In this document: piece after piece, positions 1 through 64,000 of the stretch
Layout of the letters: the number at the start of each line of letters is the position of its first letter
How positions within the stretch are numbered: the first letter of the stretch is position 1
Virus record (IMG/VR): IMGVR_UViG_3300014202_000591
Origin: a virus
Reading direction: 5' to 3' (one strand)
Length of the DNA: 64,000 bases
Made by a program: the position numbers and the translations under genes
Notes under the pieces: model-generated
The model's input: the letters and a program-made list of their open reading frames with translations, nothing else
The model's database searches: none
Told to the model about the DNA's origin: nothing

Positions 1-167
1 AGTGCGCTCAAAAGTTTTTCACCTGGTTCGCGTCGCCCTTTGATTACGTCGCCGAAGTATTGAGCAGAGATGCCCAGCACTTCGGCGTAGTTCTTTTGTG
101 AGCCTGCTTTTTCGGCTTCAGTTTTCAGAAGGGAAATGAGTTCATCGTGAGTGAGTTTCTTTTTCAT
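1..167 (-). CDS. Cro/CI-like helix-turn-helix regulator (truncated by window edge)
   Basis: Manual translation from the ATG at 167 gives MKKKLTHDELISLLKTEAEKAGSQKNYAEVLGISAQYFGDVIKGRREPGEKLLSAL, an XRE-type SQxxxAxxLGISxQY..DV..GRREP pattern. Not in the ORF track. Confidence 0.8.
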   Translation of the reverse strand, partial: MKKKLTHDELISLLKTEAEKAGSQKNYAEVLGISAQYFGDVIKGRREPGEKLLSA

Positions 168-172
168 AGGGG

Positions 173-204
173 TTGCATTATAAGCGGATTTGCGTATAAT
201 GCAA
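173..204. promoter_or_regulatory. Symmetric overlapping divergent sigma70-like promoters / operator
   Basis: TTGCATTATA-12 nt-TATAATGCAA is a perfect 10-bp inverted repeat. It reads TTGCAT-16 bp-TATAAT on both strands. Confidence 0.75.
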
Positions 205-337
205 GTAGCTGATACGCTTATCAGCTACGGCAGGGACACTGCCGGGTGCGCTAACGTGATTTGCTCAAGGAATGTGCGTCGCACCAAAACCCAGTACATA
301 TGGGCAATTTGCACGGACAACTTCTTTAGAAGTCAGT

Positions 338-487
338 ATTTTGCCCGTGCGTGCGTGGGATGTCCGGCTGTGCGACCCTCCACGCGCGCTCGACTTCATT
401 TTGCCCGTGCGTGCGTGGGATGTCCGACCTGCGCGACGCTGAAAGCAAGTTCGATACGATTTTGCCCGTGCGTGCGTGGGATGTCCG
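338..487 (+). CRISPR. CRISPR mini-array with 3 identical 29-bp type I-E-like repeats and 2 spacers
   Basis: Repeat ATTTTGCCCGTGCGTGCGTGGGATGTCCG at 338-366, 398-426 and 459-487. Unique spacers of 31 nt (367-397) and 32 nt (427-458). Length, central hairpin and CCG end resemble I-E repeats. No cas genes in the window. Confidence 0.85.
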
Positions 488-505
488 CAATCTTCAGATG
501 CGTGT

Positions 506-958
506 ATGAGAAAAGCCTACAAGTATAAAATCTATCCAACAACCAGTCAGACAGCAGCCCTGACCGCTCAGCTTTCCGAGTGCTGTCGGCTTTACAATGC
601 GGCACTTGCTGAGCGCATCGGCGCATACAAGATTGCCCGCAAGTCCATCACCTACTACGACCAGAAAAAGCAGGTAAAGGAGATTCGAGCGGCGGGAGAT
701 TGCAGTATTGCCAATCATCAGGTTGCCGCCGATGTGATCAAGCGCGTTGATCTGGCATTTCAGGCATTTTTCCGCCGCTGCAAGGCGGGCCACACGCCCG
801 GCTTCCCGCGCTTCCGGTCATACAAGCTTTACGACTCGCTGACGTTCACAGCCTGGAATAACGGCTGCCGATTTGTCGGACAGAAGCTTTTCATTGCTGG
901 CGCTGGCAACGTGAAAAGGCGCATTACAATGATGCCGAAAGATACTGTAGGCAGGTAG
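506..958 (+). CDS. tnpB: TnpB (IS200/IS605 OrfB)-like protein, N-terminal part only, no RuvC
   Basis: KAYKYKIYPT..Q...L......C..LYNAALAER and AFQAFFRRCKAG..PGFPRFRS match the OrfB_IS605 HTH/REC region. The ORF stops after 150 aa and no RuvC motifs follow in any frame before the next gene. Confidence 0.8.
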   Translation: MRKAYKYKIYPTTSQTAALTAQLSECCRLYNAALAERIGAYKIARKSITYYDQKKQVKEIRAAGDCSIANHQVAADVIKRVDLAFQAFFRRCKAGHTPGFPRFRSYKLYDSLTFTAWNNGCRFVGQKLFIAGAGNVKRRITMMPKDTVGR

Positions 959-1008
959 CGCCCCTGTGCGCCTTGCCTGGCGGGCGCGCGGCGGGGGAGG
1001 GGGACACT

Positions 1009-1281
1009 ATGAGCAAAGACATCATTCGCAGAATCGAAGCCCTTGAACGGCGACTGACGCCGCCGAAAGAGCCGGGCGCGACTGAAACCTTTGGCGCTCG
1101 CCTTCGCAGACTGCGCCAGAATGCCAACCTCTCACAAGGCGAGATGATTCCTGACGTTGGCATCTCGAAAGCTTACCTGAGCGACCTAGAGAACGATAAA
1201 CGGACGCCCGGCGCGGAAGTGCTGCATGGCTTGGCGCGGAAGCTGGGCGTCTCAATGGATTTTCTTTGGACAGGAGAATAG
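1009..1281 (+). CDS. XRE-family HTH transcriptional regulator
   Basis: FGARLRRLRQNANLSQGEM...GISKAYLSDLENDKRTPGAEVLHGLARKLGVSMDFL; GGAG/GGGG-rich RBS before the ATG at 1009. Confidence 0.9.
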   Translation: MSKDIIRRIEALERRLTPPKEPGATETFGARLRRLRQNANLSQGEMIPDVGISKAYLSDLENDKRTPGAEVLHGLARKLGVSMDFLWTGE

Positions 1282-1283
1282 GA

Positions 1284-1733
1284 ATGGAAATTGATAACAG
1301 CTTCAGCAATAACAGCAATCCGCCTCGCCGATTCTTTCTTGAGCGCATCAAAGACAAAACCGGCGTGAGTCGCACGGGCCGCGTTCTGGAAGGCGTCTTA
1401 TGGCAGAACGGCGAAGTGACCGTCCAATGGCGTCCGCCGATGTCAACAAGCGGCTTTTACCATTCAATGCAGGAGTTCCTGACGATTCACGTTGACTGCC
1501 ATCCGTCCTGCAATGTCGTGCGCTGGATTGACCGCGAGGCGTGGCACTGTTTCGACTGCGGCGCGGGTGGAATGGAAGGCAACTTCTGTTCGCGCTGCGG
1601 CTCGCCGTCCACTGGATTTCATCCAGCACTTGAGGGCTGGGAGCCGACAAAGCGATACGAGGCAGAGCGGGAATTGGATCAGTTGAACCGGCGGCGCAAG
1701 GGGTTGGTGGCGGCGCTTGATGGCGAGAAGTAG
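1284..1733 (+). CDS. Hypothetical phage protein with C-terminal CxxC-CxxC zinc ribbon
   Basis: F.L.R..D.TGVS.TG.V.EGV...GEVTVQW motif, seen in small phage proteins; CFDC and CSRC pairs. Confidence 0.6.
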   Translation: MEIDNSFSNNSNPPRRFFLERIKDKTGVSRTGRVLEGVLWQNGEVTVQWRPPMSTSGFYHSMQEFLTIHVDCHPSCNVVRWIDREAWHCFDCGAGGMEGNFCSRCGSPSTGFHPALEGWEPTKRYEAERELDQLNRRRKGLVAALDGEK

Positions 1734-1765
1734 CGCCCCGCGTGCGGCGGGCGGAAGGGGAATTT

Positions 1766-2113
1766 ATGACTAAGCATCACCTTAGAAAACTAGCACCGTA
1801 TAGAACCGCGCTGCGCGAACGATTCGAGGGATGGACGCGACAGCGCAAAGAACCGCTGTGGACGTGCGGCATCGTGACGGACGCTTTTTACGTGGTCACG
1901 CTTGGCGTCGGTAAATCAGCTTACGATGCGGCTGCGGTGCGGGAGAAAGTCAAAGACGCGCCAATGCCCGCAATGATCTTCGACGGGAAAATGGTTCACG
2001 TTGTGAAGGCATCTGGTGACGAATGGACGGCTGAAGCGGCAGAGGAAGACGCGAAGGAGATTGCGAGCGTGATCATCGCCGAAGAGATGGAACAAGCCAG
2101 ACGCAGGAGATGA
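1766..2113 (+). CDS. Hypothetical protein
   Basis: ORF with GGGG RBS, co-oriented in the early operon. Confidence 0.55.
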   Translation: MTKHHLRKLAPYRTALRERFEGWTRQRKEPLWTCGIVTDAFYVVTLGVGKSAYDAAAVREKVKDAPMPAMIFDGKMVHVVKASGDEWTAEAAEEDAKEIASVIIAEEMEQARRRR

Positions 2114-2156
2114 GCTAATAAATCGGAGTTTTTCTCGGCAGGAGGAAGAGAGGTTT

Positions 2157-2444
2157 ATGTTTATTCACAAACCAGACGAAGTATTGATCTATTACGACAG
2201 GCCGTTACTTTTCACGCTGAAATCGGAAGAAAGCGACAACGGCGAAGAGGTTTGGATTTGCTCGCCAATTACCGAAGAGAAGTTGAGCGACGTGAAAAGC
2301 GGCGCAGTTGACCTGCGTGAAGGCTTTCTTGGCCGCCCTTACAGCGTTGTGCGCGTGATGGCTAATGGCGATCCGGTGATTACAATTGCTGCTGAAGTGT
2401 CGGATGAATGGCTGCCAGACGTAGGGGCGAAGTTGCGTGTGTAA
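2157..2444 (+). CDS. Hypothetical protein (possible DUF6575-like)
   Basis: Strong AGAGG RBS; LIYYDRPLLFT motif recalled from DUF6575-like proteins, not verified. Confidence 0.5.
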   Translation: MFIHKPDEVLIYYDRPLLFTLKSEESDNGEEVWICSPITEEKLSDVKSGAVDLREGFLGRPYSVVRVMANGDPVITIAAEVSDEWLPDVGAKLRV

Positions 2445-3182
2445 ATCGGTCTTCCTGACGGCAAGCGCGCTCGGATGCCTGATTTTAGATGCGAGATAAC
2501 GTGCTATTATGCACGCGCATTAAGCGAGAACGGCAGGCGCTACCAACGCCCACCGTCTCTAACCAAATCGAAAGGGGTAAGCTTCCGATACCAGTCTTGA
2601 TTTTCTTTCGCAAGTCCAGCAGCTTGCGCCATCAATTCACCAACTCATCACAAGTAAGTCCGCGCGCATCACCGCTGCCGTCACGTCTCACGATGTCACT
2701 GCCGGTTATGGTCGCGGGTTCACGTTTCACTTAAAACCCGAACTGCTGATCGAGCAGTGCCTGACGTGCTTTGAAACGGCGACCAGTCGGCCTACCTTTG
2801 ATTGTCGCTGGCATCGCTTCGAGAAACGATTTATGCAAATCGTCGACGCGGAAGCGCCCACGCTGGAAAAGGCGTTGCGGAAGTTGGAGGCGGTGAGTGC
2901 ATTGGAAGAACGGAGGGCGGCGTGAAAGAAAAAGTATTCCCTCAATTGAGCGGATATAGGCCGCTACGGAGGCGCAGGACGGTCACACTTTGCCATTGGC
3001 TGGATGATCTGAATAGATGGAAGTGGCCCGCCGAAATAGCTCGCTTGACCGAGCGGCTAGAATCGGAGTCCCGCCCGCCAGGACGTGACTCGCTTCGCCC
3101 CTACGGGGCTGCGCTCGTTTCTACTATTTCCGCCGCCCCTTCGGGTTGTCTTGAAGTAGACTGGTAGCGGAGGAAGAAGACT

Positions 3183-3626
3183 ATGATTTTTACGCTTGAA
3201 CAAAAAATGGCCGCACTCGCAATGCGCTTTTACCAGAGGATGCCTTGGGAGCCGAAAGTTGGCGATTACTATTGCCTGACTCGTGAAGGCGTCGAACTGT
3301 TTATTATCAACCGTACCGATGGCGAGAACTTCTACATTCGCCGTGTGTACGCACCCGACCAGCCCGAAGGTGACGAAATGTCCGACCCTTGGCCGATTGA
3401 AAGCTTTCAGTCCGGCTTCGGGGAGAATCGCGTTTGGGTGCATCCGGTCATTCTAGAAAGAATGCGCTCCCGGTTTGAACATCAGGGGCCGTGCGTTAAA
3501 GGAACCTTTGGGCACAGCCTGATTCTCAAAGACGGAACGAAGGTTTGCATTAATAGAGGCGAGGGCGCAGAGAGTGCCCACGTTTGGCTGTCCAATCCCG
3601 CATGCGAAATTGTGACGGCTCAATGA
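3183..3626 (+). CDS. Hypothetical protein
   Basis: 147-aa ORF with GGAGGAAG RBS. Confidence 0.55.
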   Translation: MIFTLEQKMAALAMRFYQRMPWEPKVGDYYCLTREGVELFIINRTDGENFYIRRVYAPDQPEGDEMSDPWPIESFQSGFGENRVWVHPVILERMRSRFEHQGPCVKGTFGHSLILKDGTKVCINRGEGAESAHVWLSNPACEIVTAQ

Positions 3627-3907
3627 CGCCCTCCCCGTTACTCTTGCGCCATCCGGCGCGGCGAGTACGGGGCAGCGGGGCGGGCGGAAGGCAAAAGACA
3701 GCCCTCGCCCGTCTCCACTCCGGGCGCGTCGCTCAAAGCAGCGCCGCAGCCCTACGCTGCCGAGGGCGGGGGCTCGTTCGCGGCCCCTCTGGGGCACGCT
3801 CTCTCGCCGGTAAAACAGGATACTTTCCGTAATGAAGTGATGGACGTAATTCTGCTGGAATTAGGATTTAGGACTTGGCTTAAAACCAACCGCACATAAC
3901 TAGCATT

Positions 3908-4801
3908 ATGCTTGAAATCACCACTATTCTCGAAGCCTGCGAAACCGCGCCAACGCGCCGCGCCTATCGCCGTCAACTGGAACTGCTCGAAGCTTTCCTT
4001 GATGGCAACCTGCCTGATTATGGTTCAGTGATGGCGTATCGGGCGCACTTACAAGAGCGCGGACTTTCGCCTCAGAATATCAATCAGGCGCTCGCGGCCG
4101 TTCGCTTCTGGGCAGTCGGCGCGCTGGGACGCGAATGGATCAAGCCAGAGGTAAAGGCGGGAATCTTCGCCGTCAAGAACCTGAAGATCAAAGGCCGGAA
4201 GCTCGGCCATTGGCTCACGGTTGATGAAGCGCAAAGCCTCATCAACAAGCCGCCGCTGACTGCCATCGGCCAGCGTGACCGCGCAATGCTCGCACTACTG
4301 ATCGGTGCGGGACTGCGCCGCTCGGAAGTGGCTAGTTTGCAAGTTAAGCACTTCGAGCAACGCGATGGCGGCAATGGCGCAATGCGCTGGATGCTGATTG
4401 GTGTCACGGGAAAGCACGGGCGGACGCGAAACGTGCCGATTGCCGATTGGGTCAAGAAGATTGTGGACAAGTGGCTGAACGTGGCCAGGATTCGCAGCGG
4501 CAGCGTTTTTCGCCGCGTGCTGAAGCCGGAGCCACTGACGCTAGGCAAAGAAGCGCTGACGCCGCAGTCGGTCTATCTGGCCGTGAAGCGTTACGGCTTC
4601 GATATGGGGCGGAGCCAAATCGCGCCGCACGATTTACGGCGGACGTTTGCGCGCCTCGCGTTTGAAGGCGACGCCCCATTGAAACAGATTCAGTTTGCGT
4701 TAGGACACGCAAGCCAAACAACAACCGAACAGTACGTCAATGCGGAGCAGGATATGCAGCTTACGCCGGGGGATGTGCTGGGAATTAGTGTGGAGGTATA
4801 A
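3908..4801 (+). CDS. Tyrosine recombinase (XerC/D-like phage integrase family)
   Basis: Catalytic signature R (GLRRSEV), K (GKHGRTR), HxxR (PHDLRRTFA), H (LGHAS) and Y (TTEQY); N-terminal SAM-like SPQNINQALAAVR. Confidence 0.92.
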   Translation: MLEITTILEACETAPTRRAYRRQLELLEAFLDGNLPDYGSVMAYRAHLQERGLSPQNINQALAAVRFWAVGALGREWIKPEVKAGIFAVKNLKIKGRKLGHWLTVDEAQSLINKPPLTAIGQRDRAMLALLIGAGLRRSEVASLQVKHFEQRDGGNGAMRWMLIGVTGKHGRTRNVPIADWVKKIVDKWLNVARIRSGSVFRRVLKPEPLTLGKEALTPQSVYLAVKRYGFDMGRSQIAPHDLRRTFARLAFEGDAPLKQIQFALGHASQTTTEQYVNAEQDMQLTPGDVLGISVEV

Positions 4802-4804
4802 GAG

Positions 4805-5086
4805 ATGACATTCTGTAAATTCGCATTTGACCATCAGCCCAACGAGACATGTCCTCACTGTGAGATTGAAGTAGATCGTTACGGGAACACAGCGGAGGAT
4901 TTTCGCAACTGCTCATTTCCTGATTGCGGATGTGACGGGCAGCGGCTTTGCATGGCCCCAAGTGGAGCCAATCAAGACTCGTTAAGATGCAACGTCGAAG
5001 GAATGTATCGCCGAACGGACAAGGCGGCAGTGGCGGCGCGGCTGCGGTTGATGGGAATTGTCGCTAAGACTCAATATCGTAAATGA
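4805..5086 (+). CDS. Cys-rich hypothetical protein
   Basis: ORF follows the recombinase after 3 bp; CPHC and CSFPDCGC. Confidence 0.55.
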   Translation: MTFCKFAFDHQPNETCPHCEIEVDRYGNTAEDFRNCSFPDCGCDGQRLCMAPSGANQDSLRCNVEGMYRRTDKAAVAARLRLMGIVAKTQYRK

Positions 5087-5724
5087 ACGCAAGCATCAAT
5101 TATGGTGCAGTTTTTTTTTCAAAGGAGAGCGGATATGCCTACAAGAATGGACAGCGAATTGAAGAGCGGAGCGATTACACAATCACACCCGATGGCGGCT
5201 ATGGCACACCCGGCACGTGGCCGGGCATCGTGCAGGCTCTGGAAGGTCAAAAGCCAGAGCAATCGCCTCGAAATCCGTATCATCACGTCGTGCTCGGTGA
5301 CGGGCCAATCTTCGTGGGGTTGCATCAGCAAAGCTCAACTCTCGTCTATCGCGGGGTCGAAAAGCTTGACTTCCTGAGCCTCGTGCAAGATGCACCACAG
5401 GAAGCAATCAAGGAATGGACGCATGAAGGCAAAACTGAAAAGTATTTAGACGATGATTATTTTCGAGACAATGACTTGCCCATTGTTTTGTCTATTGATG
5501 GCATCCGAATTGAGGTTCGGTATACCTTCAGTGACAATTATTATCAATTTGTCAGAATGGAGCAGCCGGACGGCGCAGTATGGTGCGGGTGGTCTGGCTA
5601 TGGTGTCGGCGCAGGACTTGAAGGCTGCGGCTACGGCGGAGATTCGAGCGACTGCGACAACCAAATGCTCGCTTTCTGGCCTGACGCCATCTTGCGGGCA
5701 GAGCGGGTTCCCGCAACCGTTTAG
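5083..5724 (+). CDS. Hypothetical protein
   Basis: ATGA/TAA-type overlap with the upstream gene; 213 aa. Confidence 0.6.
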   Translation: MNASINYGAVFFSKESGYAYKNGQRIEERSDYTITPDGGYGTPGTWPGIVQALEGQKPEQSPRNPYHHVVLGDGPIFVGLHQQSSTLVYRGVEKLDFLSLVQDAPQEAIKEWTHEGKTEKYLDDDYFRDNDLPIVLSIDGIRIEVRYTFSDNYYQFVRMEQPDGAVWCGWSGYGVGAGLEGCGYGGDSSDCDNQMLAFWPDAILRAERVPATV

Positions 5725-5778
5725 CCACGCTCCCCCACGGGCGGCACGGCGGAAGCAGCAAATAAGGAGAAATGCACC

Positions 5779-6624
5779 ATGGCAACCTATACAGCAGATG
5801 ACCTGTTTCGATTCTACGACGACGATTTTGATGACGACGAAATCAACGGCGGCGACGAAGACGACGAACACGAATTCGGCTGCTGCTTCCCTGGCCGCTG
5901 CTTAATGCCAAGCCCTGACCACAGCATGGCACGAAGAGCAAATGAAAGGAGAAATGCACCAATGACCACCACCGCATCACCCGCTCCCCTGCCGCCCGAA
6001 CTGGTGGCGAAGGCGGCGGGGGCAACGAGAGCCTACCGCCGAAGCCTGGAATTTGCGGACGATTGGGACGATGAGACTGCCGCCGAAGCCGCCCTTCTCG
6101 CCGCCGACGTGCCGGGACTGATGGCGGAGCGCGACAGTGCGGTTCGCGTTGCTGAAATTCTGGCCGTGAATCTGAAGAAAACGGAAGCCGAGTGCGGGCG
6201 GCTGCTGGCGGAGAACGAGCATTTTCGCGTGTCAGCAAGTCAGCTAAAATGGCTTGGCGAGCTACCGGCAGACGAGCGCGCGCGGTTGGTCAAAATCTAT
6301 TTTGGCGACTTTACTAAAATAGAGCAGGAGCGCGACGAAGCTCAACGCGCCGCCGCCCTGCACCGCGACATGGACAATTTCAACCACGCGCTGCTGGAGA
6401 AGGCGCGGGCGGAGAACGCCGAAGCGCGGACGGCGTTGGCATTCCTGATGCGCGACGTTGACGCCGTGACGGGCGTTTCCAATAAAGACCGGTACGACTT
6501 TGCAGTGGACGTGGCCCGCGAGCGTGGCCACGAAGAGCCGACGGCGGAAGATGAGTTAGATGGATTTTTGCGTTTGATTGTGGAAGCCCGGCGCGTGATG
6601 GGCAAGGAGGTGCAGAATGGATGA
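5779..6624 (+). CDS. Hypothetical coiled-coil protein, probably with an internal start at 5962
   Basis: Two identical AAGGAGAAATGCACCA RBS blocks precede the ATGs at 5779 and 5962, in the same frame. Confidence 0.6.
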   Translation: MATYTADDLFRFYDDDFDDDEINGGDEDDEHEFGCCFPGRCLMPSPDHSMARRANERRNAPMTTTASPAPLPPELVAKAAGATRAYRRSLEFADDWDDETAAEAALLAADVPGLMAERDSAVRVAEILAVNLKKTEAECGRLLAENEHFRVSASQLKWLGELPADERARLVKIYFGDFTKIEQERDEAQRAAALHRDMDNFNHALLEKARAENAEARTALAFLMRDVDAVTGVSNKDRYDFAVDVARERGHEEPTAEDELDGFLRLIVEARRVMGKEVQNG

Positions 6625-7245
6625 CTTCGACAAGGATCGCCAGATTCACCAGTTGAAGAGCGCGCTTGCAAACCAAGATGCGAAGGTTTGCAAGCTGTAT
6701 CGCGAGCGAGATGAGGCGCGGGAGGCGTTGGCGGCGCTAATTGCCGCAACCGTGCGAGCGCGCAATGCCGATGATAGCGAGATGCGTGAAGGCCTATGCC
6801 TGGATAGCGATGAAAGATTTATCGAGATTCAGGCAGAAGTTGAAGACGCCCATGTTGCGTTGATCAACGCAGAGATTGAAGCCCGGCGCGTGCTGGGCAG
6901 CAAGGAGGAAGCGTGAGTCCTGAATTGTACGAAGAAGAGTTAGCCGCCCTCCGCGCCGAGCGGAATCAGCGGCTGGCGGCGAGCGAGAAGCTGACCGCCG
7001 CCTATGAGCAGCAAGAGCGTATTGCTTGTCAGGTAAACGTCGAACTGACGGAATTACTGACGGCGACGGAAAAGGCGGCGACCGACTTCCGCGCCCGCGT
7101 CGAAGCGGAGTTCGGGCGGTTGCGGGAGAATCTGGTTGCCGACGCTGAGGCAATGGCCAGCCACGGCAGCGGAACGAGTGCCGATACGATTAGAGATGCG
7201 ATTGACGCCGCCCACAAGCGGCTGATGGGAGGTAACGCGCAATGA
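6617..7245 (+). CDS. Two small coupled hypothetical genes (6617-6916 and 6913-7245)
   Basis: Overlapping stop/start junctions with GGAGG RBS; coiled-coil composition. Confidence 0.6.
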
Positions 7246-7336
7246 CTGCTGAAAAATGGCGGCTCAATGTGTGGTTTGCCGAATTGATTGCGCCGGACGG
7301 CACAAAGGAAACGCTGGACAGAGGGGAGCATTACCG

Positions 7337-7759
7337 ATGACCGAACCAACTGAAGCCGAGCGCGCCAAACTGAACGAGCGGCTGGCGCGGGCAATGGGCA
7401 TCCCTGACGACCACTGGATGTTTCAATGCCTCAAGGACGATCACCTGCTTGACGGCCACGGCCCGCATGCCTTTTGCCTGACATGCGCGGCCCCAGTGAA
7501 CAAGAGTGCGTTAGTGCCGCCTGATTTTACCCGCGACCCCGCCGCGAGCCGGGAGTTGGTGGAGTGGGTGGCGGCGGACCAGAATCGCGCGACAGAGTTT
7601 ATTAAATTGCTTTGGCGGAGTCTTGAACCGCGACCGCTTTTGCCACCTAGCGACGCAGCAAGCGATTGGCAGTTAGGGCTTTTTGTGATGGCGTTTATGA
7701 CCGCCGACCTGCTACTGAAAGCCCAGGCTGCGGATGCGGCGATTGGAGGACAAAGATGA
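7337..7759 (+). CDS. Hypothetical protein, NinX / phage ABA-sandwich-like
   Basis: LNERLARAMG...PPDFTRDPAASRELVEW resembles the L...VA..MGW...P.YS.D..AAW pattern. Confidence 0.5.
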   Translation: MTEPTEAERAKLNERLARAMGIPDDHWMFQCLKDDHLLDGHGPHAFCLTCAAPVNKSALVPPDFTRDPAASRELVEWVAADQNRATEFIKLLWRSLEPRPLLPPSDAASDWQLGLFVMAFMTADLLLKAQAADAAIGGQR

Positions 7760-7980
7760 CCAAGGAATTACTGGAGCGCGCCACTGAGCAAGTATTGCTC
7801 AGCAAGGGGTGGAACGAAATGGCAGAGTATAAAGTTGCTCGCGATCTTGCCGCCGCCATCCTCCGCGCAGCCATCGAAGCATGCGCGGAGGTTGCCGCCC
7901 GCGAAAACAACGGTCAGGAAACTGACTGGCAATTATGCGCGACATGTATCGAGCGCGACATCCGCGCCTTGCTTGACTAA
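7756..7980 (+). CDS. Hypothetical protein
   Basis: GGAGGA RBS; AAIEACAEVA motif common in small phage proteins. Confidence 0.55.
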   Translation: MTKELLERATEQVLLSKGWNEMAEYKVARDLAAAILRAAIEACAEVAARENNGQETDWQLCATCIERDIRALLD

Positions 7981-7990
7981 CTGCCTTTCT

Positions 7991-8075
7991 GCGGGGATAG
8001 TTTGAGCCGACGGGCGAAACACTGGAGTCCAATCCAGAGACGCAGGTAAAACGTTGAACCCTGCTCCCCGTTCCA
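7991..8075 (+). tRNA. Atypical tRNA-like element (Trp CCA-like) with 3' CCA
   Basis: Acceptor GCGGGGA/TCCCCGT plus T plus CCA; D stem GTTT/AAAC; anticodon stem CTGGA/TCCAG with a 6-nt loop GTCCAA; T stem GCAGG/CCTGC with a 13-nt loop. Confidence 0.65.
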
Positions 8076-8410
8076 ACATCCATCAAGGAGAAAACAATGA
8101 GCTGCTTGGCCACACTGGACAATCTGGCATTCAGTGCGCCGGAGCGCGAATACAGCAATGGCGATGTGATCAGGTGTGAGTATGAGACGCGAGCGGACGC
8201 GGAAATGATTCTGCGCAATGGAGTGTGGGAGTGGAGACGGCAAGGGGAACTTAATTAGTACTTGCAATTCGCCGCAATCTCTGGCAAGCTCTGAAAGCTC
8301 GTGTCTCAAGGAAAAGATTTGAGCTTTGCGTCGCCTTCGCGCGTCGCGAGTTAATCGGCGGACGTTCCATTGTTGGAAGCTTTGGAACTGTCCGCCATTA
8401 CTTTTTTCCG

Positions 8411-8830
8411 TCAAAGATCGCTCCCCCACTTCCCCGCCCCTCTCACCACTGCCCGCCACGTTGCCAAATGACTCACCGTCACCATGTCCCACGGCTCCGC
8501 CCGCTCCCGACACCGATACTCCCACACCAACCGCCAATCGCCGGGCAATAGTTCCAGCACAAGGCAACAATCCAGCGCGCCGCCAGCCGTGCGCCACAGG
8601 CAATCCGGCAACCGATCCGCGCGCGCCCAATCGCCGCCGAAGCAGTGCAGACCATACCCCGCCAACTTTGGATAGCGGGCATAGAACAACCTGGGATTCA
8701 GCTTGATCACGCTGCCGGGCGTATGGGGGTATTGGACGCGCGGATCGTAGTGGCTGCGGTAGCCGGGGGCGCAGATTTTGAGGGCGAGAAGCATCCTACC
8801 TCCAAGTCCGGGCATTAAGTTCGGTTTCAA
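8411..8830 (-). CDS. Hypothetical protein
   Basis: ORF at the end of the minus-strand late run; contains a GLHC motif. Confidence 0.45.
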   Translation of the reverse strand: MKPNLMPGLGGRMLLALKICAPGYRSHYDPRVQYPHTPGSVIKLNPRLFYARYPKLAGYGLHCFGGDWARADRLPDCLWRTAGGALDCCLVLELLPGDWRLVWEYRCRERAEPWDMVTVSHLATWRAVVRGAGKWGSDL

Positions 8831-9191
8831 TCAACGTCTCTTCCGCGTCTGCCAACTCGTCCAAAAGCTTTGCCCGATTGATTCGCCCCCTCAGCCCGCG
8901 CCGAACCACCAGCGACAGCGGAGATAACTGTAGATGGCGCATCTCGTGGCAAATGGTCCGCTTCTGCTCTGCCCGTGGTGCATCTCGCCGCAGTCGAATA
9001 TAGGCGTGACGCCATGGCACCTCGATTGTGGCGTCGCCTTCGATATGCCCGCCGCCGTGCGCGCTGTCTAGTTGCTCGCCATCGGCAAGATACACTTCAA
9101 TTCGCCACTCGGTCAGCCCCAGGCGCGCGGCCTCCGTTTCGGCGAATTTACGCAGTGAGCGGGGAAAATCGGCGGAGAAGGAGAGGGGCAT
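8796..9191 (-). CDS. Putative HExxH zinc metallopeptidase-like protein
   Basis: RTICHEMRHLQL; coupled to the upstream phosphoesterase. Confidence 0.6.
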   Translation of the reverse strand: MPLSFSADFPRSLRKFAETEAARLGLTEWRIEVYLADGEQLDSAHGGGHIEGDATIEVPWRHAYIRLRRDAPRAEQKRTICHEMRHLQLSPLSLVVRRGLRGRINRAKLLDELADAEETLIETELNARTWR

Positions 9192-10441
9192 TATGCCTCC
9201 CCCACTAAAATCGGCGCAGCAATCGTAAAGCCGCGCCTTGAGTCAAGTAATTGAAACCCCTGCTGCGGCGGTTCCGGCGAGGCGCCAATCGCCTGCGCGT
9301 AGCTATTGAACCCGATCAGCGAGCCATTGACGCAAAAGCGGCGCCAGCGCGCGAACAAATCGAGTTGGTGAAAATGGCCGAGGAAATCACAGTCCGCCCA
9401 TTGTTGCTGATTCGTGCGGGCGATAAATTTATTCAGCGGAATGGTCACACCACCCACCCCGCCCTGAAAGCGCACGTTGTCGCCGTGATGGAAGCGCAAC
9501 GTGTAATCGTAGCAGCGGACATAATTCAAGTAGCCGCTGGTGACTTGGAATTTAATCACCGGGTCGTCTTCAAAAAGCGCCGCCAAGTCGCAATAAGTCA
9601 TCCACTCATAACTGTTTTTGTAGCCGGTCGAAATCCGCCGCTTATCCGTGGTGCGCCCGTGGTTGCCGAAGCTGCACACAACCAAAATCTGCTTAAACTC
9701 GCCAGAATCGCGCAGCATCTTCAGCCCGCCAATCACCAACCGCTTGACCAGAATCGCCTCTTCCGTTGGGCTGAGGTAGTTTGATTCTTCAAGTTCCGGG
9801 TGGATATATCCGGTGATGAGATCACCGCCAAGCCACAAAATCAGGTTGTCAATCCGCACATCCTGCCGCTCTTTGTTGACCAGCTTTAGCCCGTTTTGGA
9901 AGAACTTCGCCGCGCGCTGTTCGGCAATTTCCGGCGTGTAGGTGTTCAATCCGTTGACCGTCGCGGCGTCCACTCGTTCGCCGACGTGCCAATCGGATGC
10001 CATCATAATTGCCGTAGCCTGTCCGCCGTTGATTGAAGGATCAGTCTCAATGCGAATCGGTTCTACTGGTTGCCGAACTGCGGTTGCGGCGTCAAACCGC
10101 GCCTCTGCCTGATGGAGTTCGTCAAGCGCCTGGGTGTATTTTTGCTTGATTTCCCGGAGTTCGATATTGGCACGACGGGCGGCGCGGTCATCGTCTAACG
10201 TGGGCGGCAAATCGGCGGGGATACTCGGCTCCGGCAACTCCACCACCACCGGCTCCGGCGCTGGCGGTGCGAGCATCTGCGCCACCGCCCGCTGTATTGC
10301 CTGCCGGTTGTGCCCCAGTTCCCGCCCCAGGATTGACCAGTTCACTTTTCCCGATTTGGCCATCTGGCGCTCGTAGGCGTCCCAAATTCTGCGCTTCTCA
10401 TCGGGCGTGTAGGCGTCGCCACGTTTGAAAGTCTGGCTCAA
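9191..10441 (-). CDS. Calcineurin-like metallophosphoesterase with N-terminal HTH-like segment
   Basis: Motifs SDWHVG, GGDLITG, GNHGR, HHGD and GHFHQ. Confidence 0.85.
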   Translation of the reverse strand: MSQTFKRGDAYTPDEKRRIWDAYERQMAKSGKVNWSILGRELGHNRQAIQRAVAQMLAPPAPEPVVVELPEPSIPADLPPTLDDDRAARRANIELREIKQKYTQALDELHQAEARFDAATAVRQPVEPIRIETDPSINGGQATAIMMASDWHVGERVDAATVNGLNTYTPEIAEQRAAKFFQNGLKLVNKERQDVRIDNLILWLGGDLITGYIHPELEESNYLSPTEEAILVKRLVIGGLKMLRDSGEFKQILVVCSFGNHGRTTDKRRISTGYKNSYEWMTYCDLAALFEDDPVIKFQVTSGYLNYVRCYDYTLRFHHGDNVRFQGGVGGVTIPLNKFIARTNQQQWADCDFLGHFHQLDLFARWRRFCVNGSLIGFNSYAQAIGASPEPPQQGFQLLDSRRGFTIAAPILVGEA

Positions 10442-10498
10442 TTATTACTCCCTTCTGAGTCAGGCGGCGTGGCACCGTGCCGCATTTATCAGTGGTTA

Positions 10499-10846
10499 TC
10501 AGTTGTCAATTCGTTCGCCCCGTCCGCGCCCGTACCACTGGCGGGCCGTCTCCCGCAGCACACTGGCGGCAGCGGGCGACATGTTCGGCTGGCGCGCCAA
10601 CCACTCGGCAAAGTCGCGCTCGAAATCCGTCCGCACCCGTGCGCGGCGGCTGTCAATCACGTCTTGTTCGGCCTGGGTGAGCGTGATGACCTTATCCGGA
10701 CATCCGTTCTGAATACATGGCGGACAGACGACGGGGGCAGTGCGCGTGATCTTTCGTTTCGCCTTGCGCACGGGCTTTCGCTTGCGCGCTTCGGCGGGAA
10801 GGGGGAGGAGGGAGAGCAGTAAGAGTGTGAGGGCGAAATACTTCAT
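10499..10846 (-). CDS. Secreted hypothetical protein (signal peptide)
   Basis: MKYFALTLLLLSLLPLPAEA|RKRK. Confidence 0.65.
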   Translation of the reverse strand: MKYFALTLLLLSLLPLPAEARKRKPVRKAKRKITRTAPVVCPPCIQNGCPDKVITLTQAEQDVIDSRRARVRTDFERDFAEWLARQPNMSPAAASVLRETARQWYGRGRGERIDN

Positions 10847-11073
10847 AGTTGACTTCTCAAAACCACATGCGCCGGCGGTTCATATCCGTCCGGCAAATCC
10901 GCGCGACGCACGCCCGGCATTGGCCTGCCCCGCCCGGCTTCGTTCCACCATTCGGGAATTGGAATTCCCAACCGTGCGCACTCTGATTCGAGTGTTCCCG
11001 CCGTGTCGAAAACGACGTAATCAGCAGGGGTGATATTGAGCGGTTTTTCAATTTGTTTGTCGCGGTTCATCAT
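10843..11073 (-). CDS. Hypothetical protein
   Basis: Overlapping junctions with both neighbours. Confidence 0.5.
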   Translation of the reverse strand: MMNRDKQIEKPLNITPADYVVFDTAGTLESECARLGIPIPEWWNEAGRGRPMPGVRRADLPDGYEPPAHVVLRSQL

Positions 11074-12731
11074 TACCCCTCAATCACGCGAAACGCATAG
11101 CTGATGGCATTCGTGCCATAGCCCACCACGCGAACATCCGAATCCATGTAAACCACCTTGCGAATCTGCCGGATTTTGTCTTCGTAAATCAGCCGCAACC
11201 CAGGGTAATGTTCATCCCAAAACGCCTGCGCGGCGCTGTATTCCGTCAGGCTGCGGTCGCGGAAGTTCAACTCAAACGGTTCAAACGCCTCGTCGTTGTA
11301 ATCCTTGACGCGCGCCGTTCGGCTTCGATCCTCTGCCCGGCTCACCAGCACCGTTTTGCGCCGCTCCCAGTTCACGTCACGCTGCGGGTCATAGGGGAAA
11401 TGTTTCAGCACTAGGATTTCCGCTGTCACCGTGTAGGTTCCATTGGTCGCCGTGACCAGTGCAGTGAGTTGCGATTGATTCGGCGCAGTCCATGTGACCG
11501 TGCTGCCCGTTGTCGCGCTGAGCGTGCCGAGGTCTTTTGTCCAGTTGATCGTGCCGCTCATGTTGGTGGTCAGGGTCAGCACCTCGCCAAGCTTCGCGGC
11601 AGTAGTGGCCACGCTTGTGCTGGTCGTGATGGTCATCACCGCCGGAACGGTCACGGTGACGCTGACTTCCTGATCCCCGTAGGCCGCAACGAGCACGGAT
11701 GCCCCCGGCGCAGTGGCTGCGGTGTATTCGCCGTTGGCAAAGCTGCCGCCGCCGCTCGCAACCGACCAGGTGACAATCTTGCTTTGTGCGTCGTCGTAAT
11801 TGGTCTTGAAGCGGTACTTTTCGCCCGGCTGAAGCGTGACACTGGTTAAACCGAGGACGCTCAGCGGCGGGATGATGACCGTGGCAGTGTAGGATTGAAG
11901 CGCTTCGTCACCGATTACAGCAGTAAGCGTGAAAATCCCCGGCTGATTGCCCGCCGTGTACCGCACTTGCCAAGTGTCGGTTGAATCGTTCAACGTGCCG
12001 CCAGTGGCCGTCCAGTTTGTATCGGACGAATCCGAGGGCAAAATATCCCATGTGCCGGTGAATGTCGGCGGACTGATAATGGCAGGCGTAACGGCAAACG
12101 TGCCATCGCCAAACACGCTGGCGCGAAGCGGATATTCAGTCGCGGTGGTGACTTCGTAGGTGGTTTCGGTCACGCCGTTGATGGCGAGCCGAAAAATGTT
12201 GCCGCTTACCTCCAAGTAGTACGTGTCGCCGCTGGCAATCGTGTGACTCACGGTGTCAATCGTAGAACCGCCTTCATCTTTCACCACGGTCGAAGTTGGC
12301 CCGGCGTGTACAAAAATTCCATGTGTGGGCAAGCGCGTACCCACGCCGAAAAGATAAAACTGAATCGTCGCGCCGCTGGACGGGATCATTGCTGGGGAAA
12401 TCGTCCACTGCACGCCAGCAATTCCCGCGTGTACGCGCGGCTCAATTGCTGCGCCGAACAAGCCGGTGGTGATGCGCTCCAGTGATTGGTCGTCCGTGTT
12501 TAGTGTCACATTCGTCAGCGTCCGCCACACCACCGGCGGCGGCGTTGAGCGCACGGTGAACGTTTGCATATCGCCCGGCAAAACGGTGATCAATTGCGGA
12601 TAAATATCGGTCGGCATAACAGTGCTCCTTCTCGGCGGTTGCGGTCGCTCGTTTAGCCACGGACGCCACTGCGCAAACGCGCAGGACGTGAAGCCGAGCA
12701 GAAAAATCGCAGTTAAAAGTGTTTTTCTCAT
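11073..12731 (-). CDS. Tail protein with Ig-like repeats and C-terminal distal-tail-like domain; N-terminal signal peptide
   Basis: Thr-rich Ig-type repeats (VTWSVASGGGSFANGEYTAA, TINWTKDLGTLSATTGSTVTWTAP); C-terminal FELNFRDRS..EY.AAQAFWDEH resembles Dit; lies in the tail module. Confidence 0.65.
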   Translation of the reverse strand: MRKTLLTAIFLLGFTSCAFAQWRPWLNERPQPPRRSTVMPTDIYPQLITVLPGDMQTFTVRSTPPPVVWRTLTNVTLNTDDQSLERITTGLFGAAIEPRVHAGIAGVQWTISPAMIPSSGATIQFYLFGVGTRLPTHGIFVHAGPTSTVVKDEGGSTIDTVSHTIASGDTYYLEVSGNIFRLAINGVTETTYEVTTATEYPLRASVFGDGTFAVTPAIISPPTFTGTWDILPSDSSDTNWTATGGTLNDSTDTWQVRYTAGNQPGIFTLTAVIGDEALQSYTATVIIPPLSVLGLTSVTLQPGEKYRFKTNYDDAQSKIVTWSVASGGGSFANGEYTAATAPGASVLVAAYGDQEVSVTVTVPAVMTITTSTSVATTAAKLGEVLTLTTNMSGTINWTKDLGTLSATTGSTVTWTAPNQSQLTALVTATNGTYTVTAEILVLKHFPYDPQRDVNWERRKTVLVSRAEDRSRTARVKDYNDEAFEPFELNFRDRSLTEYSAAQAFWDEHYPGLRLIYEDKIRQIRKVVYMDSDVRVVGYGTNAISYAFRVIEG

Positions 12732-14125
12732 GGTTCTAAAGCCTCCTGGATTGGTTTGTGCGCCGTGTCTGAATAAAGCTCGTCGCGCAAAACCAACAGG
12801 GTAAAATCAACCTCATCAGCGGTCTTCTCTCCGCTGTCCGGCGACGCGCTCAGTACTAGGCATTTTTGATACGTGTAGCCCAACACCGGGTGAGTAACCG
12901 TGACGTAATCGCCCGGCAAGACGTGCATGCTCGTGCCGTCGCCGCGCAGATTCACAGTGAACGGGTTGTCGGATTCGATGCGAAGCTGCCGCTCCAGCAG
13001 CCTGAACGCCTGGCTGTAGTTCATATTCGGGAACTGCCGCTCGCTCTTCACGATTCCCACTTTGGCAATCAGTTCGGGCCGCTTGGCCACAACGGATACT
13101 TCGGCCAAATAGGGGTCGTCCAGATCACGGAACTTGGCCACCAGGTAATTGGGGCGGGAACGAATATCGGACGGCGATTGGCTCACGCTGCCCGCAACAA
13201 TATTGCTGCGCGTGCGCGCCGTTGGGTCGTAGTGGAAATGATGCACCGGATCGTGCGGCGCGGGCGTGACGAACTGGAACTGCTCGCCATCGTCTTGCCA
13301 GAACGCGCCGGAAGATGCGGTGATTTGGTCGAGGGCGCTGGCCAAATCAACCTCGCCGGTGAACACGACGTGCGATTCAAAGCGGGCAATGTCCACCGTG
13401 GACGTGCCATTGTCCCAGCTAATTTCCTCCGCGTTGTAGGCGCGCCATTCAGCATAGCTCGCCCAATTCACGCGGGCGCGAAACAGGCTAAAGGCGAGAT
13501 CAAGGTCGTCTTCGTATCGCTGCTCATAGAATGCCCGGATGCGGTCAACTGCGTGGTCGGCGGCATTGGTCGAATAGACGAACTCAACCTCGTTTCCGTG
13601 TTCGTCGTAGCGCCAGGTCTTTTTACACTTCGCCCGCCAGACGAATTTGTCTGGCCGGTCTTCGGTGCTGAACCGCTCCGGCAGCTTGACCGCCACGTAG
13701 GCGGTGCCGGAATAGGCGATGCCGGACGATAAAAATGGATTGACCGCCTGAGTGGCGTCATTGATCGCCGTGCTGATCGTGCCGGGGTAGAACAGCCAGC
13801 CGGGACCAGAGGCAACCGATTCGTCAATTTCCTCGCCCGCGTACCAGGCCGTAACAACAGAATCCCAAACGCCCTCGCCGCCCGCTTGAATGAAGATACT
13901 CGACGGCGGCGGGCCGACGTTGTATTTCGTGGCAATCAAATGGCCCTTTACCAAGTGCTCGCCAAACGCGGTGGCAAGCTGGCCGTCCGGCCCGTTGATC
14001 AATTCGTCCAATGCGGGCGCGGAGGCACTGCCGGTGCCGGAATCGCCGGAACCGGTGCCATTGCCAGTGCCGGAATCGCCGCCAGAAACTTCGGCCAGTT
14101 TGTCGAAGAGGTCGGTAAAGCTCAT
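12728..14125 (-). CDS. Tail tip / baseplate hub protein (gpJ/Tal-like)
   Basis: SGIAYSGTAYVAVKL, LDQITASSGAFWQDDGEQFQF and NYLVAKFRDLDDPY motifs; position in the tail module. Confidence 0.75.
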   Translation of the reverse strand: MSFTDLFDKLAEVSGGDSGTGNGTGSGDSGTGSASAPALDELINGPDGQLATAFGEHLVKGHLIATKYNVGPPPSSIFIQAGGEGVWDSVVTAWYAGEEIDESVASGPGWLFYPGTISTAINDATQAVNPFLSSGIAYSGTAYVAVKLPERFSTEDRPDKFVWRAKCKKTWRYDEHGNEVEFVYSTNAADHAVDRIRAFYEQRYEDDLDLAFSLFRARVNWASYAEWRAYNAEEISWDNGTSTVDIARFESHVVFTGEVDLASALDQITASSGAFWQDDGEQFQFVTPAPHDPVHHFHYDPTARTRSNIVAGSVSQSPSDIRSRPNYLVAKFRDLDDPYLAEVSVVAKRPELIAKVGIVKSERQFPNMNYSQAFRLLERQLRIESDNPFTVNLRGDGTSMHVLPGDYVTVTHPVLGYTYQKCLVLSASPDSGEKTADEVDFTLLVLRDELYSDTAHKPIQEALEP

Positions 14126-17100
14126 GCCAGCACCTCAATCGTCGCATTGTCAGTTTGAAAATAATTATCCGCATCGCTCGCGCTGAATTGCGCGGTCACA
14201 TCCAGCACCCGCGAAGTAGTTGTGTTAATTGCGGTTGAGTTCGTCGTCACGTTGGGCATATAAACCACGCCGCTGGAATCGGTGATCAGCCACGCCAGCC
14301 GCCAATAGACCACCCCGCTCGATCCCGCCGTGTTCAGCGCGCCGACAGCCTCCAGTGACCACGCCTGATCAACCAGGCCATCGGGCAGAGTGAAGGTCGC
14401 CGTAACCATCGTTGTGCCGCCAGTGCGAACGCGCATGGTGAGCGTTCCGGCGCTACTGGCTTTTGTGCCGAATAGGCCGCCCGCTGTGATGCGGATTTGA
14501 TTGCCAACTGCCAGGCGATTGGCGGCAATGGTTTTTGTTCCGACGCCGGTGTCGGCAATGATGGAAGTTGCGGCGGAGGTGGTGTCGAAACTGCTCTGCG
14601 CGCTGCTGCGCCACATGGTTGCGCTGAGGTCTTCGGTTTGGCCGCTGATTCGCGCAGAAATGGCGTTGCGCGCGCTGCTGCGCCAAATATCGCTATCGGT
14701 TGGTGAGCCGGGATCGGAGCGGGCGGCAAGGAAGAATGTTCCGGCAAGGTAGAGGTCTTTCCAATTGATTGCGCTCGTTCCCAGATCGTCGGTGTTGTTC
14801 GTGTCGGAGACGAGGGTTGTGTTGATCGCCACGGAGGCGAGGTTATCCAGTGCAGTCGTTGCGCCAGAGCCGCCGCCGGGCGCATACGCGGCGATGACTC
14901 GGTAGTCATCCGCGCTATGCGGGACAAGGACAACGGCTCCCTTGTCTGCGCTGATAACGTATGAACCCGCGCCGTTGACCGTTCCGCCACTGCTGGCCTG
15001 AATTGTAATGTTGTTCGTCGTCGCGCCCGCTGACGAAACATCTTTAATGATGATAATTTCGTTACTGCTATTCAGCGCCCATCCCGGCCAGTATAGTGTG
15101 ATCGTGATTGGCGCGGAATGATTGCATTCAATGTAGCGAACACCGGGACCGACAAACGTCGTGCTAGATGTAATCGTCTGGACGGGCAGAAAACCGTCCA
15201 TTCGCGGCAATGGCCATGTTGCCGACGTGGTATCATTGCGAAAATTGGAAACAAACTTATCGCCTGAAATCTTGGGGCCGCGCCCATTAGTGGCAACCTG
15301 CGGAATAACGCCTGCGGTTGCCGGGTATGCAGTGACGTGGATTGGCTCACTGTTCGCGTAATACGACGCGGGTGAATTGGAAAAACCGCAATCATCATCA
15401 ATCGCGCCTAAAACGGCCTGCGAAAGCGGATAGAAAATCTCATCTGTATGACTCACTACCACGCCTGAAACCGTTGTGCTGGCGTTTGCCGCAAGGGTAA
15501 AGGTCGTGCCGGAGATATTGGAAACCGTAGTTGTCAGGTCTGCGCCGGCAATGCCCGCGCCCGCGACCTTGATACCCTGCCCAATTGTCCATGTTACGGC
15601 ATTGGCAACCGTCAGTGTCGGGGAACCGCTATTGATCGCGCCGGTTGTTTCCGTCGGATTAACCTGGCAAGCATCATATAAAACCGCCTTGTACGAACCA
15701 GACGAAGCGCCATCCCCGACCCAGGTGCAGGAGTGAAACGACGCGCGGCTATTGAACAAGCATTGCACGCCACCAGAAGTGCTGGATTCAAAATTACAGC
15801 CCTCGAACCGAACGAACGCGGACCCGTTTGCTGTCGTTTCCCCGTACAGGCCAGTGCGCCGCCCAATCGTCACGCACCATTCGGGATTGTTGCCGCCATA
15901 GATGCTGTTGCAATCCCGCATGATGATAGACCCGGACTGGATGTGGTATCCGGTGCGGTAACTGTCATGGATCACGCCACTGTCGCAATGACGGAACGTC
16001 AGCACGGGCATATTCGGCGCGTTGATGATGTAGTTCCCGCCCGCGCAATTACTGACGTAGATGTTCTCAAAAAACGAACTGAAGACCCTGCCGACATACA
16101 ACCCCGGCCCGCCGCAGTTTTCAATATAGACATTGCGGACATGCAGAAGCGCCCCGTAAAGCCCGTCATCGAACCGAAGGCCGATTTGATTACTGCCCGC
16201 CGTCACGCTGCCCCTGATCCTGATATTTTCAATGGGCGGAAGCTCAAAGGAAGACTGCCCGCAATCCACGATGGGCGCGTTACTGGTTGAGCAGATGACA
16301 ACTTCGCCTTGTGATGAACCGGCAAGCTTGACGTGGCCATTGATTGTCAACCCAGTGACCTTAAACTCGCCCGCCGGTAAAAACACCGTGCCACCGCCCG
16401 CTGCCTCTGCTGCGTCAATCGCCGCCTGAATTGCCGTGGTTGCATCGGTGGTTCCGTCTGTTGGCGCGCCGTGGTCAAAGACGACATTGAACAGTTTGGT
16501 CGGAATCCCTTTCGGCGTGATGACGGTCTGCTTATTGGTCGCGTCGTTCGCGACGTTGAACGCCTCGTTATTCAACGCAAAAAACGGCTGCTGCTGTGCC
16601 GGCGTCGTCACCGTAGCGAGGTCAGTGCTGACCAGTTTGACAAGCTGATTACTCGCGGGAATTGGCGCTGCCGCCGCGCCAGCAATGGATGCCTGACTCT
16701 TGATATACGCAAACCCCCCAAACCGCGCCCGGTTATTTGTCCCACTATGCCGCGCTGAACATCCATCCGCGTGGTCAAGCAGGTAGTTACACGTCAGGAA
16801 ATCGCTCGTGCTGCCGCACTGCGGCCCTTTGTAACCGCCAATCACTTCCCAGCGGCAATTGCGAACCACCGGCTGCGATGCGCCTACATTCAGCGCCGCA
16901 TAGGCATCGCTCACCAGGGCGAGGCGCGCCGTGTTCTCGTTCACGTCCACGCCGACCACTGCGCCAGTCAGAAGGTATTTGTGGAAGATCGCCCCGCTAC
17001 CAATGTCGCGCCAATAGCGGCCAAATCTCACTCGCGCGCCGTAGAACGATTCGCTGGCGTTGATCAGTTCGATCCCCAGCACCGTGTCTACGTTTTGGAG

Positions 17101-17328
17101 ATCAACGGTCACACGATCCGCCGCGCGCGTCAGGCTTTGCTTCATCGCAGACGTGTCGCGCAATTGCGCCGAGTGCTTCACGCCGCCGACCGTGACGGGC
17201 GCGGTGGCAAAGTACAACGTGCGTGCGCCGGTTGCGCTGTCGGGCAGCGTGAGTTCAAGCGTGGAGTGCGTTTCAAGCGTGCCGCGCTTGAGCGCTTCGG
17301 CCAGTCCGGTTGGTAAAATACGTGGCAT
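14122..17328 (-). CDS. Minor tail protein (gpL/DUF2163-like N-terminus) fused to a pectate-lyase-like beta-helix tailspike
   Basis: Start MPRILPT at 17328; NCRW...YKGPQCG...TCNY...GC..RH...N..RFGGF Cys cluster; NVVFDHGAPTDGTTDATTAIQAAIDAAEAAGGGTVFLPAGEF starts a beta-helix. Confidence 0.78.
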   Translation of the reverse strand: MPRILPTGLAEALKRGTLETHSTLELTLPDSATGARTLYFATAPVTVGGVKHSAQLRDTSAMKQSLTRAADRVTVDLQNVDTVLGIELINASESFYGARVRFGRYWRDIGSGAIFHKYLLTGAVVGVDVNENTARLALVSDAYAALNVGASQPVVRNCRWEVIGGYKGPQCGSTSDFLTCNYLLDHADGCSARHSGTNNRARFGGFAYIKSQASIAGAAAAPIPASNQLVKLVSTDLATVTTPAQQQPFFALNNEAFNVANDATNKQTVITPKGIPTKLFNVVFDHGAPTDGTTDATTAIQAAIDAAEAAGGGTVFLPAGEFKVTGLTINGHVKLAGSSQGEVVICSTSNAPIVDCGQSSFELPPIENIRIRGSVTAGSNQIGLRFDDGLYGALLHVRNVYIENCGGPGLYVGRVFSSFFENIYVSNCAGGNYIINAPNMPVLTFRHCDSGVIHDSYRTGYHIQSGSIIMRDCNSIYGGNNPEWCVTIGRRTGLYGETTANGSAFVRFEGCNFESSTSGGVQCLFNSRASFHSCTWVGDGASSGSYKAVLYDACQVNPTETTGAINSGSPTLTVANAVTWTIGQGIKVAGAGIAGADLTTTVSNISGTTFTLAANASTTVSGVVVSHTDEIFYPLSQAVLGAIDDDCGFSNSPASYYANSEPIHVTAYPATAGVIPQVATNGRGPKISGDKFVSNFRNDTTSATWPLPRMDGFLPVQTITSSTTFVGPGVRYIECNHSAPITITLYWPGWALNSSNEIIIIKDVSSAGATTNNITIQASSGGTVNGAGSYVISADKGAVVLVPHSADDYRVIAAYAPGGGSGATTALDNLASVAINTTLVSDTNNTDDLGTSAINWKDLYLAGTFFLAARSDPGSPTDSDIWRSSARNAISARISGQTEDLSATMWRSSAQSSFDTTSAATSIIADTGVGTKTIAANRLAVGNQIRITAGGLFGTKASSAGTLTMRVRTGGTTMVTATFTLPDGLVDQAWSLEAVGALNTAGSSGVVYWRLAWLITDSSGVVYMPNVTTNSTAINTTTSRVLDVTAQFSASDADNYFQTDNATIEVLA

Positions 17329-17426
17329 AGGTTCGCGGTGGCGAACCGGAGGTGTGGTTATTGGGTGTGGTGGCAGGGGGAGTATAGCACGGCGAAAAAT
17401 AATTTCAGATTTTAATGATTTTCCCC

Positions 17427-17455
17427 TTGCGCTCAGGTAGCTATTTGAGTATATT
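17427..17455 (+). promoter_or_regulatory. Sigma70-like promoter for the plus-strand moron
   Basis: TTGCGC-17 bp-TATATT upstream of an AAGGAG RBS and the ATG at 17493. Confidence 0.6.
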
Positions 17456-17492
17456 CCGTCTCGCCCCAGAAAACAAAAAGGAGAAAAAGAAA

Positions 17493-17900
17493 ATGGCAAC
17501 CACGAAGAAAAACACAAAACGAAACGCGGCGGCGAAGCCGGTAAAACTGACGCGGCGCACGGCACTGGCCGTGGGCAGCACCTACGGCGGCGCAGCCAGC
17601 GCGCTGAGCTTCTACGCGGCACACTACGCCCTGCCCGCCGCCACTGGCGCACGGTGGTACGCGGTGCTGGCGGCAGTGGTCGCGGGCCTGCTGCTGAGCG
17701 CGCCCACCTGCTACCGCACCATTGTGCGGATCAAGGGCGAGGACACGCTGGGCCGGGTCACGGCGGCGGGCATGGTCGTCCTGTTTGAAACACTGATGTG
17801 CGTGCTGGCCGGCCCGGCGGCATACGTCGCCGGTGCGCTGGTGCTCGGCATTAACGCCTGGAGCGGCGCACAGCAGGCATCCGCCAAGCTCACCCGATAA
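17493..17900 (+). CDS. Multi-pass membrane protein (moron)
   Basis: Basic N-terminus followed by about 4 hydrophobic segments; antisense to the tail genes. Confidence 0.75.
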   Translation: MATTKKNTKRNAAAKPVKLTRRTALAVGSTYGGAASALSFYAAHYALPAATGARWYAVLAAVVAGLLLSAPTCYRTIVRIKGEDTLGRVTAAGMVVLFETLMCVLAGPAAYVAGALVLGINAWSGAQQASAKLTR

Positions 17901-17928
17901 CGGGTGGGCTTCGGCCAAAGGAGAGAGC

Positions 17929-18045
17929 ATGAAAAATCGGCTTGACGAAGAGGTCGCGCCCGGCACGTTCCTGCGCTGGGCAGTTGGTGCGGCGGCTGTT
18001 GTCGCCGTGGTTGTGTGGCTGATCCTGAAGGCGGTGACGCAATGA
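17929..18045 (+). CDS. Small single-TM protein (moron)
   Basis: AAGGAG RBS; MKNRLDEEVAPGTFLRWAVGAAAVVAVVVWLILKAVTQ. Confidence 0.6.
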   Translation: MKNRLDEEVAPGTFLRWAVGAAAVVAVVVWLILKAVTQ

Positions 18046-18305
18046 CGCAGCGCAAGGCGTCCTTCGCCGACGACGAATGGGCGGCAATCCTGGCTCTGTC
18101 TGGCCTGCCGCTCACGCGTCCCACCAAGCGGCAACCGAACGGCGCGCCCGTGCCGGATAGTGAGCATATACGCGCCGCCATTTGCGCCTTGGCGGCGCTG
18201 GCTGGCCGCGATGACCTAAACGGGCTGTTTGAGCCGCGCACGGCGGGCGGCGTTCGTCCGGGCGGGTTCGGGTCGCTGAAAAAGCAAAAGAGCGGCGAGG
18301 GTTGA
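18042..18305 (+). CDS. Hypothetical protein (moron; possible RHH-like regulator)
   Basis: ATGA overlap with the upstream gene; RKASFADDEWAAI...SEHIRAAI. Confidence 0.55.
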   Translation: MTQRKASFADDEWAAILALSGLPLTRPTKRQPNGAPVPDSEHIRAAICALAALAGRDDLNGLFEPRTAGGVRPGGFGSLKKQKSGEG

Positions 18306-18362
18306 TTCCCCGCCGCTCCCCCTCCGACTCGCATGTGCCACCACACGATTCAGAAAGAATTC

Positions 18363-21300
18363 TTATCGCGCCACCCGATTCCGCCGTCCGGCGCGCTGCG
18401 CGTTCGCTAAAATCTCCTGCCCGTCGTCTGTCTCCGCCGCTACCGCCAGCAGGTCAATCGAGTCGTCGCGGGTCATCGAATTCGTCACATAGACATTGAT
18501 CACCGTGGGACGCCCGCCGCCACTTCCTGACGCCTGCACCACTCCGCCAAACTGGAACGCCTGCCCGCCATCGCTGGTCGTCAGCCCCGCGCCGGGCACA
18601 CCGGCGGCGGCGAACACCTCCGGCCCTGCCATTGCGGCAATTGAGCGTTGTTGCTGAACCGTGAGAACCATTTCCCTTGGACTTAGCCAACTCAGCACCG
18701 TATCCGCTCCCGTTGGCATTCCCGGCACGATTCCACCAAGGGCGAACTCCGGGACCAACCGGAGCGCGGTCTTACTCCGCAGTTTCTGCGCCTCGATTTC
18801 CGGCCCTACTTCGTCCTCGAATAGTTTTTTCAGGTCGGCGGTTTGGTTTTTCAATCGGCTTTCCCGCACGCTCTTTGTCTTCAGCGTGTTGATCTGCTGG
18901 ATGAAGGTTTGAAGGATTTCGTTATTGAACACACTGCGCGCCTGTGCGCCGTCAATCTGGTCGCTGGAAACCTGTTTGCGAAGATCACGGATCGAATCAA
19001 TCGCATCCTGGAGAAAATCGCCGCTGCTGGCTTCGTCGCGCTTTCGCTGGCGAGCGCGCCCCAGCAGGAAAATCGCAGGGAGCGCAAGGCCCGCTGCAAT
19101 GGCGGTGATGGGGTTACTGAACAGCGGCGCGAGGAAACCCAGACCGCTGAGCGCGCCGCCTGCGCCAATTAGTGCGGGAGCGGCAGTCAATCCCACACCG
19201 AGCAAGCCGCCCGCTGCACCGCCGAGGATTTTGGTCAGCGTGTCGGTGCCAAGAGATGAGCCAAGGCCAACGCCGAGCAGTGGGAGAATTCCTGCGAGTG
19301 CGCCGCCACCACTTCCCGGCTTCAGCCCGAATCCAATCCCGCCGAATAGGTTTTTCAGCCCGGCCAAGCCCGCCACTCCGCCGCCCGCGTTCGGGTTGAT
19401 TCCCGGCGTGCCGGGGAAGCCCAGCCCGGTGAATACGTTCCCGCTCAGTCCGGGCAGGCTGATAGACGACGGCGCGGAAAGACTGCTCCCGCCGCCGCCG
19501 AAAAGACTCTGAATTACGCTGCTGATTCCGCCGCCCCCGCTTCCGCCGGAGAAGATCGCGCCCGCCGGGTTGCCGCCTGCAAAGCCGCCCGTGAGAAAAC
19601 TCGCGCCGGGAACGCCTTGCTGCGACGATCCGAATAGATTGGCGATATTCAGCCCGCCGCCGCCGCCTTGCTGACGATTGCCGCCGCCGAGAATCCCGCC
19701 CAAAATACCGCTGAGATTGAATCCGCCCCCGCCGCCTGCTGGCGCGCTTCCGCCCCCGCCCGGATTGCCCAGGCCGAAGAGTTGCGAAATCACCTTCCTT
19801 GTCAGGGATTTCAAAATATCGCCGATCAAATCTTTGAAGAAACCGAATTTCTGTGTCAGCCGATCAATTCCGCCATCCAGCACGCCGAGGAATTTGTCCT
19901 TGAAGTTGCTCCCAATCCGCTCAAACGCCTCTGCGGTCGTTTCGGCCTCGCTTCTCAGTCCCTTGAAAAAGGCTTGTGCGGGCGTGAGTTGCTGGCCAAA
20001 CGTGGCGAGTTTTTGAATCTCCAGATTTAGCCGTGCGAGTTTTTCCGGGTCGGTTTCAAGTGCTTTTTGCGCCTCCAGGGACGCAATCAGCACATCGCGC
20101 AACTGCCTCTGAATCGCCAGCGTGGCCTCTTTGCCCTGCGCTTCGCTGATCACGCCCTGGCTGATGGCCTGTTGGATTTGGAGTTCCTGTTGCTGAACCG
20201 CGAGGTCTTCCACGCGGGCGGCGCGGTCAAGTTCGCGAGCGCGTCGAATTTGCGCCTGTGCCTCTGCTACGCGCGGGTCAACGTTTTGCGCAATCAGGTC
20301 GGTGGGCAGTTGGCCAGTTGATTCGCCGCTCGGCAGGGCGAGCTTTTGCAAATCCGCCAGCAGTTCGATTTTCTTCTTCTGCGCGGCATCGAGAAAGCGC
20401 AACTGATTTTCCGTTTCTGCATCTGTCAGAGAACGTGTCTTCAGTTCCAACTCGGTGCGCAGTCGCAACAACTCGCCCTCAAGCCTGATCTTCTCCGGCG
20501 TGTTGGCCTTCGCTGCGCGCAATGACTCTTCCGTGGCACGGATTTCCTGCTGAATGATATTGATCGAATTACCAATGCTCGATTGCTCAATGCCGGTTTT
20601 CGTTTCGTAAAACTCCCGAATGGAAATCTCTTCATTGCTGAATCGTTCCTGCACCGCTTTCAATTCGCGTTGGTTGGCGTCTTCGACCAGGCGCAATTGC
20701 TGGTCGAGGGTTTCTTTCGTAAAGCGAAGTTGGGCCTCGCGCAGTTGGCGCGCCTTGGATTCGGCGGATTCGCCGCCACCTGCTGAAACTCGATTTTTGC
20801 GGTCTTGCTCATCCTGAATCTTCCTGTCTCGCTCCGCATTCGCCCTATCCAGCACGTCTTGCGGCACAATCGGCCCTTCCGGCTGCGAAAGATTGGCAAG
20901 CTTCAGCAGTCGCGAGCGCAGCACTTCAAGATTCCCCCCTAATCCGCTTGCCGCAATGCTCTGGCTGATGAATTCTTCGGTGGTCAAGCCAGACGCGCGG
21001 CGGGCAGCATCAAAGGCAGTAGCCAGCGCAAGAAGCTCTTTCTGATTCCCGGAAGATGCAACGCGCGCCTTGTCCAGTTCCGGCGACAACTCAGCGATTT
21101 TCTGGCGATAGATGTCTGCCGCTGCAACGCCCGGCCCTGCCAAGCTGCGCCCAAAACGCTCCCCGGAATTCTCTGCTGCTGCCTGCTTGCGCGTCAGTTC
21201 GTCCAATTGGGCTTGCAGTCGTTCCACCTGCGCGCGGTTCGCCTCCATATTGGCCGAGGTGACGTTTAATTGATTGGCAAGCTGCTTTCCCTGCTCAATA

Positions 21301-23063
21301 GATTCCTTTTGCAACCCTGCGCGCCGCGTTGCGTTTTCCTGCTCAAGTAATTGAATCAGTCCGGTCAGCTTGCCAGAGGTTGTTTCAATGCCGCCCGCCT
21401 CTTCTGCATACAGGCTCACACGCTCCCGCTGAACCGGCGTGAGCGCGTCATATGCCGCTCGAATTTTCGCCTGCTCGTCCGCGTTCAAACTCGATTGCTC
21501 GCGTAGATTCTTCAGCGCGTCCAGTTCCGATTGACCGACTTCTACGCGCTGCCGGGAAGCGTTCAACGACGCCTCGGTTGCCGCTGCCGCTTCGGTTGTG
21601 CTTTGCGCAAAAAGCTGATTGGCCACGACAAGCCCGCCAATTACCAGCGCGACCGCGCCAAGAGCAATTGCCACGGGCGGAATTGTTGCCGCAAGTCCTG
21701 CAATCGCGGCTCCTGCTCCCGCGAGAGCGCCGCCTTCGGCAAACAGGGCTGAGACGACGGTGATTATATTTCCGAGCGCTCCCAAGGTCTGAATAAGCGC
21801 CCCAATGGCAACTACAATTGGCCCAATTGCCGCCGCCACTGCTGTGAGAATCAAAATGGCTTGCTGCGCGCTGTCCGGCAATGCACGGAAAGCATTTGAC
21901 AACTGCTCAATAATCGGCACCGCCCGTTCCACCAGCGGCTGAAGCGCTTCAATCAGCGCCAACCCCAGCGGGCGGAACGCCACAATCACCCGGTCACGCA
22001 ATTTCTCAAACTGAGTGCCGATGGATTCGGTCACGCCGGCCAATTTACTGTTGCTGGATGCGGCTTGCGCAAATGCCGCGAAGAATTCTTCCGTGGTATC
22101 AATGCCCAGTTTTTTGGCGCTTTCGCGAATGGCGGCGGCGTTCGTGGCGTTGTCCACGTTGAAGATTTGCTTGATCAATTCTCCCCCCAAGGGAGATTGC
22201 CCAACCAATTCCTTCAAATCTTGGCGCTCAAAATTCTGACTGATCAACTGTACCAAGTTGCCCGCGAATTTCTGCGGATCGCCCAGCGGTGCAACGGCGT
22301 TCAACCGCCCAATGGCAGGCAGGATTTTATCAATTGTCGCAACCGATACATTCGCCACGCGCAATTGTGCATCCAGTGTTGCGGCCAGCGAGGTCGTCAG
22401 CCCCGGCGACCGCTGCGCCGTGGCAACGAGTTGCGCAAAGCGCGCCTCTGCTGCCTCTGCACTGCCAGTCAGGGCTTTCAGTACATTCACCTGCCGGTCA
22501 AGGTCCACGGCTGAGGATACGGCTGTGCGTCCGAGTGCAATAATTCCAGTTGTCAGGCCAGTAAGGGCAAAACCGGCCTGCTGGATGGACTCACCCGCTT
22601 CGCGAATCGTGGAACTGTAGCGGCGAAAGAAGGTGAGCGCGCCGGTATTATTGGCTGCGCGCTCCAGTTTTCGCTGCCGCTCGATTTCCCGCTGCGCGAA
22701 TCGCTCGCGTAGCACGTCCAAGTCTGCCTGTTTCTTCGCTTCGATCTGCGCAATCCGTCCGGCGCTTTGCGTGGCAATGGATTCGAGGCGTCCATTGGCG
22801 CGCAAAGCTTCCTGCTGAATCTTCGCGGCGTCCGCTGCCGCTTTCGCCGCCGCCCGCGCCTGAATGGCGTCAATTGTTGCCTGATTGCGCTTGACTGCCT
22901 CCGCCGTTCCGGCGCTCAGCGCATCCCCGATTTTCTTCCCGGTGGCGCGCAATCCGTCCGTGCCCGAATCAAGCGCGCTCTGAAGCCCGGCTTTCAGTTT
23001 GCGTGCGAATGCCGCCACGTCGGGCTGCGCAAGTTCGGTTCTAATTACAATCGGTTCAGCCAT
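18363..23063 (-). CDS. Tail tape measure protein
   Basis: 1566 aa, Ala/Gly-rich helical protein with a hydrophobic middle segment; lies downstream of the tail tube and chaperone genes. Confidence 0.92.
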   Translation of the reverse strand: MAEPIVIRTELAQPDVAAFARKLKAGLQSALDSGTDGLRATGKKIGDALSAGTAEAVKRNQATIDAIQARAAAKAAADAAKIQQEALRANGRLESIATQSAGRIAQIEAKKQADLDVLRERFAQREIERQRKLERAANNTGALTFFRRYSSTIREAGESIQQAGFALTGLTTGIIALGRTAVSSAVDLDRQVNVLKALTGSAEAAEARFAQLVATAQRSPGLTTSLAATLDAQLRVANVSVATIDKILPAIGRLNAVAPLGDPQKFAGNLVQLISQNFERQDLKELVGQSPLGGELIKQIFNVDNATNAAAIRESAKKLGIDTTEEFFAAFAQAASSNSKLAGVTESIGTQFEKLRDRVIVAFRPLGLALIEALQPLVERAVPIIEQLSNAFRALPDSAQQAILILTAVAAAIGPIVVAIGALIQTLGALGNIITVVSALFAEGGALAGAGAAIAGLAATIPPVAIALGAVALVIGGLVVANQLFAQSTTEAAAATEASLNASRQRVEVGQSELDALKNLREQSSLNADEQAKIRAAYDALTPVQRERVSLYAEEAGGIETTSGKLTGLIQLLEQENATRRAGLQKESIEQGKQLANQLNVTSANMEANRAQVERLQAQLDELTRKQAAAENSGERFGRSLAGPGVAAADIYRQKIAELSPELDKARVASSGNQKELLALATAFDAARRASGLTTEEFISQSIAASGLGGNLEVLRSRLLKLANLSQPEGPIVPQDVLDRANAERDRKIQDEQDRKNRVSAGGGESAESKARQLREAQLRFTKETLDQQLRLVEDANQRELKAVQERFSNEEISIREFYETKTGIEQSSIGNSINIIQQEIRATEESLRAAKANTPEKIRLEGELLRLRTELELKTRSLTDAETENQLRFLDAAQKKKIELLADLQKLALPSGESTGQLPTDLIAQNVDPRVAEAQAQIRRARELDRAARVEDLAVQQQELQIQQAISQGVISEAQGKEATLAIQRQLRDVLIASLEAQKALETDPEKLARLNLEIQKLATFGQQLTPAQAFFKGLRSEAETTAEAFERIGSNFKDKFLGVLDGGIDRLTQKFGFFKDLIGDILKSLTRKVISQLFGLGNPGGGGSAPAGGGGGFNLSGILGGILGGGNRQQGGGGGLNIANLFGSSQQGVPGASFLTGGFAGGNPAGAIFSGGSGGGGISSVIQSLFGGGGSSLSAPSSISLPGLSGNVFTGLGFPGTPGINPNAGGGVAGLAGLKNLFGGIGFGLKPGSGGGALAGILPLLGVGLGSSLGTDTLTKILGGAAGGLLGVGLTAAPALIGAGGALSGLGFLAPLFSNPITAIAAGLALPAIFLLGRARQRKRDEASSGDFLQDAIDSIRDLRKQVSSDQIDGAQARSVFNNEILQTFIQQINTLKTKSVRESRLKNQTADLKKLFEDEVGPEIEAQKLRSKTALRLVPEFALGGIVPGMPTGADTVLSWLSPREMVLTVQQQRSIAAMAGPEVFAAAGVPGAGLTTSDGGQAFQFGGVVQASGSGGGRPTVINVYVTNSMTRDDSIDLLAVAAETDDGQEILANAQRAGRRNRVAR

Positions 23064-23125
23064 TGCGTTTTTCGTGCCACTGTGAATAATTTCGCCGCCA
23101 TCGGCCCCAAAGGAGAAAATCTACT

Positions 23126-23689
23126 GTGAAAACTTTTCTGCTCGTTCTTGCGCTATCTATCTCGGTCGCTGCCCAATCACTGACCGCCACCACGCCGGAT
23201 GGCAAATCCGTGATTTTGAACCCAGACGGCACATGGAAATTCGCCGCCGCTGAATCCACTGCCACATTGTCAATCGAAGCCGCGTTGATTTATCAATCGG
23301 GCGATGTGAAACCGGCGGCGCGAACGACGTTTTATCTGTTGGATGAATCGCCGCTCGATCTTCTGGAAAAAGCCAATGTCCGGCCCGTTCAGGGCGGCGC
23401 GCCCGTTCGCCTCGTGTTCAGCCTCGCGCGGCTCAAATCCAGCATTTGCGACGACTGCGCCCGGTTCGCCGCCGATGTGGGCAAAGCCCTTGCCCCTCAT
23501 GTTGTCAAACAGGTCAGCACCGGATTTGACGGAAAGGCGGTTTTCGATTCCGTCAAGCCCGGCACCTACCATTTATTCGGCGTCTGGTCTGCCGGGCGGA
23601 ACGATGTGCTCTGGATACTCAAGATTGATCTGAAGGCCGGAGCCAACACGGTCAAGCTTGACCAGAACAACGCCGCACTATCGTTGTGA
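23126..23689 (+). CDS. Secreted protein (moron) with DUF3157-like N-terminus and beta-sandwich domain
   Basis: MKTFLLVLALSISVAA|Q; ATTPDGKSVILNPDGTWKF; TGFDGKAVFDSVKPGTYHL; AAGGAG RBS; antisense orientation. Confidence 0.7.
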   Translation: MKTFLLVLALSISVAAQSLTATTPDGKSVILNPDGTWKFAAAESTATLSIEAALIYQSGDVKPAARTTFYLLDESPLDLLEKANVRPVQGGAPVRLVFSLARLKSSICDDCARFAADVGKALAPHVVKQVSTGFDGKAVFDSVKPGTYHLFGVWSAGRNDVLWILKIDLKAGANTVKLDQNNAALSL

Positions 23690-24154
23690 CCGCACCCCCC
23701 GCGCCCGGTTCAACTCCGCCATCCGCTGCTGCATTTCCGCATCCTGCGCCCGCTGTCGCGCCTCAGCTTCCTGATCTGCGCGCCGTGCGGTTTGCAATGC
23801 GTCCAAACACGCCCACTCGGCTGCGGTCAGGCCGTCGGGATAGTCGAATCGCGCGCCCGCGTCTTTCAGTCTGTCCAACCGCAACGCCACGGCCATTGGC
23901 TCGCTCAGGTGCGACGGCGATGGCAGGCCGCGCGGCTTATTGCAGCCAAGGCAGATTTCATGCGGGCGGGATTCGTCTTCGGCTTCGATCCTGATGCCCG
24001 CCTCATAGCAGGCATCGAGTCGAAAACAGCCGCCAGTCTTCAAAGAGCGTTGGAAGCTGAGCTGAGCGGTGATGTGGTCGCTCAGCTCACGGGTCAGTCC
24101 CGTGCTTTCTTTCTCCACAGTTGCGTCAACTGCGTTACGGCTTCGCTTTTCCAC
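23678..24154 (-). CDS. Tail assembly chaperone, gpT-like frame
   Basis: Overlaps the 3' end of the upstream chaperone in the -1 frame, immediately before the tape measure gene. Confidence 0.55.
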   Translation of the reverse strand: MEKRSRNAVDATVEKESTGLTRELSDHITAQLSFQRSLKTGGCFRLDACYEAGIRIEAEDESRPHEICLGCNKPRGLPSPSHLSEPMAVALRLDRLKDAGARFDYPDGLTAAEWACLDALQTARRADQEAEARQRAQDAEMQQRMAELNRARGVRSQR

Positions 24155-24888
24155 TCGCCCAGAAACGCGGCGGCGAAAGCTTCGCGGCCGGCTTCGGCGA
24201 ACGTTTTCCCGTTTGCCAACACCTCGGATGTCGAGCTATCCGTATCGGGCGCAACGCTCAAAAGCAGCGCGTCAAACAGGTCGGAAAATGCCTGCTGATT
24301 AATCCCCGACGTGGCCAGTTTGGTTTTGCCCTGTTGCACGGACATGCTGAATGTTGCTTTTTTTTCAAAACCTCGCTTTTCCGATTCCGTCCACTCGCGC
24401 AACCTCAGTTTGAGTACTGCCCAAGGGGAGTTCAGCGAGCCGATGCGCAAGCGCACTGCCCACTCGCCACCGTCGAATGTGGCGCTGCTTTCTTCCGGCA
24501 AAACTTCCGCGCCGCACTCGTACAGCGCTGCAATTGCCATTTCCTTGTGCGCCACGCGCATTCGTGCGGCCAGTGGCTCGGTGACAGCCGTGCCATCCTC
24601 AAGCCCCGGATAACCGCTGACCGACTCTGCAATCTGATCCCATAGCCACGTCAATCCGTCGGACATTCCGCCATGCTCTTCCGTGATTTGAGTGCCGGAG
24701 TGACGCTCCTGAAAGACGAGCTTGCGTTTGTATTCGGATTCCTGTCGCGGGGTCGGCCTGCTCAGCCTGTGCGTGACAACCAGTTTGCCCTCTTTGCCCG
24801 GCCAAGCGACCGGCAGCAAGATTTCAAAGGATGTGATCGCGAGGTCAAATGCGGTTTTGGCTTTTTGCGTCTGCGTTGCTTCGTTCAT
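24094..24888 (-). CDS. Tail assembly chaperone, gpG-like
   Basis: Lies between tail tube and tape measure; GGAGG RBS. Confidence 0.6.
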   Translation of the reverse strand: MNEATQTQKAKTAFDLAITSFEILLPVAWPGKEGKLVVTHRLSRPTPRQESEYKRKLVFQERHSGTQITEEHGGMSDGLTWLWDQIAESVSGYPGLEDGTAVTEPLAARMRVAHKEMAIAALYECGAEVLPEESSATFDGGEWAVRLRIGSLNSPWAVLKLRLREWTESEKRGFEKKATFSMSVQQGKTKLATSGINQQAFSDLFDALLLSVAPDTDSSTSEVLANGKTFAEAGREAFAAAFLGEWKSEAVTQLTQLWRKKARD

Positions 24889-25005
24889 TTTTGGCCCTCC
24901 TATCGGCCCCTGAATTGTGAATCAGCCCGCGTGCGTGTCAGGAAGCGCGCCGTTTCCCGGTTGCTGTACAGGCAGCCGGTAGCGGGCTGATCTTGTTTTC
25001 AATCG

Positions 25006-25245
25006 CTACCATTTCCCCAGCGGACAGGCGATTTCCGGCAATCGCCACTTCGTTCGCAGGTCACTCATTGCCCATTGCGCACAGCCACACGCGCCGCAAA
25101 ATAAACCGGTCGCGGTCGTGACAACCTCCGGGCAGTCGTTGCAAATCTGTTCGCGCCGGGTCGCCTCTGCGAGCGGCGCATCGCCGGTTCGCAGAAATGA
25201 CCACAGGGCGCGCGCGAAGGATTTAAGCTGGGTCAGTTGCAGCAT
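25006..25245 (-). CDS. Small Cys-rich protein (DUF6171-like)
   Basis: R..IC..C......C.ACGC....K......CPLGKW motif. Confidence 0.65.
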   Translation of the reverse strand: MLQLTQLKSFARALWSFLRTGDAPLAEATRREQICNDCPEVVTTATGLFCGACGCAQWAMSDLRTKWRLPEIACPLGKW

Positions 25246-25426
25246 CGTCTTTTTTTTTCGCTTCTGGTTCAGCCGTTGGCTCGACCGCCGCCGATTCAAC
25301 CGGTGCGGCAGTCTTCGCCGCCCGCTTCGCTAATCGCGCCGCTTCGTGCTGCGCCGCCTCTTCCGGCGTCACGCTCCACAATTCGGCAAGGATTTCCGCG
25401 CGTGTTTTCGTTCCCTCTGCCATCAT
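25223..25426 (-). CDS. Small hypothetical protein
   Basis: GGGGA RBS directly after the tail tube gene. Confidence 0.5.
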   Translation of the reverse strand: MMAEGTKTRAEILAELWSVTPEEAAQHEAARLAKRAAKTAAPVESAAVEPTAEPEAKKKDDAATDPA

Positions 25427-25432
25427 TTCCCC

Positions 25433-26512
25433 TTATGCAAATGTGCCGATTGTCGAATTGACCACTTCCACCGTCAGCACCGACGTTCCCGAAGTAATCG
25501 GCAGCAGGTCCATCTGAATCGCGAACTTGCCGTCGCTGTCCACGTTGACAATGCGCGTGATTTTCGCGGTGGGAATGATAATCTTCAGGTATTCGTAGGT
25601 CGTGTCCGGCGTGCCGCTTGGGTCAAGGTCTGCTCCGCGCGCGCCGAAGGTCACGTCCGTCAACGTCACACCCTCCACCATGTCATCCCACTCATCCGCC
25701 GCATCGGCTTCAATTGTGATCTGCGCGGTTACGCTGCGGTCGCGGTGATGGAGTTTCGAGTTAAACGCCGCATCGCTCGCACCGCCGCTGGCCGTGGGAT
25801 CGCCCGCATCCTGCGTCGAATCGCCGGTGCAGCGGTCGCCCTGCGGATTCAGCGCGTTATCCAGGCTGACCGTCCAACCGCGCACCGTGCAGCCCGCGCC
25901 CAGGTCAACCGCATCGCCGTTGTCATAGCTCAGATAGGCGAACGGACGCAGACAGGTAAACGACGGTGCAGAAGGCAGCGACGTGACGCCGTGAGGCGAC
26001 CAGTGTTTGCCGGAGCCGACGAGGTTGAACGATGTTTTAATCGCGTTCACGCCCTCCTGACTCATCGTGGCCTGGCCGACTACCATGCCGGCATAGCGGA
26101 AGCTGTAGCCGCTGCCTTCCATCACGCTGATTGCGTTGAAGCTGGGCAATTGCAGCCCCGTGCTTTCCGGCAACATTGGGCAGGTGTGTTTGCCCGCCAG
26201 CAGCGCAACCACTGTGGTATTGGTGATCGTTCCGCCTGCCGCGCGAAGCCAGAGGCGCGCCGCCAGATCGAAATCCGCATCGGCGGCCACGTTGACGCCG
26301 CTCGGTTCCCAGTAGGTTTTGCAAACGGCGGAAGCAAATTCGCTCCCGGCCCGTCCCTGATCGGTGCGGAATTCCTGCACCGGAATTGTTACCAACGGCG
26401 CGTCATTGACCGCACGCAGGTAGTTTGAGCCGGTGGTGTTGGATGCGTTGTAAGAGCCTTCGACCGTTTTGCCGATGTAGAGCTTTGCTGCCCGTTGTAA
26501 GTAAGTCGCCAT
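25433..26512 (-). CDS. Major tail (tube) protein
   Basis: 359 aa, beta-rich; position after the neck genes and before the chaperones and tape measure. Confidence 0.75.
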   Translation of the reverse strand: MATYLQRAAKLYIGKTVEGSYNASNTTGSNYLRAVNDAPLVTIPVQEFRTDQGRAGSEFASAVCKTYWEPSGVNVAADADFDLAARLWLRAAGGTITNTTVVALLAGKHTCPMLPESTGLQLPSFNAISVMEGSGYSFRYAGMVVGQATMSQEGVNAIKTSFNLVGSGKHWSPHGVTSLPSAPSFTCLRPFAYLSYDNGDAVDLGAGCTVRGWTVSLDNALNPQGDRCTGDSTQDAGDPTASGGASDAAFNSKLHHRDRSVTAQITIEADAADEWDDMVEGVTLTDVTFGARGADLDPSGTPDTTYEYLKIIIPTAKITRIVNVDSDGKFAIQMDLLPITSGTSVLTVEVVNSTIGTFA

Positions 26513-26724
26513 AGAAACCTCGTTTGGTTTGCGAGGTCGCTAGGCGCGGGCGTTTTGCCGCGTTGGCCGGATTCGTCGCCGTCACCGGGCCGCTTGCTCA
26601 GTTGGTAAAATCGAAAAGAACTATTTGCGCTCGGCTTGCAGGCGCTTTGCATATTCGGTGACTGCCGTGCCGATGCCCTTGATCAGTCGCCCTAATTCTT
26701 CAAGAAACCAGATTGTTGCCGGAC

Positions 26725-27198
26725 TCATTCACACCCCACCTTCACGCCATCGAGCACGATCACGCCGCGCGCGATATGGATCAGCTTGCCGTTCGGCCCC
26801 TCTGCCGCTGGTCGAATGTCGTCAAATGACGGCGGTAGCGCGAAGGTCAGCGGATCGGCCAGCGGCTGCAAAAACGCATCCCGCACATCGTCCAGTTCGT
26901 CGAGAAATTCCTTTTCCGAATTCGTCGTGTTGTCGCCGGTGGCATATTGCAAAAATGCCCAGACGGCATAGCGGGGTGAATATTCGGCGTAGTTTTGACG
27001 GTTCGCCTTCAGCATGTCCGCCGTTTTCGTGACAATCCACCCGTGAATTCGCGCGCCGTCGGAATCGGCGCTGCGCAGCATCTCCCAATCACCCGCCGCC
27101 AGTTTGCCCAGGATGTCGCGCGGCTTCACAACGGCATTGGGCGCAGCGGTGGCGATTTTGGCGGCAATGGCGGTTTGGATTTCATAGGAAGATGCCAT
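26725..27198 (-). CDS. Tail terminator / completion protein
   Basis: Synteny in the neck module. Confidence 0.55.
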   Translation of the reverse strand: MASSYEIQTAIAAKIATAAPNAVVKPRDILGKLAAGDWEMLRSADSDGARIHGWIVTKTADMLKANRQNYAEYSPRYAVWAFLQYATGDNTTNSEKEFLDELDDVRDAFLQPLADPLTFALPPSFDDIRPAAEGPNGKLIHIARGVIVLDGVKVGCE

Positions 27199-27597
27199 TT
27201 ACGCAAAGCTCCCCAACTGTCCCGCCTTAAAGCGTTGCTTCACAGTTTCAACCGCGGGCCGAATAAATGGGCGATTTAGCTCGTTTTCCAGGATTGCCGC
27301 ATATTCCGTATTGATCACCCGCTCCACAGTCAGCGGCGCGATAAATCGCGGTCGCCCTTGACTGCGAAACAAATTCCCGCTGCGAATCGCGGGCGCTTGC
27401 CCCGGCGCGGACGCAATATATTTCCCCCGCGCTGGCCGTGGCCGGTAATACGTCCGGCCTGATTTCGGCAGGCCGAAGGAGCGAATTTCCAACGCGCGTT
27501 CGTATTCGGCAATGTCCATCAGGATGGGGCGGGCCTGCTGGGTGATGGCGGCGCGGAAAAGATCATTGTTGAGAAGGACGGTGTAGGAAGAGGGCAT
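27199..27597 (-). CDS. HK97 gp10-like neck protein
   Basis: ASAPGQAPAIRSGNLFRS...NTEYAAILENELNRPFIRPAV matches the gp10 pattern. Confidence 0.75.
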   Translation of the reverse strand: MPSSYTVLLNNDLFRAAITQQARPILMDIAEYERALEIRSFGLPKSGRTYYRPRPARGKYIASAPGQAPAIRSGNLFRSQGRPRFIAPLTVERVINTEYAAILENELNRPFIRPAVETVKQRFKAGQLGSFA

Positions 27598-27998
27598 TAG
27601 TCTTCGTCCTCCTTGGGGGTCACGCCCAGCCGCCACAACCTGCACTCACCAAATGGCGGGAAGAAATGCTCCTTCACCAGACTGTAGCGCGTTGTTGCGT
27701 AGGGCGTTTCCAGTGTCAAAGAACTGACGCGAAGTAGGTCCGCAGCGGCCAGCCTATCTTCCGGGACGCGGATTTCGTACTTTACTTCCGGCGGCAATTG
27801 CGTGCCGTCAAACGCCCGGTCGTAGAACTTGAAGGCGTCAATTCCAGCAGATTGAGTTGGCGTATTCGTGCCGCTCAATCGCTCAAAAAAGATCGTACTG
27901 CCCTCACCCAAGGCATTTGGGCCTTCGTCATGCTGCGTGTGCGCGACCTCTTGCGCGAACGCCACGTTGTAAGCTTGGATGTCGCCAAGAATGCTCAT
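27597..27998 (-). CDS. Putative head closure protein
   Basis: Synteny; coupled stop/start junctions. Confidence 0.5.
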   Translation of the reverse strand: MSILGDIQAYNVAFAQEVAHTQHDEGPNALGEGSTIFFERLSGTNTPTQSAGIDAFKFYDRAFDGTQLPPEVKYEIRVPEDRLAAADLLRVSSLTLETPYATTRYSLVKEHFFPPFGECRLWRLGVTPKEDED

Positions 27999-28474
27999 CA
28001 GGCAACCTCCAGTGATGCAAAACGCTCTGCCTGCTTAATGCACTGCTCATAGACCGCTTTATCGGCGACAAGTGCGCTTGCCATCGCCGCCTTCGCTTCC
28101 CACACCTGCCGTACAGCCCGTCGCACGTCGTACAAATTGTCAAAATCCGGCCCGTATTCCTGCCATGTCAGAATCGGATCACTCGCGCCTTCAGTAATAA
28201 TTCCGCCCGCGCCCTTCGGCCATTCCGGCTCATCGGCAGCATCCGCATCGCTCGTTCCCGCCTGAATGCAGCGGTATTTGTGACCGTTGCGAACGGTGGG
28301 CAGAATTACCGCGCCGTAGGTGTACGCCGTGCCCACTGTCCAGATCGTCGCCTTGATTGAATTGTCAAGAATCGTGTCCAGTGCTGCCGAGCCGATCAAC
28401 GGCGGAACGTCCGGCTGCGCATACAGCCGGAGCAGTTCCATCGCGGATTGACGTTGTTCGGCAGCGCTTGGCAT
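27998..28474 (-). CDS. Head-tail adaptor with an inserted carbohydrate-binding-like module
   Basis: YDVRRAVRQVWEAKAA adaptor motif; insert WTVGTAYTYGAVI...KYRCIQAGTS...EPEWP. Confidence 0.65.
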   Translation of the reverse strand: MPSAAEQRQSAMELLRLYAQPDVPPLIGSAALDTILDNSIKATIWTVGTAYTYGAVILPTVRNGHKYRCIQAGTSDADAADEPEWPKGAGGIITEGASDPILTWQEYGPDFDNLYDVRRAVRQVWEAKAAMASALVADKAVYEQCIKQAERFASLEVA

Positions 28475-28819
28475 TTATCGTTTGCGGTGATGCTTTTTCT
28501 GCGATTCGGTTTTTACGGGTTCCGGTTCGGATTCGGCTTCCGCGTCCGGTTCCTGATCTTCCTGCTCTCGCTCCGGTTCTACAAAGACTTGCGGCTCCGG
28601 TTCGAGTGCCGCCGGCGCTTCAATTACTGGTTCCGGTGACGCAAGCAATCCATATCGCTCCGCCACTGCGCGCGGCAAGGTGCAGCCCTTAGCAACCAAC
28701 TGCGTCAGCTTGTTCGGGTCTTTCTCGCCAACCACGTTGCCGTGCTTGTCAAGAAAGACGAACCGATCCGCTACCCAATCGCTTGCGCTCGGCGGCTCTG
28801 GTTTGATGATTGTCACCAT
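28475..28819 (-). CDS. Hypothetical Glu/Pro-rich protein
   Basis: GGAGG RBS; EPEP-rich tail. Confidence 0.6.
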   Translation of the reverse strand: MVTIIKPEPPSASDWVADRFVFLDKHGNVVGEKDPNKLTQLVAKGCTLPRAVAERYGLLASPEPVIEAPAALEPEPQVFVEPEREQEDQEPDAEAESEPEPVKTESQKKHHRKR

Positions 28820-28826
28820 CTGCCTC

Positions 28827-30137
28827 CTATGTGGTTCCGGTGAAACGAAGCAAATACACCGGCACAGTTACCGCACCCGCCAGCGTGCCAGTTGCGGCGG
28901 CGCGAATCAGCAGCCGGTCGCCCGCAACCACCGCCAGATCAGCCGCAGTAGCGGTCAGTGTTAGGCTTCGTTTCGTATTGGCCGATAGCGCCGTTCCGCC
29001 CGTTGCTTTGGTTGTGTTGGCGTCAGTGGCGGCCAACATCGCCGTCGAACCCGCGCCGCCTTGCCCCAGGTTAGTGATTGTCCAGGTAATGTAGTTGGAG
29101 TCGTGCGCCGCCAGCGATGCCAGTGAGGAAAAATCCACGCTATCAAGCGTGCCTGTTTCCGGGACAATCACATAGTTATCCGTATTGCTGGTCGTGGCGA
29201 TGGAGGCGCTGACGACATGGACATGCTTCCGCTTCGCCGCCCCGGTCAGAAGCGTTCGGCTGAATGCGTTTGCTGAGCCGTCGCGCCGTGCGCCCTCTGC
29301 TGGATCAAGATAGGCCATAAGAAAACCTCAAGAGTAAAGCGGCGTCACGTACACGCCGAAAGTGAATGATTCATTGCCCGAAGTTGTGGCCGCAACCACC
29401 ACCCATTTGACGCGCCAAAGATTGCCCACCGGCCCTTGCTTCACGCCTGCCGCCAGTGCAGCGTCTTCCGTGGCGTGAACCGCTGCCGTCGGGGTCATCA
29501 GCGCCACCCAATGCGCGAAGTGATCAACCGGCTCCGTCGCATTGCCGACAACTTGCGTGAAGTGGACAAAATCCGTGAAGGTGGTGCCACCATCAACAGA
29601 GTGCTGAATATAAACGTCCAGCGTATCTCCGGCCTCTGTTGCAGCCGCCGTGACGTTCAGGTGAAACGCGGCCCCGGCCAGCCAATTGTTGAGCGTTGAC
29701 CGGACTTGCGTTGCCGTACTGGTGCCGCTTGCTGTCCGCGCGGCGGCTGCTAAGAGTTCCATTGATCACCCCGTTTATACCGCTGTCCAAGTCCCGATGT
29801 AGGAATTCACATTCCAATCACCGGCAACCACGCACTGAATTTCCACGCTTTCACCAACTGCGTCGGCGACGATATACGCCCCGGCGGAAGACTGCGCGCC
29901 GGTGGATGGCAGGGCAATGGTTTCCGTTCCGTTCGGGTCAATGCGCAATTGCTGCGCCGCGCCAACGTGGAACCGATACCACTGGCCAACCGTGGCGGCG
30001 GGCAACGAAAAGACGACCGCACCGCTTGCGCCTGCCGTAGTAAAGGTTTTTCCGTTGTCCGTCTCGGCAACAACGGTATAGTCGGCGGTTTTCGCCTCGA
30101 TGGGCCGCAGTTCCCGGCCATTCAAAGTTGCAGACAT
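28827..30137 (-). CDS. Three small virion-accessory/decoration genes (28827-29318, 29328-29762, 29775-30137)
   Basis: Ala/Thr-rich beta proteins directly after the capsid gene; AKTADYTVV...VVFSLPAATVG motif in the first transcribed. Confidence 0.6.
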
Positions 30138-30200
30138 GATCTTTCTCCTATTGATGGGCGCAGCCGCAGCCGCGCCCGGTTATTCACTTTGAACGACCGA

Positions 30201-31511
30201 TTAGGCGGTCAGGTCGCACTTGACGAACGCTTTCGGACGAATCAGCGCGAACGCGGCGCGATATTCAGCCAGAATGGCAACCAGGTTCCGAATGAAGAAA
30301 TCGGAATGGCTATTGCTCATGCTGACGACTGTTTGCATCCGCTCCCACAGCACCGCCAGTCGCCAATCAGCGACCACAGTGTAGCCTTCGGTCATCGCCT
30401 CGGACTCAACCACCGGCAAGCCCCACAAGGTTGGATTGCCCATTTGCGCTGGTCCGCCGTAGTAGTAGCGGTTTTCGTTGTCCTGGAGCAGGTCAATCGC
30501 TTCCCAGTCGTTCGGGTGCATCACAAACGCCGTGGCGCGAGCGCGTCCCGTGACGCGGACTTTCGTGCGCCCCTTGCGGGTCGTGGTCAGCACGTCGGTT
30601 GCGTAAGCTTGTGAAGTGATACCGGTTGCATTCAGCACGCCGCTAAAGTTCTGGCCGGAGCCGGAACCGGCAATCATCTGATCTTCCAACTCTTCCTCGA
30701 TGCCGTAGCGCAGGAATTCATCAATGTAGGTGCGAAGCTGTGCAGCATCGGCCATTGCCTGATTCGTCACCGGCAACCAGTGGGGAATTGTGCGGACTGG
30801 CGCGGTTACAGCCTCAAATGCCATGGCGCTTTCGGGCTTCGCGCCGGTTCCATCCGCTGCGCCAGTTGCTTCCGCTGTTGGCGCTGCCGCATTGGTCACA
30901 CTGGTTTCGCGTGCAAACTCCACCGTGTCGGAATTCGTCTGTCCGATGGTGATCAGGTCGCGAATCGTTAGCGGGCGGGCGTAGCTGAAATCCACAATCG
31001 GCTTGCGGTCAATTGGAACCAGTGCGCCGCCGGAGGTTGAGGACGGCGCCGACCAGCCGGAAGCACCCGTCACCAAGGTTTTGATCGAATTCCCGAACAT
31101 GCTCTTCAGCGCGATGCGGGGCGAATCAAAGCGACCCGACGGAGAAAACCCGCCGGTCGTAATGCTCTTCAGCCAGGAGTCAAAAGTCGGATCGGAAAGC
31201 AATTCCTCGCCGATACTCTTGAATTGCCCGTCTTGATTCTCGCTCCCCTTGATGCCGGAGAATGGCAGCGGATTGGACGCCGTGCGCGTCGCCTTTACGC
31301 GTTCACCGTTGCCATTGCGAATATCGGCAAGCGTCTTCAGTTCAGATGCTTGCTTCTCCAGTTCTTCGATTTCTTTGTTGAGCGTTTTGATGGTTTCGAT
31401 TTCAACGGCGGTATTTTCGCCGCCGCGTGTATCGCCATCGTCAAACAGTTGATTGACCTGATTGCTCTTGGTGGCAATTTCGGCCAGCAGTTCTTGCAGT
31501 TTTTTAGCCAT
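30201..31511 (-). CDS. Major capsid protein, HK97 fold
   Basis: N-terminal coiled-coil delta domain; GGALVP...VRTIPHWLPVTNQAMADAAQLRTYIDEFLRYGIEEELEDQMIAGSG. Confidence 0.95.
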   Translation of the reverse strand: MAKKLQELLAEIATKSNQVNQLFDDGDTRGGENTAVEIETIKTLNKEIEELEKQASELKTLADIRNGNGERVKATRTASNPLPFSGIKGSENQDGQFKSIGEELLSDPTFDSWLKSITTGGFSPSGRFDSPRIALKSMFGNSIKTLVTGASGWSAPSSTSGGALVPIDRKPIVDFSYARPLTIRDLITIGQTNSDTVEFARETSVTNAAAPTAEATGAADGTGAKPESAMAFEAVTAPVRTIPHWLPVTNQAMADAAQLRTYIDEFLRYGIEEELEDQMIAGSGSGQNFSGVLNATGITSQAYATDVLTTTRKGRTKVRVTGRARATAFVMHPNDWEAIDLLQDNENRYYYGGPAQMGNPTLWGLPVVESEAMTEGYTVVADWRLAVLWERMQTVVSMSNSHSDFFIRNLVAILAEYRAAFALIRPKAFVKCDLTA

Positions 31512-32907
31512 TTGCGCTTACTCCTAATTGTCTGGCGCGCCATTGATTGCGCAGGAATGCGGTTTGAGCCGCGCGCTTCTGTGATTCGCTGGCCATCGGC
31601 TGAGATTCATCAAGCAAAGCTTTCATGTCAGCGCCTACCGCCAGCACTTGCTCCGCCATTGCCATCAGCCGGGCGCGATTCTTTTCGCTCAGAACGCGGC
31701 CCGCTTTAACGCGCTTTTCGTGATTACCGCGAAAGCGCGCAACAACACTCTTCAGGCCGGATACCAGCAAGTCGGAGTGGTCTTCTAAGTCGAGTTGAAC
31801 ATTTGAAAGCAGGTCTTTTGACGGTTCCGTCAACGCCTTCAGGTAAAAATCATCATCGCCGCCATCAGCCATCCAATCGGCGATTTGACCGAGCGCATGC
31901 TTGAGCAGAAGCGCGGTGTATTCGTTCGTCGCTTCTGTCATCTTCGCTTCCAGGTCGAATTCCACGCCGGCCATTTTTGCGGCAGATGCTGCATTGGCGA
32001 GCTTCTTCACGATGCGGCTGTAGATGGACTCCAATTCCCAGCGGCTTGGCGTGGCCTCTGCCAGCGCCTCTTCAAACATGCCCTTGATCGTTTGCAGGTG
32101 GTCGTATCTAACCTTGGCTTTCAGCGAATGGAAATCCACATCCAGCACGCGCGCAAAGGCGCGCAGCTTGGCATCGGCGGGCTTGGTGTCAGCCCCGGAT
32201 AGAATCGCCTCAACAGCCTTGACTTGAACTCCGGCTTCGCGCGCCATGTTCTGAATGATCACCGCGCGCGGGTGGCCATCGTCTACGATGTCGGCGATGT
32301 GCTGGTTCAGCTTCGCGGCCAGTGCGCCGGTTTGAAGCATACTTGTGGGTTCTGGCTCTTCGTCGCCTTCGACTACCGAAACGAATTTAATGGCATCCAG
32401 GCTTTTTATCGTAATCGCCCGGTTTTGCGGTTCGCATGGCGTCGGCGTCATGCTCGCCTCACCAATAGGCCAACGGATAATTTGTCCGCCTTCGTCCTTT
32501 TTCACCAGATGGCCAACTGCGCCGGAACTCCAACCGATCTTGCCTGCCTTCACCAGTCCAAACACGGCTTTTTCGTATTCGTCCGCCATGTCCAGCACGG
32601 TTTCAGCGAATACGCCCACCGCGTCGCGCCTGGTCTTCACTGGCGCGAAGACGTGATCACGCAGCGCCTCGATTTCAGTCTGTGCGGCTTTGGTCAACTT
32701 TGCTTTGATAGGCAGCGCCTGACCGTGATGAAAAATCGTGTCCACGCCGTCGCCATCGCGTGAGCCGAGAAATGTGTTGCTGGTGAAGTACTCACCGCTG
32801 AGGTCTTTCTGTGCGCCATCGTCAGAGAATCGCACCAGATACCCGCCGACTTTGCCGTTGTCGTCCAGCGCCTTAATCGAATCGCCAAAGTAGATCAATG
32901 AATCCAT
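31504..32907 (-). CDS. Prohead protease with internal XRE-type HTH domain
   Basis: GYLVRF...KDLSGEYF, IFHHG, GWSSGA and EASMTPTPCEP protease motifs; internal MAREAGVQVKAVEAILSG..KP....LRAFARVLDV; C-terminal KAGRVLSEKNRARL. Confidence 0.85.
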   Translation of the reverse strand: MDSLIYFGDSIKALDDNGKVGGYLVRFSDDGAQKDLSGEYFTSNTFLGSRDGDGVDTIFHHGQALPIKAKLTKAAQTEIEALRDHVFAPVKTRRDAVGVFAETVLDMADEYEKAVFGLVKAGKIGWSSGAVGHLVKKDEGGQIIRWPIGEASMTPTPCEPQNRAITIKSLDAIKFVSVVEGDEEPEPTSMLQTGALAAKLNQHIADIVDDGHPRAVIIQNMAREAGVQVKAVEAILSGADTKPADAKLRAFARVLDVDFHSLKAKVRYDHLQTIKGMFEEALAEATPSRWELESIYSRIVKKLANAASAAKMAGVEFDLEAKMTEATNEYTALLLKHALGQIADWMADGGDDDFYLKALTEPSKDLLSNVQLDLEDHSDLLVSGLKSVVARFRGNHEKRVKAGRVLSEKNRARLMAMAEQVLAVGADMKALLDESQPMASESQKRAAQTAFLRNQWRARQLGVSANG

Positions 32908-32923
32908 TGTGCGTCCCCAAATA

Positions 32924-32974
32924 GAAAAAGCGCCGCGAGAAAACGACTCCCGAAGGAATCTTTCTCGCGGCGCT
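32924..32974 (-). terminator. Long hairpin with C(UUCG)G loop followed by a U-tract, in the 5' UTR of the protease gene
   Basis: Perfect 14-bp inverted repeat AGCGCCGCGAGAAA (32929-32942 / 32961-32974); inner TCC-TTCG-GGA; TTTTTCT then GGGGA RBS and ATG. Confidence 0.65.
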
Positions 32975-33033
32975 CAACTCGCAAATTGCCCACAAAAACG
33001 GGCAGCTAGATTGTAAATCCGTCCGAAGCGAAA

Positions 33034-33267
33034 TTATGCCACAACTAGCCCAGAAATTGCATTAACCTTTTTCGCTTGACTTTGATGCGGGTACCAGACG
33101 GAAAGTTTCCCGCACACTGGGCAATAGGGCTTGGTTCGGTCGCGAAACTCCAGTAGCAATTCCTGACCGCCGATAATCACGGCAATCAATAGGCGCACGC
33201 CGTCTGTGCTGCCCAGTTCGGTGGGGCAGTGGCGGCAGTGGAATTTTGAATGGGGAGAAGATTGCAT
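33034..33267 (-). CDS. Zinc-ribbon protein (Mu Com-like)
   Basis: CRHC...CPVC; lies between portal and protease genes. Confidence 0.6.
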   Translation of the reverse strand: MQSSPHSKFHCRHCPTELGSTDGVRLLIAVIIGGQELLLEFRDRTKPYCPVCGKLSVWYPHQSQAKKVNAISGLVVA

Positions 33268-33483
33268 TTACTCAGCGTCCAAACGTTCGAGAAAGTTCTT
33301 TGGCGGCGGCGGACAAAGCCCCATCCGCGACCGCGCCAAGCACTCGTAATAGTATCGCCGCGCCTCCCTCTTCCTTTCCGCCTCCCATTTCTTGTTGCCA
33401 ACGCGAACGGTAATCCACAGGACAATGCAGAAGGCAACGATTACGGCCAATAGAATTAGTAAGTGGCTGACTTCCGTGCTCAA
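33268..33483 (-). CDS. Small membrane protein
   Basis: One hydrophobic helix followed by a basic tail. Confidence 0.55.
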   Translation of the reverse strand: MSTEVSHLLILLAVIVAFCIVLWITVRVGNKKWEAERKREARRYYYECLARSRMGLCPPPPKNFLERLDAE

Positions 33484-34862
33484 TTCATCGCCTCCTCTTT
33501 CGCCCTTCCATTTACCAACTGCGCCGGCATCTCCTCCGCGCCCAATTGCAACGGCGGTTGCGGTTGCGGTTCCGGTTCCGGCTCCAACTCCTTCTGCTCT
33601 TCCGCGCTCAGCACAAAATAAACATCATCTTCCGGTGACGAATCCAAGCCCAGCGCCTCGCGCACCTCCGACCGTTTCTTCACGCCCTTTTCATACGCCA
33701 GGGTTTCGCGCGTGAATAGCGCGCCCCGATCCTCCTGAAGCGCCGCAATCTCGCTTAGATCAAAATCAAATCGCTGATTCGGCTTCAGCCCAAAATCCGG
33801 CCCAAGCTGATGCGTCAGTTCGTCTTCAATGTAGGACCACAGTGGGCGCACGTAGGTCTGAATACTGCGCGCATCGGCAGAGGTGACGTTGTTGTACGTG
33901 CTGCTGGCGTCTGCTACGCCAAAGCCAAGCGTTTCTTTTGCGATGCCAATCACGGAAGCGAAGCGCGATTCGGGCAGATGGCGGAGCATTTTCAAATCCA
34001 TCTCAGACGGTGAAAACCCCACCTTCGTCAACTCAACCGCATTGCCACTGACGAACACTTTGCCGCGCTGGTCGCCGGACGTTGCGGCGAGGTATTTGGC
34101 TTTGATTTCTGCGGGATTAAAGTCCACGCCGCTCTGTCCGTCCTTCAGCGATAGCACTACCGGTGGCGCGCCGCCTGCCTTCAACAGCAACCAATGGTAA
34201 AGCGGCACTTCGTTATCGGCGCAGATTTCGCGCAGCACGCTCGCCACCGGGGAAAGCCCGGTGCGTCCTTGCGTTTTAGGATCGAGTCCATTGCGGAAGT
34301 GAATGATGTCGTCAGGGTCAATTTCCACAACCCGCCCATCGGGGCGGTATTCGTAATGGCTGATAAATTCGCTTCCGTCTTCCGGCCAGATTGGCTTGAT
34401 CATATCCGACGGCACATACCAGAGTTGCAAGACCTGCCCCAGCCCGTTCCGCAGTTTATAAAAATACACATCGCCGGGCGTGATCCATCCCAGCGCAAAG
34501 CCCTTCCACAGATTCGCGCCGCCATAGTAGGGATTGGGGCGCTTGAGCAGTTCAATCGCCGGATGGCCAGGGACGGGCTTTTCTTTGCCGTCTTTGTCTG
34601 CCTCGACGATCTGAAGCGGCGCATCCGGCAGCACGCGCCCCAGCCAATTCACCGCCGCCATGACCAGTGATGATTGCACCAGGTCGCCCGCTTCCTGGGT
34701 GAAATTCACGCTGGAATTGTTGAAGTAGCCGGAAAACCAGTTAAATGCGGACCAGCTTTGACCGCTGCTCCCACCTGCGCCGGTGAAGCGCAGGGCGGCT
34801 TTGACGGCGGTGTAGGCGCGGCGGAGGATGTTGGGTTGGTTGGTTGTGATTGAATTGTTCAT
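33480..34862 (-). CDS. Portal protein (HK97/lambda family)
   Basis: HPAIELLKRPNPY, GDVYFYKLRN, IIHFRNGLDP...GLSP, GFSPSEMD motifs; follows the terminase. Confidence 0.93.
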   Translation of the reverse strand: MNNSITTNQPNILRRAYTAVKAALRFTGAGGSSGQSWSAFNWFSGYFNNSSVNFTQEAGDLVQSSLVMAAVNWLGRVLPDAPLQIVEADKDGKEKPVPGHPAIELLKRPNPYYGGANLWKGFALGWITPGDVYFYKLRNGLGQVLQLWYVPSDMIKPIWPEDGSEFISHYEYRPDGRVVEIDPDDIIHFRNGLDPKTQGRTGLSPVASVLREICADNEVPLYHWLLLKAGGAPPVVLSLKDGQSGVDFNPAEIKAKYLAATSGDQRGKVFVSGNAVELTKVGFSPSEMDLKMLRHLPESRFASVIGIAKETLGFGVADASSTYNNVTSADARSIQTYVRPLWSYIEDELTHQLGPDFGLKPNQRFDFDLSEIAALQEDRGALFTRETLAYEKGVKKRSEVREALGLDSSPEDDVYFVLSAEEQKELEPEPEPQPQPPLQLGAEEMPAQLVNGRAKEEAMN

Positions 34863-34868
34863 AGTTTT

Positions 34869-36314
34869 CTAGGCCACGCTCCACTTTTTACGCGGTGTCA
34901 TCACTCGATACCTCGCCTCATCTCCAATATGATCTTCCGCCTTCGTATCCACATCGTCGCGCCTATTCTGATCGCGCGGCAACACCGGAACCGTGCGAAT
35001 AAACTGCGCACACTGCTCAAACACGAACAGCCCCGGCTGCTCCAACGGCAGCGGATTGCCGTTGGCATCGCGCGCGGGAATAGACGCCTTGAGATATTTC
35101 CGCATTCGCTCCCATCCGGTCTTTCGACTGCCTGGCGACTTATCCGCCGCTGTCCATTTCACGCCGAACTTGGCCATATCGTCTGCAATGCAGACGCCGT
35201 TTTCCGCGTCGAAAATAGACGAATCCGCCGGGCCGGGCTTCACCGTGATGCCCATCTTCGCTTCGCGCTCCTTAATGCCCTTGGCAATCTCTGTTGCCAG
35301 CATCTTCAACCCCTCGTTTGGTCGCCCGTTCCATCCGTACCACTCATTGATCCGAAACAACGTGCCGGGCGGATAATGCTTGCCATTGGGCGCAGCCGTG
35401 CCGTCTGATTCCGCCCACCAGCCAACCGAGAACGGCGCACTGCTACCCCAGTCAAAAGAGCGGTCAATTGCCCAACTGGCTGGAATCGCAAAGGGCTTGA
35501 TAACGTGAACATCGCGCCGCCAGATGTCATCGAACATGCCACCGGCCACGATGTCCCAATCTCCATCCAGCATCGCCCGAACCAGCGCTTCATCTCCCAA
35601 CCCTTCCAATTTCCCCGCATAGTCGTCCGCGTCCACGCTTGGATTATCCGCCAGTAGTGCCCGAACATATTGACGCTGCATGCCGCCTTCGGCGTTGGGC
35701 ATTTCCTGAATTGAGCCTTCCGGCCCGCAATCAACAAAATCCGCCTTTACCCAGTTGTGGCCAATGTCGCCGGGGTTTGTGCCATTCAGTGCGCGGGGGA
35801 ACAGGCCCGCAAATTTCGGCGGAATCACCAACCCGCCAAGCCGCATGCGGCTTCTCAGAAAGCGGTACATCTTGGCCGTGAACTGCGTAAGCTCATCAAT
35901 CATCAGGACGTGAATTTCCGGCCCTTTGTACTTGTAAACGTCCTTTTCGTGCTGACAGTGACAGAGAAAAATCGTGCTACCGTTCCAAAATCGAATCGTG
36001 TGACTGCTGTGATTGATCGAAACCAGCTTGGCGTTCACCCACTCGGAAAGCAGTTCAGGAAAACTTGACGGGCCTTCCATGTGATTCTTGTACAGTTCGT
36101 CAAAGTGTCGCCGGAAGATATAGATTTGCAGCCCTGGAACCTGGCATGCCCACAGAATCGCCGCCACGCGCATCAGGTGCGATTTACCGCCACCGGCTGC
36201 GCCGCCATAGAGGATTTCTGTCGCACGGCTGAACAGCGCGAAACGCTGCTTTTTGTGCAAGTAGAAATCAAGCGTTAGCGGCTTAATCTGTTTTTGATTC
36301 GCTAGCGTAGACAT
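34869..36314 (-). CDS. terL: Terminase large subunit
   Basis: Walker A YGGAAGGGKS, Walker B VLMIDELTQF, GTNPG coupling motif, nuclease RSFDWGSSAPF and DHIGDEARY. Confidence 0.95.
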   Translation of the reverse strand: MSTLANQKQIKPLTLDFYLHKKQRFALFSRATEILYGGAAGGGKSHLMRVAAILWACQVPGLQIYIFRRHFDELYKNHMEGPSSFPELLSEWVNAKLVSINHSSHTIRFWNGSTIFLCHCQHEKDVYKYKGPEIHVLMIDELTQFTAKMYRFLRSRMRLGGLVIPPKFAGLFPRALNGTNPGDIGHNWVKADFVDCGPEGSIQEMPNAEGGMQRQYVRALLADNPSVDADDYAGKLEGLGDEALVRAMLDGDWDIVAGGMFDDIWRRDVHVIKPFAIPASWAIDRSFDWGSSAPFSVGWWAESDGTAAPNGKHYPPGTLFRINEWYGWNGRPNEGLKMLATEIAKGIKEREAKMGITVKPGPADSSIFDAENGVCIADDMAKFGVKWTAADKSPGSRKTGWERMRKYLKASIPARDANGNPLPLEQPGLFVFEQCAQFIRTVPVLPRDQNRRDDVDTKAEDHIGDEARYRVMTPRKKWSVA

Positions 36315-36780
36315 TTATTGTCGGCACCACTTGCAGCGGCTTCCCGTCGCTTGTTAAGTCCTTCTTCTCCGTCCACTGCTTATCCAAAATCGCCATATAT
36401 TTCACGCCTTCGCGTATTTCTTTCTTCAGTCCTGCAATCGCCCGCACCACGTTCGATAAATCGCTTACTGTCAGCCCCTCTTTGATCTTCCCAATGCAGT
36501 CTTCAATCAGCGATTCGGTCTGCATTACCTCTTTTTCAATCAGGTCAATCTTCCTCTCCAGCGTCCGGTAGCCTGTTTCAATCCCCGCCGCCCGCTTCTC
36601 ATCCGCACGCTTCCGCCGCTCCACTCCCGCCGCCGTCATGTAGTAGGCGAACTGCGCCGCCGTGGGGTTGAACGGCGCGCTGAACTTGGCCGCCAGCGCC
36701 TTAGCTGCGGTCAAATCTGTCATTTCGCCGCCCACTGCCCATTGATGCATGGCGGCGCGTTGGTCAGGATTTAACTTCAT
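36283..36780 (-). CDS. Putative terminase small subunit
   Basis: Helical 165-aa ORF directly upstream of terL; C-terminal KKDLTSDGKPL motif typical of TerS. Confidence 0.65.
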   Translation of the reverse strand: MKLNPDQRAAMHQWAVGGEMTDLTAAKALAAKFSAPFNPTAAQFAYYMTAAGVERRKRADEKRAAGIETGYRTLERKIDLIEKEVMQTESLIEDCIGKIKEGLTVSDLSNVVRAIAGLKKEIREGVKYMAILDKQWTEKKDLTSDGKPLQVVPTINVYASESKTD

Positions 36781-36901
36781 TCCTCACTGCTACCCACTAA
36801 TTCCAAAAACACCGCCGCCAACTCCTCATTCCCCCACCGCGCGTGCAGTTCCGCCAGGATTGTCCAGCGTTCGCGGTTACTCAGCGTGTAAATCTCGTTG
36901 C

Positions 36902-37291
36902 TCATTTCCCCCTGTCCTTCTTCACCGGCTCCAGTTTCTTTCCGTCCGCACTCACCAGACACTCCTTGCACTCGTGCGCCGCCTGCAACTTCCCCAGCCA
37001 TTCCCGCGCCTCCGTCCGCACCAATCGCAGCGCCAGCCAAGCCGATTGATAGCGCGCATGCACGGCGATGGAATCCGGGCCGGGTTGGGTGTTGAGCAGG
37101 TCGTTGGTGGATTGGGTGAGCGTGTCGGCGCGCTGCTTTTCGGCGGCGAGCAGGTTGGCCCATTGTTGTTGCTCTTCAACTGTCAAGGAATTCTTGACGG
37201 TTGGTGATTGCGCCAACGCAGTCAGCGCCAGGGCGAACAGTGCGAGGAGGATTGCAAGTTTTTGATTTGTATTCATCGTCTTGACTTTCAT
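36902..37291 (-). CDS. Secreted/membrane coiled-coil protein (signal peptide)
   Basis: MNTNQKLAILLALFALALTALA|Q; start at 37291 or 37276. Confidence 0.6.
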   Translation of the reverse strand: MKVKTMNTNQKLAILLALFALALTALAQSPTVKNSLTVEEQQQWANLLAAEKQRADTLTQSTNDLLNTQPGPDSIAVHARYQSAWLALRLVRTEAREWLGKLQAAHECKECLVSADGKKLEPVKKDRGK

Positions 37292-37318
37292 ATTTTCGGG
37301 GCGATAGTTTTCGCTCGC

Positions 37319-37474
37319 ATGATTCAGTTTGCCTATGTCACTTCTGTGCTTCTCAGCCTGTCTTGCGGCGGCAGCGCCGCGTTCTACCTGATCAATGGCG
37401 ACCGTCAAAAATACCGATTGGCCACTGCGCTGTGCTTGCTGTTTGGGCTTCTCAGCTTTGTCCTGCGGCATTAG
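37319..37474 (+). CDS. Small two-TM protein (antisense moron)
   Basis: MIQFAYVTSVLLSLSCGGSAAFYLINGDRQKYRLATALCLLFGLLSFVLRH. Confidence 0.45.
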   Translation: MIQFAYVTSVLLSLSCGGSAAFYLINGDRQKYRLATALCLLFGLLSFVLRH

Positions 37475-37476
37475 TC

Positions 37477-40400
37477 CTATGGGGCGCTCGTGCTGTGCGT
37501 CCATGTCGTGGTCGAACCGTCCAGCGGGATCGTAATGTAGGTCACGGTTCCGCTGTTGTTGTAGGCGATGACCAGTTTATTGCTTTTAACGTAGACCGCC
37601 GCCACGTCAAGCGCGTTGCCTCCAGCGACGGACAGTTCCGACGCGCTGGGGTCGGAGGTTGTTTCCGCGAAATATGTGCGGCGCAGCATTAGGTCGCGGG
37701 CGTTGCCGGGGGTTGTGCCGATGGCCCCGGTTGATCCGGCGTTGATTTCGAGCAGACCGGAGGATTTGAATTTCACCCCCAGCGTGTTAATTGAACTGGT
37801 TGCGTTGGTGGAGTTGGCGAAATAGAACGTGGAATCGGACGACATGAAAATGCCGGGCGCCACGTTTCCTGCGTCAATCATTGCTTTTCGCGCGCCGCTC
37901 GTTCCAGTTGTAAAAGAGCCGCCGAAGATTTCGCCGCTCAAGTTACTGTCATCGCCGCGCCGAAATGCGCCGCCCGTGCCGTTGGGCTGAAACATGACAT
38001 TGCTTGATGCCGTGCCGCCGAAGTTCAGATTTCCCGCGCCAATCACGATCCCCGCGTTGACTGTCCCACCCGACGCGGCGGCATACAATCCCACATTCGT
38101 GGAACTCGTGCCCGTGCTGGTATTGGTGAAATACCCCCCATACGTCGTCTGTGTGCTGGTTCCGTTCGCGCCACTTGTGGCCACGCGCAACGCCGTCTTT
38201 GTGTTCGACGCTGCTGCCGTGCCGGTCGCTGCGATGGAAACGACGTTGCCGGTCGTGACGGACGAAGAGGAGAAATCAAACGCATTGCCGGTCGTGAGAC
38301 TATTCGCCGTTGCGGCCAGTCCGGCGGTTGATCCGCTGCCGGTTGTAACCGTTGGCGCGAAAGTAACAATCGTTCCATCGCTGGTGAGCGTGGAGATTTG
38401 GCCAACGACATTGCCGCTGGTTTCGTAAAGAAAACGTCCGCCCGTGCCGCTGGTAATTGTGGTTGTGCCGATGGTGAGGCCACCGCCCCCGCCACTCGCG
38501 CTCAGCGTTCCCGCCGATAAAGACAGGCCGGAGCCAATCGAGATTTCTTCAACCGCTCCCGTGCTGGCTGTGCTTCGTCCCAACAAGCGCGCCGTAGCCA
38601 TCGTCAGCCCGCTGCTCGTCACGTCACCCGCGCTTGCATAATCCGTTCCCGCCGTGGCTGTGGCCAGTGTGTTTGCGCCCGTGCGCTTGATCAACCCTGT
38701 GCTGGAAAGGCCGGTAATTGTGTCCTGCGTGATCGAGCCGCCGAGACTGGTAGACGTTCCGGCGATTGTGATTGCGGAATTGGTCAGCTTGGCATTGCTG
38801 ACCGCGCTGTTATCAATCGTCCAGACTGTTCCGCTGCTGCTGACTGTGATGTCGCCCTTGTCGCCGTCCGAAAGCCCGCCGCCACAACCCGTGCAGCTTG
38901 CGACGGAAATCGCGCCGCTGAATGTGGCAGTGGTTCCCTGAATGTCGCCGGTAAACGTCGCTGATTTGTCGCTGGCAATCGTCAGCGCGGTTTGATAGCT
39001 GTTTTGTGTGCTGCCGCTGCTACCTGCTGGCGCAACCTGCCAAATCAGCGAACCGCCCGCGCCGGTGCCGGTTCCGGCGGAGGCTTTCCAGGTGGTGTTC
39101 GCCCCAGCGGTATTTGAGACGCCGCTCGCGCCCTGAACCGTGAAGGTTTGGGCGACTGGCGCGCCTGCCACGTCCGGTTTGCCGAATCGAAACGTCGCCG
39201 ACGCGCGCCGCCCCAGAAACAGATCCTGATCTACCTCATCAATCGGCGTTTCAAGGCTGTCACCCCAGGCCAACAACGTGTTGCGCAACATCGCGACCTT
39301 GGCTTCCGCGCCGCTCTGCGCACCGCCCGCGCCCAACGCAATGTTGTTCGCATTGATGCTGAACCATCCGCCGCCGGAATTCTGGTGAATGCCGTAATTC
39401 TTGAGACTGCCAGGCCATGACAGTTCAGGCCGGTCGTAGCGCGCGCCGTGGCGCAAATAGACCTGTGGGCCATCGGGATAAGCGCCGCCCTTCGGATAGA
39501 GATAGAGCGGGACAGCGGTGTCGCTGCCGTCCGTGCCGATAACGACATTGCCACTCGCCGCCGCGTTCGTAATCGTGGCGTAATTGACCGCGCTACTGGT
39601 CGCAGTTGCGCCGACCAGTGTGTTGCCGTTGGCATCCAAAATCGAGGTTGCCACACGCGGCGACGTGGCGCGCAAAATCCCGCTCCCAAACGTCTGATTG
39701 GCCGTGAACGTCTGCGCCGTTCCGAGCATGGCAAACGTATCGGTGCCACCGGGGATTGTGTGGCCGTTGAGCGTTCCGACGCCTGCCATATTGCCGGACG
39801 TGTCGGCAATCGTGACAACAGAATCCTGAATCAGCTTGCCCGTGGTCAGGTCGAAGCGAGCAACGGCATTATCCGTTGCGGAGGATGGTCCAACCACATC
39901 GCCCGTTCCGCCACCTGTTGCCGTGAGTGTGCCGCCCGTGAAATCCAATCCGCTGCCGACCGTAACCGCAGAGAATCCGCCGCTGCCATTGCCGTAGAGA
40001 ATTGAATTGCCCGACGTTGCTGGCGCATAGTCCGTGCCACTGGTCGCAATCGCCAGCGTGTTGGCGGCGGTGCGTTTTACGATGCCGGTCGAAGACAGTC
40101 CCGTAATCGTGTCCAGCGTAATTGCCGCGCCCAGGCTGGTGGGCGTTCCGGCAATCGTGATTCCGCTGTTCGACAGGCTGGCGTTCGCGATATTCGTCAG
40201 CGTGTTGGACGCGCCGCTGATCGTTTTGTTTGTCAGCGTGGACGTACTGCTGATTGTTGGAATTGCAACGCCGCCGATTGTCGCGCCGGTGGTGAAATCC
40301 GGCGACGTGCCAAAAACCAGCGCGCCACTTCCGGTTTCGTCCGTGATAGCAGAGGCGAGATTCGCACTGCTGGGCGTGGCCAGCCAGGTTCCAACGCCGG

Positions 40401-41823
40401 TGCCGAGGCCGGTGATTCCGCCAATTGGCAAGCCGGTGCCGTTGGTCAGTGTCAAGCTCGAAGGCGTGCCGCCCGCACCATTGAACAGCACCGGCGCGCC
40501 CGCACTGCCTACGTTTACGCCAAGCGCCGTGGCAATACCGGTTCCCAGCCCGGATACACCCGTGCTGATTGGTAGGCCCGTTGCGTTGGTCAGTGTGCCG
40601 CTCGTGGGCGTGCCGAGAATTGGCGCAATCAGGGTTGGCGTGTCATTGAACACCGCAACGCCCGTGCCGGTTTCATTGCTCAGAACGCCCGCGAGTTGCG
40701 CGGAAGTGGTTGAAGCAAACTGGCTCAGCGGATTGCTTGTCAGCGCATCGCCGCCGCCGGGGATGTTCTGGAAAGAGCCATCGTCGCGAACGAACTTTGT
40801 CCCGTCTGGCGTGCCGCTGATAGCAATTTTCGAGAAGGCAATTGATCCGGCAAGCTGCCCGTTCGTAATTCCCGCCGTCGCGCTCAGTTCCGCCGTTGTA
40901 ATCCCACTCAGGCGCGCCAGGGGAACCGTCCCGCTGCCCAAATCACTCGCGCTTCCACTGGTGGCAATCGTCGCATATCCAAGATCGGTCTTGAGTTGGG
41001 CAATCGAACGATTTACCCACGCACCGGCCTTGCGCTGGAGCACGTCATCATTTGTCGCCGTCAGTCCCGCAATCGTGGTCAAATCACTGTCCAGCGGCTG
41101 ATACGTGCCGGAAATATCGGGAATATCCGCAGCAACCAGGGCGCGGAACGTCGGCGCGGCTGCGCTACCCGTGGTCGGTCCGGCGAAAATCCGATTGGCA
41201 GATTGCGTGGACAGAGAAAACGTCAGCGCCGGTGTGCTGGTGCTGGTCGCAACGCTGGACGTGAAAAGCGGACTGAGATTGCCCGCGCTGAAATCTGTTA
41301 CAGTACCCGACCCGCTGCCGCCGGAAATCGTAATCGTCGCCACGCCCGGCGATGCCTGTGTTGCCGCCACGCCGGAGCCGACGAAATTCAACGTGGTGGC
41401 CACGTCGGACAGGGACGTTCCTTCGTCCTTAACAACGAACCCGCCTGTGGGGAAGGAAACCACCGTGGTCAGTGATTGAAACGTTGCACTCGCGGAATTG
41501 GGAATGGTCTTCGCCGTGGCGCGATTGCAATCCGACGACATGCCGGAAATCACAGACGAATTCGGCGAGCAAAACCACGCGGTGGAGCTTCGCGGAAGCG
41601 TGAGTGACCACGTTCCATCCGCTGCGCTGGTCGTTTCGAGATTCGTGTTGGCGTTGATGTTTGATCCGGATTGAGTGACGCGCACCACGCGGACTTTCAC
41701 GCCGGACTTGACCGAGCCGTCGAGCGCATAAATTGTGCCGGAAATCGTGCTTTGTGATAGCTGCGCTTGGGCTGAGACGGCCAAGGACGCGAGGAAGAGC
41801 AGAGCGATAAAAATGCGTTTCAT
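37477..41823 (-). CDS. 1448-aa Gly/Thr/Ser-rich fibre/adhesin-like protein with signal peptide
   Basis: Start MKRIFIALLFLASLAVSAQA|Q at 41823; phage fibre motifs DSDLTTIAGL, GTPTSGTLTNATGLP, GDVVGPSSATDNAVARFD; duplicated ~50-aa unit ITIAGT.TSLG..IT.DTITGLSSTG..KRT.ANTLA. Confidence 0.8.
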   Translation of the reverse strand: MKRIFIALLFLASLAVSAQAQLSQSTISGTIYALDGSVKSGVKVRVVRVTQSGSNINANTNLETTSAADGTWSLTLPRSSTAWFCSPNSSVISGMSSDCNRATAKTIPNSASATFQSLTTVVSFPTGGFVVKDEGTSLSDVATTLNFVGSGVAATQASPGVATITISGGSGSGTVTDFSAGNLSPLFTSSVATSTSTPALTFSLSTQSANRIFAGPTTGSAAAPTFRALVAADIPDISGTYQPLDSDLTTIAGLTATNDDVLQRKAGAWVNRSIAQLKTDLGYATIATSGSASDLGSGTVPLARLSGITTAELSATAGITNGQLAGSIAFSKIAISGTPDGTKFVRDDGSFQNIPGGGDALTSNPLSQFASTTSAQLAGVLSNETGTGVAVFNDTPTLIAPILGTPTSGTLTNATGLPISTGVSGLGTGIATALGVNVGSAGAPVLFNGAGGTPSSLTLTNGTGLPIGGITGLGTGVGTWLATPSSANLASAITDETGSGALVFGTSPDFTTGATIGGVAIPTISSTSTLTNKTISGASNTLTNIANASLSNSGITIAGTPTSLGAAITLDTITGLSSTGIVKRTAANTLAIATSGTDYAPATSGNSILYGNGSGGFSAVTVGSGLDFTGGTLTATGGGTGDVVGPSSATDNAVARFDLTTGKLIQDSVVTIADTSGNMAGVGTLNGHTIPGGTDTFAMLGTAQTFTANQTFGSGILRATSPRVATSILDANGNTLVGATATSSAVNYATITNAAASGNVVIGTDGSDTAVPLYLYPKGGAYPDGPQVYLRHGARYDRPELSWPGSLKNYGIHQNSGGGWFSINANNIALGAGGAQSGAEAKVAMLRNTLLAWGDSLETPIDEVDQDLFLGRRASATFRFGKPDVAGAPVAQTFTVQGASGVSNTAGANTTWKASAGTGTGAGGSLIWQVAPAGSSGSTQNSYQTALTIASDKSATFTGDIQGTTATFSGAISVASCTGCGGGLSDGDKGDITVSSSGTVWTIDNSAVSNAKLTNSAITIAGTSTSLGGSITQDTITGLSSTGLIKRTGANTLATATAGTDYASAGDVTSSGLTMATARLLGRSTASTGAVEEISIGSGLSLSAGTLSASGGGGGLTIGTTTITSGTGGRFLYETSGNVVGQISTLTSDGTIVTFAPTVTTGSGSTAGLAATANSLTTGNAFDFSSSSVTTGNVVSIAATGTAAASNTKTALRVATSGANGTSTQTTYGGYFTNTSTGTSSTNVGLYAAASGGTVNAGIVIGAGNLNFGGTASSNVMFQPNGTGGAFRRGDDSNLSGEIFGGSFTTGTSGARKAMIDAGNVAPGIFMSSDSTFYFANSTNATSSINTLGVKFKSSGLLEINAGSTGAIGTTPGNARDLMLRRTYFAETTSDPSASELSVAGGNALDVAAVYVKSNKLVIAYNNSGTVTYITIPLDGSTTTWTHSTSAP

Positions 41824-42037
41824 AAAGATTTCAATCAAGAGCAGCGGAGGCGGCAAATCCGAACCTCGCCCCCACTGCTCAAGTGACCCGCTGTCGTACC
41901 CCATGCCCAAACCATCGCAGCGGGCGGAGAATGCAATGAACACCCCAGCAAGGAAAATCAAAACTGGCCACCACCTGCCCCGGTGCGTTCACCCCCGTGC
42001 CCCCAGAAGCGAAAAAGCGGTGGCCAGGAATCGTGCG

Positions 42038-42108
42038 GCGAGGGCGTCAGAGTCGAACTGACATTGCACAACTTTTCAGTCGGCGGCATGCCATTAGCCC
42101 AGCCCTCG
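42038..42108 (-). tRNA. Atypical tRNA-like element (Phe GAA-like), no encoded CCA
   Basis: Acceptor CGAGGGC/GCCCTCG (extends to 9 bp); D arm GGC-TAATGGCAT-GCC; canonical T arm GTCAG-TTCGACT-CTGAC; anticodon arm CGAC-TGAAAA-GTTG is imperfect. Confidence 0.7.
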
Positions 42109-42584
42109 CCAGACGAGAAGCGGCTATTCAGCCGCAAAATCAGGATCGTCCGCATACGCCGCGCCGATATTTCGGTGCAGCTTCAGGAACAACTTTTTCA
42201 TTGACGCTTTTTTCTTTTCGTCCGTCACGATGGCGCGCAGCATTGTGAATACCGTGCTGAAGCCAAAATCAATCCAGAAATCTTGCACTTGGATCACCAT
42301 CCTTTCTGTTTCGGTCGTGGTTGGTAATAGCGCCCACAAAGAGCGCAGGCGAGGCCGAAGCCCGTGATTGCCCAAACAGCAAAAACGGCTGCGGCGAATT
42401 CGTTAAGATTGAAAATATTAGGCCAGGTCATCTTGTCCTACCTCTGCGACTACCTGCCCGTGCGCAATGTCGCATCGCACGCAATACAGATGCGGAGTTC
42501 CGGCAATGTCGGTTTGTGCCGAAATCCATTGCTGGCGGTGGAAGAGTGAGCAGATAAAATTTTTGAACATCAGCAATCCCCTCG

Positions 42585-42893
42585 TTACAGCTTTGTATAC
42601 CCGCCCTCAAAGGCCACGGCGGGCGAATAGGACGCATAGCCGTCTTGGTAAACAACGTAATAGCCGCCCGGCATCGGGTCGTGCTTGCGATACCACTTCG
42701 CGTCAACCGGAATGGGCGCGAATTCGGATTCCTCGAAGAAGAGATGCGCGCCCTGAAATGCGTCAGACGCTTCAAACGCGGCATCGTCAGCCTTCGGGTC
42801 GGGATGTGCGTGCTTGATCACCTCTTTGATTTTTAGCGCCCAGACTTCCTTGTGGCACTTGTAGCGAGGCATTTCCCTTTGTGCGACTTCCAT
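42585..42893 (-). CDS. Conserved hypothetical phage protein
   Basis: MPRYKCHKEVWALKI...GGYYVVYQDGYASYSP..AFEGGYT motif widespread in phages. Confidence 0.75.
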   Translation of the reverse strand: MEVAQREMPRYKCHKEVWALKIKEVIKHAHPDPKADDAAFEASDAFQGAHLFFEESEFAPIPVDAKWYRKHDPMPGGYYVVYQDGYASYSPAVAFEGGYTKL

Positions 42894-43127
42894 CTATATC
42901 TCCCTTGGTCCTTGCCTGATTTCTTCCCGCGGCTTCACTCTTCCTGCTGCGATGTCGCGCATCCCTTGCACAATCGCTTGCCGCTCTTCCTCTTCAATGA
43001 ATTCGCGACCATCGGCGGCGTTGTGGACAATTAGCAATTCGTTAATAGCCGGTTCGCACCAGCAGGTTGTTTTTAACTGATGCTCTTTCAGGTCGTTTAA
43101 CGGGTAGACGTGTTCTGGCCATTTCAT
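42894..43127 (-). CDS. Hypothetical protein
   Basis: HVYPLNDLKEH....CWCEP motif; GAGG RBS. Confidence 0.6.
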   Translation of the reverse strand: MKWPEHVYPLNDLKEHQLKTTCWCEPAINELLIVHNAADGREFIEEEERQAIVQGMRDIAAGRVKPREEIRQGPREI

Positions 43128-43132
43128 TGCTG

Positions 43133-44233
43133 TTACCTCACAGTAAATCCCTGCGAATCGTAATATCCCCCATTCCCCGTAAACACCCGCACCGTCGCCC
43201 CCACATCCACCCGCCACGCATCCGCCACCGGCACCTGAAACGTCAACTGCTGCACGCCCTCGAAAATGGACGGCGTGACGTGGAACGACGCGAACGAGCG
43301 CCCGTTCCCCAGCCGGAGTTCCGCCTGTGTGGCGTGGATGCCTGTGCCGTAAAGCATGTAAAACACCCGCTCCGAACCGCTCAGCGTGGGCAGAGCGTTG
43401 AAATAGTTGAATCCGCCGCTCGCATACAGAATCAGCCACAGGCTCGCCGCCCGTCCCTCGCCGTTGGCGCTGAGCGTGAAAATCCCCGGCGCCTGTGGAT
43501 TCAGTTGCGCCCGTCCGGTGAATCGCGCCGTTGTGCCGCGCGTGGAATTGACAACAACCGGCACTTCCGTTGGCCCGTCTGGCAAATCGTCCGGCAGTAG
43601 AAAATTGACCTGGCCGGGAGCGACGGCGAGGAGGGGGCAAATCAGCCCGCCCGCTTCGACCGTCACGCCGCCCAGTGTGGTGGGCAAAACGAATGAGGTC
43701 GCGAATTCCTGCCGGTCGGTAAAGGTCGCTCCCGGATCGGGGAACAGACTGGCGAGGCTGCCACGTGAAACCTGGCCGCGAAAGTTCGCGGAAGAAACAA
43801 TGGAGATGCCGGCGGATGCGCCGCCACCCGAACACAGCCCACAAGCGGGCGTGTGCGGGGCGGGACTGATTGCCGATGTGGACGAACAAACCGCGCCGTT
43901 CTTGTTGTACTGCGTTACCTGAAGCTGGCTTGACCATTGGCAGGTCACATCATCCCGCACCGCCTGAATTGCGCTGCCGGGCAGTGTTTGCATTACGCCG
44001 TCCGCCGTCCAGCGAACAACGTAGTGGTCAATCAGCGTGCTGGATTGCGTGTTGAGGAAGCGAATTGAAAGCCGGTTGCAATTGCCGGTGGCGTTTACAC
44101 TGCCTTGGAAGATTGGCGGCGTGCATGCCTGCGCCTGCGCCACCGCTGCCGAAAATCCCAGGATGACGGCTAGCACAGCCAGCCAAAAGAAATCACCCCA
44201 GCAAAATGTAAACTCAAAGTTTCTCGCTTTCAT
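43133..44233 (-). CDS. Secreted protein with TIGR03437 (Solibacter C-terminal)-like domain
   Basis: Signal-like segment ending AVAQA|Q; VSSANF...RGSLASLF...LPTTLGGVTV...PLLAVAPGQVNFLLP...APGIFTLSANGEG.AA...LYGTG. Confidence 0.75.
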   Translation of the reverse strand: MKARNFEFTFCWGDFFWLAVLAVILGFSAAVAQAQACTPPIFQGSVNATGNCNRLSIRFLNTQSSTLIDHYVVRWTADGVMQTLPGSAIQAVRDDVTCQWSSQLQVTQYNKNGAVCSSTSAISPAPHTPACGLCSGGGASAGISIVSSANFRGQVSRGSLASLFPDPGATFTDRQEFATSFVLPTTLGGVTVEAGGLICPLLAVAPGQVNFLLPDDLPDGPTEVPVVVNSTRGTTARFTGRAQLNPQAPGIFTLSANGEGRAASLWLILYASGGFNYFNALPTLSGSERVFYMLYGTGIHATQAELRLGNGRSFASFHVTPSIFEGVQQLTFQVPVADAWRVDVGATVRVFTGNGGYYDSQGFTVR

Positions 44234-44242
44234 GTTTTTCTT

Positions 44243-45349
44243 TCATGCCACTGCGAACAGTGGCGCATCCGCTCCCAGCGCGTGCGCACATCGCCGCCGC
44301 GCAATCTCTACATATTCCGCCTCGCGTTCAATTCCGATAATCGAAAACCCTTCGGCAATCGCCGCAACGCCGGTTGAACCGCTGCCGAAGAACGGGTCAA
44401 GGATGATTCCATCGGGCGGCGTAATCAGGCGGCAGAGGTAGCGCATCAGGGATTGAGGTTTGACGGTTGGGTGAGAATTGCGAACCATTGGCTTGCGAGC
44501 ATCGCCTGTGCCTTCCTTCCATCGGCTATCAAATTGCTCCGCGCCGCCTCTCGCTTCCGGCATCCCATCAAGCCCCGCTTCCCGCTCACTTCGACTTGCT
44601 TTTGCGGCGTAGAAGAAACGGGCGGCGGAGCCGGTGTCGCCGTCTTTGCTGTAATCCTTATCACGGCTCATTTTAAAACTGCTGGCATTGATGTGCCGTT
44701 CTTTATATGGCCGCAAATTCCCGCTTGTCGTCTGCGGAAACATCCCCACCACTTCATCGCTGCCGTCGTGGATGAGATTGGCAGGCCAGCGGCCTTTCTT
44801 CCAATCATCGGTGACACTGCCTGTCATCCCGCTTGTGTTTTTCCATCCCTTGCTTTCGTACTGCGGACGGCCTGTCACTTCATGGCCAGTTTCAATCCGG
44901 CATCCATCCACATTCAACGCCCCACATCCCCACGCCTGCACATTCTCCGCAACCGTTCCAATCAGCGGTTTGCGCGCCAGCACGATTGGTTCGTGCGCTG
45001 GTTTCAGGGCTGTGCCGAAGCCTTTCCACTCGCCTTGCAAATTATGGCTTTTCGGAAATCCGCTGCCATAAACCCACATCACGCAATCCCGAATTTCAAA
45101 GCCCGCATCTTCAATCCGGCACGTTGCGCGGTGGTAAGTTCGCGCACCGCCAAAGGCCAGCAGGTGCCCGCCCGGCTTCAACACGCGCAACGCCTGCTCC
45201 CACAACTCAACGGGCGGCAGGTTGTAGTCCCACTTCTTGCCCATAAAGGCGAAGCCATACGGCGGATCAGTAACCACCGCATCTACCGAGTTGTTCGGCA
45301 GACCGCGCATCACTTCCAGTGCATCGCCATGTTCAATTCGCCAGTTCAG
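44243..45349 (-). CDS. DNA methyltransferase, N6-A/N4-C beta family (DPPY)
   Basis: VVTDPPYG motif IV and LDPFFGSGSTG motif I; frame open upstream to a CTG at 45349 (track start 45313). Confidence 0.92.
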   Translation of the reverse strand: MNWRIEHGDALEVMRGLPNNSVDAVVTDPPYGFAFMGKKWDYNLPPVELWEQALRVLKPGGHLLAFGGARTYHRATCRIEDAGFEIRDCVMWVYGSGFPKSHNLQGEWKGFGTALKPAHEPIVLARKPLIGTVAENVQAWGCGALNVDGCRIETGHEVTGRPQYESKGWKNTSGMTGSVTDDWKKGRWPANLIHDGSDEVVGMFPQTTSGNLRPYKERHINASSFKMSRDKDYSKDGDTGSAARFFYAAKASRSEREAGLDGMPEARGGAEQFDSRWKEGTGDARKPMVRNSHPTVKPQSLMRYLCRLITPPDGIILDPFFGSGSTGVAAIAEGFSIIGIEREAEYVEIARRRCAHALGADAPLFAVA

Positions 45350-45699
45350 TTTTCGCCCCCCGTCTTGATCGTCAACGTCCGTCCCTCTGCCGCCGTAATC
45401 ACGTCCGGCTGACTCAGCGCGGCCTCGTTTGCCTTAAGCTCCGCAAGCTCTGCGATCAGTTGCTCCATTCGCGTCGCATTCAACTTATCCGCCGTGGCCA
45501 TTTCGGTTTCGATCCGCCGACGCTGGCGCTTCAATTCGTTGATCTTCGTGTCAATCGCGTCAATGCGCGCCTGAATATCGAGCCGGTCGCTGGATTGCTG
45601 CTTCTCAATCCTGGCAATCTCGTCCAGCTTCAGTGCCTTTAGCGCCTCGTTCCGGCTAAGCGCCGAACGTCCAAGCCATCTGTCGAAAAGGGTTGGCAT
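45346..45699 (-). CDS. Coiled-coil hypothetical protein
   Basis: Coupled to both neighbours. Confidence 0.55.
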   Translation of the reverse strand: MPTLFDRWLGRSALSRNEALKALKLDEIARIEKQQSSDRLDIQARIDAIDTKINELKRQRRRIETEMATADKLNATRMEQLIAELAELKANEAALSQPDVITAAEGRTLTIKTGGEN

Positions 45700-46112
45700 T
45701 AGTGCCGCTCCCGCGTTTCGAGCAGCTTATCCAGCCGGTCGGTGATCTTGTTAATGGACGCCTCAATTCGGCTTTCCATTCGATCCATCTTTCGCTCAAG
45801 CTCAGCCATTGCCTCGCGGGTCACGAATGAGCCGGATCGCTGTTCCCATTGCGAAATGCGCCGGTCGGTTGCGTCGTTGCGCTCTTTCATTTCCTGCCGA
45901 AACGCGGCGATACTGGCTGCCGCTTCTGCTTTTGCCGTCGCTACTGCCGTTGCCGCGTCGGTTCGTGCCGCTGCGATAATCGCATCCACGTCCGCCTTGA
46001 CCGCCTTTTTCCAGACTGATTGCAGCCAGACGATGACTCCGCCCACAATGGACACAATCACGGCCCCCGCTGCTGTTTCATATGGATTCAACAAGACATC
46101 TTCCTTTTGCAT
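45699..46112 (-). CDS. Single-TM coiled-coil protein (holin-like candidate)
   Basis: AAGAVIVSIVGGVIVWL followed by a coiled coil; GGAG RBS. Confidence 0.5.
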   Translation of the reverse strand: MQKEDVLLNPYETAAGAVIVSIVGGVIVWLQSVWKKAVKADVDAIIAAARTDAATAVATAKAEAAASIAAFRQEMKERNDATDRRISQWEQRSGSFVTREAMAELERKMDRMESRIEASINKITDRLDKLLETRERH

Positions 46113-46218
46113 CGTTCCCAACTCCTGGGGGAAATTGGGGGAAATCGCGCCCGGCACGGCGGCGAAGGATTTTTGTGACAAACAACGTGGGCGACGTGCG
46201 CCCGGAAAAAAGAAAAAA

Positions 46219-46653
46219 TCACCGCTTGGTGGTCTTAGCCAACAGCGGCGCGTGATGTAACTGTCGTGCTAAAGATTTCGCATGACGCATCTTTGCTGTC
46301 GGCGCGTCAGAGACTTGCAACTCACCTGCGCCAAGCTTGGCGAGCGCGATAGACTTCTGGTTATTTACGCTTGTTTTTCGCGATGCTGCACGCCTCGACC
46401 GCGCCAACAGCATGGCTTTCTTTTCTTTCAGTTCCTGAAGTCTGGATTTTGGCTTGTCTGAAGTTTTAGTCTGCGGGAGATACTGGCCAATAATCGCGCA
46501 GAGGAAGCCGCGCTGTCGGCGAGAGACAAAGAAACTGTCGCCGTCTTTTTCCAGCCCTGCAATCATCTTCTCGACAAACGAATTGCAGTGCGCGGGAACG
46601 AATGCTCTGTTCGCCTTAATTGTCTCGATTGCTTCCCTTAGACTCATGCTCAT
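46219..46653 (-). CDS. Hypothetical protein
   Basis: Basic 144-aa ORF. Confidence 0.5.
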   Translation of the reverse strand: MSMSLREAIETIKANRAFVPAHCNSFVEKMIAGLEKDGDSFFVSRRQRGFLCAIIGQYLPQTKTSDKPKSRLQELKEKKAMLLARSRRAASRKTSVNNQKSIALAKLGAGELQVSDAPTAKMRHAKSLARQLHHAPLLAKTTKR

Positions 46654-46701
46654 AAAAAACAAAAAGCCCGCCGGATGACTCGCGTGAATCATTCGACGGG
46701 C
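46654..46701 (-). terminator. Intrinsic terminator-like hairpin with U-tract
   Basis: GCCCG...CGGGC stem followed by TTTTTGTTTTTT, then the ATG at 46653. Confidence 0.6.
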
Positions 46702-46856
46702 AGAATAAGAAACTTGCGTTTCCGGGTATGTCCCGTGGTCAAATTGTCAGTGAGGGCGGCGGCTTGGCTTGTCGGCGTTGCGTGCCGACTGCAAACGGTT
46801 TCGGGATTGCGCATCCCAAAAACTACGAAGCCACATGCTTGCTGGCGCGGCCACCC

Positions 46857-47087
46857 TCAATCTCTCAAACTCAAAAACAACTCCGCCCGCTGCGCCTCCA
46901 CTTCCTGCAACAGGCCACGTGAGCGGGCAAGCTTTCGATTCCCTTTCGCAATCTCTTCCCGAATGAAGAGAATTTCCTGTTTTAGCCGCTCACATTCCGC
47001 ACAAACCACAATCGGTTGTGCTTCCGGGGCCAGTGTAGCGGATTGCGTGCCGCTGTTGCAAATTATTTCCGAATTACTGCTGGTCAA
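46857..47087 (-). CDS. Small coiled-coil protein with CxxC
   Basis: VVCAECERLKQE. Confidence 0.5.
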   Translation of the reverse strand: MTSSNSEIICNSGTQSATLAPEAQPIVVCAECERLKQEILFIREEIAKGNRKLARSRGLLQEVEAQRAELFLSLRD

Positions 47088-47113
47088 AGGTGGTGCCCTC
47101 GTTAAAGTGCCGA

Positions 47114-47983
47114 TCAGATATTCCTTGGCTTTACGGGTAATTCGCGCTTGCCAAGCTTGCTTTGAATTACCCGCTCAAGGTCTTCGATGTAGGCATCCCG
47201 CAAGCGGCAACCAAGACAAGTCCTCTGCTCCACCACGTAATCCATTGTCACGCTTGGCGTGGTCGGCGCGACGGACGGGACAGCGGACGAATGCACCACC
47301 GGGGCACTGTGCTCTTGGTAAGACTGAATCTCAGCAACAGGCTTTGCGACCTTCACGTAATGCGTTCCGGTTGGCAGTTCGCTTGGCGGGCTGGCCTTTA
47401 TGTTTTCCACTTTCTTGCCAGCGGGCATCGAGTAATTAGTGTTGAAGTACCAATAGAGAATTTCCCGAAACTTGGACTTGTCAAAAGAAGTGTAACTTTT
47501 GCAGTAGGCATCGAAGATGGCCTGATAGTCAGCCTTGCGCTTTTCGGTGTCGGACTGCACTCGGCAAATTAGTAACATCATCTCGCCAAGCATGTCGTCG
47601 CCGATGAGGACGAATGTTTCCTTGCTGAACATCCGCACCATTACTTCGCGATTCGCAAGCGTGCTGCCGGTCGGCAAATCAACTGTGGCGAGCCATTCAT
47701 CCAGTGACCGACAGCCGAAGTCTTCCCAAAAGCTGCCGAACTTCTGAAGCTGGGTATAAGCGAACACCTGCTTGTATTTGTTTTCCAGCGTTTCGGCGCG
47801 CAAATCGAGTTGAAACTTAATGCACGCCTGAAGGTCTTCGGGCAACCCCATTGATTTCATCTCGGATTCGTAACGAAGCTGACGAAGATTCAGACTAAGC
47901 CTGTCTTGGCCTTCGTAGCCGATGCCGAGATTATGTTTCCCGTTGCGGCGGGAGTGGACAAGGACTTGATTAGATGAGTTCAT
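47114..47983 (-). CDS. Hypothetical protein (289 aa)
   Basis: Long ORF with lower GC than the flanks; no motif recognised. Confidence 0.7.
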   Translation of the reverse strand: MNSSNQVLVHSRRNGKHNLGIGYEGQDRLSLNLRQLRYESEMKSMGLPEDLQACIKFQLDLRAETLENKYKQVFAYTQLQKFGSFWEDFGCRSLDEWLATVDLPTGSTLANREVMVRMFSKETFVLIGDDMLGEMMLLICRVQSDTEKRKADYQAIFDAYCKSYTSFDKSKFREILYWYFNTNYSMPAGKKVENIKASPPSELPTGTHYVKVAKPVAEIQSYQEHSAPVVHSSAVPSVAPTTPSVTMDYVVEQRTCLGCRLRDAYIEDLERVIQSKLGKRELPVKPRNI

Positions 47984-48626
47984 TTAGTCTCCTTTGGTAA
48001 TGCCTTTTTGAATCGGCGCGAAAATACTCAAAACGAGTGCGATGCAACGGGCATAAAGGCCATTTGCTCTGCCTGCTTTTTGCTTTTTCGCATAACGGGA
48101 AGGCGCAGCCCTCTCCGTCCCATTCACTAATGCGGCGGATTAGCTCAGGCGTGTACACCCTTCCCATGTCCGCACTTTTTTTTACCCCCCGATATCTACG
48201 GCCCCACGCCTCGACGCTGGTTGCTGAAAACTCGTCCCTGCATTTCACAGAGCAGAACTGAGTCTTGTATTCAATCAGGCGACTCGCCTTTTTCCGGTAA
48301 ATAAGTCCGCAGTTAAAGCAAGCAATGGCGGTACTGCAAAGGTGCAGATTTACCTTCCTGTGATTCAGCGGATTGCCATCTATGAACGCAATGCGAGCCA
48401 GACGGGGCATGTCTACGACGATCTTATACAGCAGCACTGTCGGCCTAGATTGAGACACGACGCGGCTTGCCCATCCTTCACGTTGACATATTTGCCATCG
48501 GCGGCAAGCCGCCTTCTCGTAATCCTCCGCATCCACCACACACCATCCGCCGTTCACCAGCGGGACCCGCATCCAGTCCTTCCCCTCTTCGCCCCAATCA
48601 GGACTTGGTATGAGTTCATTTAGCAT
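47970..48626 (-). CDS. HNH homing-endonuclease-like protein with degenerate active site
   Basis: VPLVNGGWCVVDAEDYE...LLYKIV...IAFIDGNPLNHRKVNL aligns by eye to HNH_3 VDHINGNPLDNRKENL; followed by Cys-rich fingers. Confidence 0.65.
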   Translation of the reverse strand: MLNELIPSPDWGEEGKDWMRVPLVNGGWCVVDAEDYEKAACRRWQICQREGWASRVVSQSRPTVLLYKIVVDMPRLARIAFIDGNPLNHRKVNLHLCSTAIACFNCGLIYRKKASRLIEYKTQFCSVKCRDEFSATSVEAWGRRYRGVKKSADMGRVYTPELIRRISEWDGEGCAFPLCEKAKSRQSKWPLCPLHRTRFEYFRADSKRHYQRRLNELI

Positions 48627-48660
48627 TAGTCGTTTCCTCTATTGCGTTATTATTTCTGCC

Positions 48661-49674
48661 CTACCACTCCGCCATTCCATCCAGTTGATCGCCCTCCCGA
48701 TCGCTTCCAAGAAACAGGCGATTCGCCATCCGCAATCGCGCCTCCAGCCCGTCCCTCTCCGCCCGCATCGCATCCAGTTGCTCCAGCAGCCAGACCAGCA
48801 ATTGCGCCTGATCCGGCCACACATCCGACCGGTCGGGATGGGCGGCTTGCCAGAGTTTGATTGCGCGGTCGCTGGCGGCGGTTTGCAGGGTGGCGAAAGA
48901 CTGAAGGTCGGTAAGTTCGGCCAGCAGCGGCGCGCCGGGATTTGCCACAGATAAAAATTCAGTGATTGCTTGGCAGGTATTTGGGAATCGCCCGTCCTTC
49001 TCGAATAGCGCGCGAAGCCATTCAAGTTCTTTCCGCGCCGCCGCCGCATCCGCCTGCGCCGCGTCACGATCCTCAACCGCCCCCTTTGCTATTTGCTGAA
49101 TCAGTTCCACTCCGGCAAGTTGGGCGTCTTTGACCGCCTCCGCCAACGCCCCCTCTGCCTTGCTGCGTCCAAGCTTACCGGGCCGTCCAAGCGCTTCCCA
49201 TACCGCCTCCCATTTGGTCAGCACTTCGCAAGCTTCGCGTTTCCATTGCTCCAGTCGCTCAATTGTCGTCCGCAATTCCCGCCGCTGCTCAATATCCCCC
49301 ACCTGCTGCGCCGCATAGGCCGCAATGGCGGCTTCAAGTTCAGCATTACGCGTTTCATTGGCGTTGCAGTTGGGGCAGAAGTTTGTCACCGGGTGCTGGT
49401 AAAGCCGCCGGTAGTACTTGGCGATGGCTTTCCAGCGGGCGCGCCAGCGGGATTCGGGAGTGGTCGCAAGCCCTTTTACCGTGCTCCCACAGGTCGAACA
49501 TGTAATCGCTTCGTACCGCAGCGGGCCATCTATGGCTTCGGAAGCGGAAACAGGGAGTTGCCTGTCGTCAACAATCAAGTCTTTGTACACGCCAAACCCC
49601 CAGCAGTCTGGACAGTTCTCGATGTGCGGAATGGCGCAGGTAGTGCAGGTTCTTTGCGGGTCGTGTAGGATCAT
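48661..49674 (-). CDS. Hypothetical mosaic protein (Cys-rich N-terminus, coiled coil)
   Basis: CPDCWGFG, CSTC and CPNC followed by heptads. Confidence 0.6.
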   Translation of the reverse strand: MILHDPQRTCTTCAIPHIENCPDCWGFGVYKDLIVDDRQLPVSASEAIDGPLRYEAITCSTCGSTVKGLATTPESRWRARWKAIAKYYRRLYQHPVTNFCPNCNANETRNAELEAAIAAYAAQQVGDIEQRRELRTTIERLEQWKREACEVLTKWEAVWEALGRPGKLGRSKAEGALAEAVKDAQLAGVELIQQIAKGAVEDRDAAQADAAAARKELEWLRALFEKDGRFPNTCQAITEFLSVANPGAPLLAELTDLQSFATLQTAASDRAIKLWQAAHPDRSDVWPDQAQLLVWLLEQLDAMRAERDGLEARLRMANRLFLGSDREGDQLDGMAEW

Positions 49675-52354
49675 TTCTCACCTCCCACTTCTTCACCTTC
49701 GCTCTTCGTCACGCTTACCGAAATCCCTTGAATCGTCTCATATGCCATAGTCAGCGTCTGGAGCAGCGACAGGACCGATTCAGGATCAAGCACGATGCGC
49801 GCGGTTTTGATCTGCGGCGTTTTGACGATCTCGCCCTTGGTGTATTCCCAAATAGGCTCCGTGAGCATCAGTACAAGTTCGACCGATGGCACTGCGGCCA
49901 TTGTTTCGGGATTTAGTTGAAACGTGATGTTGTGTGCGCTGCCTGTGTAGTTTTTCATTCCCCCCCCCTCCAACCAGCCGCAAAAATTCCGCACAGGCGG
50001 CGGATTCGTCTGTGGTTGCCAATCGAATTCCCCCCTCCACTCTGTAGCTGGCCTGCTGATACACAATCCAGTGTTCGCCATCCCAGTGGAGGCTGAAGTA
50101 TCCGCAGCAGACGACCACGTCTTGCCCCTGCGCCTTCATCACGTCCGCGAGTGTCAGCGCCTCTCCCTCCGGCGGGTGGTAGGGGTGGCCACAGATTTCG
50201 CAGGCCATCGGTTTGTCGGTTATTCGGTAGACGCAGATTTCGTGGTCGGTCATCGTTCCTCCTTCGCTGCCGTCGGCATACTCCCGTCCACCATCCGCTC
50301 AATTTCTTCTAGCACGCTCAGCGGCAAACGTCCCCAGCGCGTTTCGCGGAATTTGCTCAGCAGACGCGCCTTATGCTCACGCAAGCGGACTGCCGCCAGT
50401 GCGTCGGGAGTAGGTTCGCGCAGATCGGCGGAATGCCATCTATCACCGCCCACTTCCCGCCCATTCGTCCGCCGGAATTTGACATTGCCAATGTGGATTT
50501 GCGTTGCCGTAGTGCGTGTCACCATTGCCACGTAGTCGGGCGTATAGGTTGCGCCCGGAGAGACGATCACCGAATCGCCGGGCTTAAGGTTTTGGAGCCA
50601 GTTGTTGTCGTCTTTAGCCATTGTCCTTGTCCTCCATCGCAAACACCGCGAGCAGCGCCGCGATTGTTTCGGAGCGGGGGGAGTTGCCGGGAACAATATT
50701 CCAAGAATTCAGAGGCATAGTCGGCATCCACCAGCGAATTTCTGAATGATTGTCAGTAATTGCGATCTGTACAACTAGGAGAGAATTGGACATTGCTTTT
50801 GCCAGCAGTTCGCCGCTCTGGTTGCGGTCGGTGGCGGGCCGGTAGTTGCGCTGCGAGGTCAATTCACCGTTCGCCATTTGCCAAGTGCCAAGCCCGGTTA
50901 GCGACCAGCCGAGAATTTGTTGGCCCGCCAGCCGGTTCAGTTCGTCGTCGCTCAGATTGGTTAGTTGTTCCAGCGTCATCTTGCCCCCTTTGCTGCCGAC
51001 AGCAGGCCATAAATCTGCCTGTAAATTCCAACTTCCACGGGTGCGCCATCACACCCAAGCTCCTCTTCCGGGCAGTTCAGGTCCCGGATATTTGCCAGCG
51101 TTTCCGGCCAAGTAATATCGCCGCCTTGTTCGTATTCGTAGCTCCCGATTTCGGCGTTCTCCCAAAGAGTGAACAGCGGGCCGGATTCGCCTGCCATCCA
51201 GGATTCGACGGCAGCAAGTACGGCTTTCGCCGCCTCAGTCCGCCGATCCGCCTCCAGCGCAAGCTCTGCCGCCGCGTGGCGGGCGTCGCGGTGGCCAATC
51301 TTGTACACTTCGCCGAAGTTGGCCGCGACATCTCTGACGCCGACCTGCTTTTCTACATCAATCTGCAAATTCAAAATCCGTCCGTGAAAGTCACTCATCG
51401 CATCATCTCCTTCGGCTGATCCGAGCCAGCTATGCACATCTCACAAAACAGCGTGCTCGTCACCGCGCTGCTCTCAAACTGCGCATCACACTCCCGGCAC
51501 GTCCGCCTACTTGCCGGATACAGCAGCCGCACACCAGCGTTCAATTCCGGCGCACTGCGGTCGCGGGCGAAGCTGCCGTCGTCGTAGTCGGCGATGACGG
51601 CGGCAAGGGCGGCGCGCTGGAGTTCGGGCCAGTTGGGGGCGATTGGGGCGACGGCGAGGGCGAGGGCGAGGGTCAAGATTCCACCTCCACGGCCACGCTC
51701 TCCAGGTCGTAACCCAGGCCCACTTCCTGCCCGTCGCAATAGGCGAAGAAGCCGCCGCCTGAAGCGGCAGGGCCGGAAATGTAAGCGCCATTGAGTAGGG
51801 CCACGCAATGCTCCCGCAATTGTTCAACCGTGGGCACGGCAGGATTCCCGCCGAAATTCCATTCGTGGCCAGTCAGGGTCATCACCGCGTGGACCTTGGC
51901 AAAGTCGAACTTGGCCAGAATGGTTTCAATTGCTGTTTTCTTTTCTTCGATTGTCATTGATTGCATTCTCCGTTTTTCGTTCTCTGCGTTCTCAGGGGTG
52001 GGGCGCTGTACCTTCGCCCCGTAAAAATCCAACCTTGGCCGGTTTCCGCTTGAAAGCGCCCTATCCTGATTCCACTCGTCCCGGCTTCGGTGATACTGCA
52101 TGACACTGCTCCACCGAATACACCGCGCCGTATTGCGTCCGCTGCCCGACAACGATTCGCCACCCGTCCACCTCGCCCACACTGTTGAGCAACCGTCCCA
52201 AGATCGTTTGCCGCCCTCGCTCTGCGACCGCCCCGCCCAGGTCCACGCCGCACTGTTCGGCCAGTGGCAGCAGGGTGGCACACGTCACGGGGCGGGAGTG
52301 GGTGCGGGACCAGAGGGAGAGGAAGGTTACAAAAGCTTGCTGGGTTGGGGCCAT
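49671..52354 (-). CDS. Cluster of small coupled hypothetical genes (49671-49958, 49955-50253, 50250-50621, 50614-50979, 50976-51398, 51395-~51680, 51673-51957, 52061-52354)
   Basis: Overlapping ATGA/TGA junctions with GGAGG RBSs; 50614-50979 is NinX/ABA-sandwich-like. Confidence 0.55.
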
Positions 52355-52821
52355 GAGTAATCTCCTGTCCGGATCACATAGCCGTGATCCTGATAAACCG
52401 TGACGTTGCCGATTTGAAATTCCGTGACGGTCGGGTTGACGCAATGCGCGACTCGGTGGCCGTCGCCGATTCCGTGAATGTGAGGGCGCGAGCAAAACGG
52501 GCAAGGCTCAGTGCCGCTGGATTCCGTCTTTCGCCGCAAAACCAGATATGCCCGCCCGTCCAGCGTTTCGACCTGGAACGCTCCGGCCTGTGCGATAAAT
52601 GCCTGCACTTCCGGAGTATCGTGAAACCATTCGCCGCGCTTATGAGACGCCCAAAGCTGACGGTGAATTTCTTTCTCCATTTTGCGACCGCCCGGGATGG
52701 TTTTAAGGATCCGGACAACCTCCGGATTTCCGCACTGAACCTGCTGAACCCCGGCTGTCGGATCAAACGCAAACCCGATTTTGATCGGCCCGCCTGTTTC
52801 CGCCTGAATGAAGTAAATCAC
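52327..52821 (-). CDS. T5orf172 / GIY-YIG-like nuclease domain protein
   Basis: MIYFIQ...GPIKIG...Q.GNP......G....EKEIH......RGEWF. Confidence 0.8.
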   Translation of the reverse strand: MIYFIQAETGGPIKIGFAFDPTAGVQQVQCGNPEVVRILKTIPGGRKMEKEIHRQLWASHKRGEWFHDTPEVQAFIAQAGAFQVETLDGRAYLVLRRKTESSGTEPCPFCSRPHIHGIGDGHRVAHCVNPTVTEFQIGNVTVYQDHGYVIRTGDYSWPQPSKLL

Positions 52822-52852
52822 TAAAACCTCCGCTTTAATCGTTTTTTGCCAT

Positions 52853-52960
52853 TTGAAGGAACTCTAGGAACTAAAGGAACCTTTTCACCTCTATAAATAA
52901 TTCTTTCTCTTTATATGGGGGGGATAGAGAAGTTCCTTCTAGTTCCTATAGTTCCTTCAA
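52853..52960. repeat. Iteron-like direct and inverted repeats around an AT-rich core (candidate origin)
   Basis: AGGAAC(T/C) at 52857, 52866 and 52875; AGTTCCT at 52931, 52941 and 52950; outer inverted repeat TTGAAGGAACT/AGTTCCTTCAA. Confidence 0.65.
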
Positions 52961-52997
52961 GTACCATCCAAAACTGTAAATTGCGTATCAATTAGAC

Positions 52998-54626
52998 TCA
53001 CTCAGGAACTAAAACTACCTTCCACATCTGCTTACCCTTCTCCGTGCCTGCTCGCTCGATTGTGAATTTTTGATTTATATTCTTGCCGTTTTCGTCTTCT
53101 CCTGTGAAATCTATTACCATCTCTTCGCTGGCTTTTAGATACATTCCGAGTGAGATTTGACGCGCCTTTTCCGTGGATCCGCGCAGTGATAATCCGTCAA
53201 CGCCTTCGGCTACCCCGAGCAATTCGCCGACTGAACAGCGCTCCATTTTGTTGCGCTCCATCCATTCGTACCAAGTTGAGCAAAACAGACTGCGCGTCTG
53301 CCGCTCGGTGTCGGAACGGCTTTGAAAGTCGCGAGCATTGGCGAGAAATTGTTCATAACCGGCGGCGCCAAGAATGCCTCCCAGGACGTTCGACCATCGC
53401 TCAAAACTTCCCAGCGGTCGAAGCTTGGCCTTTGGCCTTCCTTCCTGAATCCACCACTTCACAATGACGTGCGAGGCCTGCACCAGCCGCGCGCGGTTGG
53501 TTTCGATCCACTCCATCAGGTCGTCGTGAATAAAATTCTCCCGGTCCTCCGGACGGTCGGTTTTTGGTGTTAAGCGGATCCGGATTGAACGCCGCGCAAG
53601 CTCGGTGGAAATCGTGATGTTGTTTCCGGTCGTCACCCAGCAGCAGCGGATTTTGATTTGCGTGGTTGAGTTCTGCCCCAAGATCCGTTCCGACCAAGTA
53701 TCGCCCGTAATGGCGGCGGCAAGGGTTCCGGAATCCAGCATTCGGCTAACGTTATCAATCAGGATGCAGGGCTTGCCCTCCATCAGCATTGACGTAATTT
53801 TCTTCCGCCACTCGTCGTCATCCCGGGGCTGGGTGGTCAGGCCCATATCCCGCCCGATGCTCGGGTAGAGCAGTGAACTGGCAAGCAGCCCCTTTCCGGA
53901 TCCGGGCATTGACGCTTCGATCAGGTGGTTCGGTGTAGGACCGTCAATCATTTCGCGTACAAATGGGAGCAGCGACAATGAAACCGCGTTATCCCGGTCG
54001 GCGTCGGACGCAAACGGGAAATCCCCGAGCAGATCATTGCAGATCAGCGCGTTCGCCTTATCAAGGTCATCTCGGGTGAGAACGGCGGGAACCGGCAGCG
54101 CAGTGAAATTGCTTAGCGGTGAATAGAGTACGCCGCTCTCCGGATCAAATCCTGCCTCGGTCTGCAAGGATCCGCCCGGGCCGAAAACTGGAACATGAAC
54201 CACCCGGGTAAGCCGGGGCAGTGCCATATCCTTCGTCGCCAGCACGTCCTTAATGACATCAAGCGGCGGCTTAACCAGCGCCATTCCTTCTTTGTTCCAG
54301 TGCGCCCACATTGAAAGGTGGTGGCGCATGATTTCCGCCGTTACATGCTGGAGCAGCACCGTCCCATCCGGATTCCGGACCACGCGAACCATCTGACCGC
54401 CGTACAGAAACAAAACCGGCGGTTGATTGCCTTGCTTGATGGCTTGCCAGCAGAGCGCGTTTAATGTCGGCAGGTGATTAATTGAAATATCAATTGAAAC
54501 CATCCCGCCATCTTCAAAAGGACTTGGTGGCAAAGGGGGCAGATCCGGAGGCATATCGCCTGGCGGCGGCACGGCCAGCAACCTGCCGACGTCCTCAGGA
54601 CCGTTGATTCGTAGCTCAGACATCAC
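52998..54626 (-). CDS. Primase-associated P-loop NTPase / replicative helicase-like protein
   Basis: IEASMPGSGKGLLAS Walker A, ILIDNV Walker B-like, TWSERILGQN, VTTGNN, ELARR. Confidence 0.75.
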   Translation of the reverse strand: MMSELRINGPEDVGRLLAVPPPGDMPPDLPPLPPSPFEDGGMVSIDISINHLPTLNALCWQAIKQGNQPPVLFLYGGQMVRVVRNPDGTVLLQHVTAEIMRHHLSMWAHWNKEGMALVKPPLDVIKDVLATKDMALPRLTRVVHVPVFGPGGSLQTEAGFDPESGVLYSPLSNFTALPVPAVLTRDDLDKANALICNDLLGDFPFASDADRDNAVSLSLLPFVREMIDGPTPNHLIEASMPGSGKGLLASSLLYPSIGRDMGLTTQPRDDDEWRKKITSMLMEGKPCILIDNVSRMLDSGTLAAAITGDTWSERILGQNSTTQIKIRCCWVTTGNNITISTELARRSIRIRLTPKTDRPEDRENFIHDDLMEWIETNRARLVQASHVIVKWWIQEGRPKAKLRPLGSFERWSNVLGGILGAAGYEQFLANARDFQSRSDTERQTRSLFCSTWYEWMERNKMERCSVGELLGVAEGVDGLSLRGSTEKARQISLGMYLKASEEMVIDFTGEDENGKNINQKFTIERAGTEKGKQMWKVVLVPE

Positions 54627-55201
54627 TGGATAAAACTCCCTCTTTGACCGTGCTCGAATCGCGCAGAGCGGGCGGCGATGATGGCGCGTCCAACATGATT
54701 AACGTCTGATTCCCAGCCTTTTTCGCCCCACGGGACGGTGGCGCTGTGAGGGGTCGTGCATTCACAATCTGCAAGGCGGCGATCCGGCGAGATTCCAAAC
54801 CCTCTGCACTTTCGGCAAACCCAAAACCAGTGCTCGTCTCCGGCCCATCCGTCCGGATCAATCTTCAGTAATTGACCGTTCTCAGGGTCGCCGACCACGC
54901 CCCAGCCGAAATAGAGATCAAGCCCACTTGCTTTGGTAAGGTTCTCGGCTTTCTCGATTTCTTCTTCCGTCGGCTCTTCGCCTTTCACTTCAAACCATAC
55001 GCGGAGATGCGGAAGCCAGAAATCGGGCAGATACAGGCTGCCATTAACATTGAATCCCTCCTGCTCGTACCTCCATTCAAGTCCAAAGGTGTCGAAGAAG
55101 ACCGCCCATCGCGCTTCAGAACGCGAGCGAAAATGAAACCCTTTGTAAAGCGTCGGAATGGCGCTGATTTTCTGCCGCGAGTTTTGTTTTACGTATCTCA
55201 A
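54623..55201 (-). CDS. PD-(D/E)XK nuclease-like protein
   Basis: IPTLYKGFHFRSRSEARWAVFFD...WRYEQEGF...YLPDFWLP...WFEVKG. Confidence 0.8.
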   Translation of the reverse strand: MRYVKQNSRQKISAIPTLYKGFHFRSRSEARWAVFFDTFGLEWRYEQEGFNVNGSLYLPDFWLPHLRVWFEVKGEEPTEEEIEKAENLTKASGLDLYFGWGVVGDPENGQLLKIDPDGWAGDEHWFWVCRKCRGFGISPDRRLADCECTTPHSATVPWGEKGWESDVNHVGRAIIAARSARFEHGQRGSFIQ

Positions 55202-56187
55202 TTCGCCACCTCCAATAGATAATCATCAAAACCCTTGCCCCGAGCCGGATCCCAGGTCAGGGACTCGGAAGAAATGCCGGCGGATCCCAAGGATTCGCTT
55301 AGTCGTTCCAGTTGCGCTCGCGTGTTTCCCCGGGCGCGGTCGCTGGCTTCCCTGTCCGGATGGTCATATGCGATAAGTACGCGGCGGAGTGTTGGAATTT
55401 GGCGCCGAAGCGTCTTGCCAAAGCTGTCCGGAAATGTCCCGGCGCCGACAAGTCCAACTACTGGCACATTCAGCCGCTCAGAAATCACATATGCTTTCAA
55501 GATTCCCTCTGTGATTATTAGACTCGGGGAAGTTGGAGTAACCCGGGCAAAGTGGGCGGGCGCGCCGCTACTGCATCCGGAGGGCAGATCCGTGGAAGAA
55601 AAAAGCAAATACTTTGGCGATGCCTCGCCGTCTCTCCGAATCTCCAATGCCTCGACCTGCCCAAGTAGGTTCCGGATCGGGATAAAGAACCCGGGGGTTC
55701 CGGAGAACCGCATCACCCAGAACTCGTAACGCTTCCAGAATCCCGGGATCCCGGAAAGCTCCGATTGTTTGGCGAATTGCTGCGCCAGCCAGTCTCCGTC
55801 TTCACGACTCGGAACCGAAGCGAATTGACTATTGGTAATGGTTTCTTCAGAAAGATTCCGGACTTCGGCAAGATGGTCGGCATGGTGGCCGCTCAATGGC
55901 AGGATGGATAAAAGGGCTGAATATATTTGATGACGGCGCTCAATGGATGCTCGCAGCGTCTCGGGTTTTACCAATTCCTGCTTGACGGCTACCGGCTGGC
56001 CGTTGCCTGTGTGGATAAATGCGCCGCTCTTCGCTTGCTTGTCGGATGACACGCGCCAGCAAAGCGTAATGCCATCTGCCTGTCCGCAGCCCTGTCCCTG
56101 GCAAATTGGACATTTGCGCGCATGGTTGGATCGGCGCAGGCGGACGCGGGTGTGCCTGCGGTTATGACTTGGAAATGCGATTGTCAC
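55198..56187 (-). CDS. Toprim / DUF3854-like primase domain with N-terminal zinc finger
   Basis: CPICQGQGC; PGFFIPIRN; IITEGILKA; VLIAYD; WDPARGKGFDDYL. Confidence 0.75.
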   Translation of the reverse strand: MTIAFPSHNRRHTRVRLRRSNHARKCPICQGQGCGQADGITLCWRVSSDKQAKSGAFIHTGNGQPVAVKQELVKPETLRASIERRHQIYSALLSILPLSGHHADHLAEVRNLSEETITNSQFASVPSREDGDWLAQQFAKQSELSGIPGFWKRYEFWVMRFSGTPGFFIPIRNLLGQVEALEIRRDGEASPKYLLFSSTDLPSGCSSGAPAHFARVTPTSPSLIITEGILKAYVISERLNVPVVGLVGAGTFPDSFGKTLRRQIPTLRRVLIAYDHPDREASDRARGNTRAQLERLSESLGSAGISSESLTWDPARGKGFDDYLLEVAN

Positions 56188-56265
56188 TTGGTGCCTTCAC
56201 GGCAGGATCGCTGCCGAGTACTGCGTTTATAACAATACCCTTGCGGGCAGGTACGACTTAAAACG

Positions 56266-56363
56266 AAAACAGTATAGCCCCCTCTACACTAAAAAGTCTA
56301 TAGGGCGTCGCTATACTTTTCCGCCCGTTTGCGCGATAATCAAATAGCGCCCTATACTGTTTT
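56266..56363. promoter_or_regulatory. Divergent promoter/operator region
   Basis: 12-bp inverted repeat AAAACAGTATAG (56266-56277) / CTATACTGTTTT (56352-56363); TATAGGGCG/CGCCCTATA; several TATACT and GATAAT -10-like boxes. Confidence 0.6.
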
Positions 56364-56364
56364 A

Positions 56365-56586
56365 ATGAAGAAGGTGAAAATGGTTCTGCCGAGCGCATAC
56401 GCGAAAAAACACAAGGTCTCTTATCCAACCGTGATGAAGTGGATTCAGCAGGGGCGGCTACCCGATGCAAAGTGGCACGAAGAGCCAATCGGGCATTACT
56501 TGATCCCTGAAAACGCGCCAAAGCCCGCCACGAAAATGGGCAGGCCGAAAGGGGCGACAAAGAAGAAAAGTAGTAGGAAAAAATAA
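56365..56586 (+). CDS. Small HTH DNA-binding protein (MerR/excisionase-like)
   Basis: PSAYAKKHKVSYPTVMKWIQQGRLPDA; appears leaderless. Confidence 0.7.
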   Translation: MKKVKMVLPSAYAKKHKVSYPTVMKWIQQGRLPDAKWHEEPIGHYLIPENAPKPATKMGRPKGATKKKSSRKK

Positions 56587-56589
56587 CCA

Positions 56590-57824
56590 TCACTCCACCT
56601 GCCCCCGCCGCCGCAGCGCCGCCAGCACCTTCTCATATGCCGCCTCCATCGCCTCTTGCGACGGATATTCCACGCTGAACCCGTTGGGGTAGATTCCGAG
56701 CCGCGTATACCCGAACCAGAGCGAGTGCGCGACCTTCGTTCCCACCTCCACCTTTCTTGGCCAACCAAACCAGGTGCGCCGCGTCTCGTAAATCGGCCTT
56801 TCCTCTGTGCATTTTTCCACGTTGCACAGTTCATCCAGCGGAATGGTCTCCGGCCCGATGTCAATCAATTGCAGCAGTTCCTTTTTCACTGCTTCACTCA
56901 TACTGTTTTCTCCTTTCGGCTGGTTTCCCAGGTTGCGAGCGCCGCATTAATCGGGCACTCGGAAGTGTGTCCGGCTTGCTCGGTGTTGAAGCAAGACGGA
57001 CACGTCATCGCCCCGCCGCGCTTCGCACTCCACTGGACCTGCGCCAACACAAGAGCGACAAGCGCGCCCGCTTCAATGCGCGCCTGAAGACGATCAATCG
57101 CGGCGTTTTGCGCAGCGATGGTCTCGCGCAGACTGGTTGCGGTGGTGGTAGCGAGGTCGCGGACGATTCGCGCGATGTCTTGGCGCAAAATCTTCTGCGC
57201 CCATTCGATGCCGCCCAGCGGGTTGGGGTTCAGGTCAAGTTTCGCCACTTGCGCAAGGGCCACGTCCAGTGGCGTGGAATGGGGAGTTTGGGCATCGCCT
57301 TCGTATTGGTCGCGGGCGGAGCGGGTGGTGGTTGGTTTGGTGAGCATTTATGCGGCCTCCGTTGCTAGTTCGGACGTTGAGCGGAATGATTCAAGCCATT
57401 GGCGCAGTTTTGTTTTGCTTGGCGGGAGGTCGTCGCAGGCGGCGAAGTACTCCATCACTACCGATAGGTCGTACCAAAAATCAAAATCAGGCAGGTCAAT
57501 CGGCAACGTCACAGCAATGATCAGCAATCCCCATAGGCGGATTTCCGGCTGCGCCTTCAGTGGATTGGCGGTTGCCTCTTCGCGCCCGCTGCCTGCCTCC
57601 CGTTTTGTGATCATCGAATAGCGAATGGCAAAGATGATCAGCATCAGGGCAAAGCCAGCCCGCAATAGCCAACCCGCAGTAAAGGCTTCCTTGATCAAGA
57701 ACAGGCTGGATAGCAGGATGAAAACGCGCATCCAGGTTGATGACGTGATCCCCGCCGTTCGCTGCGTCCAATGACTGAATCGCTCGAATTTATCGAGAAT
57801 GAGTTGATCGAATTGGTGAAGCAT
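56590..57824 (-). CDS. Three hypothetical genes (56590-56901, 56898-57347, 57348-57824; the last is a membrane protein)
   Basis: Coupled junctions; hydrophobic helices in 57348-57824. Confidence 0.55.
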
Positions 57825-57826
57825 GG

Positions 57827-58864
57827 CTATGCGGCCTCCGTGGTGGCAAATAGCGTTTTCTGACAATTGCGCCTTAATATCAGTTCGCAATATTCGCGGT
57901 TGAGTTCGATCAGAATTGCCCGCCGTCCAAACTTGTTGGCGACTTGGGCGGTCGTCCCACTGCCAGCGAAGGGATCGAGTACGGTTCCGCCTTCGGGACA
58001 TCCGGCGAGGACGCAGGGGGTGATAAGTTCGGGCGGATAGGTGGCGAAGTGGGCTTCGGGATAGGGCTTGGGCGAGACATTCCAGACCGAACGCTTGTTG
58101 CGCATCCCACCGCACTGCTCGGTTTTCTCCATTGCGTCCCATCGGTCATTAAATCCGGCACGGCGGCGCGAATGTCCACGCTGCTTGTCGGTGCGCGGGC
58201 GAATTCCATTAACCTGCGCAGTTGGTGCGCTTTTGTGCGACTTTAAGGCACGTCCAATTCGGTCATCGTCAGCATAAATGGCAGGCTCTTTGATGGCTTC
58301 GACATCGTAGAAATACCTCGCCGCCTTGCTGAGCATGAAAATATATTCGTGGCTTTTCGTGCATCGGTCAGCCACGCTTTCCGGCATCGGGTTTGGCTTC
58401 GCCCAGATAATGTCCTGGCGTAAATACCAACCGTCGGCGCGAAGAGCGAAGGCGAGCATCCACGGAATTCCGATGAGGTCTTTGGGTTTAATGCCAGCCA
58501 TCTTGGCGCGCTTATTTCGGACGGCAAAAGAAGGCACGTCGCCGCTCTCCGTAATCGTATGCTTGCCAGTATTCTGGCCGCCGCCCCATTTGTCGCTGTT
58601 GTTGTAGCTATCCCCAATATTCACCCACAACGTTCCATCGTCCTTCAGCACGCGCCGCACTTCGCGGAACACGTCCACCAGATTGGCAATGAACGCTTCC
58701 GGCGTCGGCTCAAGGCCGATCTGACCATCTACGCCGTAATCGCGCAGGCCGAAATACGGCGGCGACGTGACGCAGCAGTTCACCGATTCGTCCGGCAGTG
58801 CGCGCAATGCAGTCAGCGCATCGCCGTTATGGAGTATTAGCTGTGAATCATGGTGATAGATCAT
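57827..58864 (-). CDS. DNA methyltransferase, N4-C/N6-A beta family (SPPY)
   Basis: CCVTSPPYFGLRDY, HFATYPPEL and VLDPFAGSGTT; start MIYHHD at 58864. Confidence 0.93.
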   Translation of the reverse strand: MIYHHDSQLILHNGDALTALRALPDESVNCCVTSPPYFGLRDYGVDGQIGLEPTPEAFIANLVDVFREVRRVLKDDGTLWVNIGDSYNNSDKWGGGQNTGKHTITESGDVPSFAVRNKRAKMAGIKPKDLIGIPWMLAFALRADGWYLRQDIIWAKPNPMPESVADRCTKSHEYIFMLSKAARYFYDVEAIKEPAIYADDDRIGRALKSHKSAPTAQVNGIRPRTDKQRGHSRRRAGFNDRWDAMEKTEQCGGMRNKRSVWNVSPKPYPEAHFATYPPELITPCVLAGCPEGGTVLDPFAGSGTTAQVANKFGRRAILIELNREYCELILRRNCQKTLFATTEAA

Positions 58865-59036
58865 CTCCCTCCCTCCATCACTACAATCAACGGCCATCGA
58901 GCCGCCTCTTCCCACCCCGCGCGCCACAGCCGGGCAGCATTGGATTTCGGCGCGAACGGGCAGACAGATTCGCCCGCGAGATAATCGGCGCGCCCCATGG
59001 CGTGGATTTGGGCGGGGATGCTGCAATCGGTGATTT

Positions 59037-62015
59037 TCAAGCCGCCACCCCTTTCGCCTTCGCTTTGAATTCCGCCAGTTTCCGCCCAATGGCATCACTG
59101 GCTTCGCCCTTTGTGATCGTTTCCGCATCGTGCGGCACACGCCATTTCTTCAACTTTGCCAATTGATCCTCCGTTGCCGGATCGCGCCGCCACTTCGCGT
59201 CCGTGCCGCCAAAAAACAATGTCTTCGCAAACCCCTCCGCCGCCGCCCGGCATTCCGCCTCGGTGGCGCAAATCGCGCGGAACTCCTGCCCATCGGTGGC
59301 AATCCAGTTGTCGTCGGCCATGGGGCGAACGGTGATGATGCGGTTGCGGATGGTGAGGGTGGAGCGGTGGTTGATGGTGGATTGCCAGGTGAAAGACGGC
59401 TTTGGCTTTGGCTGCGGCATCTCCGCCCCACTAATCAAACTCACCCGCCTCGCCTCAAACTCCGCCTCGATCCGCTCCCGCTCTTCCTGCTCCGCGAGTG
59501 CCGCCGCGCGCTCCCGCTCCCCTTCCGCTGTCAATTCAATCAGTCCCTCGCGCTGCCGGCTGGGCTTTTCCTTGCCCGCCAATGAAGCGAGGTTGACCAG
59601 CTTGTGGCGCTTCGTTACGCCAACCAAATCCATCACCAGGAAGTTCGGCTTCCGGCTCGCCGCAATCGCCGCCAGCCGCTCTTCCGCTGTTTCCAGCCCG
59701 TCAATCACGCCGGGCAGCAATCGAGTGCCGCGCCCCAGCGTTTGCAGATAGCGTGATTTGCTCGCCGTCAGCGTTCCGATCAACAGGCATTCCGTTGTCG
59801 GCGAGTCCCAGCCGGTATTCAGACAGGCGACATTGACCAGCACCTGCAATTGGCCGGATTCATAATCCGCGAGTTTCTTCCGCCGTTCGCCCTTGTCGGT
59901 TTTGCCGTCAATCGCTGCGGCGCGAATCCCGCCCGCGCGCAGGTGGTCGGCAAGTTCCTTGGCCATTTCAACGCGCGGCACGAACATGGCAGTTTTCAGA
60001 TGCCCGGCGTGCGTGCGCCATTGCTCGGTGATGGCCTCTTTCCAGTTGTCGGCGCGGCGAATGAATTCCGCCACTTCGTTCTGATCAACGTCGCCACCGC
60101 GAGAGTGGACGTTGGTGAAGTCCGCGCCTTTGAGGCTGAATTGGAGCGAAATCGGCTCACAGAGCCAGCCTTCGCGGATGCCGTCAATGAGCGACATTTC
60201 GTAGGCGATGTCATCGAAGACTTCATCGAGGCCCCGGCCATCGAGGCGAAAAGGGGTCGCGCTGAGGCCCACCACAAGGGCATCCGGCGCGGCAACGTGT
60301 TCAATGACAGTCTTGTACGCATCAATGTTTAAGTGAGCTTCATCCACGATCACCGTTTGAAATCCGCCCTTTGGCAGCATCGCCAGCCGCTTCGCCTTGC
60401 GAACTGTATGCAGGCTGGCAATGACGATCCGCGCGTTTTTCTGATTCAGCCCCGCCTTGACAATCCCCACCGGGATGCCCGGATTTTCTGCCTGAACCGC
60501 TTTCGCATTTTGAAAAACCACTTCATCAATCGGCGCGAGAAACAGCGCGCGGCCAATCGGGGCGCGGCGCTTGATCAATTGGGATGCGAGGTAGGTATTA
60601 TGAGTAACAGTGAAATCACCGAGCAGAAATAGCCTGTCGCCATCAATTTCAAATCCGTAGTATTCGCCTTCGCCAATTGGCTCAACCTTGATGCCTGTTA
60701 CAAGGTGGTTTTTTATTTGACGCCGTTTTATGGCTCGCTTGCGTGGAATCTTGGACGGGATTTCTGAGGTGTCGCCTGAGATGTAGGCGACCCAGTACAC
60801 CCCAGCCTTGCCGTTATTGCAGCAAGTCTTTTTTCTTGGCTTAACTGACGCAGCGAAGCCTAGCGACCGGGCGATGAATGCAACATCGCTTGTAAGGCGC
60901 TGTGATAACGATACGTATTCAATGCCTGACTGGTCTTGCCCGTGCAGATAGCCATCACTGTCAACTAGCCCCGCCAAAAGTGCCAGTCTGACCTCGCGGC
61001 TGTTTGTTTTATATATCTGAGGAACGTGCTTATTGCCGCTCACGCCAAGACTTCTAAGCTGATCTCCCAGTGACCCCTTGTACTCCTTACGCCGAAGCGT
61101 GGAATAGCAAGGACACCTCCCCTTACAGATTTGCTTTTTTACAATATGCCCTATCCGCGCGGCATGTTCGTGCAGATAGTCAACAATCTCACTATCGGCG
61201 GTCGTAATGTTTGAATTGTGAGAAGTGCCATCGCCAAGCCACAAGCCTAAGAAATAGGGATCAATCGGCACAGCCTGCGCAGGCCATTCAACGCCAGTCC
61301 GCCATCCTTTTGCGCAGTGCTTAAAAGTCTTGTTTTGGCTCAAGTAATCAAGAATTGAAATGTTGACGATTGAACCGGGCAGGTAGCCGGACACCTTTTT
61401 GACGAAGCCGTTTTTCGTGTTGGTTATTTTCAGTGAAAGAATATGGGCCTCGTTGACAATGTACGGATCGCCCTTAACCGGTACTACCTTGTAAAGATTG
61501 TCGCGGCCTTGAGCGGTTGAAAGCACGTTGCGCGGCTGCGAGTCCGGCCCCATCAGCACGTCGCCTGTCTGAACATCCTGCACGGCCTTTACTGTGCCAT
61601 CGAACATCAGAACCGGCGTATCTTTCCCAAGGCACTTGCCCAATCCGGTCGCCTGGGCGATGACGGGGCGCTTGATGCCGCGCGCGAATGCGGCATCAAT
61701 GGCATCGAGGGCGCGGATTTGATATGGGCGGGGGCGTTTTGCTGCGGGCGTGACATTGGCCCTGAAATCCTGTAGGCGATTGCCCTTGGCGTTGTTGCAG
61801 GCGGCGCAAAGCAGTTGCAGATTGGATAGCAGCGATGGCCCGCCCTGTGCCACGGGGTGAATGTGGTCAATCTGCATCTTCCCCGCCGCGCCGCATCGGG
61901 CGCACCGCTCACCATCACGGGCCACCAATAACGAATAGAAAGTGGTGTAGCTGTCGCGGAGTTCGGCGCGAACATCGGCGCGGGCGGAGGTGATGAGGGT
62001 GGAAACAATGCTCAA
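59037..62015 (-). CDS. SF2 (DEAH, ResIII-like) helicase with N-terminal HNH domain and an intein
   Basis: TTG start after GGAGG; CARC...IDHIHP...NLQLLCAACNNAKG; ATGLGK/T; VDEAH; GLSATPFRLDG; LNTGWDSP; QTLGRGTR. Confidence 0.92.
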   Translation of the reverse strand: MSIVSTLITSARADVRAELRDSYTTFYSLLVARDGERCARCGAAGKMQIDHIHPVAQGGPSLLSNLQLLCAACNNAKGNRLQDFRANVTPAAKRPRPYQIRALDAIDAAFARGIKRPVIAQATGLGKCLGKDTPVLMFDGTVKAVQDVQTGDVLMGPDSQPRNVLSTAQGRDNLYKVVPVKGDPYIVNEAHILSLKITNTKNGFVKKVSGYLPGSIVNISILDYLSQNKTFKHCAKGWRTGVEWPAQAVPIDPYFLGLWLGDGTSHNSNITTADSEIVDYLHEHAARIGHIVKKQICKGRCPCYSTLRRKEYKGSLGDQLRSLGVSGNKHVPQIYKTNSREVRLALLAGLVDSDGYLHGQDQSGIEYVSLSQRLTSDVAFIARSLGFAASVKPRKKTCCNNGKAGVYWVAYISGDTSEIPSKIPRKRAIKRRQIKNHLVTGIKVEPIGEGEYYGFEIDGDRLFLLGDFTVTHNTYLASQLIKRRAPIGRALFLAPIDEVVFQNAKAVQAENPGIPVGIVKAGLNQKNARIVIASLHTVRKAKRLAMLPKGGFQTVIVDEAHLNIDAYKTVIEHVAAPDALVVGLSATPFRLDGRGLDEVFDDIAYEMSLIDGIREGWLCEPISLQFSLKGADFTNVHSRGGDVDQNEVAEFIRRADNWKEAITEQWRTHAGHLKTAMFVPRVEMAKELADHLRAGGIRAAAIDGKTDKGERRKKLADYESGQLQVLVNVACLNTGWDSPTTECLLIGTLTASKSRYLQTLGRGTRLLPGVIDGLETAEERLAAIAASRKPNFLVMDLVGVTKRHKLVNLASLAGKEKPSRQREGLIELTAEGERERAAALAEQEERERIEAEFEARRVSLISGAEMPQPKPKPSFTWQSTINHRSTLTIRNRIITVRPMADDNWIATDGQEFRAICATEAECRAAAEGFAKTLFFGGTDAKWRRDPATEDQLAKLKKWRVPHDAETITKGEASDAIGRKLAEFKAKAKGVAA
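60597..61634 (-). mobile_element. Intein (346 aa) with LAGLIDADG homing endonuclease
   Basis: Starts CLGKDTPVLMFDG and ends FLLGDFTVTHN with +1 Thr; YFLGLWLGDG and LLAGLVDSDG motifs; lower GC. Confidence 0.93.
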
Positions 62016-64000
62016 GACGCGGCCTCCTGCTCGGCAATTCGCCGCGCAATCCATTCCACGGTGGGAACGCAGACCGCATTGCCCAACATCCTGTAACGTG
62101 CGCTGTCGCTGATTGGTTTGCCATCGTCGCCGAAGGCAGTCCAGCCGAACTTTGTCCGAACCTCAATCCTGAATGAATTGCCGGTTTGTGTTTTTAAGGG
62201 AATGAACCCACTTATGGCACTTACAACAGAGCAACACGAGGTTATCAATTGCTGTTCTAAGCTCGGCGCACTTGAAGGGCTTGATGTGGTGGACTTCGTA
62301 GGTCTGCTCTGAGTGGTCAAATCTTCGCTGGCATCGCTGACAAGTGGCATCATCGCGCTTCCAGATAGCCTTACAAGCGGCACGCCATTCCTTTGACTTA
62401 TGGAACATGTCCCGCTCGGATGAGATTCCGCCTTGCCATCTTGGGTTATTTGGGCCGCTGTTGAATTGATAAGCACACTCAGGCGAACAAAATCTTCTGG
62501 ACTGATAGACGGGAGACACCAGCTTGCTTTCCCCGCATTGCTGGCAAACCAGAACGACCTTTCTTGACTGCGAATTTCGACTCCGCTCGCCCCGCAAAAG
62601 ATATGCACATCGTTCTGAGCAGGTTTGCTGTCGCTTGGATAGCTTGGCCGTGTATTCAGTGCCGCAGATTTGGCACTTTGATTTTGATTGATTCTTTCGG
62701 CATTCCCAGCAGGTTTTGGCAACTTGGGACTTTGGCTTTCCGCATTTACAAGGCTCTTTAGAAAGTCTAAGCATATCTCTATTATAGCAGCATTCTCGAC
62801 TTCCGGGAATCCCTGCAATCGCTCGCACTCGGTTGGAGTGAGGCGGCGAACGCCGAACTGACCGGCAATCGTTGGCGAATTTCTGCCGGTTGCGTCCCCA
62901 TTGGTGTTTAATGTGTAGGCGATGTCTGACGATCGAACTTCGTCGTTGGCGTTGATCTGCATTGCCATTACGTAGCTTTGCTGCTTCATCCCCGCTTCGG
63001 CGGCCAGAGCTCCGGCAATTTGCCCATCGCCATTGATGTAGCGAACTTCATCGCGGGTGTTTTGGGCGAAGGCGATGGCAGTCACCTGGCCAACGTGTAG
63101 GCAGGAAGTTTTATCAGGATCAGCGCCAAGCGTGGTTTGATTGCCGCCTGCTTGCCAGTTAAAGGCAACCAAGTGTTCGCCCGGTTCCGTTCTGAAGCCG
63201 CCCGTGTTGCCGCCGCTGTTCAGTGTCGCGGCGATCGCCGGAACTAATCCGTCGGCAAACTCAAATCCGCTGTGCGCGTCGCCGTTACTTCTGAGTGTTC
63301 CAGCGATTTCCTGTTCAACGATGTCTCCGGGGAATCCGCAAGTCTGGTTAGCATTAGCTGTAAGAGTTTCGGCAGTTCGCGACCCCGCTTCTCTGCGCGG
63401 CGGAGAATCCCACGCGCTGCCGTTGGGGAGAGGAAATACTTGCTCTCCACACTCGGCTCCAATACTTCGGAGAGAATCACCTGTCTGTTCGGCTTCTGCG
63501 ATGAAATCACCCCACGGCTGAATCCAGGATGATTCTGTAAAAAGAGAGTTACTTGTCTGTCTCGCATAGTTCGTAAATCCCTGCAACGCGGTTAAAGCAG
63601 ATGACCCCGCGCTCCAAAAGGCCGGACAGGAGGTCGGTGAGAGAATGATGAGCTTTGCTATGCTCAGCATCAGTTGCGCACAGGTGAAGATTTTCGATTC
63701 TGTTATCGCGCTTGCGTCCGTTGATGTGATGCACTCGCTCATTGTCAGCAAGCACTCGTCCAAGATGTCGCTCCATAACATCTCGGTGCTCTGCTTTTCT
63801 TCGATACTTACCGTTTGCTTTTGCGATCTTGGTAATCTTGTACCCTCGAAATTCTTTAAGTCCTCCTGAAAATTGCTTCCAAGATGCGATACCAAGTCGT
63901 CTAGCTCTTTGTCTAACGACAGCGGGATCACGGCCAAGTTCTCGCGCAACGTCTGTGCTTGTCCGTCCTCTTGCATTCCGAATAACTTCATCCTCTGCTT
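62012..64000 (-). CDS. C5 DNA cytosine methyltransferase, C-terminal part (5' end outside the window), with two in-frame foreign insertions
   Basis: Motif IX VRRLTPTECERLQGFP and motif X ARYRMLGNAVCVPTVEWIARRI; repetitive TRD-like region; frame open from the window edge. Confidence 0.88.
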   Translation of the reverse strand, partial: KQRMKLFGMQEDGQAQTLRENLAVIPLSLDKELDDLVSHLGSNFQEDLKNFEGTRLPRSQKQTVSIEEKQSTEMLWSDILDECLLTMSECITSTDASAITESKIFTCAQLMLSIAKLIILSPTSCPAFWSAGSSALTALQGFTNYARQTSNSLFTESSWIQPWGDFIAEAEQTGDSLRSIGAECGEQVFPLPNGSAWDSPPRREAGSRTAETLTANANQTCGFPGDIVEQEIAGTLRSNGDAHSGFEFADGLVPAIAATLNSGGNTGGFRTEPGEHLVAFNWQAGGNQTTLGADPDKTSCLHVGQVTAIAFAQNTRDEVRYINGDGQIAGALAAEAGMKQQSYVMAMQINANDEVRSSDIAYTLNTNGDATGRNSPTIAGQFGVRRLTPTECERLQGFPEVENAAIIEICLDFLKSLVNAESQSPKLPKPAGNAERINQNQSAKSAALNTRPSYPSDSKPAQNDVHIFCGASGVEIRSQERSFWFASNAGKASWCLPSISPEDFVRLSVLINSTAAQITQDGKAESHPSGTCSISQRNGVPLVRLSGSAMMPLVSDASEDLTTQSRPTKSTTSSPSSAPSLEQQLITSCCSVVSAISGFIPLKTQTGNSFRIEVRTKFGWTAFGDDGKPISDSARYRMLGNAVCVPTVEWIARRIAEQEAAS
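62163..62774 (-). CDS. HNH endonuclease nested in the -1 frame of the C5 methyltransferase
   Basis: MLRLSKEPCKCG...; zinc fingers CQIC/CSERC and CQQC/CSPEC; GPNNPRWQGG; RDDATCQRC...EVHHIKPF...IDNLVLLCCKCHKWVH; own TGCTATAAT box upstream. Confidence 0.9.
   Translation of the reverse strand: MLRLSKEPCKCGKPKSQVAKTCWECRKNQSKSKCQICGTEYTAKLSKRQQTCSERCAYLLRGERSRNSQSRKVVLVCQQCGESKLVSPVYQSRRFCSPECAYQFNSGPNNPRWQGGISSERDMFHKSKEWRAACKAIWKRDDATCQRCQRRFDHSEQTYEVHHIKPFKCAELRTAIDNLVLLCCKCHKWVHSLKNTNRQFIQD
63549..63998 (-). CDS. Second HNH endonuclease (HNH_3 type with HTH) nested in the -1 frame; 5' end outside the window
   Basis: Manual extension gives AEDEVIRNARGRTSTDVARELGRDPAVVRQRARRLGI...AEHRDVMERHLGRVLADNERVHHINGRKRDNRIENLHLC. 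Confidence 0.88.
   Translation of the reverse strand, partial: AEDEVIRNARGRTSTDVARELGRDPAVVRQRARRLGIASWKQFSGGLKEFRGYKITKIAKANGKYRRKAEHRDVMERHLGRVLADNERVHHINGRKRDNRIENLHLCATDAEHSKAHHSLTDLLSGLLERGVICFNRVAGIYELCETDK

Follow-up and report, generated by a model that had tools for sequence, protein, structure and literature searches.

The stretch of DNA under study (hereafter the window, 64,000 nt) corresponds to nt 2942-66941 of a 68.5-kb IMG/VR provirus record, whose genes include those for a terminase, a portal protein and a capsid protein of HK97 type; the carrier is a temperate tailed phage with relatives in Acidobacteriota genomes. Close to the left end of the window lies a real, orphan, type I-E-like CRISPR mini-array of three repeats and two spacers. 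It is flanked on one side by a small cI-like gene, visible in complete form at L006:1088-1297 in another phage contig, and on the other by a truncated tnpB (tnpB'), an XRE-type HTH gene and an Acb5-family gene (Table 1).

Table 1. Features at the array locus, in window coordinates.
Feature	Position	Strand	Description
Small HTH gene, 5' part (cI-like, 69 aa in full)	3..167	-	Transcribed away from the array; HTH_3 E 0.024, below the Pfam cut-off
Promoter-like site TTGCAT-16 nt-TATAAT	173..200	+	Palindromic, with a leftward twin; read from the sequence
Perfect 10-bp palindrome GTAGCTGATA-CGCT-TATCAGCTAC	205..228	+	At the predicted transcript start
Leader, promoter to first repeat	205..337	+	133 nt, 50% G+C, structured, MFE -46.6 kcal/mol
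Repeat 1	338..366	+	29 nt, repeat search
Spacer 1	367..397	+	31 nt
Repeat 2	398..426	+	29 nt
Spacer 2	427..458	+	32 nt; 18/31 positions common to spacer 1
Repeat 3	459..487	+	29 nt
tnpB'	506..958	+	150-codon ORF, N-terminal ~140 residues of an IS605-family TnpB
XRE-type HTH gene	1009..1281	+	90 aa; strong GGAGG ribosome-binding site; Cro-like or Aca-like
Acb5-family gene	1284..1733	+	149 aa; precomputed PF26761 match

Upstream of the array, the promoter that the first-pass annotation had called near-consensus stands in part. Its -10 hexamer is a perfect TATAAT (195-200), but the -35 hexamer beyond the 16-nt spacer, TTGCAT (173-178), agrees with TTGACA at only three of six positions, and for this reason a consensus promoter scan missed the site. 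The palindrome at the predicted transcript start may act as an operator-like element or, once transcribed, as a 5' RNA hairpin. The leader, put earlier at about 130 bp, was measured at 133 nt and ends in ...TTTAGAAGTCAGT. The leader-repeat duplex reached -27.9 kcal/mol, compared with -23.6 +/- 3.1 for shuffles (z about -1.4), and no significant anti-repeat was found in the leader, where the longest complementary stretches span only 6 nt. A role of the leader as a tracrRNA is not supported.

A repeat search, with which TRF agrees, returned three direct repeats of 29 nt that are 100% identical (ATTTTGCCCGTGCGTGCGTGGGATGTCCG) and recur with periods of 60 and 61 nt, exactly as first described. On the + strand the repeat folds into a hairpin with a 6-bp stem, CCCGUG/CGUGGG, and a 4-nt loop (-4.9 kcal/mol), and folding bears out the earlier observation that two of the six pairs must be G-U. 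The reverse strand pairs over 3 bp (-2.1 kcal/mol), and the hairpin is thus a property of the + strand only. The hairpin-forming strand is the strand read from the upstream promoter and the array lies right behind this early promoter, in keeping with its earlier placement as the first element of the early operon. The hairpin core is a low-complexity, (GCGT)n-like sequence, and the folding of the whole array is at shuffle level (z -0.4). As expected of CRISPR in general, the locus has at least three near-identical, regularly spaced direct repeats; however, its spacers are not mutually unrelated, being identical at 18 of 31 positions (P about 2e-4). An Rfam scan of window 1-3000 gave no match to a CRISPR-DR family, and no match to Cas6e or Cas7e was found in the 68.5-kb record. 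The claim that the array stands without cas genes is accurate as to I-E genes in the record, but it had passed over the N-terminal TnpB fragment that begins 18 nt past the last repeat.

Downstream of tnpB', the XRE-type HTH gene and the Acb5-family gene lie within 0.8 kb of the array. The local Pfam copy did not report the Acb5 family for the gene at 1284-1733, to which the precomputed match had assigned it. Acb5 proteins are cGAMP-degrading anti-CBASS enzymes (PMC12265669), and the start of the operon looks like a counter-defence cluster. Window 959-1008, which separates the tnpB' stop from the XRE gene, is 82% G+C over its 50 nt and could form a hairpin (GCGCCC...GGGCGC); it may mark the right edge of an inserted block. 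Far from the array, on the - strand of window 59037-62054, a 1005-aa helicase (ResIII, Helicase_C) is split by an insertion of an intein-like Hint domain and LAGLIDADG homing-endonuclease domains, and it also has an HNH domain at its N-terminus.

Two other contigs, which diverge downstream, carry the module (cI-like gene through Acb5) at 99.9% identity. The near-identical phage contig L005 is without window 2272-3016 (745 nt) and L006 diverges past window position 1867; these differences are mosaic breakpoints just downstream of the module. At least three phage genomes whose downstream regions differ retain the whole array block, and because all known copies are 99.9% identical, they offer no sign of selection. 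Acb5 homologues in related phages share 69-92% protein identity and occur in varied surroundings, and the Acb5 neighbourhoods retrieved from them (L051 and L089-L093) contain neither the array nor tnpB'. DNA homology with these Acb5-sharing phages begins at the Acb5 start codon or no more than about a dozen bases from it. Given this boundary and the absence of the array-tnpB' block from the related phages, the block is taken to be a lineage-specific insertion. As to the host, one Acb5-sharing relative lies in the MAG GCA_964570175.1 (G408), whose listed relatives overlap an Acidobacteriota sample drawn around another MAG, G001, and on this ground the phage probably infects Acidobacteriota. A query with the integrase found no relative in IMG/VR, and a search of 101 genomes for the cI-like protein was negative.

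Type I-E systems have repeats of 28-29 nt, spacers of 32-33 nt and a 7-8-nt 3' repeat flank that yields the 5' handle, and a 7-nt handle combined with a stem that begins at repeat position 7 is known for the I-E array CRISPR4 of S. thermophilus (PMC3890593). The type I-E-like label given earlier agrees with what was measured in the phage: a repeat of 29 nt, spacers of 31 and 32 nt, a G+C-rich hairpin with a 6-bp stem (its two G-U pairs included) and a 4-nt loop, and a 3' flank that reads ATG.TCCG. For comparison, a set was assembled of the five among 61 Acidobacteriota genomes related to G408 that each have an I-E cas2 with an adjoining array. Their repeats, written in the direction of the cas genes, include ATTGTCCCCACGTGCGTGGGGGTGAACCG, CCGTTCCCCACGCACGTGGGGATGAACCG and GTTCTCCCCACGCGCGTGGGGATGGTCC, and their period is mostly 61 nt. 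When aligned, the phage repeat agrees with these repeats at 18-22 of 29 positions. In four of the genomes the transcribed orientation scores 8-10 and the opposite one 2-3, whereas in L095, the fifth, the orientations are nearly level (4 and 5). The type V repeats that lie beside the viral TnpB-like genes of loci L066 and L068 match the phage repeat at only 5-11 positions. From its geometry and the likeness of its stem and flank to known I-E repeats, the repeat is placed in the I-E family by architecture.

The first-pass annotation had proposed matching the repeat to host arrays, and this yielded likeness at the level of the I-E family only: no same or near-identical repeat was found beside I-E cas genes, the best cas-linked match being 22 of 29 positions. 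The searches concern collections apart from the phage's own near-identical copies. IMG/VR contains no other copy of the exact repeat, and a 20-mer of it gave only single chance matches inside genes among JGI metagenome contigs. A search of 185,579 species genomes for two copies of the hairpin stem, with any four bases allowed in the loop, recovered no same or near-identical repeat, and the 26 arrays that it returned were discarded as unrelated. Two sets of Acidobacteriota genomes (401 and 61), searched with up to three mismatches, gave one stray single match per set and no array, and no same or near-identical repeat was found in INPHARED and PLSDB. The closest repeat, with 22 of 29 positions and an identical 16-nt hairpin, lies in an Acidobacteriota MAG (L023 = L105:2780-3200 = G001:C1:494779-495199). 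This element consists of seven hairpin copies (TTTTCTCCCG[C/T]GCGTGCGTGGGG...), in four of which the 16-nt core is that of the phage repeat, and of inserts of ~30 nt, which are strongly palindromic in their own right (z -2.3 to -5.6 in five of six); it is situated ~2.2 Mb from the only Cas1 of the genome. Being an orphan with palindromic inserts and far from Cas1, it was set aside as a different kind of element and no ordinary CRISPR array. A further candidate, L029, was dropped as a cas-adjacent array, as Cas1 lies on another contig.

The likeness between the two spacers, taken in their natural register, is reached by 0.02% of shuffles and by 0.08% of random 32-mers of the window, and it peaks at the 5' end, where CTGTGCGACCCT and CTGCGCGACGCT agree at 10 of 12 positions; such homology between co-encoded spacers, strongest at the 5' end, is consistent with variants of one target. 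The first-pass annotation had held that homologous spacers would speak against the CRISPR reading. The homology was found, but it is not taken as a refutation, because published phage Cracr spacers aim at variants of one target. Both peptides read earlier from the spacers are correct, LRDAESKFDT for spacer 2 on the + strand and EVERAWRVAQ for spacer 1 on the reverse strand. A single reverse-strand frame runs open through both spacers and gives the similar peptides EVERAWRVAQ and RIELAFSVAQ; in this frame seven of 12 differences fall at third codon positions (about P 0.07 before correction for three frames). Together these features are a weak sign that the target may be a coding sequence and not a promoter. 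Neither spacer is a palindrome (z -0.9 and +1.1). Within spacer 1, CCACGCGCGC can form a duplex with the repeat's 3' arm (z -2.5, P 0.014 against shuffles), and such pairing might interfere with the hairpin of the adjacent repeat.

A search of viral and host databases, likewise proposed at the outset, found no target for either spacer. The earlier remark that the spacers have no match in the window holds across the 68.5-kb record, in which neither matches anything but itself at up to eight mismatches; a homologue of the spacer peptides was also not found in the phage's own genome. In IMG/VR no protospacer was recovered with wobble and union patterns, and INPHARED and PLSDB gave no spacer match, exact pattern matches being required in each case. 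The retrieved loci of related phages gave none either. Among 101 Acidobacteriota genomes, four spacer matches compare with two in the control, which is no excess, and in the five Acidobacteriota I-E genomes and G001, with their cas loci and promoters, the matches were noise only. Two 21/22 matches in G001, which fall in gyrA-like and leuC-like genes (by translation) at an SDLRD motif and include repeat bases, were rejected as chance.

The product of tnpB' (P0001) matches HTH_OrfB_IS605 (PF12323, E 1.6e-10), and its residues 1-140 share 50-54% identity with TnpBs of 381-387 aa; these are canonical transposon proteins, whereas identity to array-linked TnpBs is 37-42%. The ORF stops before the first RuvC motif, and no TNB domain is encoded anywhere in the record. 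Unlike the next two genes, tnpB' has no visible Shine-Dalgarno or ribosome-binding site. A close TnpB relative (P0044) lies directly behind tnpA, the normal arrangement of the IS605 family, whereas the phage ORF has the array upstream instead. Other short relatives, of 153 and 198 aa, end at differing points. The phage locus does not amount to a complete IS200/IS605 element, for which the RuvC/TNB half, the omega-RNA region, and the ends or tnpA would be expected. Judged by its sequence, tnpB' is probably a remnant, and it is most likely the inert leftover of an IS605-family element brought in along with the array. Two viral contigs in IMG/VR (L066:652-2355 and L068:3001-5025) encode relatives of this protein, TnpB-like and of 388 and 482 aa, with arrays of 7-8 repeats of 37-38 nt directly behind them; these loci are candidates for compact, phage-borne type V or TranC systems.

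Taken together, the data permit a model, tentatively favoured here, by which the orphan I-E-like mini-array is used for counter-defence of the Cracr or Racr kind, borrowing or jamming the I-E machinery of the host. This model proposes that the array would be transcribed as the extreme 5' end of the early rightward operon, that host Cas6e would cut the transcript at the repeat hairpins, and that two crRNA-like RNAs would then enter host Cascade. These RNAs could occupy Cas proteins in competition with host crRNAs, and the shared 5' (PAM-proximal) part of the spacers might guide Cascade to a conserved target that exists in two variant forms, for example a cas promoter. The setting favours a role in counter-defence: the array sits directly behind a promoter with no cas genes and with Acb5-family and HTH genes nearby. 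Three identical repeats at I-E spacing, with a hairpin only on the transcribed strand, argue in the same direction, as do the I-E family likeness of the repeat, including a precedented 7-nt 5' handle, the mutual relatedness of the spacers, which recalls published I-E Cracr arrays, and the absence of a viral protospacer from IMG/VR even with wobble and union patterns. However, no host array with the phage repeat was found in the collections searched, and hence no cognate Cascade was identified; nor did either spacer match any cas locus or promoter in the five Acidobacteriota I-E genomes. In addition, the spacers of 31-32 nt differ in length from those of 21-24 nt in tested Salmonella Cracrs, the third-codon-position differences and similar peptides give a weak hint of a coding target, the 99.9% identical copies hold no evidence of selection, and Rfam gave no CRISPR-DR match.

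An alternate scenario, possible but unlikely, would turn the array against other viruses, with host Cascade and Cas3 directed at two related competitor phages or mobile elements and the spacers representing the same site of a homologous gene in different rivals. It is established that virus-borne mini-arrays may carry one or two spacers against related viruses (PMC6858448; PMC11656645), and the full length of the present spacers fits such use. The single reverse-strand frame open in both, with seven of 12 differences at third positions, also hints at a gene as target, although the codon signal is weak even before correction for three frames. However, the repeats of published mini-arrays are those of the host, and no such host repeat was found here; protospacers were likewise absent from IMG/VR, INPHARED and the related-phage loci and did not exceed the control in the 101 Acidobacteriota genomes. 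Moreover, the array lies on the early lytic transcript and not next to the repressor gene, which would be a poor location for exclusion by a resident prophage.

Similarly doubtful is the proposal that the locus is foreign DNA, composed of the end of an I-E array and a decayed IS605 element, that recombined into the early region and has no function. The truncation of tnpB' before RuvC, the lack of a ribosome-binding site and the ordinary transposon TnpBs that are its nearest full-length relatives all suit a passenger of this kind, as does the absence of the array-tnpB' block from the related Acb5-sharing phages. The near-identity of the copies, moreover, implies that the insertion is recent. 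However, three perfectly identical repeats are unlike the decaying end of an array, and the array is oriented in agreement with the promoter and also with the one strand able to fold. Further, the block has stayed intact in the phage genomes that differ downstream of it, and a structured insert placed first in an operon would be costly if it had no use.

It is quite improbable that the array is unrelated to CRISPR and represents a tandem triplication of a 60-nt unit that works in the early leader by binding protein or through its RNA structure. The mutual relatedness of the spacers would suit such a duplication, and the pairing of spacer 1 with the repeat above shuffles and the low-complexity, (GCGT)n-like hairpin core are in accord with it; in addition, the nearest relative of the repeat, L023, alternates the same hairpin with palindromic inserts and adjoins no cas genes. 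However, repeats that are 100% alike between intervening parts that are 58% alike form the pattern of CRISPR and not of a drifting duplication. Lengths, flanks and orientation fit I-E repeats, and, unlike the L023 inserts, the spacers are not palindromic, nor does the array as a whole fold beyond shuffle level.

It is very improbable, too, that the array belongs to a TnpB-linked guide module of the TranC or a type V-like kind, either relic or working, whose TnpB/Cas12-type protein is truncated here or encoded elsewhere. The array does end 18 nt before the TnpB start codon, some viral TnpB relatives (L066 and L068) carry arrays, and TranC pairs TnpB-like proteins with short arrays, their repeats being 32-38 nt in length (bioRxiv 10.64898/2026.03.27.714800). 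However, an effector with RuvC and TNB, as TranC and type V systems possess, is present neither in tnpB' nor elsewhere in the record, where no RuvC or TNB domain occurs. The repeat is 29 nt long and of I-E architecture, compared with the 32-38 nt of TranC and the 37-38 nt of L066 and L068, and it does not pair with an anti-repeat, its pairing with the leader being no better than that of shuffles (z about -1.4). The fragment is also nearer to canonical transposon TnpBs than to array-linked ones. Hardly to be expected is a joint minimal RNA-guided module of array and RuvC-less fragment, in which a 150-aa WED/REC piece of TnpB would bind I-E-style crRNA-like RNAs from the same transcript, either as a binding protein without nuclease activity or as a decoy that counters host TnpB/Cas12 or Cascade, although, if true, it would represent a new phage re-use of half an RNA-guided nuclease.

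The borrowing or jamming of host CRISPR by a phage is a known trick, which would here occur in an unusual setting. If host Cascade processes the array, the use of orphan CRISPR RNAs (Racr, Cracr or mini-array) would extend to phages of Acidobacteriota, a major soil phylum for which, to our knowledge, there is almost no experimental phage biology. The target of the two full-length, related spacers would reveal what the phage must silence or destroy. For the reading of viral arrays at large, homology between spacers is no ground for dismissal, and a TnpB fragment beside an array is not enough to call a type V system.

Among known systems, TranC and compact type V loci share with the phage a TnpB-family gene beside a short array. 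However, the phage protein is without the whole RuvC/TNB half and has ordinary transposon TnpBs as its closest relatives, and the array has an I-E-type repeat and lacks a convincing anti-repeat; an assignment of the array to TranC or type V is therefore weak. The viral mini-arrays (Medvedeva et al. 2019, PMC6858448; PMC11656645) resemble it in having one or two spacers, in being carried by a virus and in their dependence on host Cas proteins, but their host-identical repeats and their spacers matching related viruses have no counterpart in the collections searched here. With the I-E repeats of E. coli, S. thermophilus CRISPR4 and the Acidobacteriota genomes (L095-L099) the phage repeat shares a length of 28-29 nt and a period of about 61 nt, and with that of S. 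thermophilus a G+C-rich 6-bp stem with a 4-nt loop that begins at position 7. Its 3' flank, ATG.TCCG, compares with ATGAACCG, GTGAACCG or ATGGTCC in known I-E repeats and, at 7 nt, is one base shorter than the 8 nt of E. coli and the Acidobacteriota. Unlike known I-E repeats, the phage stem has two G-U pairs; at a best identity of 22/29, it copies none of the arrays found.

Racr genes follow promoters and are grouped with anti-defence genes, and I-E examples among them are functional (Camara-Wilpert et al. 2023, PMC10651486). The phage array is comparable in that a repeat mimic lies right behind a promoter, with no cas genes and with adjoining counter-defence genes; however, Racrs are single repeats, whereas three repeats and two spacers would give rise to guide-bearing RNAs. 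Phage Cracr arrays of type I-E, to which 20 of the 30 known arrays belong, have two or three spacers each, aimed at variant forms of a single cas locus, and those tested in Salmonella have spacers of 21-24 nt (Liu et al., bioRxiv 10.1101/2024.10.29.618823). The phage array departs from them in its 31-32-nt spacers, in its three identical repeats, none of which is degenerate, and in the inferred host phylum, Acidobacteriota as against the reported Pseudomonadota, Bacillota and Actinomycetota; a CreR or cas-promoter match, too, was not found for it in the five Acidobacteriota I-E genomes and G001. It is nevertheless like Cracr in being prophage-borne and outside any CRISPR-cas locus, in its I-E-type repeats, two spacer-like sequences and nearby anti-defence genes, and in the mutual relatedness of its co-encoded spacers, as would be expected if variants of one locus were targeted.

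Follow-up and report, generated by a model that had tools for sequence, protein, structure and literature searches.

The 150-codon open reading frame (ORF) at positions 506-958 of the window, that is, of the whole 64,000-nt stretch of viral DNA analysed here, encodes the N-terminal third of an IS200/IS605 TnpB. It is probably an inert relic of an IS605-type tnpB gene that is functionally unrelated to the CRISPR-like mini-array lying just upstream of it. The window corresponds to bases 2942-66941 of an IMG/VR provirus record of 68,520 nt, for which CheckV gives ~66% completeness. The stub and the features around it are as follows.

3-167, minus strand: gene for a 69-aa helix-turn-helix (HTH) protein, continuing past the window start and divergent from the array.
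173-200, plus strand: promoter-like TTGCAT-16 nt-TATAAT, read from the sequence; it sits within a palindrome (173-204, inverted repeat I5) between the HTH gene and the array.
338-487, plus strand: CRISPR-like mini-array of three identical 29-nt repeats and two spacers.
488-505, plus strand: junction of 18 nt from the last repeat to the ATG, without a Shine-Dalgarno sequence in the window record.
506-958, plus strand: truncated tnpB ORF.
955-986, plus strand: GC-rich intergenic motif, copy 1, GTAGCGCCCC ... GGCGGGCG; it provides the TAG stop codon of the stub, and the tnpB-derived sequence ends here.
1009-1281, plus strand: gene for a Cro/CI-type HTH protein of 90 aa, 50 nt past the stub, with a strong Shine-Dalgarno sequence.
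1284-1733, plus strand: gene for an Acb5-family homologue of 149 aa.
1730-1753, plus strand: GC-rich intergenic motif, copy 2, at the stop codon of the Acb5-like gene.

A 150-aa TnpB N-terminal region starting 18 nt after the last repeat was already recognized in the preliminary description of this DNA, and profile, sequence and structure comparisons agree with the assignment. The ORF is open, begins exactly at the native TnpB start codon (ATG 506) and matches Pfam HTH_OrfB_IS605 (E 1.6e-10), PHROG 506 ('transposase') and, at 60 bits against a cut-off of 100 bits, NCBIfam guided_TnpB, a sub-threshold score that is expected for a fragment. It aligns with residues 4-142 of ISDra2 TnpB (E 8e-12). 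A search of 1.84 billion representative proteins returned 4,318 matches to the stub, all of which cover query residues 1 to ~140 and fall on the N-terminus of the matched protein. Homology to full-length TnpBs ends at about residue 140 (...AGAGNVK), where the preliminary description had also seen it stop, and a faint likeness extends to about residue 148. All invariant and near-invariant residues of the family alignment (71 sequences) are kept by the stub, and its last 12 residues diverge from the conserved K-L-H-R-P motif of the family.

In ISDra2 TnpB, the REC domain comprises residues 13-116 and the WED domain, a seven-stranded barrel, residues 1-12 and 117-176; RuvC starts from residue 185, and the omega-RNA scaffold is bound by a surface made of WED and RuvC (cryo-EM, PMC10097598). 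ORF 506-958 retains REC in full and the first four WED strands, one before REC and three after it; missing are the final three WED strands, RuvC, the TNB zinc ribbon and the C-terminal domain. Consistently, the AlphaFold2 model of the stub (pLDDT 94) is built of a short strand followed by three long helices and then three further strands, and the structural comparison proposed in the preliminary description places it on the REC lobe of ISDra2 TnpB (8EX9/8H1J, Foldseek) with a TM score of 0.75-0.79 at 23-26% identity. The model has four WED strands compared with seven in ISDra2 TnpB, and the barrel is incomplete.

The remaining parts of the element are absent. Six-frame searches of the 68.5-kb record gave no match to OrfB_IS605/RuvC (PF01385), to the Y1 TnpA (PF01797) or, at E <= 0.01, to the TNB zinc ribbon (PF07282), and tblastn searches with full-length P0041, P0044 and P0050 found only residues 1 to ~150 and nothing downstream of the stub. 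No IS ends are present in the 68.5-kb provirus record. The preliminary description, which had seen neither a RuvC half nor a transposase nor an IS end, is thus confirmed over the whole record. On the 5' side, only 18 nt lie between the last repeat and ATG 506, which leaves no space for an IS left end or for TnpA. On the 3' side, the end of tnpB, with the omega RNA and the IS right end, is absent, and the 50 nt from the stop codon to the next gene are phage intergenic motif. An Rfam search of window positions 1-6000 gave no match to a CRISPR-DR or omega-RNA family and no structured RNA. Because TnpA, the IS ends, RuvC, TNB and the omega RNA are all gone, the stub should be unable to move or to act as an RNA-guided nuclease or binder.

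The nearest full-length relatives of the stub are ordinary IS605 TnpBs, namely P0041 (387 aa, 54% identity) and P0044 (381 aa, 50% identity), and neither lies beside an array. The P0044 gene follows a Y1 TnpA gene with no intervening base, a textbook IS605 layout. A tree built from the first 140 residues puts the stub into a 16-member clade together with P0041 and P0044; the terminal branch of the stub (0.66) is the longest in the clade, most others being 0.12-0.53. The stub resembles IS200/IS605 TnpBs (ISDra2, PDB 8BF8/8EXA/8H1J; P0041, P0044) over residues 1 to ~140, but it is a fragment and not a working member of this family.

A census of viral contigs, with an alignment of subclade members as the query, yielded 45 loci. 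At 40 of them, a single match spans nearly all of P0044 without a break, and one more is cut by the contig end. Stubs in this census end at residue 124 (L105/L106), 184 (L064, the same contig as L008) and 206 (L104). In metagenome contigs, the L060 stub stops at residue 159, with TnpA kept upstream and an Acb2/Tad1-hairpin gene nearby, and those of L061-63 stop at residue 156 in the vicinity of a major capsid gene. P0002, which at 59% identity is the stub most similar to the one in the window, breaks off at about residue 122 and adjoins a 2H-phosphoesterase gene. RuvC-less N-terminal TnpB ORFs of 150-206 codons, with the native start and no downstream remnant, are thus present in several phage contigs (L060:2527-3546, L061:3001-3585, L106:3001-3453 and L104). 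Such remnants, including those in cultured phages, resemble the window stub in belonging to the same or a related TnpB subclade, in their phage context and in their open ORF. However, each has a different cut residue and background, none adjoins a repeat array, and L060, as mentioned, retains its TnpA. They share the tnpB piece only, their flanks and C-terminal tails being unrelated, and the truncation seen in the window is unique to this phage, other stubs ending elsewhere. Unique truncation and array-free, full-length IS605 TnpBs as nearest homologues are two of the three outcomes that the preliminary description had listed as speaking against it. The scattered end points fit independent decay. 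An apparent cluster of cut points at residues 150-160 (window, L060, L061 and P0040) dissolved when the IMG/VR census added cuts at 124, 184 and 206.

Other kinds of damage lead to comparable fragments. Frameshifted or split tnpB pseudogenes (L058 and L059) give similar short N-terminal ORFs, and such genes are common. Among cultured phages, 251 of the 331 records with a TnpB match have a full-length copy, and C-terminal-only pieces are also present. The overall picture is of a mobile element that is widespread in phages and breaks down at random positions, and as a rough base rate about one in ten subclade copies is a stub; the search was seeded with an N-terminal query, so that the finding of N-terminal stubs is partly a matter of ascertainment.

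The arrangement of array plus stub is confined to contigs that are 99.7-99.9% identical to the window (L006 and L007) and to identical short contig fragments from runs on wastewater, activated sludge and drinking water. Runs X2-X5, of which X2 is probably DNA, gave only short contigs that match stretches of the region at 100% identity, and among them there was no variant without the stub or without the array. The preliminary description had proposed that homologues be searched for the same truncation with an upstream array; no such recurrence exists beyond contigs of at least 99.7% identity. No CRISPR-like array lies beside the gene in the 29 and 45 related viral loci compared, nor in L056, L060 and L061. 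A comparison of the repeat with the flanks and ends of related IS elements, including the left-end regions of L056 and L060, gave at best 19 of 29 ungapped matches, which is chance level. No support was found for a link between stub and array. In L007, positions 2993-4469 run, past the Acb5-like gene, into the reverse complement of record positions 1-1477, a junction that may reflect an inversion, the joint of a circular permutation or faulty assembly.

Known systems in which a TnpB-like protein works with an array or a guide RNA differ from the stub. TranC and miniature type V effectors (LaTranC, PDB 9JFO) have a TnpB-like protein linked to an array, and some of them are found in phages. Two more distantly related loci in viral contigs are of this kind: L023:652-2367 (IMG/VR 3300007146_000001) encodes a 388-aa TnpB-like protein that matches ISDra2 TnpB end to end (E 1e-43), and L025:4001-6024 (IMG/VR 3300027706_000010) encodes a 482-aa TnpB-like protein. 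Each has an array directly 3' of the gene, with 7 and 8 repeats, respectively, of ~37-40 nt and spacers of roughly 30-36 nt, and both have the appearance of very small type V or TranC-like units carried by phages. In contrast to the stub, these proteins are full-length with RuvC, their ~37-40-nt repeats lie downstream of the gene, and they belong to other clades, L023 and L025 falling outside the clade of the stub in the tree. Compared with a type V effector (Cas12 or TranC), the stub lacks RuvC, a recurring linkage to an array and any likeness between the repeat and IS ends. TldR and Cas12m share with the stub the descent from TnpB or Cas12 and the lost nuclease, and TldRs are also phage-borne according to bioRxiv 10.1101/2023.11.30.569447. 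However, they keep the whole RuvC fold, on which the guide-RNA scaffold is held, and an adjacent guide RNA, whereas the stub has neither the NUC lobe nor a guide RNA.

Properties of the mini-array itself point away from a TnpB partner. Its repeats at 338-366, 398-426 and 459-487 enclose spacers of 31 and 32 nt (367-397 and 427-458), and the repeat geometry looks type I-E-like and not type V-like. The repeat can fold into a 6-bp stem with two G-U pairs, a 4-nt loop and a 7-nt tail; by folding energy, neither the repeat nor the intergenic motifs differ from shuffled controls. No repeat copy occurs elsewhere in the 68,520-nt record at up to 3 mismatches, nor elsewhere in the window with at least 19 of 29 matches. 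No cas genes, CasE and Cas7e genes included, are found in the record, an absence that is provisional at 66% CheckV completeness. For protospacers, there is no exact match in IMG/VR and nothing significant by blastn against GenBank phages; within the record and the loci compared, none was found even with 9 mismatches allowed. The two spacers are alike (18 ungapped matches, p ~3.5e-4 by shuffling), and both read L-x-D-x4-[LF]-D in one frame. They may derive from the same gene site in two related targets. Virus-borne mini-arrays, single-repeat RNA anti-CRISPRs and phage crRNA-like RNAs resemble the 338-487 array in its two spacers, lack of cas genes, early-operon position and temperate phage carrier (PMC11656645; bioRxiv 10.1101/2024.10.29.618823), but this likeness concerns the neighbour of the stub only and not the stub.

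The two joints of the stub are tidy. The GC-rich intergenic motif (GTAGCGCCCC...GGCGGGCG) has exactly two copies in 64 kb, compared with none expected from shuffles, and because the stop codon of the stub lies inside this recurring phage motif, it marks a recombination joint. At the upstream joint, the tnpB-derived sequence starts within the 18 nt before the native start codon. The intergenic motifs look like cassette boundaries for the exchange of early accessory genes, the 3' joint of the stub being one of them, and a motif at cassette ends may act as a module-exchange or RNA-end signal. In a related phage, L057 (69% identity), a different but analogous GC-rich motif lies at 1440-1475 and 1958-1990, on both sides of the Acb5 homologue. 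No stub-less synteny partner was found: L057 is the sole relative reached through the Acb5-like gene and has a different upstream region.

The genes downstream belong to the early region of the phage. The 90-aa product of 1009-1281 matches Pfam HTH_31 and HTH_3 and is RstR-like by NCBIfam. The product of 1284-1733 is assigned to the Acb5 family by a precomputed Pfam match (PF26761) on the identical product in L006 and L007, whereas a separate Pfam search of the 1284-1733 product gave no Acb5 match. This product has a C-terminal CxxC...CxxC zinc-ribbon-like part and a weak Zn_ribbon_DnaG match. Acb5-family proteins are anti-CBASS enzymes that cleave CBASS signals (cGAMP) (bioRxiv 10.1101/2025.07.12.664507). 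The preliminary description had put array and stub on the same predicted transcript. Because no terminator-like site lies between the array and the stub or between the following operon elements, and because a promoter-like site is present at 173-200, a single early transcript running from the array through the stub and the HTH gene to the Acb5-like gene is plausible, and the earlier statement holds to that extent. The site at 173-200 is absent from a consensus promoter scan, its -35 hexamer matching at 3 of 6 positions, and its promoter function is putative.

Signs of expression of the stub as a protein point both ways. ATG 506 has no Shine-Dalgarno sequence in front of it, unlike the next four genes with their GGAGG-like sites; a genome-wide survey is too crude for this purpose (an SD-like 4-mer in 15 of 53 first-ATG ORFs), and the argument concerns the four neighbouring genes only. 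In L007, a T499G change (L007 position 1629, window position 499) creates GAGG 6 nt (500-505) before the stub ATG and also removes a 3-codon upstream mini-ORF (ATG CGT GTA TGA). The near-identical contigs (99.7-99.9%) have no substitutions inside the stub ORF, and dN/dS is not computable because these contigs alone share the stub and show no variation in the ORF. dS is saturated between the stub and the other stubs and full-length genes. It is also saturated between L008 and L060 (dN 0.13), whose divergence may predate the truncations, so that this pair is silent on selection for the short form.

These observations suggest how the arrangement would have arisen. An IS605 tnpB would have been reduced to codons 1 to ~150 with loss of the rest of the element, and the relic would have been left in an accessory slot at the head of the rightward early operon of the phage. 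The promoter-like site at 173-200 probably drives passive transcription of the stub, in an operon whose order would be mini-array, stub, Cro-like HTH gene and Acb5-like anti-CBASS gene. The mini-array would be an independent element, its most plausible reader being a type I-E-like Cas complex of the host, and its adjacency to the stub would be a one-off rearrangement product in a hot spot of accessory DNA. Several orders of arrival are possible: the IS may have entered a longer array, the array may have come later, or both may have come from a host locus. The proposal in the preliminary description that an IS landed in the array and was later deleted survives in so far as the stub fits an IS remnant. 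Landing in the array is another matter, since neither an IS end nor TnpA is present and no array remnant lies on the far side of the stub.

Some observations do not sit easily with an inert relic. A frame of 150 open codons with the native start and all conserved residues is unlike the product of long neutral decay. Both joints are tidy, one falling 18 nt upstream of the ATG and the other at a motif of cassette ends. The stub shares its operon with a counter-defence gene, and the L060 and P0002 stubs also lie near counter-defence-like genes. Finally, the point change in L007 makes a GAGG ribosome-binding motif. The alternatives below have to be weighed with these observations in mind.

Joint capture from the host, in which the end of an array and an IS605 remnant were already adjacent on the host chromosome, is unlikely. 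CRISPR loci often have IS elements inside them or next to them. The classification of the record as a provirus and the G+C content of the stub (52-56%), which matches that of its surroundings, are both compatible with such an origin. Viral mini-arrays, moreover, normally carry host repeats (review PMC11656645). However, no host array with this repeat was found. An exact 24-mer plus a degenerate two-copy pattern gave six unrelated tandem or REP-like matches in 185,579 species genomes, a 20-mer gave single chance matches inside coding sequence only in JGI metagenome contigs, and a search at up to 3 mismatches gave nothing in 401 Acidobacteriota genomes. Furthermore, array ends usually carry a degenerate last repeat, whereas all three repeats are identical here.

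A domesticated derivative of TnpB consisting of the REC lobe only appears distinctly improbable. Such an early protein would bind DNA/TAM or RNA, interfere with host TnpB/Cas12-type proteins as a decoy or dominant-negative inhibitor, or serve as a small regulator. The open ORF with the native start and the conserved residues of the family, the confident REC-lobe model and the position in an early operon with an Acb5-like gene all agree with such a protein, as do the RuvC-less N-terminal TnpB ORFs in other phage contigs, two of them near counter-defence-like genes, and small PHROGs families of unknown function that weakly match the region of ORF 506-958. Against it, stub cut points range from 122 to 206 with unrelated tails, indicating no conserved short form, and ~90% of the subclade copies in phages are full length. 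The incomplete WED barrel, the lack of a Shine-Dalgarno sequence, the long terminal branch of the stub and the restriction of the arrangement to one phage lineage also argue against a function of the short protein, and the short forms in other phages lose weight through the ascertainment by an N-terminal query and through the C-terminal-only pieces in cultured phages. A minimal REC/WED binder or decoy had been one of the options in the preliminary description, and it gained no positive support: the barrel is incomplete, the cut point varies and the form occurs only in near-identical contigs. The wider proposal that phages repeatedly keep the REC/WED lobe of TnpB as a small early protein of counter-defence clusters, here co-expressed with a mini-array and an anti-CBASS enzyme and either blocking host TnpB/Cas12-type proteins, as a decoy or in a dominant-negative manner, or binding a DNA motif, is more doubtful still.

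A decayed CRISPR-associated TnpB, once part of a proto-type-V unit that used the crRNAs of the array and has since lost its nuclease half, was also among the earlier options; although the array adjoins the stub in the same orientation and viral contigs do include genes of TnpB size with an array next to them (L023 and L025), it is very hard to credit, since the repeats here are I-E-like, 29 nt long and upstream rather than ~37-40 nt long and downstream, the best match of the repeat to IS flanks (19 of 29) is chance, the stub clusters with TnpA-linked ordinary IS605 TnpBs and not with L023 and L025, and none of the ~75 wider-family loci pairs the gene with an array.

The inert relic thus stays the preferred reading of ORF 506-958. 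If the stub worked as a REC-lobe protein tied to the array, it would represent a new step from TnpB to Cas12 and a new phage counter-defence factor, and repeated retention of the lobe by phages, if true, would be an exaptation of TnpB free of the nuclease lobe, a class without prior description. The evidence points instead to routine decay of a mobile element in an accessory slot of a temperate phage. A piece of TnpB beside a repeat array is, by adjacency alone, no evidence of CRISPR association; of greater interest in this operon are the mini-array itself and the Acb5-like gene.

Follow-up and report, generated by a model that had tools for sequence, protein, structure and literature searches.

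A probable mobile homing-type HNH gene, hidden out of frame in a prophage-borne C5-cytosine methyltransferase gene whose reading frame stays open

The stretch of viral DNA analysed in this study (64,000 nt, IMG/VR virus record IMGVR_UViG_3300014202_000591; hereafter the window) carries on its minus strand a prophage-borne gene for a C5-cytosine DNA methyltransferase (MTase). The segment 62147-62800 of this gene is probably a mobile homing-type HNH gene, hidden out of frame in a ShiLan-like manner and translated through by the ribosomes that read the MTase. The features on which this proposal is based, together with a second HNH gene (HNH2) and a nested ORF within the same MTase gene, are as follows.

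62012 to 64000 in the window, minus strand: C5-cytosine MTase, with a PF00145 match and tblastn matches to phage methylases.
62147 to 62800, minus strand: HNH1 element, an insertion of 654 nt (218 codons in the host frame) that separates GFPE from GWT, between motifs IX and X.
62163 to 62774, minus strand: HNH1 gene, ATG at 62774 and TGA at 62163-62165, in the -1 frame of the MTase, encoding a 203-aa zinc-ribbon HNH endonuclease.
62781 to 62789, minus strand: extended -10-like box TGCTATAAT, a consensus match 6 nt upstream of the HNH1 ATG.
62801 to 62853, minus strand: motif IX DNA RRLTPTECERLQGFPE, conserved and forming the left half of the presumed target of homing.
63244 to 63567, minus strand: nested 107-aa ORF (MRDRQV...ILSEVLE..KYFLSPTAARGILRRAEKRGRELP) in the +1 frame of the MTase, conserved.
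About 63461 to 64168, minus strand: HNH2 insertion, ~708 nt, after MTase motif VIII.
63549 to 64000 in the window, minus strand: HNH2 gene (full ORF 63549-64169, 206 aa), in the -1 frame of the MTase.
Empty allele of the MTase site in its joined form: ...CAGGGATTCCCGGAC followed directly by GGCTGGAC...

The main frame of the MTase consists of 879 open codons from 64651 (the 5' end lies beyond the window and was read via locus L001) to the stop at 62012, and this one frame holds motifs I (F.G.G), IV (PCQ), VI (ENV), VIII (QRRR), IX (RLQGFP) and X (GNAV). Motifs I-VIII occupy aa 1-161, the TRD plus motif IX aa ~415-617 and motif X aa 836-879, with 218 inserted residues between motifs IX and X and ~236 after motif VIII. 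Across the HNH1 element the MTase reads ...ECERLQGFPE, then the inserted VENAAIIEICLD...SFRIEVRTKF, and then GWTAFGDDGKPISDSARYRMLGNAV; within 62147-62800 there are 0 stops in the host frame and 16 in the third frame. The HNH1 protein gave a PF01844 HNH match (E=2.1e-10), contains several CxxC pairs and matched 15 PHROG families, 13 of them annotated as HNH endonuclease (including phrog_144 and phrog_1271); for the host-frame reading of the insert, no Pfam or PHROG match was found. The HNH1 ORF fills 612 of the 654 nt, leaving 42 nt of non-HNH sequence, 26 nt 5' of the ORF and 16 nt 3' of it. The first-pass annotation, made from the sequence alone, had described a stop-free 654-nt block between LQGFPE and GWT, a complete 203-aa zinc-finger HNH in its -1 frame and about 40 nt of non-HNH sequence, in good agreement with these readings. 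The GC content of the insert is 0.485, as compared with 0.57 to 0.62 for the MTase flanks and 0.573 for the window, and the insert lies 8-13 GC points under its flanks.

The extended -10 box that had also been noted is indeed present as TGCTATAAT, but its distance from the ATG is shorter than the 9 nt or so first given. Since this box was not called in a two-hexamer promoter scan, its assignment as a promoter follows from the consensus match only, and it may drive a leaderless HNH1 transcript. Four relatives (L006, L013, L002 and L012) carry TATAAT-like hexamers with a spacing to the HNH start equal to that of HNH1, and in three others (L008, L009 and L010) a GGAGG-like Shine-Dalgarno sequence is found in place of the hexamer.

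Ten homologues of HNH1 were identified at 49-63% identity, and the scan of viral contigs gave one HNH1 relative. For seven relatives in which MTase sequence can be read to either side of the element (L002, L006, L007, L008, L009, L012 and L013), the element is located between RLQGFPx and G(W/Y)T in every case, and the host frame contains 0 stops in all seven, with 5-28 stops in the third frame, over a GC range of 0.33 to 0.65; frequent host-frame stops in homologues, which would have spoken against the proposal, were not found among these embedded relatives. The measured lengths of HNH1-type inserts are 654, 645 or 663 nt, each divisible by 3. Under a null model in which the HNH protein is kept and its codons are sampled from local usage, 2.2 to 7.4 host-frame stops are expected per element, and the probability of 0 stops is 0.065 for the window and 0.007, 0.002, <0.0002, 0.012, <0.0002 and 0.025 for six of the flank-readable loci. 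When the HNH1 codons of the window alone were shuffled synonymously, the probability of an open host frame was 0.20. On its own the open frame in the window is at best weakly significant (P=0.07 to 0.2), and the significance comes from the whole family, so that the stop depletion expected from the first reading holds family-wide but not for the window by itself. With the HNH gene in the -1 frame, a host-frame stop arises only from NTA followed by A or G, or from NTG followed by A; flanking genes use NTA or NTG for 1445 of 3128 Leu/Val/Ile codons, the HNH genes of the window and the same six loci for 43 of 192.

The host frame is open in the copies inside the MTase, whereas a copy outside the MTase (L010 and L011, with an identical HNH protein) carries a stop in the corresponding frame, supporting the conclusion that stop avoidance is tied to embedding. 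The mean pairwise amino acid identity is 0.55 for the HNH frame, 0.31 for the host frame and 0.30 for the third frame; since the host frame is about as similar as the third frame, the host-frame peptide is a by-product that is kept stop-free only. A similarity of the host-frame reading to mycobacteriophage Yeet was considered as a case of peptide conservation and was rejected, because the pairwise tests within the HNH1 family gave values equal to those of the third frame. The HNH proteins show 43-63% pairwise identity over ~200 aa, except for one pair at 79%, and for most of their host MTases only partial local alignments, at 27-59% identity, were obtained; this difference in similarity and the low GC of the insert fit horizontal spread.

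The presence of the element is polymorphic. The protein database contains 19 further MTase ORFs with an insert (218, 190 or 223 aa), a biased sample, since a long ORF is called only where the frame is open, and 36 MTase relatives with an empty site, in which ERLQGFPD is joined directly to (N/G/D)WT. Unrelated MTase contigs from metagenomes matched ~40-50 nt of 62801-62853 with 3-6 differences and continued into DGWT with no insert. The G and N of motif X are invariant in all 55 MTases, indicating that the part of the MTase downstream of the insert stays under selection. Some of the invaded MTase genes are decaying, as indicated by a host-frame stop upstream of the HNH1-type element in L008 and by a frameshift downstream of HNH2 in the C5-MTase of Yeet. 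In the AlphaFold2 model of the L002 MTase, most of the core is predicted with pLDDT of 85-97 and the insert mostly with 26-58, and two 10-residue strands are predicted, one at each end of the insert.

These data are in agreement with the following mechanism. The element would have been inserted exactly between the GFP(D/E) and GWT codons, the most conserved DNA of C5-MTase genes, and selection on the codon choice of the HNH gene would purge those NTA and NTG combinations that give host-frame stops. Since the host frame is free of stops, MTase ribosomes would run through the 218 by-product codons and then make motif X. The by-product peptide, predicted to be mostly disordered, would hang from the hinge that connects the small with the large domain of the MTase, and the invaded enzyme is probably at least partly active. 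HNH1 would have a start codon of its own and be produced apart from the MTase, in this phage probably on a leaderless transcript from the extended -10 box within the first 26 nt of the element, the place of which would be taken by the Shine-Dalgarno sequence in AT-rich relatives, and the enzyme would be expected to cleave empty alleles. The view that a homing-type element spares its host by an open frame and not by splicing, as already proposed from the first reading, gains support from the family-wide stop avoidance, the usage of NTA and NTG codons and the conservation of motif X.

The alternative that the block is removed from the RNA as a cryptic intron, either self-splicing or host-assisted, with a core overlapping the HNH ORF, is considered quite unlikely. 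HNH genes are often passengers of phage group I introns (also discussed in PMC11855218), the conservation of motif X is equally expected under splicing, and the open frame would then be incidental or serve another purpose. Rfam cmscan of 58000-64000 at E<=10, however, gave two chance matches and no intron family, and merely 42 nt lie outside the HNH ORF. The third positions of the HNH codons are the least conserved (0.43), giving no sign of a conserved RNA core, the junction bases vary, and no placement of the boundaries yields the exon-terminal U of a group I intron. Splicing would need neither lengths divisible by 3 nor stop avoidance throughout the family, and early in-frame stops are usual in bacterial introns. 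We compared four sequencing runs, two of them labelled as RNA, with the MTase gene: the matches in the two RNA-labelled runs were short identical pieces of the TRD region only, off both junctions, so that neither a spliced nor a colinear form was seen, and the best-matching DNA run, which may represent the source sample, shows the same arrangement as the window. A contig in which 883 nt are missing and 184 other letters stand in their place was examined as a spliced form and rejected, as it represents a different, HNH2-free MTase, ~89% identical in the conserved parts. Protein splicing was likewise rejected: the host-frame inserts start with V, I or T, their last residue is F, V, L or a similar one, the next residue is G, and no Pfam match was found for the host-frame insert. 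The ends V...F followed by G in the window exclude intein chemistry; the first-pass annotation, too, had noted neither a Cys/Ser start nor a His-Asn end.

Two further explanations accept the open frame but assign it another role. The MTase might be nonfunctional or unneeded, its frame being held open to avoid premature termination, polarity or loss of coupling to the downstream gene. In line with this, the helicase ORF starts with an ATG at 62054, 43 nt ahead of the MTase stop, and thus overlaps the MTase 3' end; the inserts are still open in the decayed host genes of L008 and Yeet; and the methylase that bears the ShiLan domain has been noted as dispensable (PMC11855218). We regard this explanation as unlikely in view of catalytic motifs I, IV, VI, VIII, IX and X, all intact in the window gene, and of the invariant motif X residues in the 19 invaded alleles, whose identity to the L002 MTase is only 36-47%; the downstream genes, moreover, vary among loci. 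Alternatively, the HNH might be domesticated as a methylation-linked nuclease acting with the MTase, for instance to exclude competing, unmethylated phages in the manner of restriction. Purifying selection on the HNH frame is clear, the association of HNH genes with MTases recurs in two unrelated HNH lineages within one gene as well as in published cases, and one relative of HNH2 is a free-standing gene immediately upstream of an MTase gene. This possibility nevertheless appears very unlikely, because the patchy presence and absence among close MTase relatives, the constant position of the insert in the best-conserved DNA of its host gene and its GC content below that of the host together form the signature of a homing element.

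The second HNH gene of the MTase shows the same behaviour as HNH1 with respect to host-frame stops. HNH2 encodes an HTH plus HNH_3 endonuclease (PF13392, E=2.2e-9), unrelated to HNH1, and its copies are embedded in MTase genes in the window, Yeet, L019 and L020. All four embedded copies have 0 host-frame stops (P=0.008-0.046), whereas two free-standing copies carry 3 and 9 stops, which is the chance level. In L021 the free-standing relative of HNH2 adjoins the MTase gene, and no HNH2 relative was found in the scan of viral contigs.

The start of the nested +1-frame ORF overlaps the end of HNH2. A Foldseek search of the PDB with the model of its protein gave nothing significant, the best related row being the cytosine methylase 3me5 (40 columns, 40% identity, E=3.2), and a profile search of PDB sequences with the same protein found nothing. 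A precedent for such an ORF is M.EcoHK31I, a C5-MTase with its beta chain encoded out of frame within the gene for the alpha chain (PMC2836561), likewise a second polypeptide from the same strand of a C5-MTase gene. The EcoHK31I beta chain carries motif IX, whereas in the present gene motif IX stays in the main frame, and the nested ORFs, of only 65-110 aa, carry the module LS.(V/I)LE..KYFLS..GILRRAEKRGK.LP. As a tentative joint reading, to which we give less credence than to the hidden HNH1 gene itself, the MTase gene may be a locus read in three frames, its selfish elements having adapted to each of the readings they disturb. Both -1-frame HNH genes would have been recoded so that the MTase frame is kept open. 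The ends of the HNH1 element may encode a pair of beta-strands in the host frame, and this pair could clasp the ends of the insert and let the MTase fold. The HNH2 element would carry, at its 3' end, a diverged copy of the displaced DNA with a new start codon, restoring the +1-frame protein (KYFLS..GILRRAEKRGK.LP) that is otherwise cut by the HNH2 insertion.

The design itself is not new. A hidden out-of-frame HNH endonuclease in mycobacteriophage DNA methylases has been named the ShiLan domain (Gosselin et al. 2023, PMC9957025; PMC11855218), and the design was published from purely computational work on methylases of actinophages (Arsenault, Gosselin and Gogarten, Genes 2025, PMC11855218); in view of these papers, the initial statement that no named system resembles the present one no longer holds. 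Common to ShiLan and HNH1 are an insertion of ~200 codons into a phage gene for a DNA methylase, at a conserved site and with a stop-free host frame, a zinc-finger HNH gene that nearly fills the insert in another frame, the absence of intron or intein features, a patchy distribution among related methylases and a host-frame peptide predicted as a poorly ordered excursion. By tblastn, HNH1 is 26% identical to the ShiLan-type HNH of Violet, HanShotFirst, Optimus and others over residues 37-203 (167 residues, E=1e-4), and is at best a distant relative. The two differ in the host gene (C5-cytosine MTase of PF00145 for HNH1 versus a DPPY-type N6/N4 methylase for ShiLan, HanShotFirst and Optimus), in the site (between motifs IX and X for HNH1) and in the relative frame, which is -1 for HNH1 and +1 for ShiLan on translation of HanShotFirst gp60; a single relative frame shared by all hidden HNHs was rejected on this ground. 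In contrast to ShiLan, the hosts of the HNH1 family range in GC from 0.33 to 0.65 and are not actinophages, and the putative start signals are an extended -10 box or a Shine-Dalgarno sequence instead of the proposed leaderless GTG. The family-wide statistics on stop avoidance, with controls outside MTase genes, are given here and are unreported in PMC11855218.

The insertion in Pacc40 gp60 represents a further hidden HNH-like ORF in a methylase, without relation to the first, and Tiff81 and Sashimi have free-standing relatives of it upstream of the methylase (PMC11855218). HNH2 resembles it in having embedded copies as well as a free-standing relative adjoining a methylase gene, but differs in being HNH_3 with HTH repeats, in its host gene and in its site after motif VIII. 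The HNH enzymes of group I introns (I-HmuI of SPO1) and endonuclease inteins likewise occupy conserved coding DNA, are patchily distributed and carry a homing-type enzyme; unlike these, HNH1 has neither a ribozyme nor a splicing domain, and its host would be spared by translation through the element. Homing endonuclease genes are also known to split or abut their hosts, as mobE in nrdA of Aeromonas phage Aeh1 and mobA together with the bypass element of T4 gene 60. In common with HNH1, mobE and mobA are located within a coding gene with no intron or intein around them, but they split the host into two polypeptides or need ribosomal bypassing, whereas the host ORF of HNH1 stays continuous.

The HNH1 element is a new and widespread lineage of the ShiLan-type design, which would represent, besides introns and inteins, a third way for a homing endonuclease gene to inhabit a coding gene, the host translating through it. 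The strategy is no oddity of mycobacteriophages, since two unrelated HNH lineages employ it in one C5-MTase gene and its relatives are spread over hosts of widely differing GC. The comparison of embedded copies with those outside the MTase provides direct evidence that selection holds the host frame open only inside a gene. Because gene callers give the long MTase ORF or the HNH but never the two together, the annotation of such loci is wrong, and those MTase 'domains of unknown function' that are of the HNH1-insert type are by-products of an overlapping gene. If the joint reading is true, the +1-frame protein would in addition act in trans as a so far unrecognised subunit of phage C5-MTases, in a very large family to which P1 Dmt belongs.

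The C5-cytosine methyltransferase (MTase) frame of this virus accommodates two HNH genes in another reading frame, HNH1 between motifs IX and X and HNH2 after motif VIII, and a helicase gene lies downstream.

64651 (beyond the window end, reached through the extending locus L001) to stop at 62012, minus strand: C5-cytosine MTase frame, 879 codons, without stop
Residues 1-161 of the 879-codon frame, minus strand: MTase motifs I to VIII
Residues ~415-617 of the frame, minus strand: target-recognition region and motif IX
Residues 836-879 of the frame, minus strand: motif X
62147-62800, minus strand: HNH1 insertion block, 654 nt, 218 codons, host (MTase) frame stop-free
ATG 62774 to stop 62163-62165, minus strand: HNH1 ORF, 203 aa, -1 frame of the MTase
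62781-62789, minus strand: TGCTATAAT box upstream of the HNH1 ATG
63549-64169, minus strand: HNH2, 206 aa, HTH plus HNH_3 (PF13392), at -1 of the MTase
63461-63567, minus strand: 3′ tail of the HNH2 insert, +1 frame M(R/P)D.Q(V/L)..FL..W.GF.RG.ISS.KP....LS.VLE
63244-63567, minus strand: nested small ORF, at +1 of the MTase, across motif VIII and the linker
59037-62054, minus strand: downstream helicase, 1005 aa, N-terminal HNH domain and LAGLIDADG-type intein
about 60597-61634, minus strand: helicase intein, CLGKDTPV...VTHN followed by T

The first-pass annotation had described a stop-free 654-nt block with a 203-aa HNH in its -1 frame, and this was borne out in every element; the box that it placed about 9 nt before the ATG is also present, with a small correction of the spacing to six nt. 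The block is flanked in the MTase frame by ...ECERLQGFPE and GWTAFGDDG...LGNAV, and only 26 nt 5′ and 16 nt 3′ of the ORF are not HNH1 sequence. Several CxxC pairs occur in HNH1, which matches the PF01844 HNH domain (E=2.1e-10) and 15 PHROG families, 13 of them annotated as HNH endonuclease. The GC content of the insert is 0.485, against 0.57-0.62 for the flanking MTase sequence.

On the window sequence alone, the open host frame is barely beyond chance, since 20% of the trials of synonymous-codon shuffling within HNH1, the check proposed beforehand for stop depletion, came out free of host-frame stops, and with codons drawn from local usage 6.5% did. This weak significance arises because a stop in the host frame, which lies at +1 of HNH1, can arise only where NTA precedes A or G, or where NTG precedes A, and HNH1 contains few Leu, Val and Ile residues. 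Stop depletion became clear across the HNH1 family. Ten homologues (49-63% identity) were found in the protein database, and the DNA context was read for eight of them plus one IMG/VR copy, making nine loci. Seven of the nine (L002, L006, L007, L008, L009, L012 and L013) are embedded in a C5-MTase, always between RLQGFPx and G(W/Y)T; in these, over a GC range of 0.33 to 0.65, the host frame has 0 stops and the non-coding third frame 5-28. The insert lengths, where measured, are 654, 645 or 663 nt. Local codon usage predicts 2.2-7.4 host-frame stops per element, and the probability of none was 0.065 to <0.0002 for the window and six embedded loci. In the same seven sequences, NTA and NTG make up 22% of the Leu, Val and Ile codons of the HNH genes vs 46% in flanking genes. 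L010 and L011, whose HNH proteins are identical, represent the copy that is not embedded in an MTase, and there the corresponding frame is interrupted by a stop. In the ninth locus (L014) a stop in the host-equivalent frame shortly precedes the element; that contig ends at the HNH stop and so shows no downstream context. At the level of sequence, this comparison settles that host-frame openness exceeds chance.

HNH2, which is unrelated to HNH1, served as an internal control. It sits in an insert of ~708 nt, again with open host frame, which also occurs in loci L019 and L020 and in cluster J mycobacteriophages (Yeet, for example), within their C5-MTase. None of the four embedded copies has a host-frame stop (P=0.008-0.046), whereas two free-standing relatives, one of which immediately precedes an MTase gene, show 3 and 9 stops, equal to chance expectation; the difference supports the rule that the host frame stays open when the element is embedded. 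As a separate observation, the cluster J genes with HNH2 (Yeet gp112-114, L003; Thibault gp102-105, L004) show several frame changes downstream of the insert relative to an uninterrupted MTase (P0166), and are annotated piecewise or as 'coding region not determined'; they are probably decaying.

Mean pairwise identity within the HNH1 family is 55% in the HNH frame, 31% in the host frame and 30% in the third frame, and third codon positions of the HNH frame are the least conserved. Because its identity equals that of the third frame, the 218-residue host-frame peptide, correctly described beforehand as low-information, is on these comparisons a by-product of HNH1, constrained only to be stop-free. 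With the simpler L002 MTase as query, we identified 19 further MTase ORFs with an HNH1-type insert (218, 190 or 223 residues) and 36 relatives whose site is empty, ERLQGFPD running directly into (N/G/D)WT. Motif X, which follows the insert site, keeps its G and N in 55/55 sequences even though the invaded MTases are only 36-47% identical to the query. The MTase part behind the insert is thus under purifying selection, and for this the insert must be either translated through or taken out. The 190-codon variant, found in seven ORFs (P0271, P0284, P0290, P0294, P0295, P0298 and P0301), is 28 codons shorter near the 5′ end and is probably an in-frame deletion derivative without the first zinc ribbon.

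Removal by splicing looks unlikely. The non-ORF sequence in the block is too short for a ribozyme, third positions of the HNH1 ORF show no extra conservation, and an Rfam scan of 58000-64000 at E<=10 gave no intron family. Group I introns need an exon-terminal U, which no placement of the junctions yields, and for an intron neither an open host frame nor lengths in multiples of three would be needed. An intein is excluded, as the host-frame insert ends V...F, followed by G, incompatible with intein chemistry. When the L002 MTase was modelled with AlphaFold2, most of the core reached pLDDT 85-97 and the insert mostly 26-58, with a ten-residue strand of higher confidence at each of the insert's two ends; this agrees with a poorly ordered loop that leaves and rejoins the core at one place, where the two strands may pair. 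HNH1 itself may be expressed from a leaderless transcript or by internal initiation: in five loci, GC-rich L013 among them, six nt separate a TATAAT-like hexamer from the ATG, and three AT-rich loci have a GGAGG-like Shine-Dalgarno at its position instead. A simple promoter scan did not call the box upstream of HNH1.

In the stretch of ~39 codons that follows motif VIII in this MTase family, the +1 frame is conserved at an identity of 0.52, vs 0.25 for both the MTase frame and the third frame, and +1-frame third positions are the most variable, indicating that selection acts there on the +1 frame and that the MTase frame is the by-product. The nested small protein, ...LS.(V/I)LE..KYFLS.KAC.GILRRAEKRGK.LP..L..AL, has 1629 representative relatives and a helical core confidently predicted by AlphaFold2; its ORF is present in the window, phage P1 dmt (L017), Pseudomonas phage TC7 (L005), Streptococcus phage Javan112 (L018), Yeet, L012, L019 and L020. 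In the four HNH2-carrying genes the ORF restarts at its own Met (MRDRQV...) in the element's 3′ tail, its ATG lying 16 nt upstream of the HNH2 stop. The tail, found likewise in L003, L019 and L020, appears to be a duplicate of motif VIII DNA that has diverged and gained a start codon; it restores the 5′ part of the ORF cut by insertion. M.EcoHK31I, whose alpha gene also encodes the beta chain in a different frame (PMC2836561), is a precedent for a small ORF in another frame of an MTase gene, but the +1 ORF here is without motif IX.

HNH1-family proteins are 43-63% identical over the whole length in all pairs but one, and their host MTases mostly align only partially (27-59% identity), invaded and empty alleles being interleaved among the relatives. 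In addition, ~40-50 nt of motif IX DNA recur with 3-6 differences in unrelated MTases on contigs from other metagenomes, which continue directly into DGWT without insert. Such DNA is the kind of conserved target used by homing enzymes; cleavage and homing by HNH1 are presumed. The helicase, whose gene shares its first 43 nt with the MTase 3′ end, adds its HNH domain and intein to HNH1 and HNH2, and therefore four selfish nuclease modules lie in 5.6 kb. The metagenome contig L012 carries, besides its HNH1-type element, a third kind of HNH (HTH_7 plus HNH; 1572-2774), inserted at motif IV (PCQ) of its MTase between repeated IDLICGG flanks. This HNH, at +1 of its host, runs stop-free into the nested KYFLS frame to give a 400-aa ORF, and the host frame has one stop, exactly at the 3′ junction (GGFP-stop-LCQD).

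The first-pass annotation knew of no named system of this design, which has in fact been published as the ShiLan domain: 202 codons inserted into a mycobacteriophage methylase, with neither host-frame stops nor intron/intein features, and with a zinc-finger HNH encoded in another frame; Pacc40 gp60 is a second case, and read-through with leaderless translation was proposed without experiments (PMC9957025, Gosselin et al. 2023; PMC11855218, Arsenault, Gosselin and Gogarten 2025). Alignment of HNH1 with the ShiLan-type HNH shows 26% identity, and the ShiLan host is a DPPY-type methylase, invaded at another site, and not a C5-MTase. The ShiLan insert (HanShotFirst gp60, L015; Optimus gp142, L016) follows GSGFPKS and HNH1 follows LQGFP(D/E), so that in unrelated enzymes two distantly related HNHs both come directly behind codons for G-F-P, perhaps by coincidence, perhaps through a target preference common to both. 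Cytosine methylases, codon usage and promoters are not treated in PMC11855218. The out-of-frame HNH design is already known, and comparative evidence for it is added here.

Follow-up and report, generated by a model that had tools for sequence, protein, structure and literature searches.

How can a nuclease gene persist inside the gene of an enzyme, in another reading frame, while the frame of the enzyme also stays open? This question is raised by the end of the window, which here means the whole stretch of 64,000 nucleotides that was analysed from the IMG/VR virus record IMGVR_UViG_3300014202_000591. The locus is probably the product of an unspliced, out-of-frame invasion of a C5 cytosine-methyltransferase gene by an HNH_3 gene after motif VIII, in which the host frame remained readable and a further small ORF, called type-B, was rebuilt.

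The host gene lies on the minus strand. Its ORF (frame 0) occupies 62012..64000 in the window and runs on to 64651, with 879 codons open between an ATG at window-equivalent position 64651 and a stop at 62012. Its homology is based on tblastn of the Rctr41k, TC7 and VpaJT_1 methylases and on Pfam, in which PF00145 was the only family found in the ORF. The earlier note had considered a host-frame stop just upstream of the window, as in a split gene; the frame is open there, up to the ATG. The methyltransferase motifs are arranged in a single frame. Motifs I, IV (PCQ), VI (ENV) and VIII (QRRR) are located upstream of the HNH_3 ORF, at 64169-64633 beyond the window edge; motif IX (FGVRRLTPTECERLQGFPE, 62801..62857, minus strand, from Pfam and relatives) and motif X with the C-terminal helix (RYRMLGNAVCVPTVEWIARRI, 62036..62098, minus strand, from comparison with relatives) are located downstream. 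This gene and its insert-carrying relatives keep motifs I-X intact.

Comparison with uninterrupted relatives shows a degenerate duplicate of the motif VIII region at 63458..63514 (minus strand). Its host frame reads WGDFIAEAEQTGDSLRSIG, from which QRRRR is gone, and its frame 1 retains the N-terminal part of the type-B peptide. A degenerate VLFEREG..P.REAG block at 63380..63448 (minus strand) forms a host-frame linker, termed type A, which overlaps the type-B ORF; the frame stays open in this linker and the sequence is poorly conserved. With two large inserts and this very degenerate linker, the enzyme could be inactive yet young. A true intein is present in the neighbouring helicase gene.

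Two HNH ORFs of unrelated families (PF13392 and PF01844) are nested in the host gene in frame 2, with the same -1 offset from the host; Pfam and PHROGs matches mark both as genuine HNH genes. The first, a zinc-ribbon type ORF of 221 codons (PF01844; 62163..62828, minus strand), is located between motifs IX and X; among contigs of four sequencing runs, one relative lacks this insertion, joining positions 4074 and 4765 of contig L002 with 36 letters between. Runs labelled RNA-Seq in this comparison are probably DNA; the run that matches the locus best is groundwater DNA, probably the source sample, and the listing of matching runs included no RNA. The second, an HTH + HNH_3 homing-endonuclease ORF on the minus strand, covers 63549..64000 in the window and 63549-64169 in full. 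It had been described in the earlier note as a -1 frame ORF over which the host frame is open too, and this description holds, with 149 codons (63549..63998) open to the window edge. The full ORF in the contig has 206 codons from an ATG to a TAA stop at 63549-63551. It matches the HNH_3 family of Pfam (PF13392) at E 2.2e-9, with 37.2 bits against a cut-off of 24.8, and in PHROGs it matches HNH endonuclease families and, N-terminally, an HTH/D5-like regulator. The catalytic His/Asn are invariant across 9 relatives. The genome has 57% GC and the nested ORFs 49% GC.

The start of the HNH_3 ORF lies 0-3 nt past motif VIII. As the earlier note expected of the 5' junction, the ATG directly follows the motif VIII region, QRRRRVFIV, and within GT-ATG-C it straddles the Val-Cys codons after that sequence; the GT-ATG context is found in most nested genes. 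An AGGAGG formed by the motif VIII arginine codons is located 11 nt upstream of the ATG, which is a rather long spacing. Across 21 nested genes 72.5% of the motif VIII arginine codons are AGR, versus 0/27 in 7 uninterrupted genes. This codon pattern indicates that recoding of the motif VIII arginines to AGA/AGG supplies the HNH gene with a putative Shine-Dalgarno site, which is new here.

Across the HNH_3 ORF the host frame contains 0 stops and the remaining frame 19. The probability of an open host frame is 0.05 when the ORF's own synonymous codons are shuffled and 0.00025 under genome codon usage; by synonymous shuffling it is 0.0002-0.057 in each of ten lineages, namely the HNH here and nine relatives. 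The codon choices proposed earlier are borne out by the counts: leucine is encoded by CTT 9, CTC 5, CTG 2, CTA 1 and TTG 1 times, valine by GTT 7, GTC 3 and GTG 2 times, and isoleucine by ATT 4 and ATC 5 times. The few xTA/xTG codons, said to be followed by bases that form no stop, number 9 of 207 and none of the 9 is followed by a stop-forming base.

An HNH-based search of IMG/VR (a viral contig collection), blind to the host frame, gave 21 nested relatives. All 21 have 0 host-frame stops, with 6-26 stops in the other frame, and in 3 of them the element occupies a second site within the gene. In each of three free-standing full-length relatives, the corresponding frame is broken by 13-18 stops. 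Codon usage is distinct from that of free-standing HNH_3 genes, a comparison that had been called for: xTA/xTG codons make up 11.5% in free-standing relatives and 6.0% in nested ones, and the median number of host-frame-equivalent stops per 100 codons is 5.6 in 54 other HNH_3-family ORFs from the same loci, namely those with one or more stops in that frame, versus 0 in the nested ORFs. The same in-frame insert was found in 24 further methyltransferase ORFs with differing N-terminal sequences. Searches of viral contigs with a single HNH protein, and also with the insert alignment, gave no confirmed loci. Selection, as judged from codon choice and these controls, keeps the methyltransferase frame stop-free over the HNH gene, and chance does not explain its openness. 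The repeatable strategy suspected in the earlier note is supported by the position of the 5' junction, by the codon comparison and by the open host frame in 21/21 nested relatives; the two HNHs at the same offset are of unrelated families.

The overprinted host-frame peptide appears constrained beyond mere openness. At HNH codon position 3 the identity between relatives is 0.52, versus 0.31 in a single-coding N-domain control of equal amino-acid identity (0.47), and where the residue is the same the codon is also the same in 0.58 of cases in the HNH versus 0.34 in the control. The host-frame peptide itself has an identity of 0.374, versus a null of 0.229 +/- 0.004. Comparison at the sequence level thus places this peptide under selection. 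Part of the high third-position identity may stem from a younger, horizontally spread element instead of constraint. An AlphaFold2 model of the host-frame insert is a helical bundle (pLDDT 72, pTM 0.70), and a Foldseek search of the PDB with this model gave no match at E<=0.001. The insert is patchily distributed: divergent methyltransferases carry it, and uninterrupted relatives exist. HNH and N-domain identities are uncorrelated (Spearman 0.08), and on this comparison of identities the element is mobile.

A third frame is also in use. The type-B ORF (frame 1, 107 codons, 63244..63567, minus strand), recognised by its conservation among relatives, begins at an ATG (63565-63567) inside the last HNH codons, and an ATG at this start is conserved in nested genes. 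It encodes the canonical segment with which the target-recognition domain (TRD) opens after motif VIII, LSEVLE...KYFLS..A..GILRRAEKRG.ELP. Peptide identity between relatives is 51-63%. In 65 unique sequences the nucleotide identity by type-B codon position is 0.73/0.75/0.46, and over the overlap the type-B frame has an amino-acid identity of 0.70 and the methyltransferase frame one of 0.37; the latter is open in 64 of the 65. In uninterrupted relatives, P7 Dmt included, the type-B peptide overlaps motif VIII in the +1 frame, and selection there acts on this +1 frame. In a census of bacterial genomes the peptide was never in frame with motif VIII, and in split genes it shares its frame with the TRD and motifs IX-X. 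By a strict pattern the type-B ORF was not found in 4 of 15 motif-VIII-nested IMG/VR loci. PHROGs and Pfam contain no family for the peptide, and its PDB matches are limited to Dcm residues 236-279, at a weak E of 0.06.

Structure prediction of the read-through enzyme with its own type-B peptide gave a complex with an ipSAE of 0.83, versus 0.03 for the best of 3 controls; in a benchmark with 80 solved complexes and 110 mismatched pairs, 58 and 2, respectively, reached the ipSAE mark, which is only a rough guide here, as own alignments were used. The runs share at least 68% of contacts, the partner pLDDT is at least 74, and the most conserved host-frame insert residues map to the predicted type-B interface. 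The complex may pass through resemblance to solved single-chain C5-methyltransferases that have this segment in their chain. The model suggests that the type-B peptide is most likely a small subunit docking on the read-through enzyme. With this third frame (63244-63567) coding as well, the methyltransferase probably does not consist of a single chain. Two other origins of the peptide were considered and dropped. Read as "exon 2" in a spliced gene that has a later frameshift error, it is inconsistent with the uninterrupted relatives, which have the same peptide +1 over motif VIII. Out-of-frame remodelling (PMC8788219, in which methylases go unmentioned) would, for the type-A/type-B pair, involve decay of the old frame, which the open methyltransferase frame in 64/65 sequences contradicts.

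Several rival explanations may be weighed against these data. The HNH ORF could belong to a self-splicing intron, of group I or an unknown class, that is cut from the mRNA and makes the open host frame incidental; phage group I introns often carry HNH ORFs, spliced introns are known in other cluster J phage genes (PMC3706429, as cited in PMC11855218), and a homologous cluster J gene was marked "unable to determine intron boundaries" by SEA-PHAGES annotators. Such an intron is very unlikely. No room is left for a non-coding core of ~200 nt, as only 0-3 nt separate the HNH ATG from the exon junction and the following ORF begins inside the HNH 3' end, and Rfam, run on both strands of contig L002 3800-6800 (window 61858-64858), gave no intron family at E<=1 and only a chance miRNA-like hit. 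Splicing would make an open host frame needless, so the sequence-constrained frame, open in all 21 relatives from the host-frame-blind search, counts against an intron; the ShiLan study, discussed below, likewise found none (PMC11855218). Removal by protein splicing, as an atypical intein, is more improbable still. The insert is in frame and opens with Cys right after a conserved motif, and the helicase gene next to it has a true intein; this Cys, however, is a by-product of the HNH ATG (GTA-TGY) and is Trp in P0013, Pfam detects PF00145 alone in the host ORF, and the helical-bundle model has no Foldseek match in the PDB at the threshold used. Chance or decay, in which a dead methyltransferase gene has an alternative frame open through base composition, can practically be dismissed: a 57% GC genome does lengthen spurious ORFs, but GC is no higher than 49% in the nested ORFs, 18-19 stops interrupt the other alternative frame, the shuffle probabilities are small in each of ten lineages, and the same frame contains 13-18 stops when the relatives are free-standing.

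The two remaining rivals concern translation. The host frame might be open for translational reasons, to avoid Rho-dependent polarity downstream or to occlude or throttle the HNH start, with the methyltransferase dead or dispensable. This account needs the host frame merely open, methylases are dispensable in related phages (PMC11855218), and the enzyme has its two large inserts and degenerate linker. It is nonetheless unlikely, as motifs I-X are intact here and in insert-carrying relatives, and the insert is conserved above the by-product expectation and predicted to fold, with its most conserved residues at the predicted type-B interface. The other rival is assembly of the methyltransferase by programmed ribosomal frameshifting, with a +1 shift into type-B past motif VIII and a later -1 shift back, which would leave the host-frame insert and linker unused. 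It would fit the constrained frame downstream of motif VIII, which is type-B and not the annotated frame, and the frame that type-B shares with the TRD and motifs IX-X in split genes. It is quite improbable, given that 14 genes have no conserved slippery heptamer for a -1 shift at the type-B tail, that it would not require the annotated frame to be open in 64/65 overlaps and over 200-plus codons in all nested genes, and that nested genes conserve an ATG at the type-B start.

An unspliced, out-of-frame invasion remains the preferred explanation. On this account, a homing-type HNH_3 endonuclease gene has entered the C5 cytosine-methyltransferase gene of a phage or prophage immediately past catalytic motif VIII, where the catalytic domain is hinged to the TRD, and neither RNA nor protein splicing would remove it. 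The element is written in the -1 frame with codons chosen to spare the methyltransferase frame from stops. As this choice leaves the frame open, ribosomes from the methyltransferase ATG would read straight through and produce an enzyme, presumably active, enlarged by some 240 mostly helical residues. The nuclease would be translated separately from the ATG made by the junction, using a Shine-Dalgarno site gained by recoding of motif VIII arginines from CGN to AGA/AGG, which probably also abolishes the homing site. Uninterrupted relatives, with a +1 type-B ORF over motif VIII, are already dual-coding at the insertion site, and the element rebuilds this ORF on its downstream side, where a new ATG lies in the last HNH codons. 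With the restored ORF, three frames carry coding sequence over 63244-64169 of the window, each under selection.

A broader scheme is possible and is put forward tentatively. The very large family of phage and prophage C5-methyltransferases that contains P1/P7 Dmt may natively encode an essential +1 small subunit over motif VIII, with the annotated frame there serving as an open linker only. An HNH lineage may home into that DNA and survive by triple coding, in which its own frame, a selected read-through helical peptide touching the small subunit and a rebuilt subunit ORF coexist, and may recode motif VIII as its own ribosome-binding site.

DNA methylases of actinophages have been described to carry a hidden out-of-frame HNH, or ShiLan domain (Gosselin et al. 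2023, PMC9957025; Arsenault, Gosselin & Gogarten 2025, PMC11855218). Judged by its ORF arrangement, the present element is of the same kind, but with a different HNH family, a C5-methyltransferase host and another site. In both cases the HNH gene lies in the third frame of a phage methylase ORF whose host frame is free of stops, neither an intron nor an intein signature was detected, and the spread over divergent methylases is patchy in the fashion of a mobile element; the HNH ends in TAA-C, and its in-frame reading is predicted to be helical or loop-like. The ShiLan HNH is of the zinc-finger type, whereas the present one is HTH + HNH_3. A tblastn search of 50,697 GenBank phage records with the HNH_3 protein at E<=1e-10 found only nine cluster J records (eight phages), and ShiLan was absent. 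The present element has a C5 cytosine-methyltransferase as its host and occupies a site immediately behind motif VIII. A leaderless GTG without a detectable ribosome-binding site is proposed for ShiLan (PMC11855218), in contrast to the ATG and putative Shine-Dalgarno site from recoded motif VIII codons. The present element also differs in rebuilding a third-frame host ORF and in being widespread in metagenomic phages and prophages outside Actinobacteria.

The type-B ORF recalls M.EcoHK31I, a heterodimeric C5-methyltransferase whose beta chain is encoded wholly within the alpha gene but in a different frame (Lee et al. 1995, as reported in PMC2836561) and whose activity requires both chains. 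Like that chain, type-B is a small ORF in another frame of a C5-methyltransferase gene, here over motif VIII, that is under purifying selection and bears a conserved piece of the fold. The nested piece is motif IX in M.EcoHK31I; here the piece follows motif VIII and opens the TRD, and its subunit role is predicted. Host-gene interruption without splicing is likewise seen in the genes in pieces that free-standing homing endonucleases produce and in split C5-methyltransferases such as M.AquI (PMC3404938), but the host ORF here is unsplit, with one open frame across the nuclease gene. Intron-encoded HNH enzymes (such as the I-HmuI type of phage group I introns) resemble the element as mobile HNH genes at a position coding for a conserved catalytic site in a phage gene; unlike them, it has no detected ribozyme, and the host frame is maintained through it.

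The host-frame-blind sampling and the free-standing controls suggest that a selfish nuclease gene can be maintained within the gene of an enzyme with no splicing of RNA or protein, by nothing more than a codon choice that leaves the host frame readable, and that the accidental host-frame peptide then gains selection of its own. The ShiLan observation of 2025 is widened from a few actinophages to a second HNH family, a C5-methyltransferase host and many metagenomic phages and prophages, and a concrete translation mechanism is offered in a Shine-Dalgarno site from recoded catalytic-motif codons. The lineage is new and widespread, and its insertion site sits where the gene already had a second conserved out-of-frame reading frame. 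Both nested ORFs are systematically missed by gene callers. Hundreds of prophage cytosine-methyltransferase genes also turn out to contain a strongly conserved +1 ORF that apparently lacks annotation; thus, databases probably mis-describe these methyltransferases as single-chain enzymes.

The host gene, a C5 cytosine-methyltransferase, is a single minus-strand ORF of 879 codons, with its ATG at window-equivalent 64651 and its stop codon at 62012 (the window is C1:2942-66941 of the 68.5-kb provirus record; positions in L002, the record for the remainder of the contig, become window positions by adding 58058). PF00145 is its sole Pfam match. Motifs I, IV, VI and VIII are contained in the N-terminal 161 residues, which share 60% identity with the methylase of virus Rctr41k, an uninterrupted enzyme; motifs IX (62801-62857) and X (62036-62098) share this frame and strand. 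Two HNH ORFs are nested in this gene on the minus strand, both in frame 2 (-1): the HNH_3 ORF (PF13392, with an HTH-like N-terminal part; 63549-64169, 206 codons, 149 of them in the window) and a PF01844-type sister insertion (62163-62828). The earlier note had the coordinates, frame offset and domain call of the HNH_3 ORF right, and had predicted a 5' junction after the QRRxR of motif VIII; the HNH_3 ATG indeed straddles the Val-Cys codons next after QRRRRVFIV. An upstream host-frame stop, which would indicate a split gene, was not found, as the ORF is open to its ATG.

The host frame contains no stop across HNH_3, while the other frame contains 19. Codons able to create a host-frame stop with the next base (xTA/xTG) number 9 of 207, none followed by a stop-forming base; the codon list of the earlier note, which had described such codons as few and harmless to the host frame, was correct. 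The host frame stayed open in 5% of trials when the synonymous codons of the HNH_3 ORF itself were shuffled, and in 0.025% under genome codon usage. When the host-frame translation of this region (the insert) served as the query, 24 further methyltransferase ORFs of 529-809 aa were detected, 34-48% identical across the insert, which was located at the same place despite differing N-terminal sequences. In the DNA of eight of these and of mycobacteriophage Hannaconda, an intact HNH was present in frame 2 every time; the shuffle probability of an open host frame was 0.0002-0.057 per lineage. Because these relatives had been found through the open frame, the search was repeated in IMG/VR viral contigs with the HNH protein as the query, so that the state of the host frame had no influence on what was found. 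Among 24 full-length relatives, 18 were located directly after motif VIII of a C5-methyltransferase, and 3 occupied another position of such a gene (the second site, past Pfam position ~129). All 21 nested relatives had no host-frame stop, in host ORFs of 406-997 aa, and the remaining frame contained 6-26, whereas the three free-standing ones had 13-18 stops in the equivalent frame. For 54 other HNH_3-family ORFs from the same loci, selected for one or more stops in the equivalent frame, the median was 5.6 stops per 100 codons, and xTA/xTG usage was 11.5% in these stop-carrying ORFs versus 6.0% in the nested ones. The observation of the nested HNH_3 is thus confirmed, and its interpretation as a repeatable strategy, with codons that spare the host frame, is supported, including by the codon comparison that the earlier note had proposed. 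The second-site nesting, upstream of motif VIII, is that of IMG/VR loci L040, L041 and L042, with the host frame open for 422-688 aa. At L017 (2031-2860), the HNH lacks its TAA stop and extends about 70 codons further, with the ATG of the third-frame type-B ORF kept.

Neither an intron nor an intein is likely to account for the interruption. Rfam detected no ribozyme at E<=1 in the host gene, and a ribozyme core would have no space, since HNH_3 begins right at the junction and type-B, the following ORF, begins within the last HNH_3 codons; the intron reading is therefore very unlikely. The intein reading is very unlikely as well. Although the insert begins with Cys, this residue is a by-product of the HNH ATG, which creates GTA-TGY codons (Trp in one relative), and Pfam detected PF00145 only.

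Selection on the overprinted peptide was examined in 45 pairs among 10 lineages, in which the HNH ORF and its control from each genome, the methyltransferase N-domain with one coding frame only, both have 0.47 amino-acid identity. The catalytic residues of HNH_3 are invariant in nine relatives. Nucleotide identity at codon positions 1, 2 and 3 was 0.56, 0.65 and 0.52 in the HNH ORF and 0.56, 0.67 and 0.31 in the N-domain, and identical residues had identical codons at 0.58 versus 0.34, although less saturated third positions are also expected of a young, horizontally spreading element. Host-frame peptide identity was 0.374, compared with 0.229 +/- 0.004 after synonymous shuffles. By these comparisons, the overprinted peptide is constrained in sequence beyond the avoidance of stops. 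For the insert, AlphaFold2 with a 25-sequence alignment predicted a bundle composed only of helices (mean pLDDT 72, pTM 0.70), and a Foldseek PDB search with this model returned no match at E<=0.001; the prediction fits a sequence born by overprinting.

In most of 21 motif-VIII-nested genes, the HNH start has a GT-ATG context. Their motif VIII Arg codons are AGA/AGG in 72.5% of cases, and these recoded codons form AGGAGG or GAAGG 8-12 nt upstream of the HNH ATG; in the present phage, AGGAGG is located 11 nt upstream. In seven uninterrupted relatives, on the other hand, none of 27 motif VIII Arg codons is AGR, all being CGN. This difference suggests that the recoded codons probably double as the Shine-Dalgarno site of the nuclease, which would be translated from the junction ATG. 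The recoding would also leave invaded alleles without the homing site. HNH and host N-domain identities are uncorrelated (Spearman 0.08, p 0.59), as expected for a mobile element.

The type-B ORF (63244-63567, minus strand, frame 1, 107 codons) has its ATG inside the last codons of HNH_3. With 51-63% identity among relatives, its product (LSEVLE...KYFLS..A..GILRRAEKRG.ELP) is better conserved than the HNH or the insert; its PDB matches are weak and only to Dcm residues 236-279, the segment next after motif VIII in single-chain enzymes. In the uninterrupted P7 Dmt, CobraSix, TC7, VpaJT_1, Rctr41k, Dove and Omega, the type-B peptide is coded at +1 across motif VIII and the annotated linker, and this frame was more conserved than the annotated one in 21/21 pairs. 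Among 65 unique phage and bacterial sequences, nucleotide identity by type-B codon position was 0.73/0.75/0.46, and amino-acid identity was 0.70 for type-B, while the annotated frame (0.37) did no better than the non-coding frame (0.36); the annotated frame was nevertheless open over the overlap in 64 of them. The type-B frame is thus the one under purifying selection in uninterrupted genes. A literature search found no report of such a +1 ORF over motif VIII in C5-methyltransferase genes. A bacterial-genome census never found the peptide in frame with motif VIII; 40 loci have motifs VIII and IX in one frame with type-B at +1 between them, and at least 536 species-representative loci were confirmed for the +1 ORF by tblastn. 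With a cut-off of E<=1e-10, a type-B profile picked up 2,576 protein clusters, including C-terminal half-enzymes in which type-B is in frame with the target-recognition domain (TRD) and motifs IX-X. The uninterrupted phage and prophage genes with the conserved +1 ORF over motif VIII, whose consensus is YFLS.KACAGILRRAEKRGK.LP, include phage P7 dam/dmt (L009, 2501-2740), L010, L007, L008, L003, L011, L012 and L102-L181.

Since type-B is at +1 in uninterrupted relatives, the DNA that HNH_3 entered was dual-coding before the insertion. At its 3' end the insertion has a degenerate second copy of the motif VIII region (63458-63514, minus strand), in which QRRRR is lost in the host frame and the type-B N-terminus is kept in frame 1. 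The type-B tail has no conserved slippery site and the ATG is kept in nested genes, so type-B is read as a small, putatively separately translated chain. A candidate +1 start was observed at 19 of 52 sites, where the conserved TAT GGG (Tyr-Gly) upstream of motif VIII gives an ATG and a product MGSPT...TLN.SE.P; besides L104, L109, L113 and L117, some 15 bacterial loci belong to this subfamily, which extends to GC-rich genomes. Ten other sites have a +1 ATG at an Asp-Ala junction. The split-type locus L101 (1516-3026) carries motifs I-VI, motif VIII, and type-B with TRD, IX and X in three frames, and its two called ORFs meet at a single base; either a true alpha/beta enzyme that has one more frameshift or a fault in assembly may explain this locus.

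When a 647-aa read-through enzyme and its cognate 88-aa type-B peptide were put through structure prediction together, the ipSAE was 0.83, compared with 0.03 for the best of three controls; this mark was reached by 58/80 solved complexes and 2/110 mismatched pairs in a benchmark that is approximate, own alignments having been used. At least 68% of contacts were common to runs, with a partner pLDDT of at least 74. The predicted interface includes the motif VI-VIII region, motif IX, the C-terminal helix and the most conserved insert residues (176-183, 209-220, 338-342). The model supports binding of type-B to the read-through enzyme, but the score may reflect likeness to solved C5-methyltransferases, because the type-B segment is part of the chain in those structures. 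The proposed read-through enzyme with a separate small chain is made plausible by an experimental precedent, M.EcoHK31I, whose beta chain is coded wholly in another frame within the alpha gene and is required for activity (PMC2836561). This enzyme is the nearest precedent for the conserved +1 ORF of uninterrupted genes.

Other elements were observed nearby. The helicase gene (59037-62054, minus strand, 1005 aa) has an N-terminal HNH domain and an apparent LAGLIDADG-type intein, with CLGKDT at its start, the blocks LGLWLGDGTS and DSDGY, and THN|T at its end; at least three or four homing-type elements are thus packed into this short part of the phage. Directly downstream of the helicase is a second methyltransferase gene of the N4/N6 type (57827-59140, minus strand; DPFAGSGTT and SPPY motifs). 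Past the window end, a minus-strand ORF at the contig end (L002 6754-7521, window-equivalent 64812-65579) has at least 11 tandem 8-residue repeats (DNSSVEAW / DNSSVVAR) followed by a globular C-terminal part.

Elements of this kind are already known from the ShiLan domain of actinophage methylases, a third-frame HNH that leaves the host frame open, involves neither intron nor intein and appears to be homing actively (Arsenault, Gosselin & Gogarten 2025, PMC11855218; background PMC9957025); a second type occurs in phage Pacc40 (PMC11855218). The host frame is at +1 relative to the HNH in both inserts here, in the second-site relatives and in ShiLan alike. This common offset may be explained if the host-equivalent frame is the easier one to clear by synonymous choice, as it has fewer stops from the outset in the 54 non-nested ORFs (median 5.6 per 100 codons, against 8.75 in the other frame). 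For the sister insertion, the shuffle P of an open host frame is 0.16, and six relatives have an in-frame insert, in agreement with an element of the ShiLan kind. In a tblastn search of GenBank phages at E<=1e-10, the HNH_3 protein matched nine cluster J records only, where the counterpart gene was left unresolved by SEA-PHAGES annotators. In contrast to ShiLan, the present element belongs to another HNH family, is hosted by a C5 enzyme at motif VIII, has a visible ribosome-binding site where leaderless starts were proposed for ShiLan (PMC11855218), and involves the third-frame type-B ORF. It is a new lineage and a variant of a recently described kind. Judged from sequence, three features appear to go beyond the published case: the conversion of motif VIII into a ribosome-binding site, an overprinted peptide under selection, and a rebuilt third-frame host ORF.
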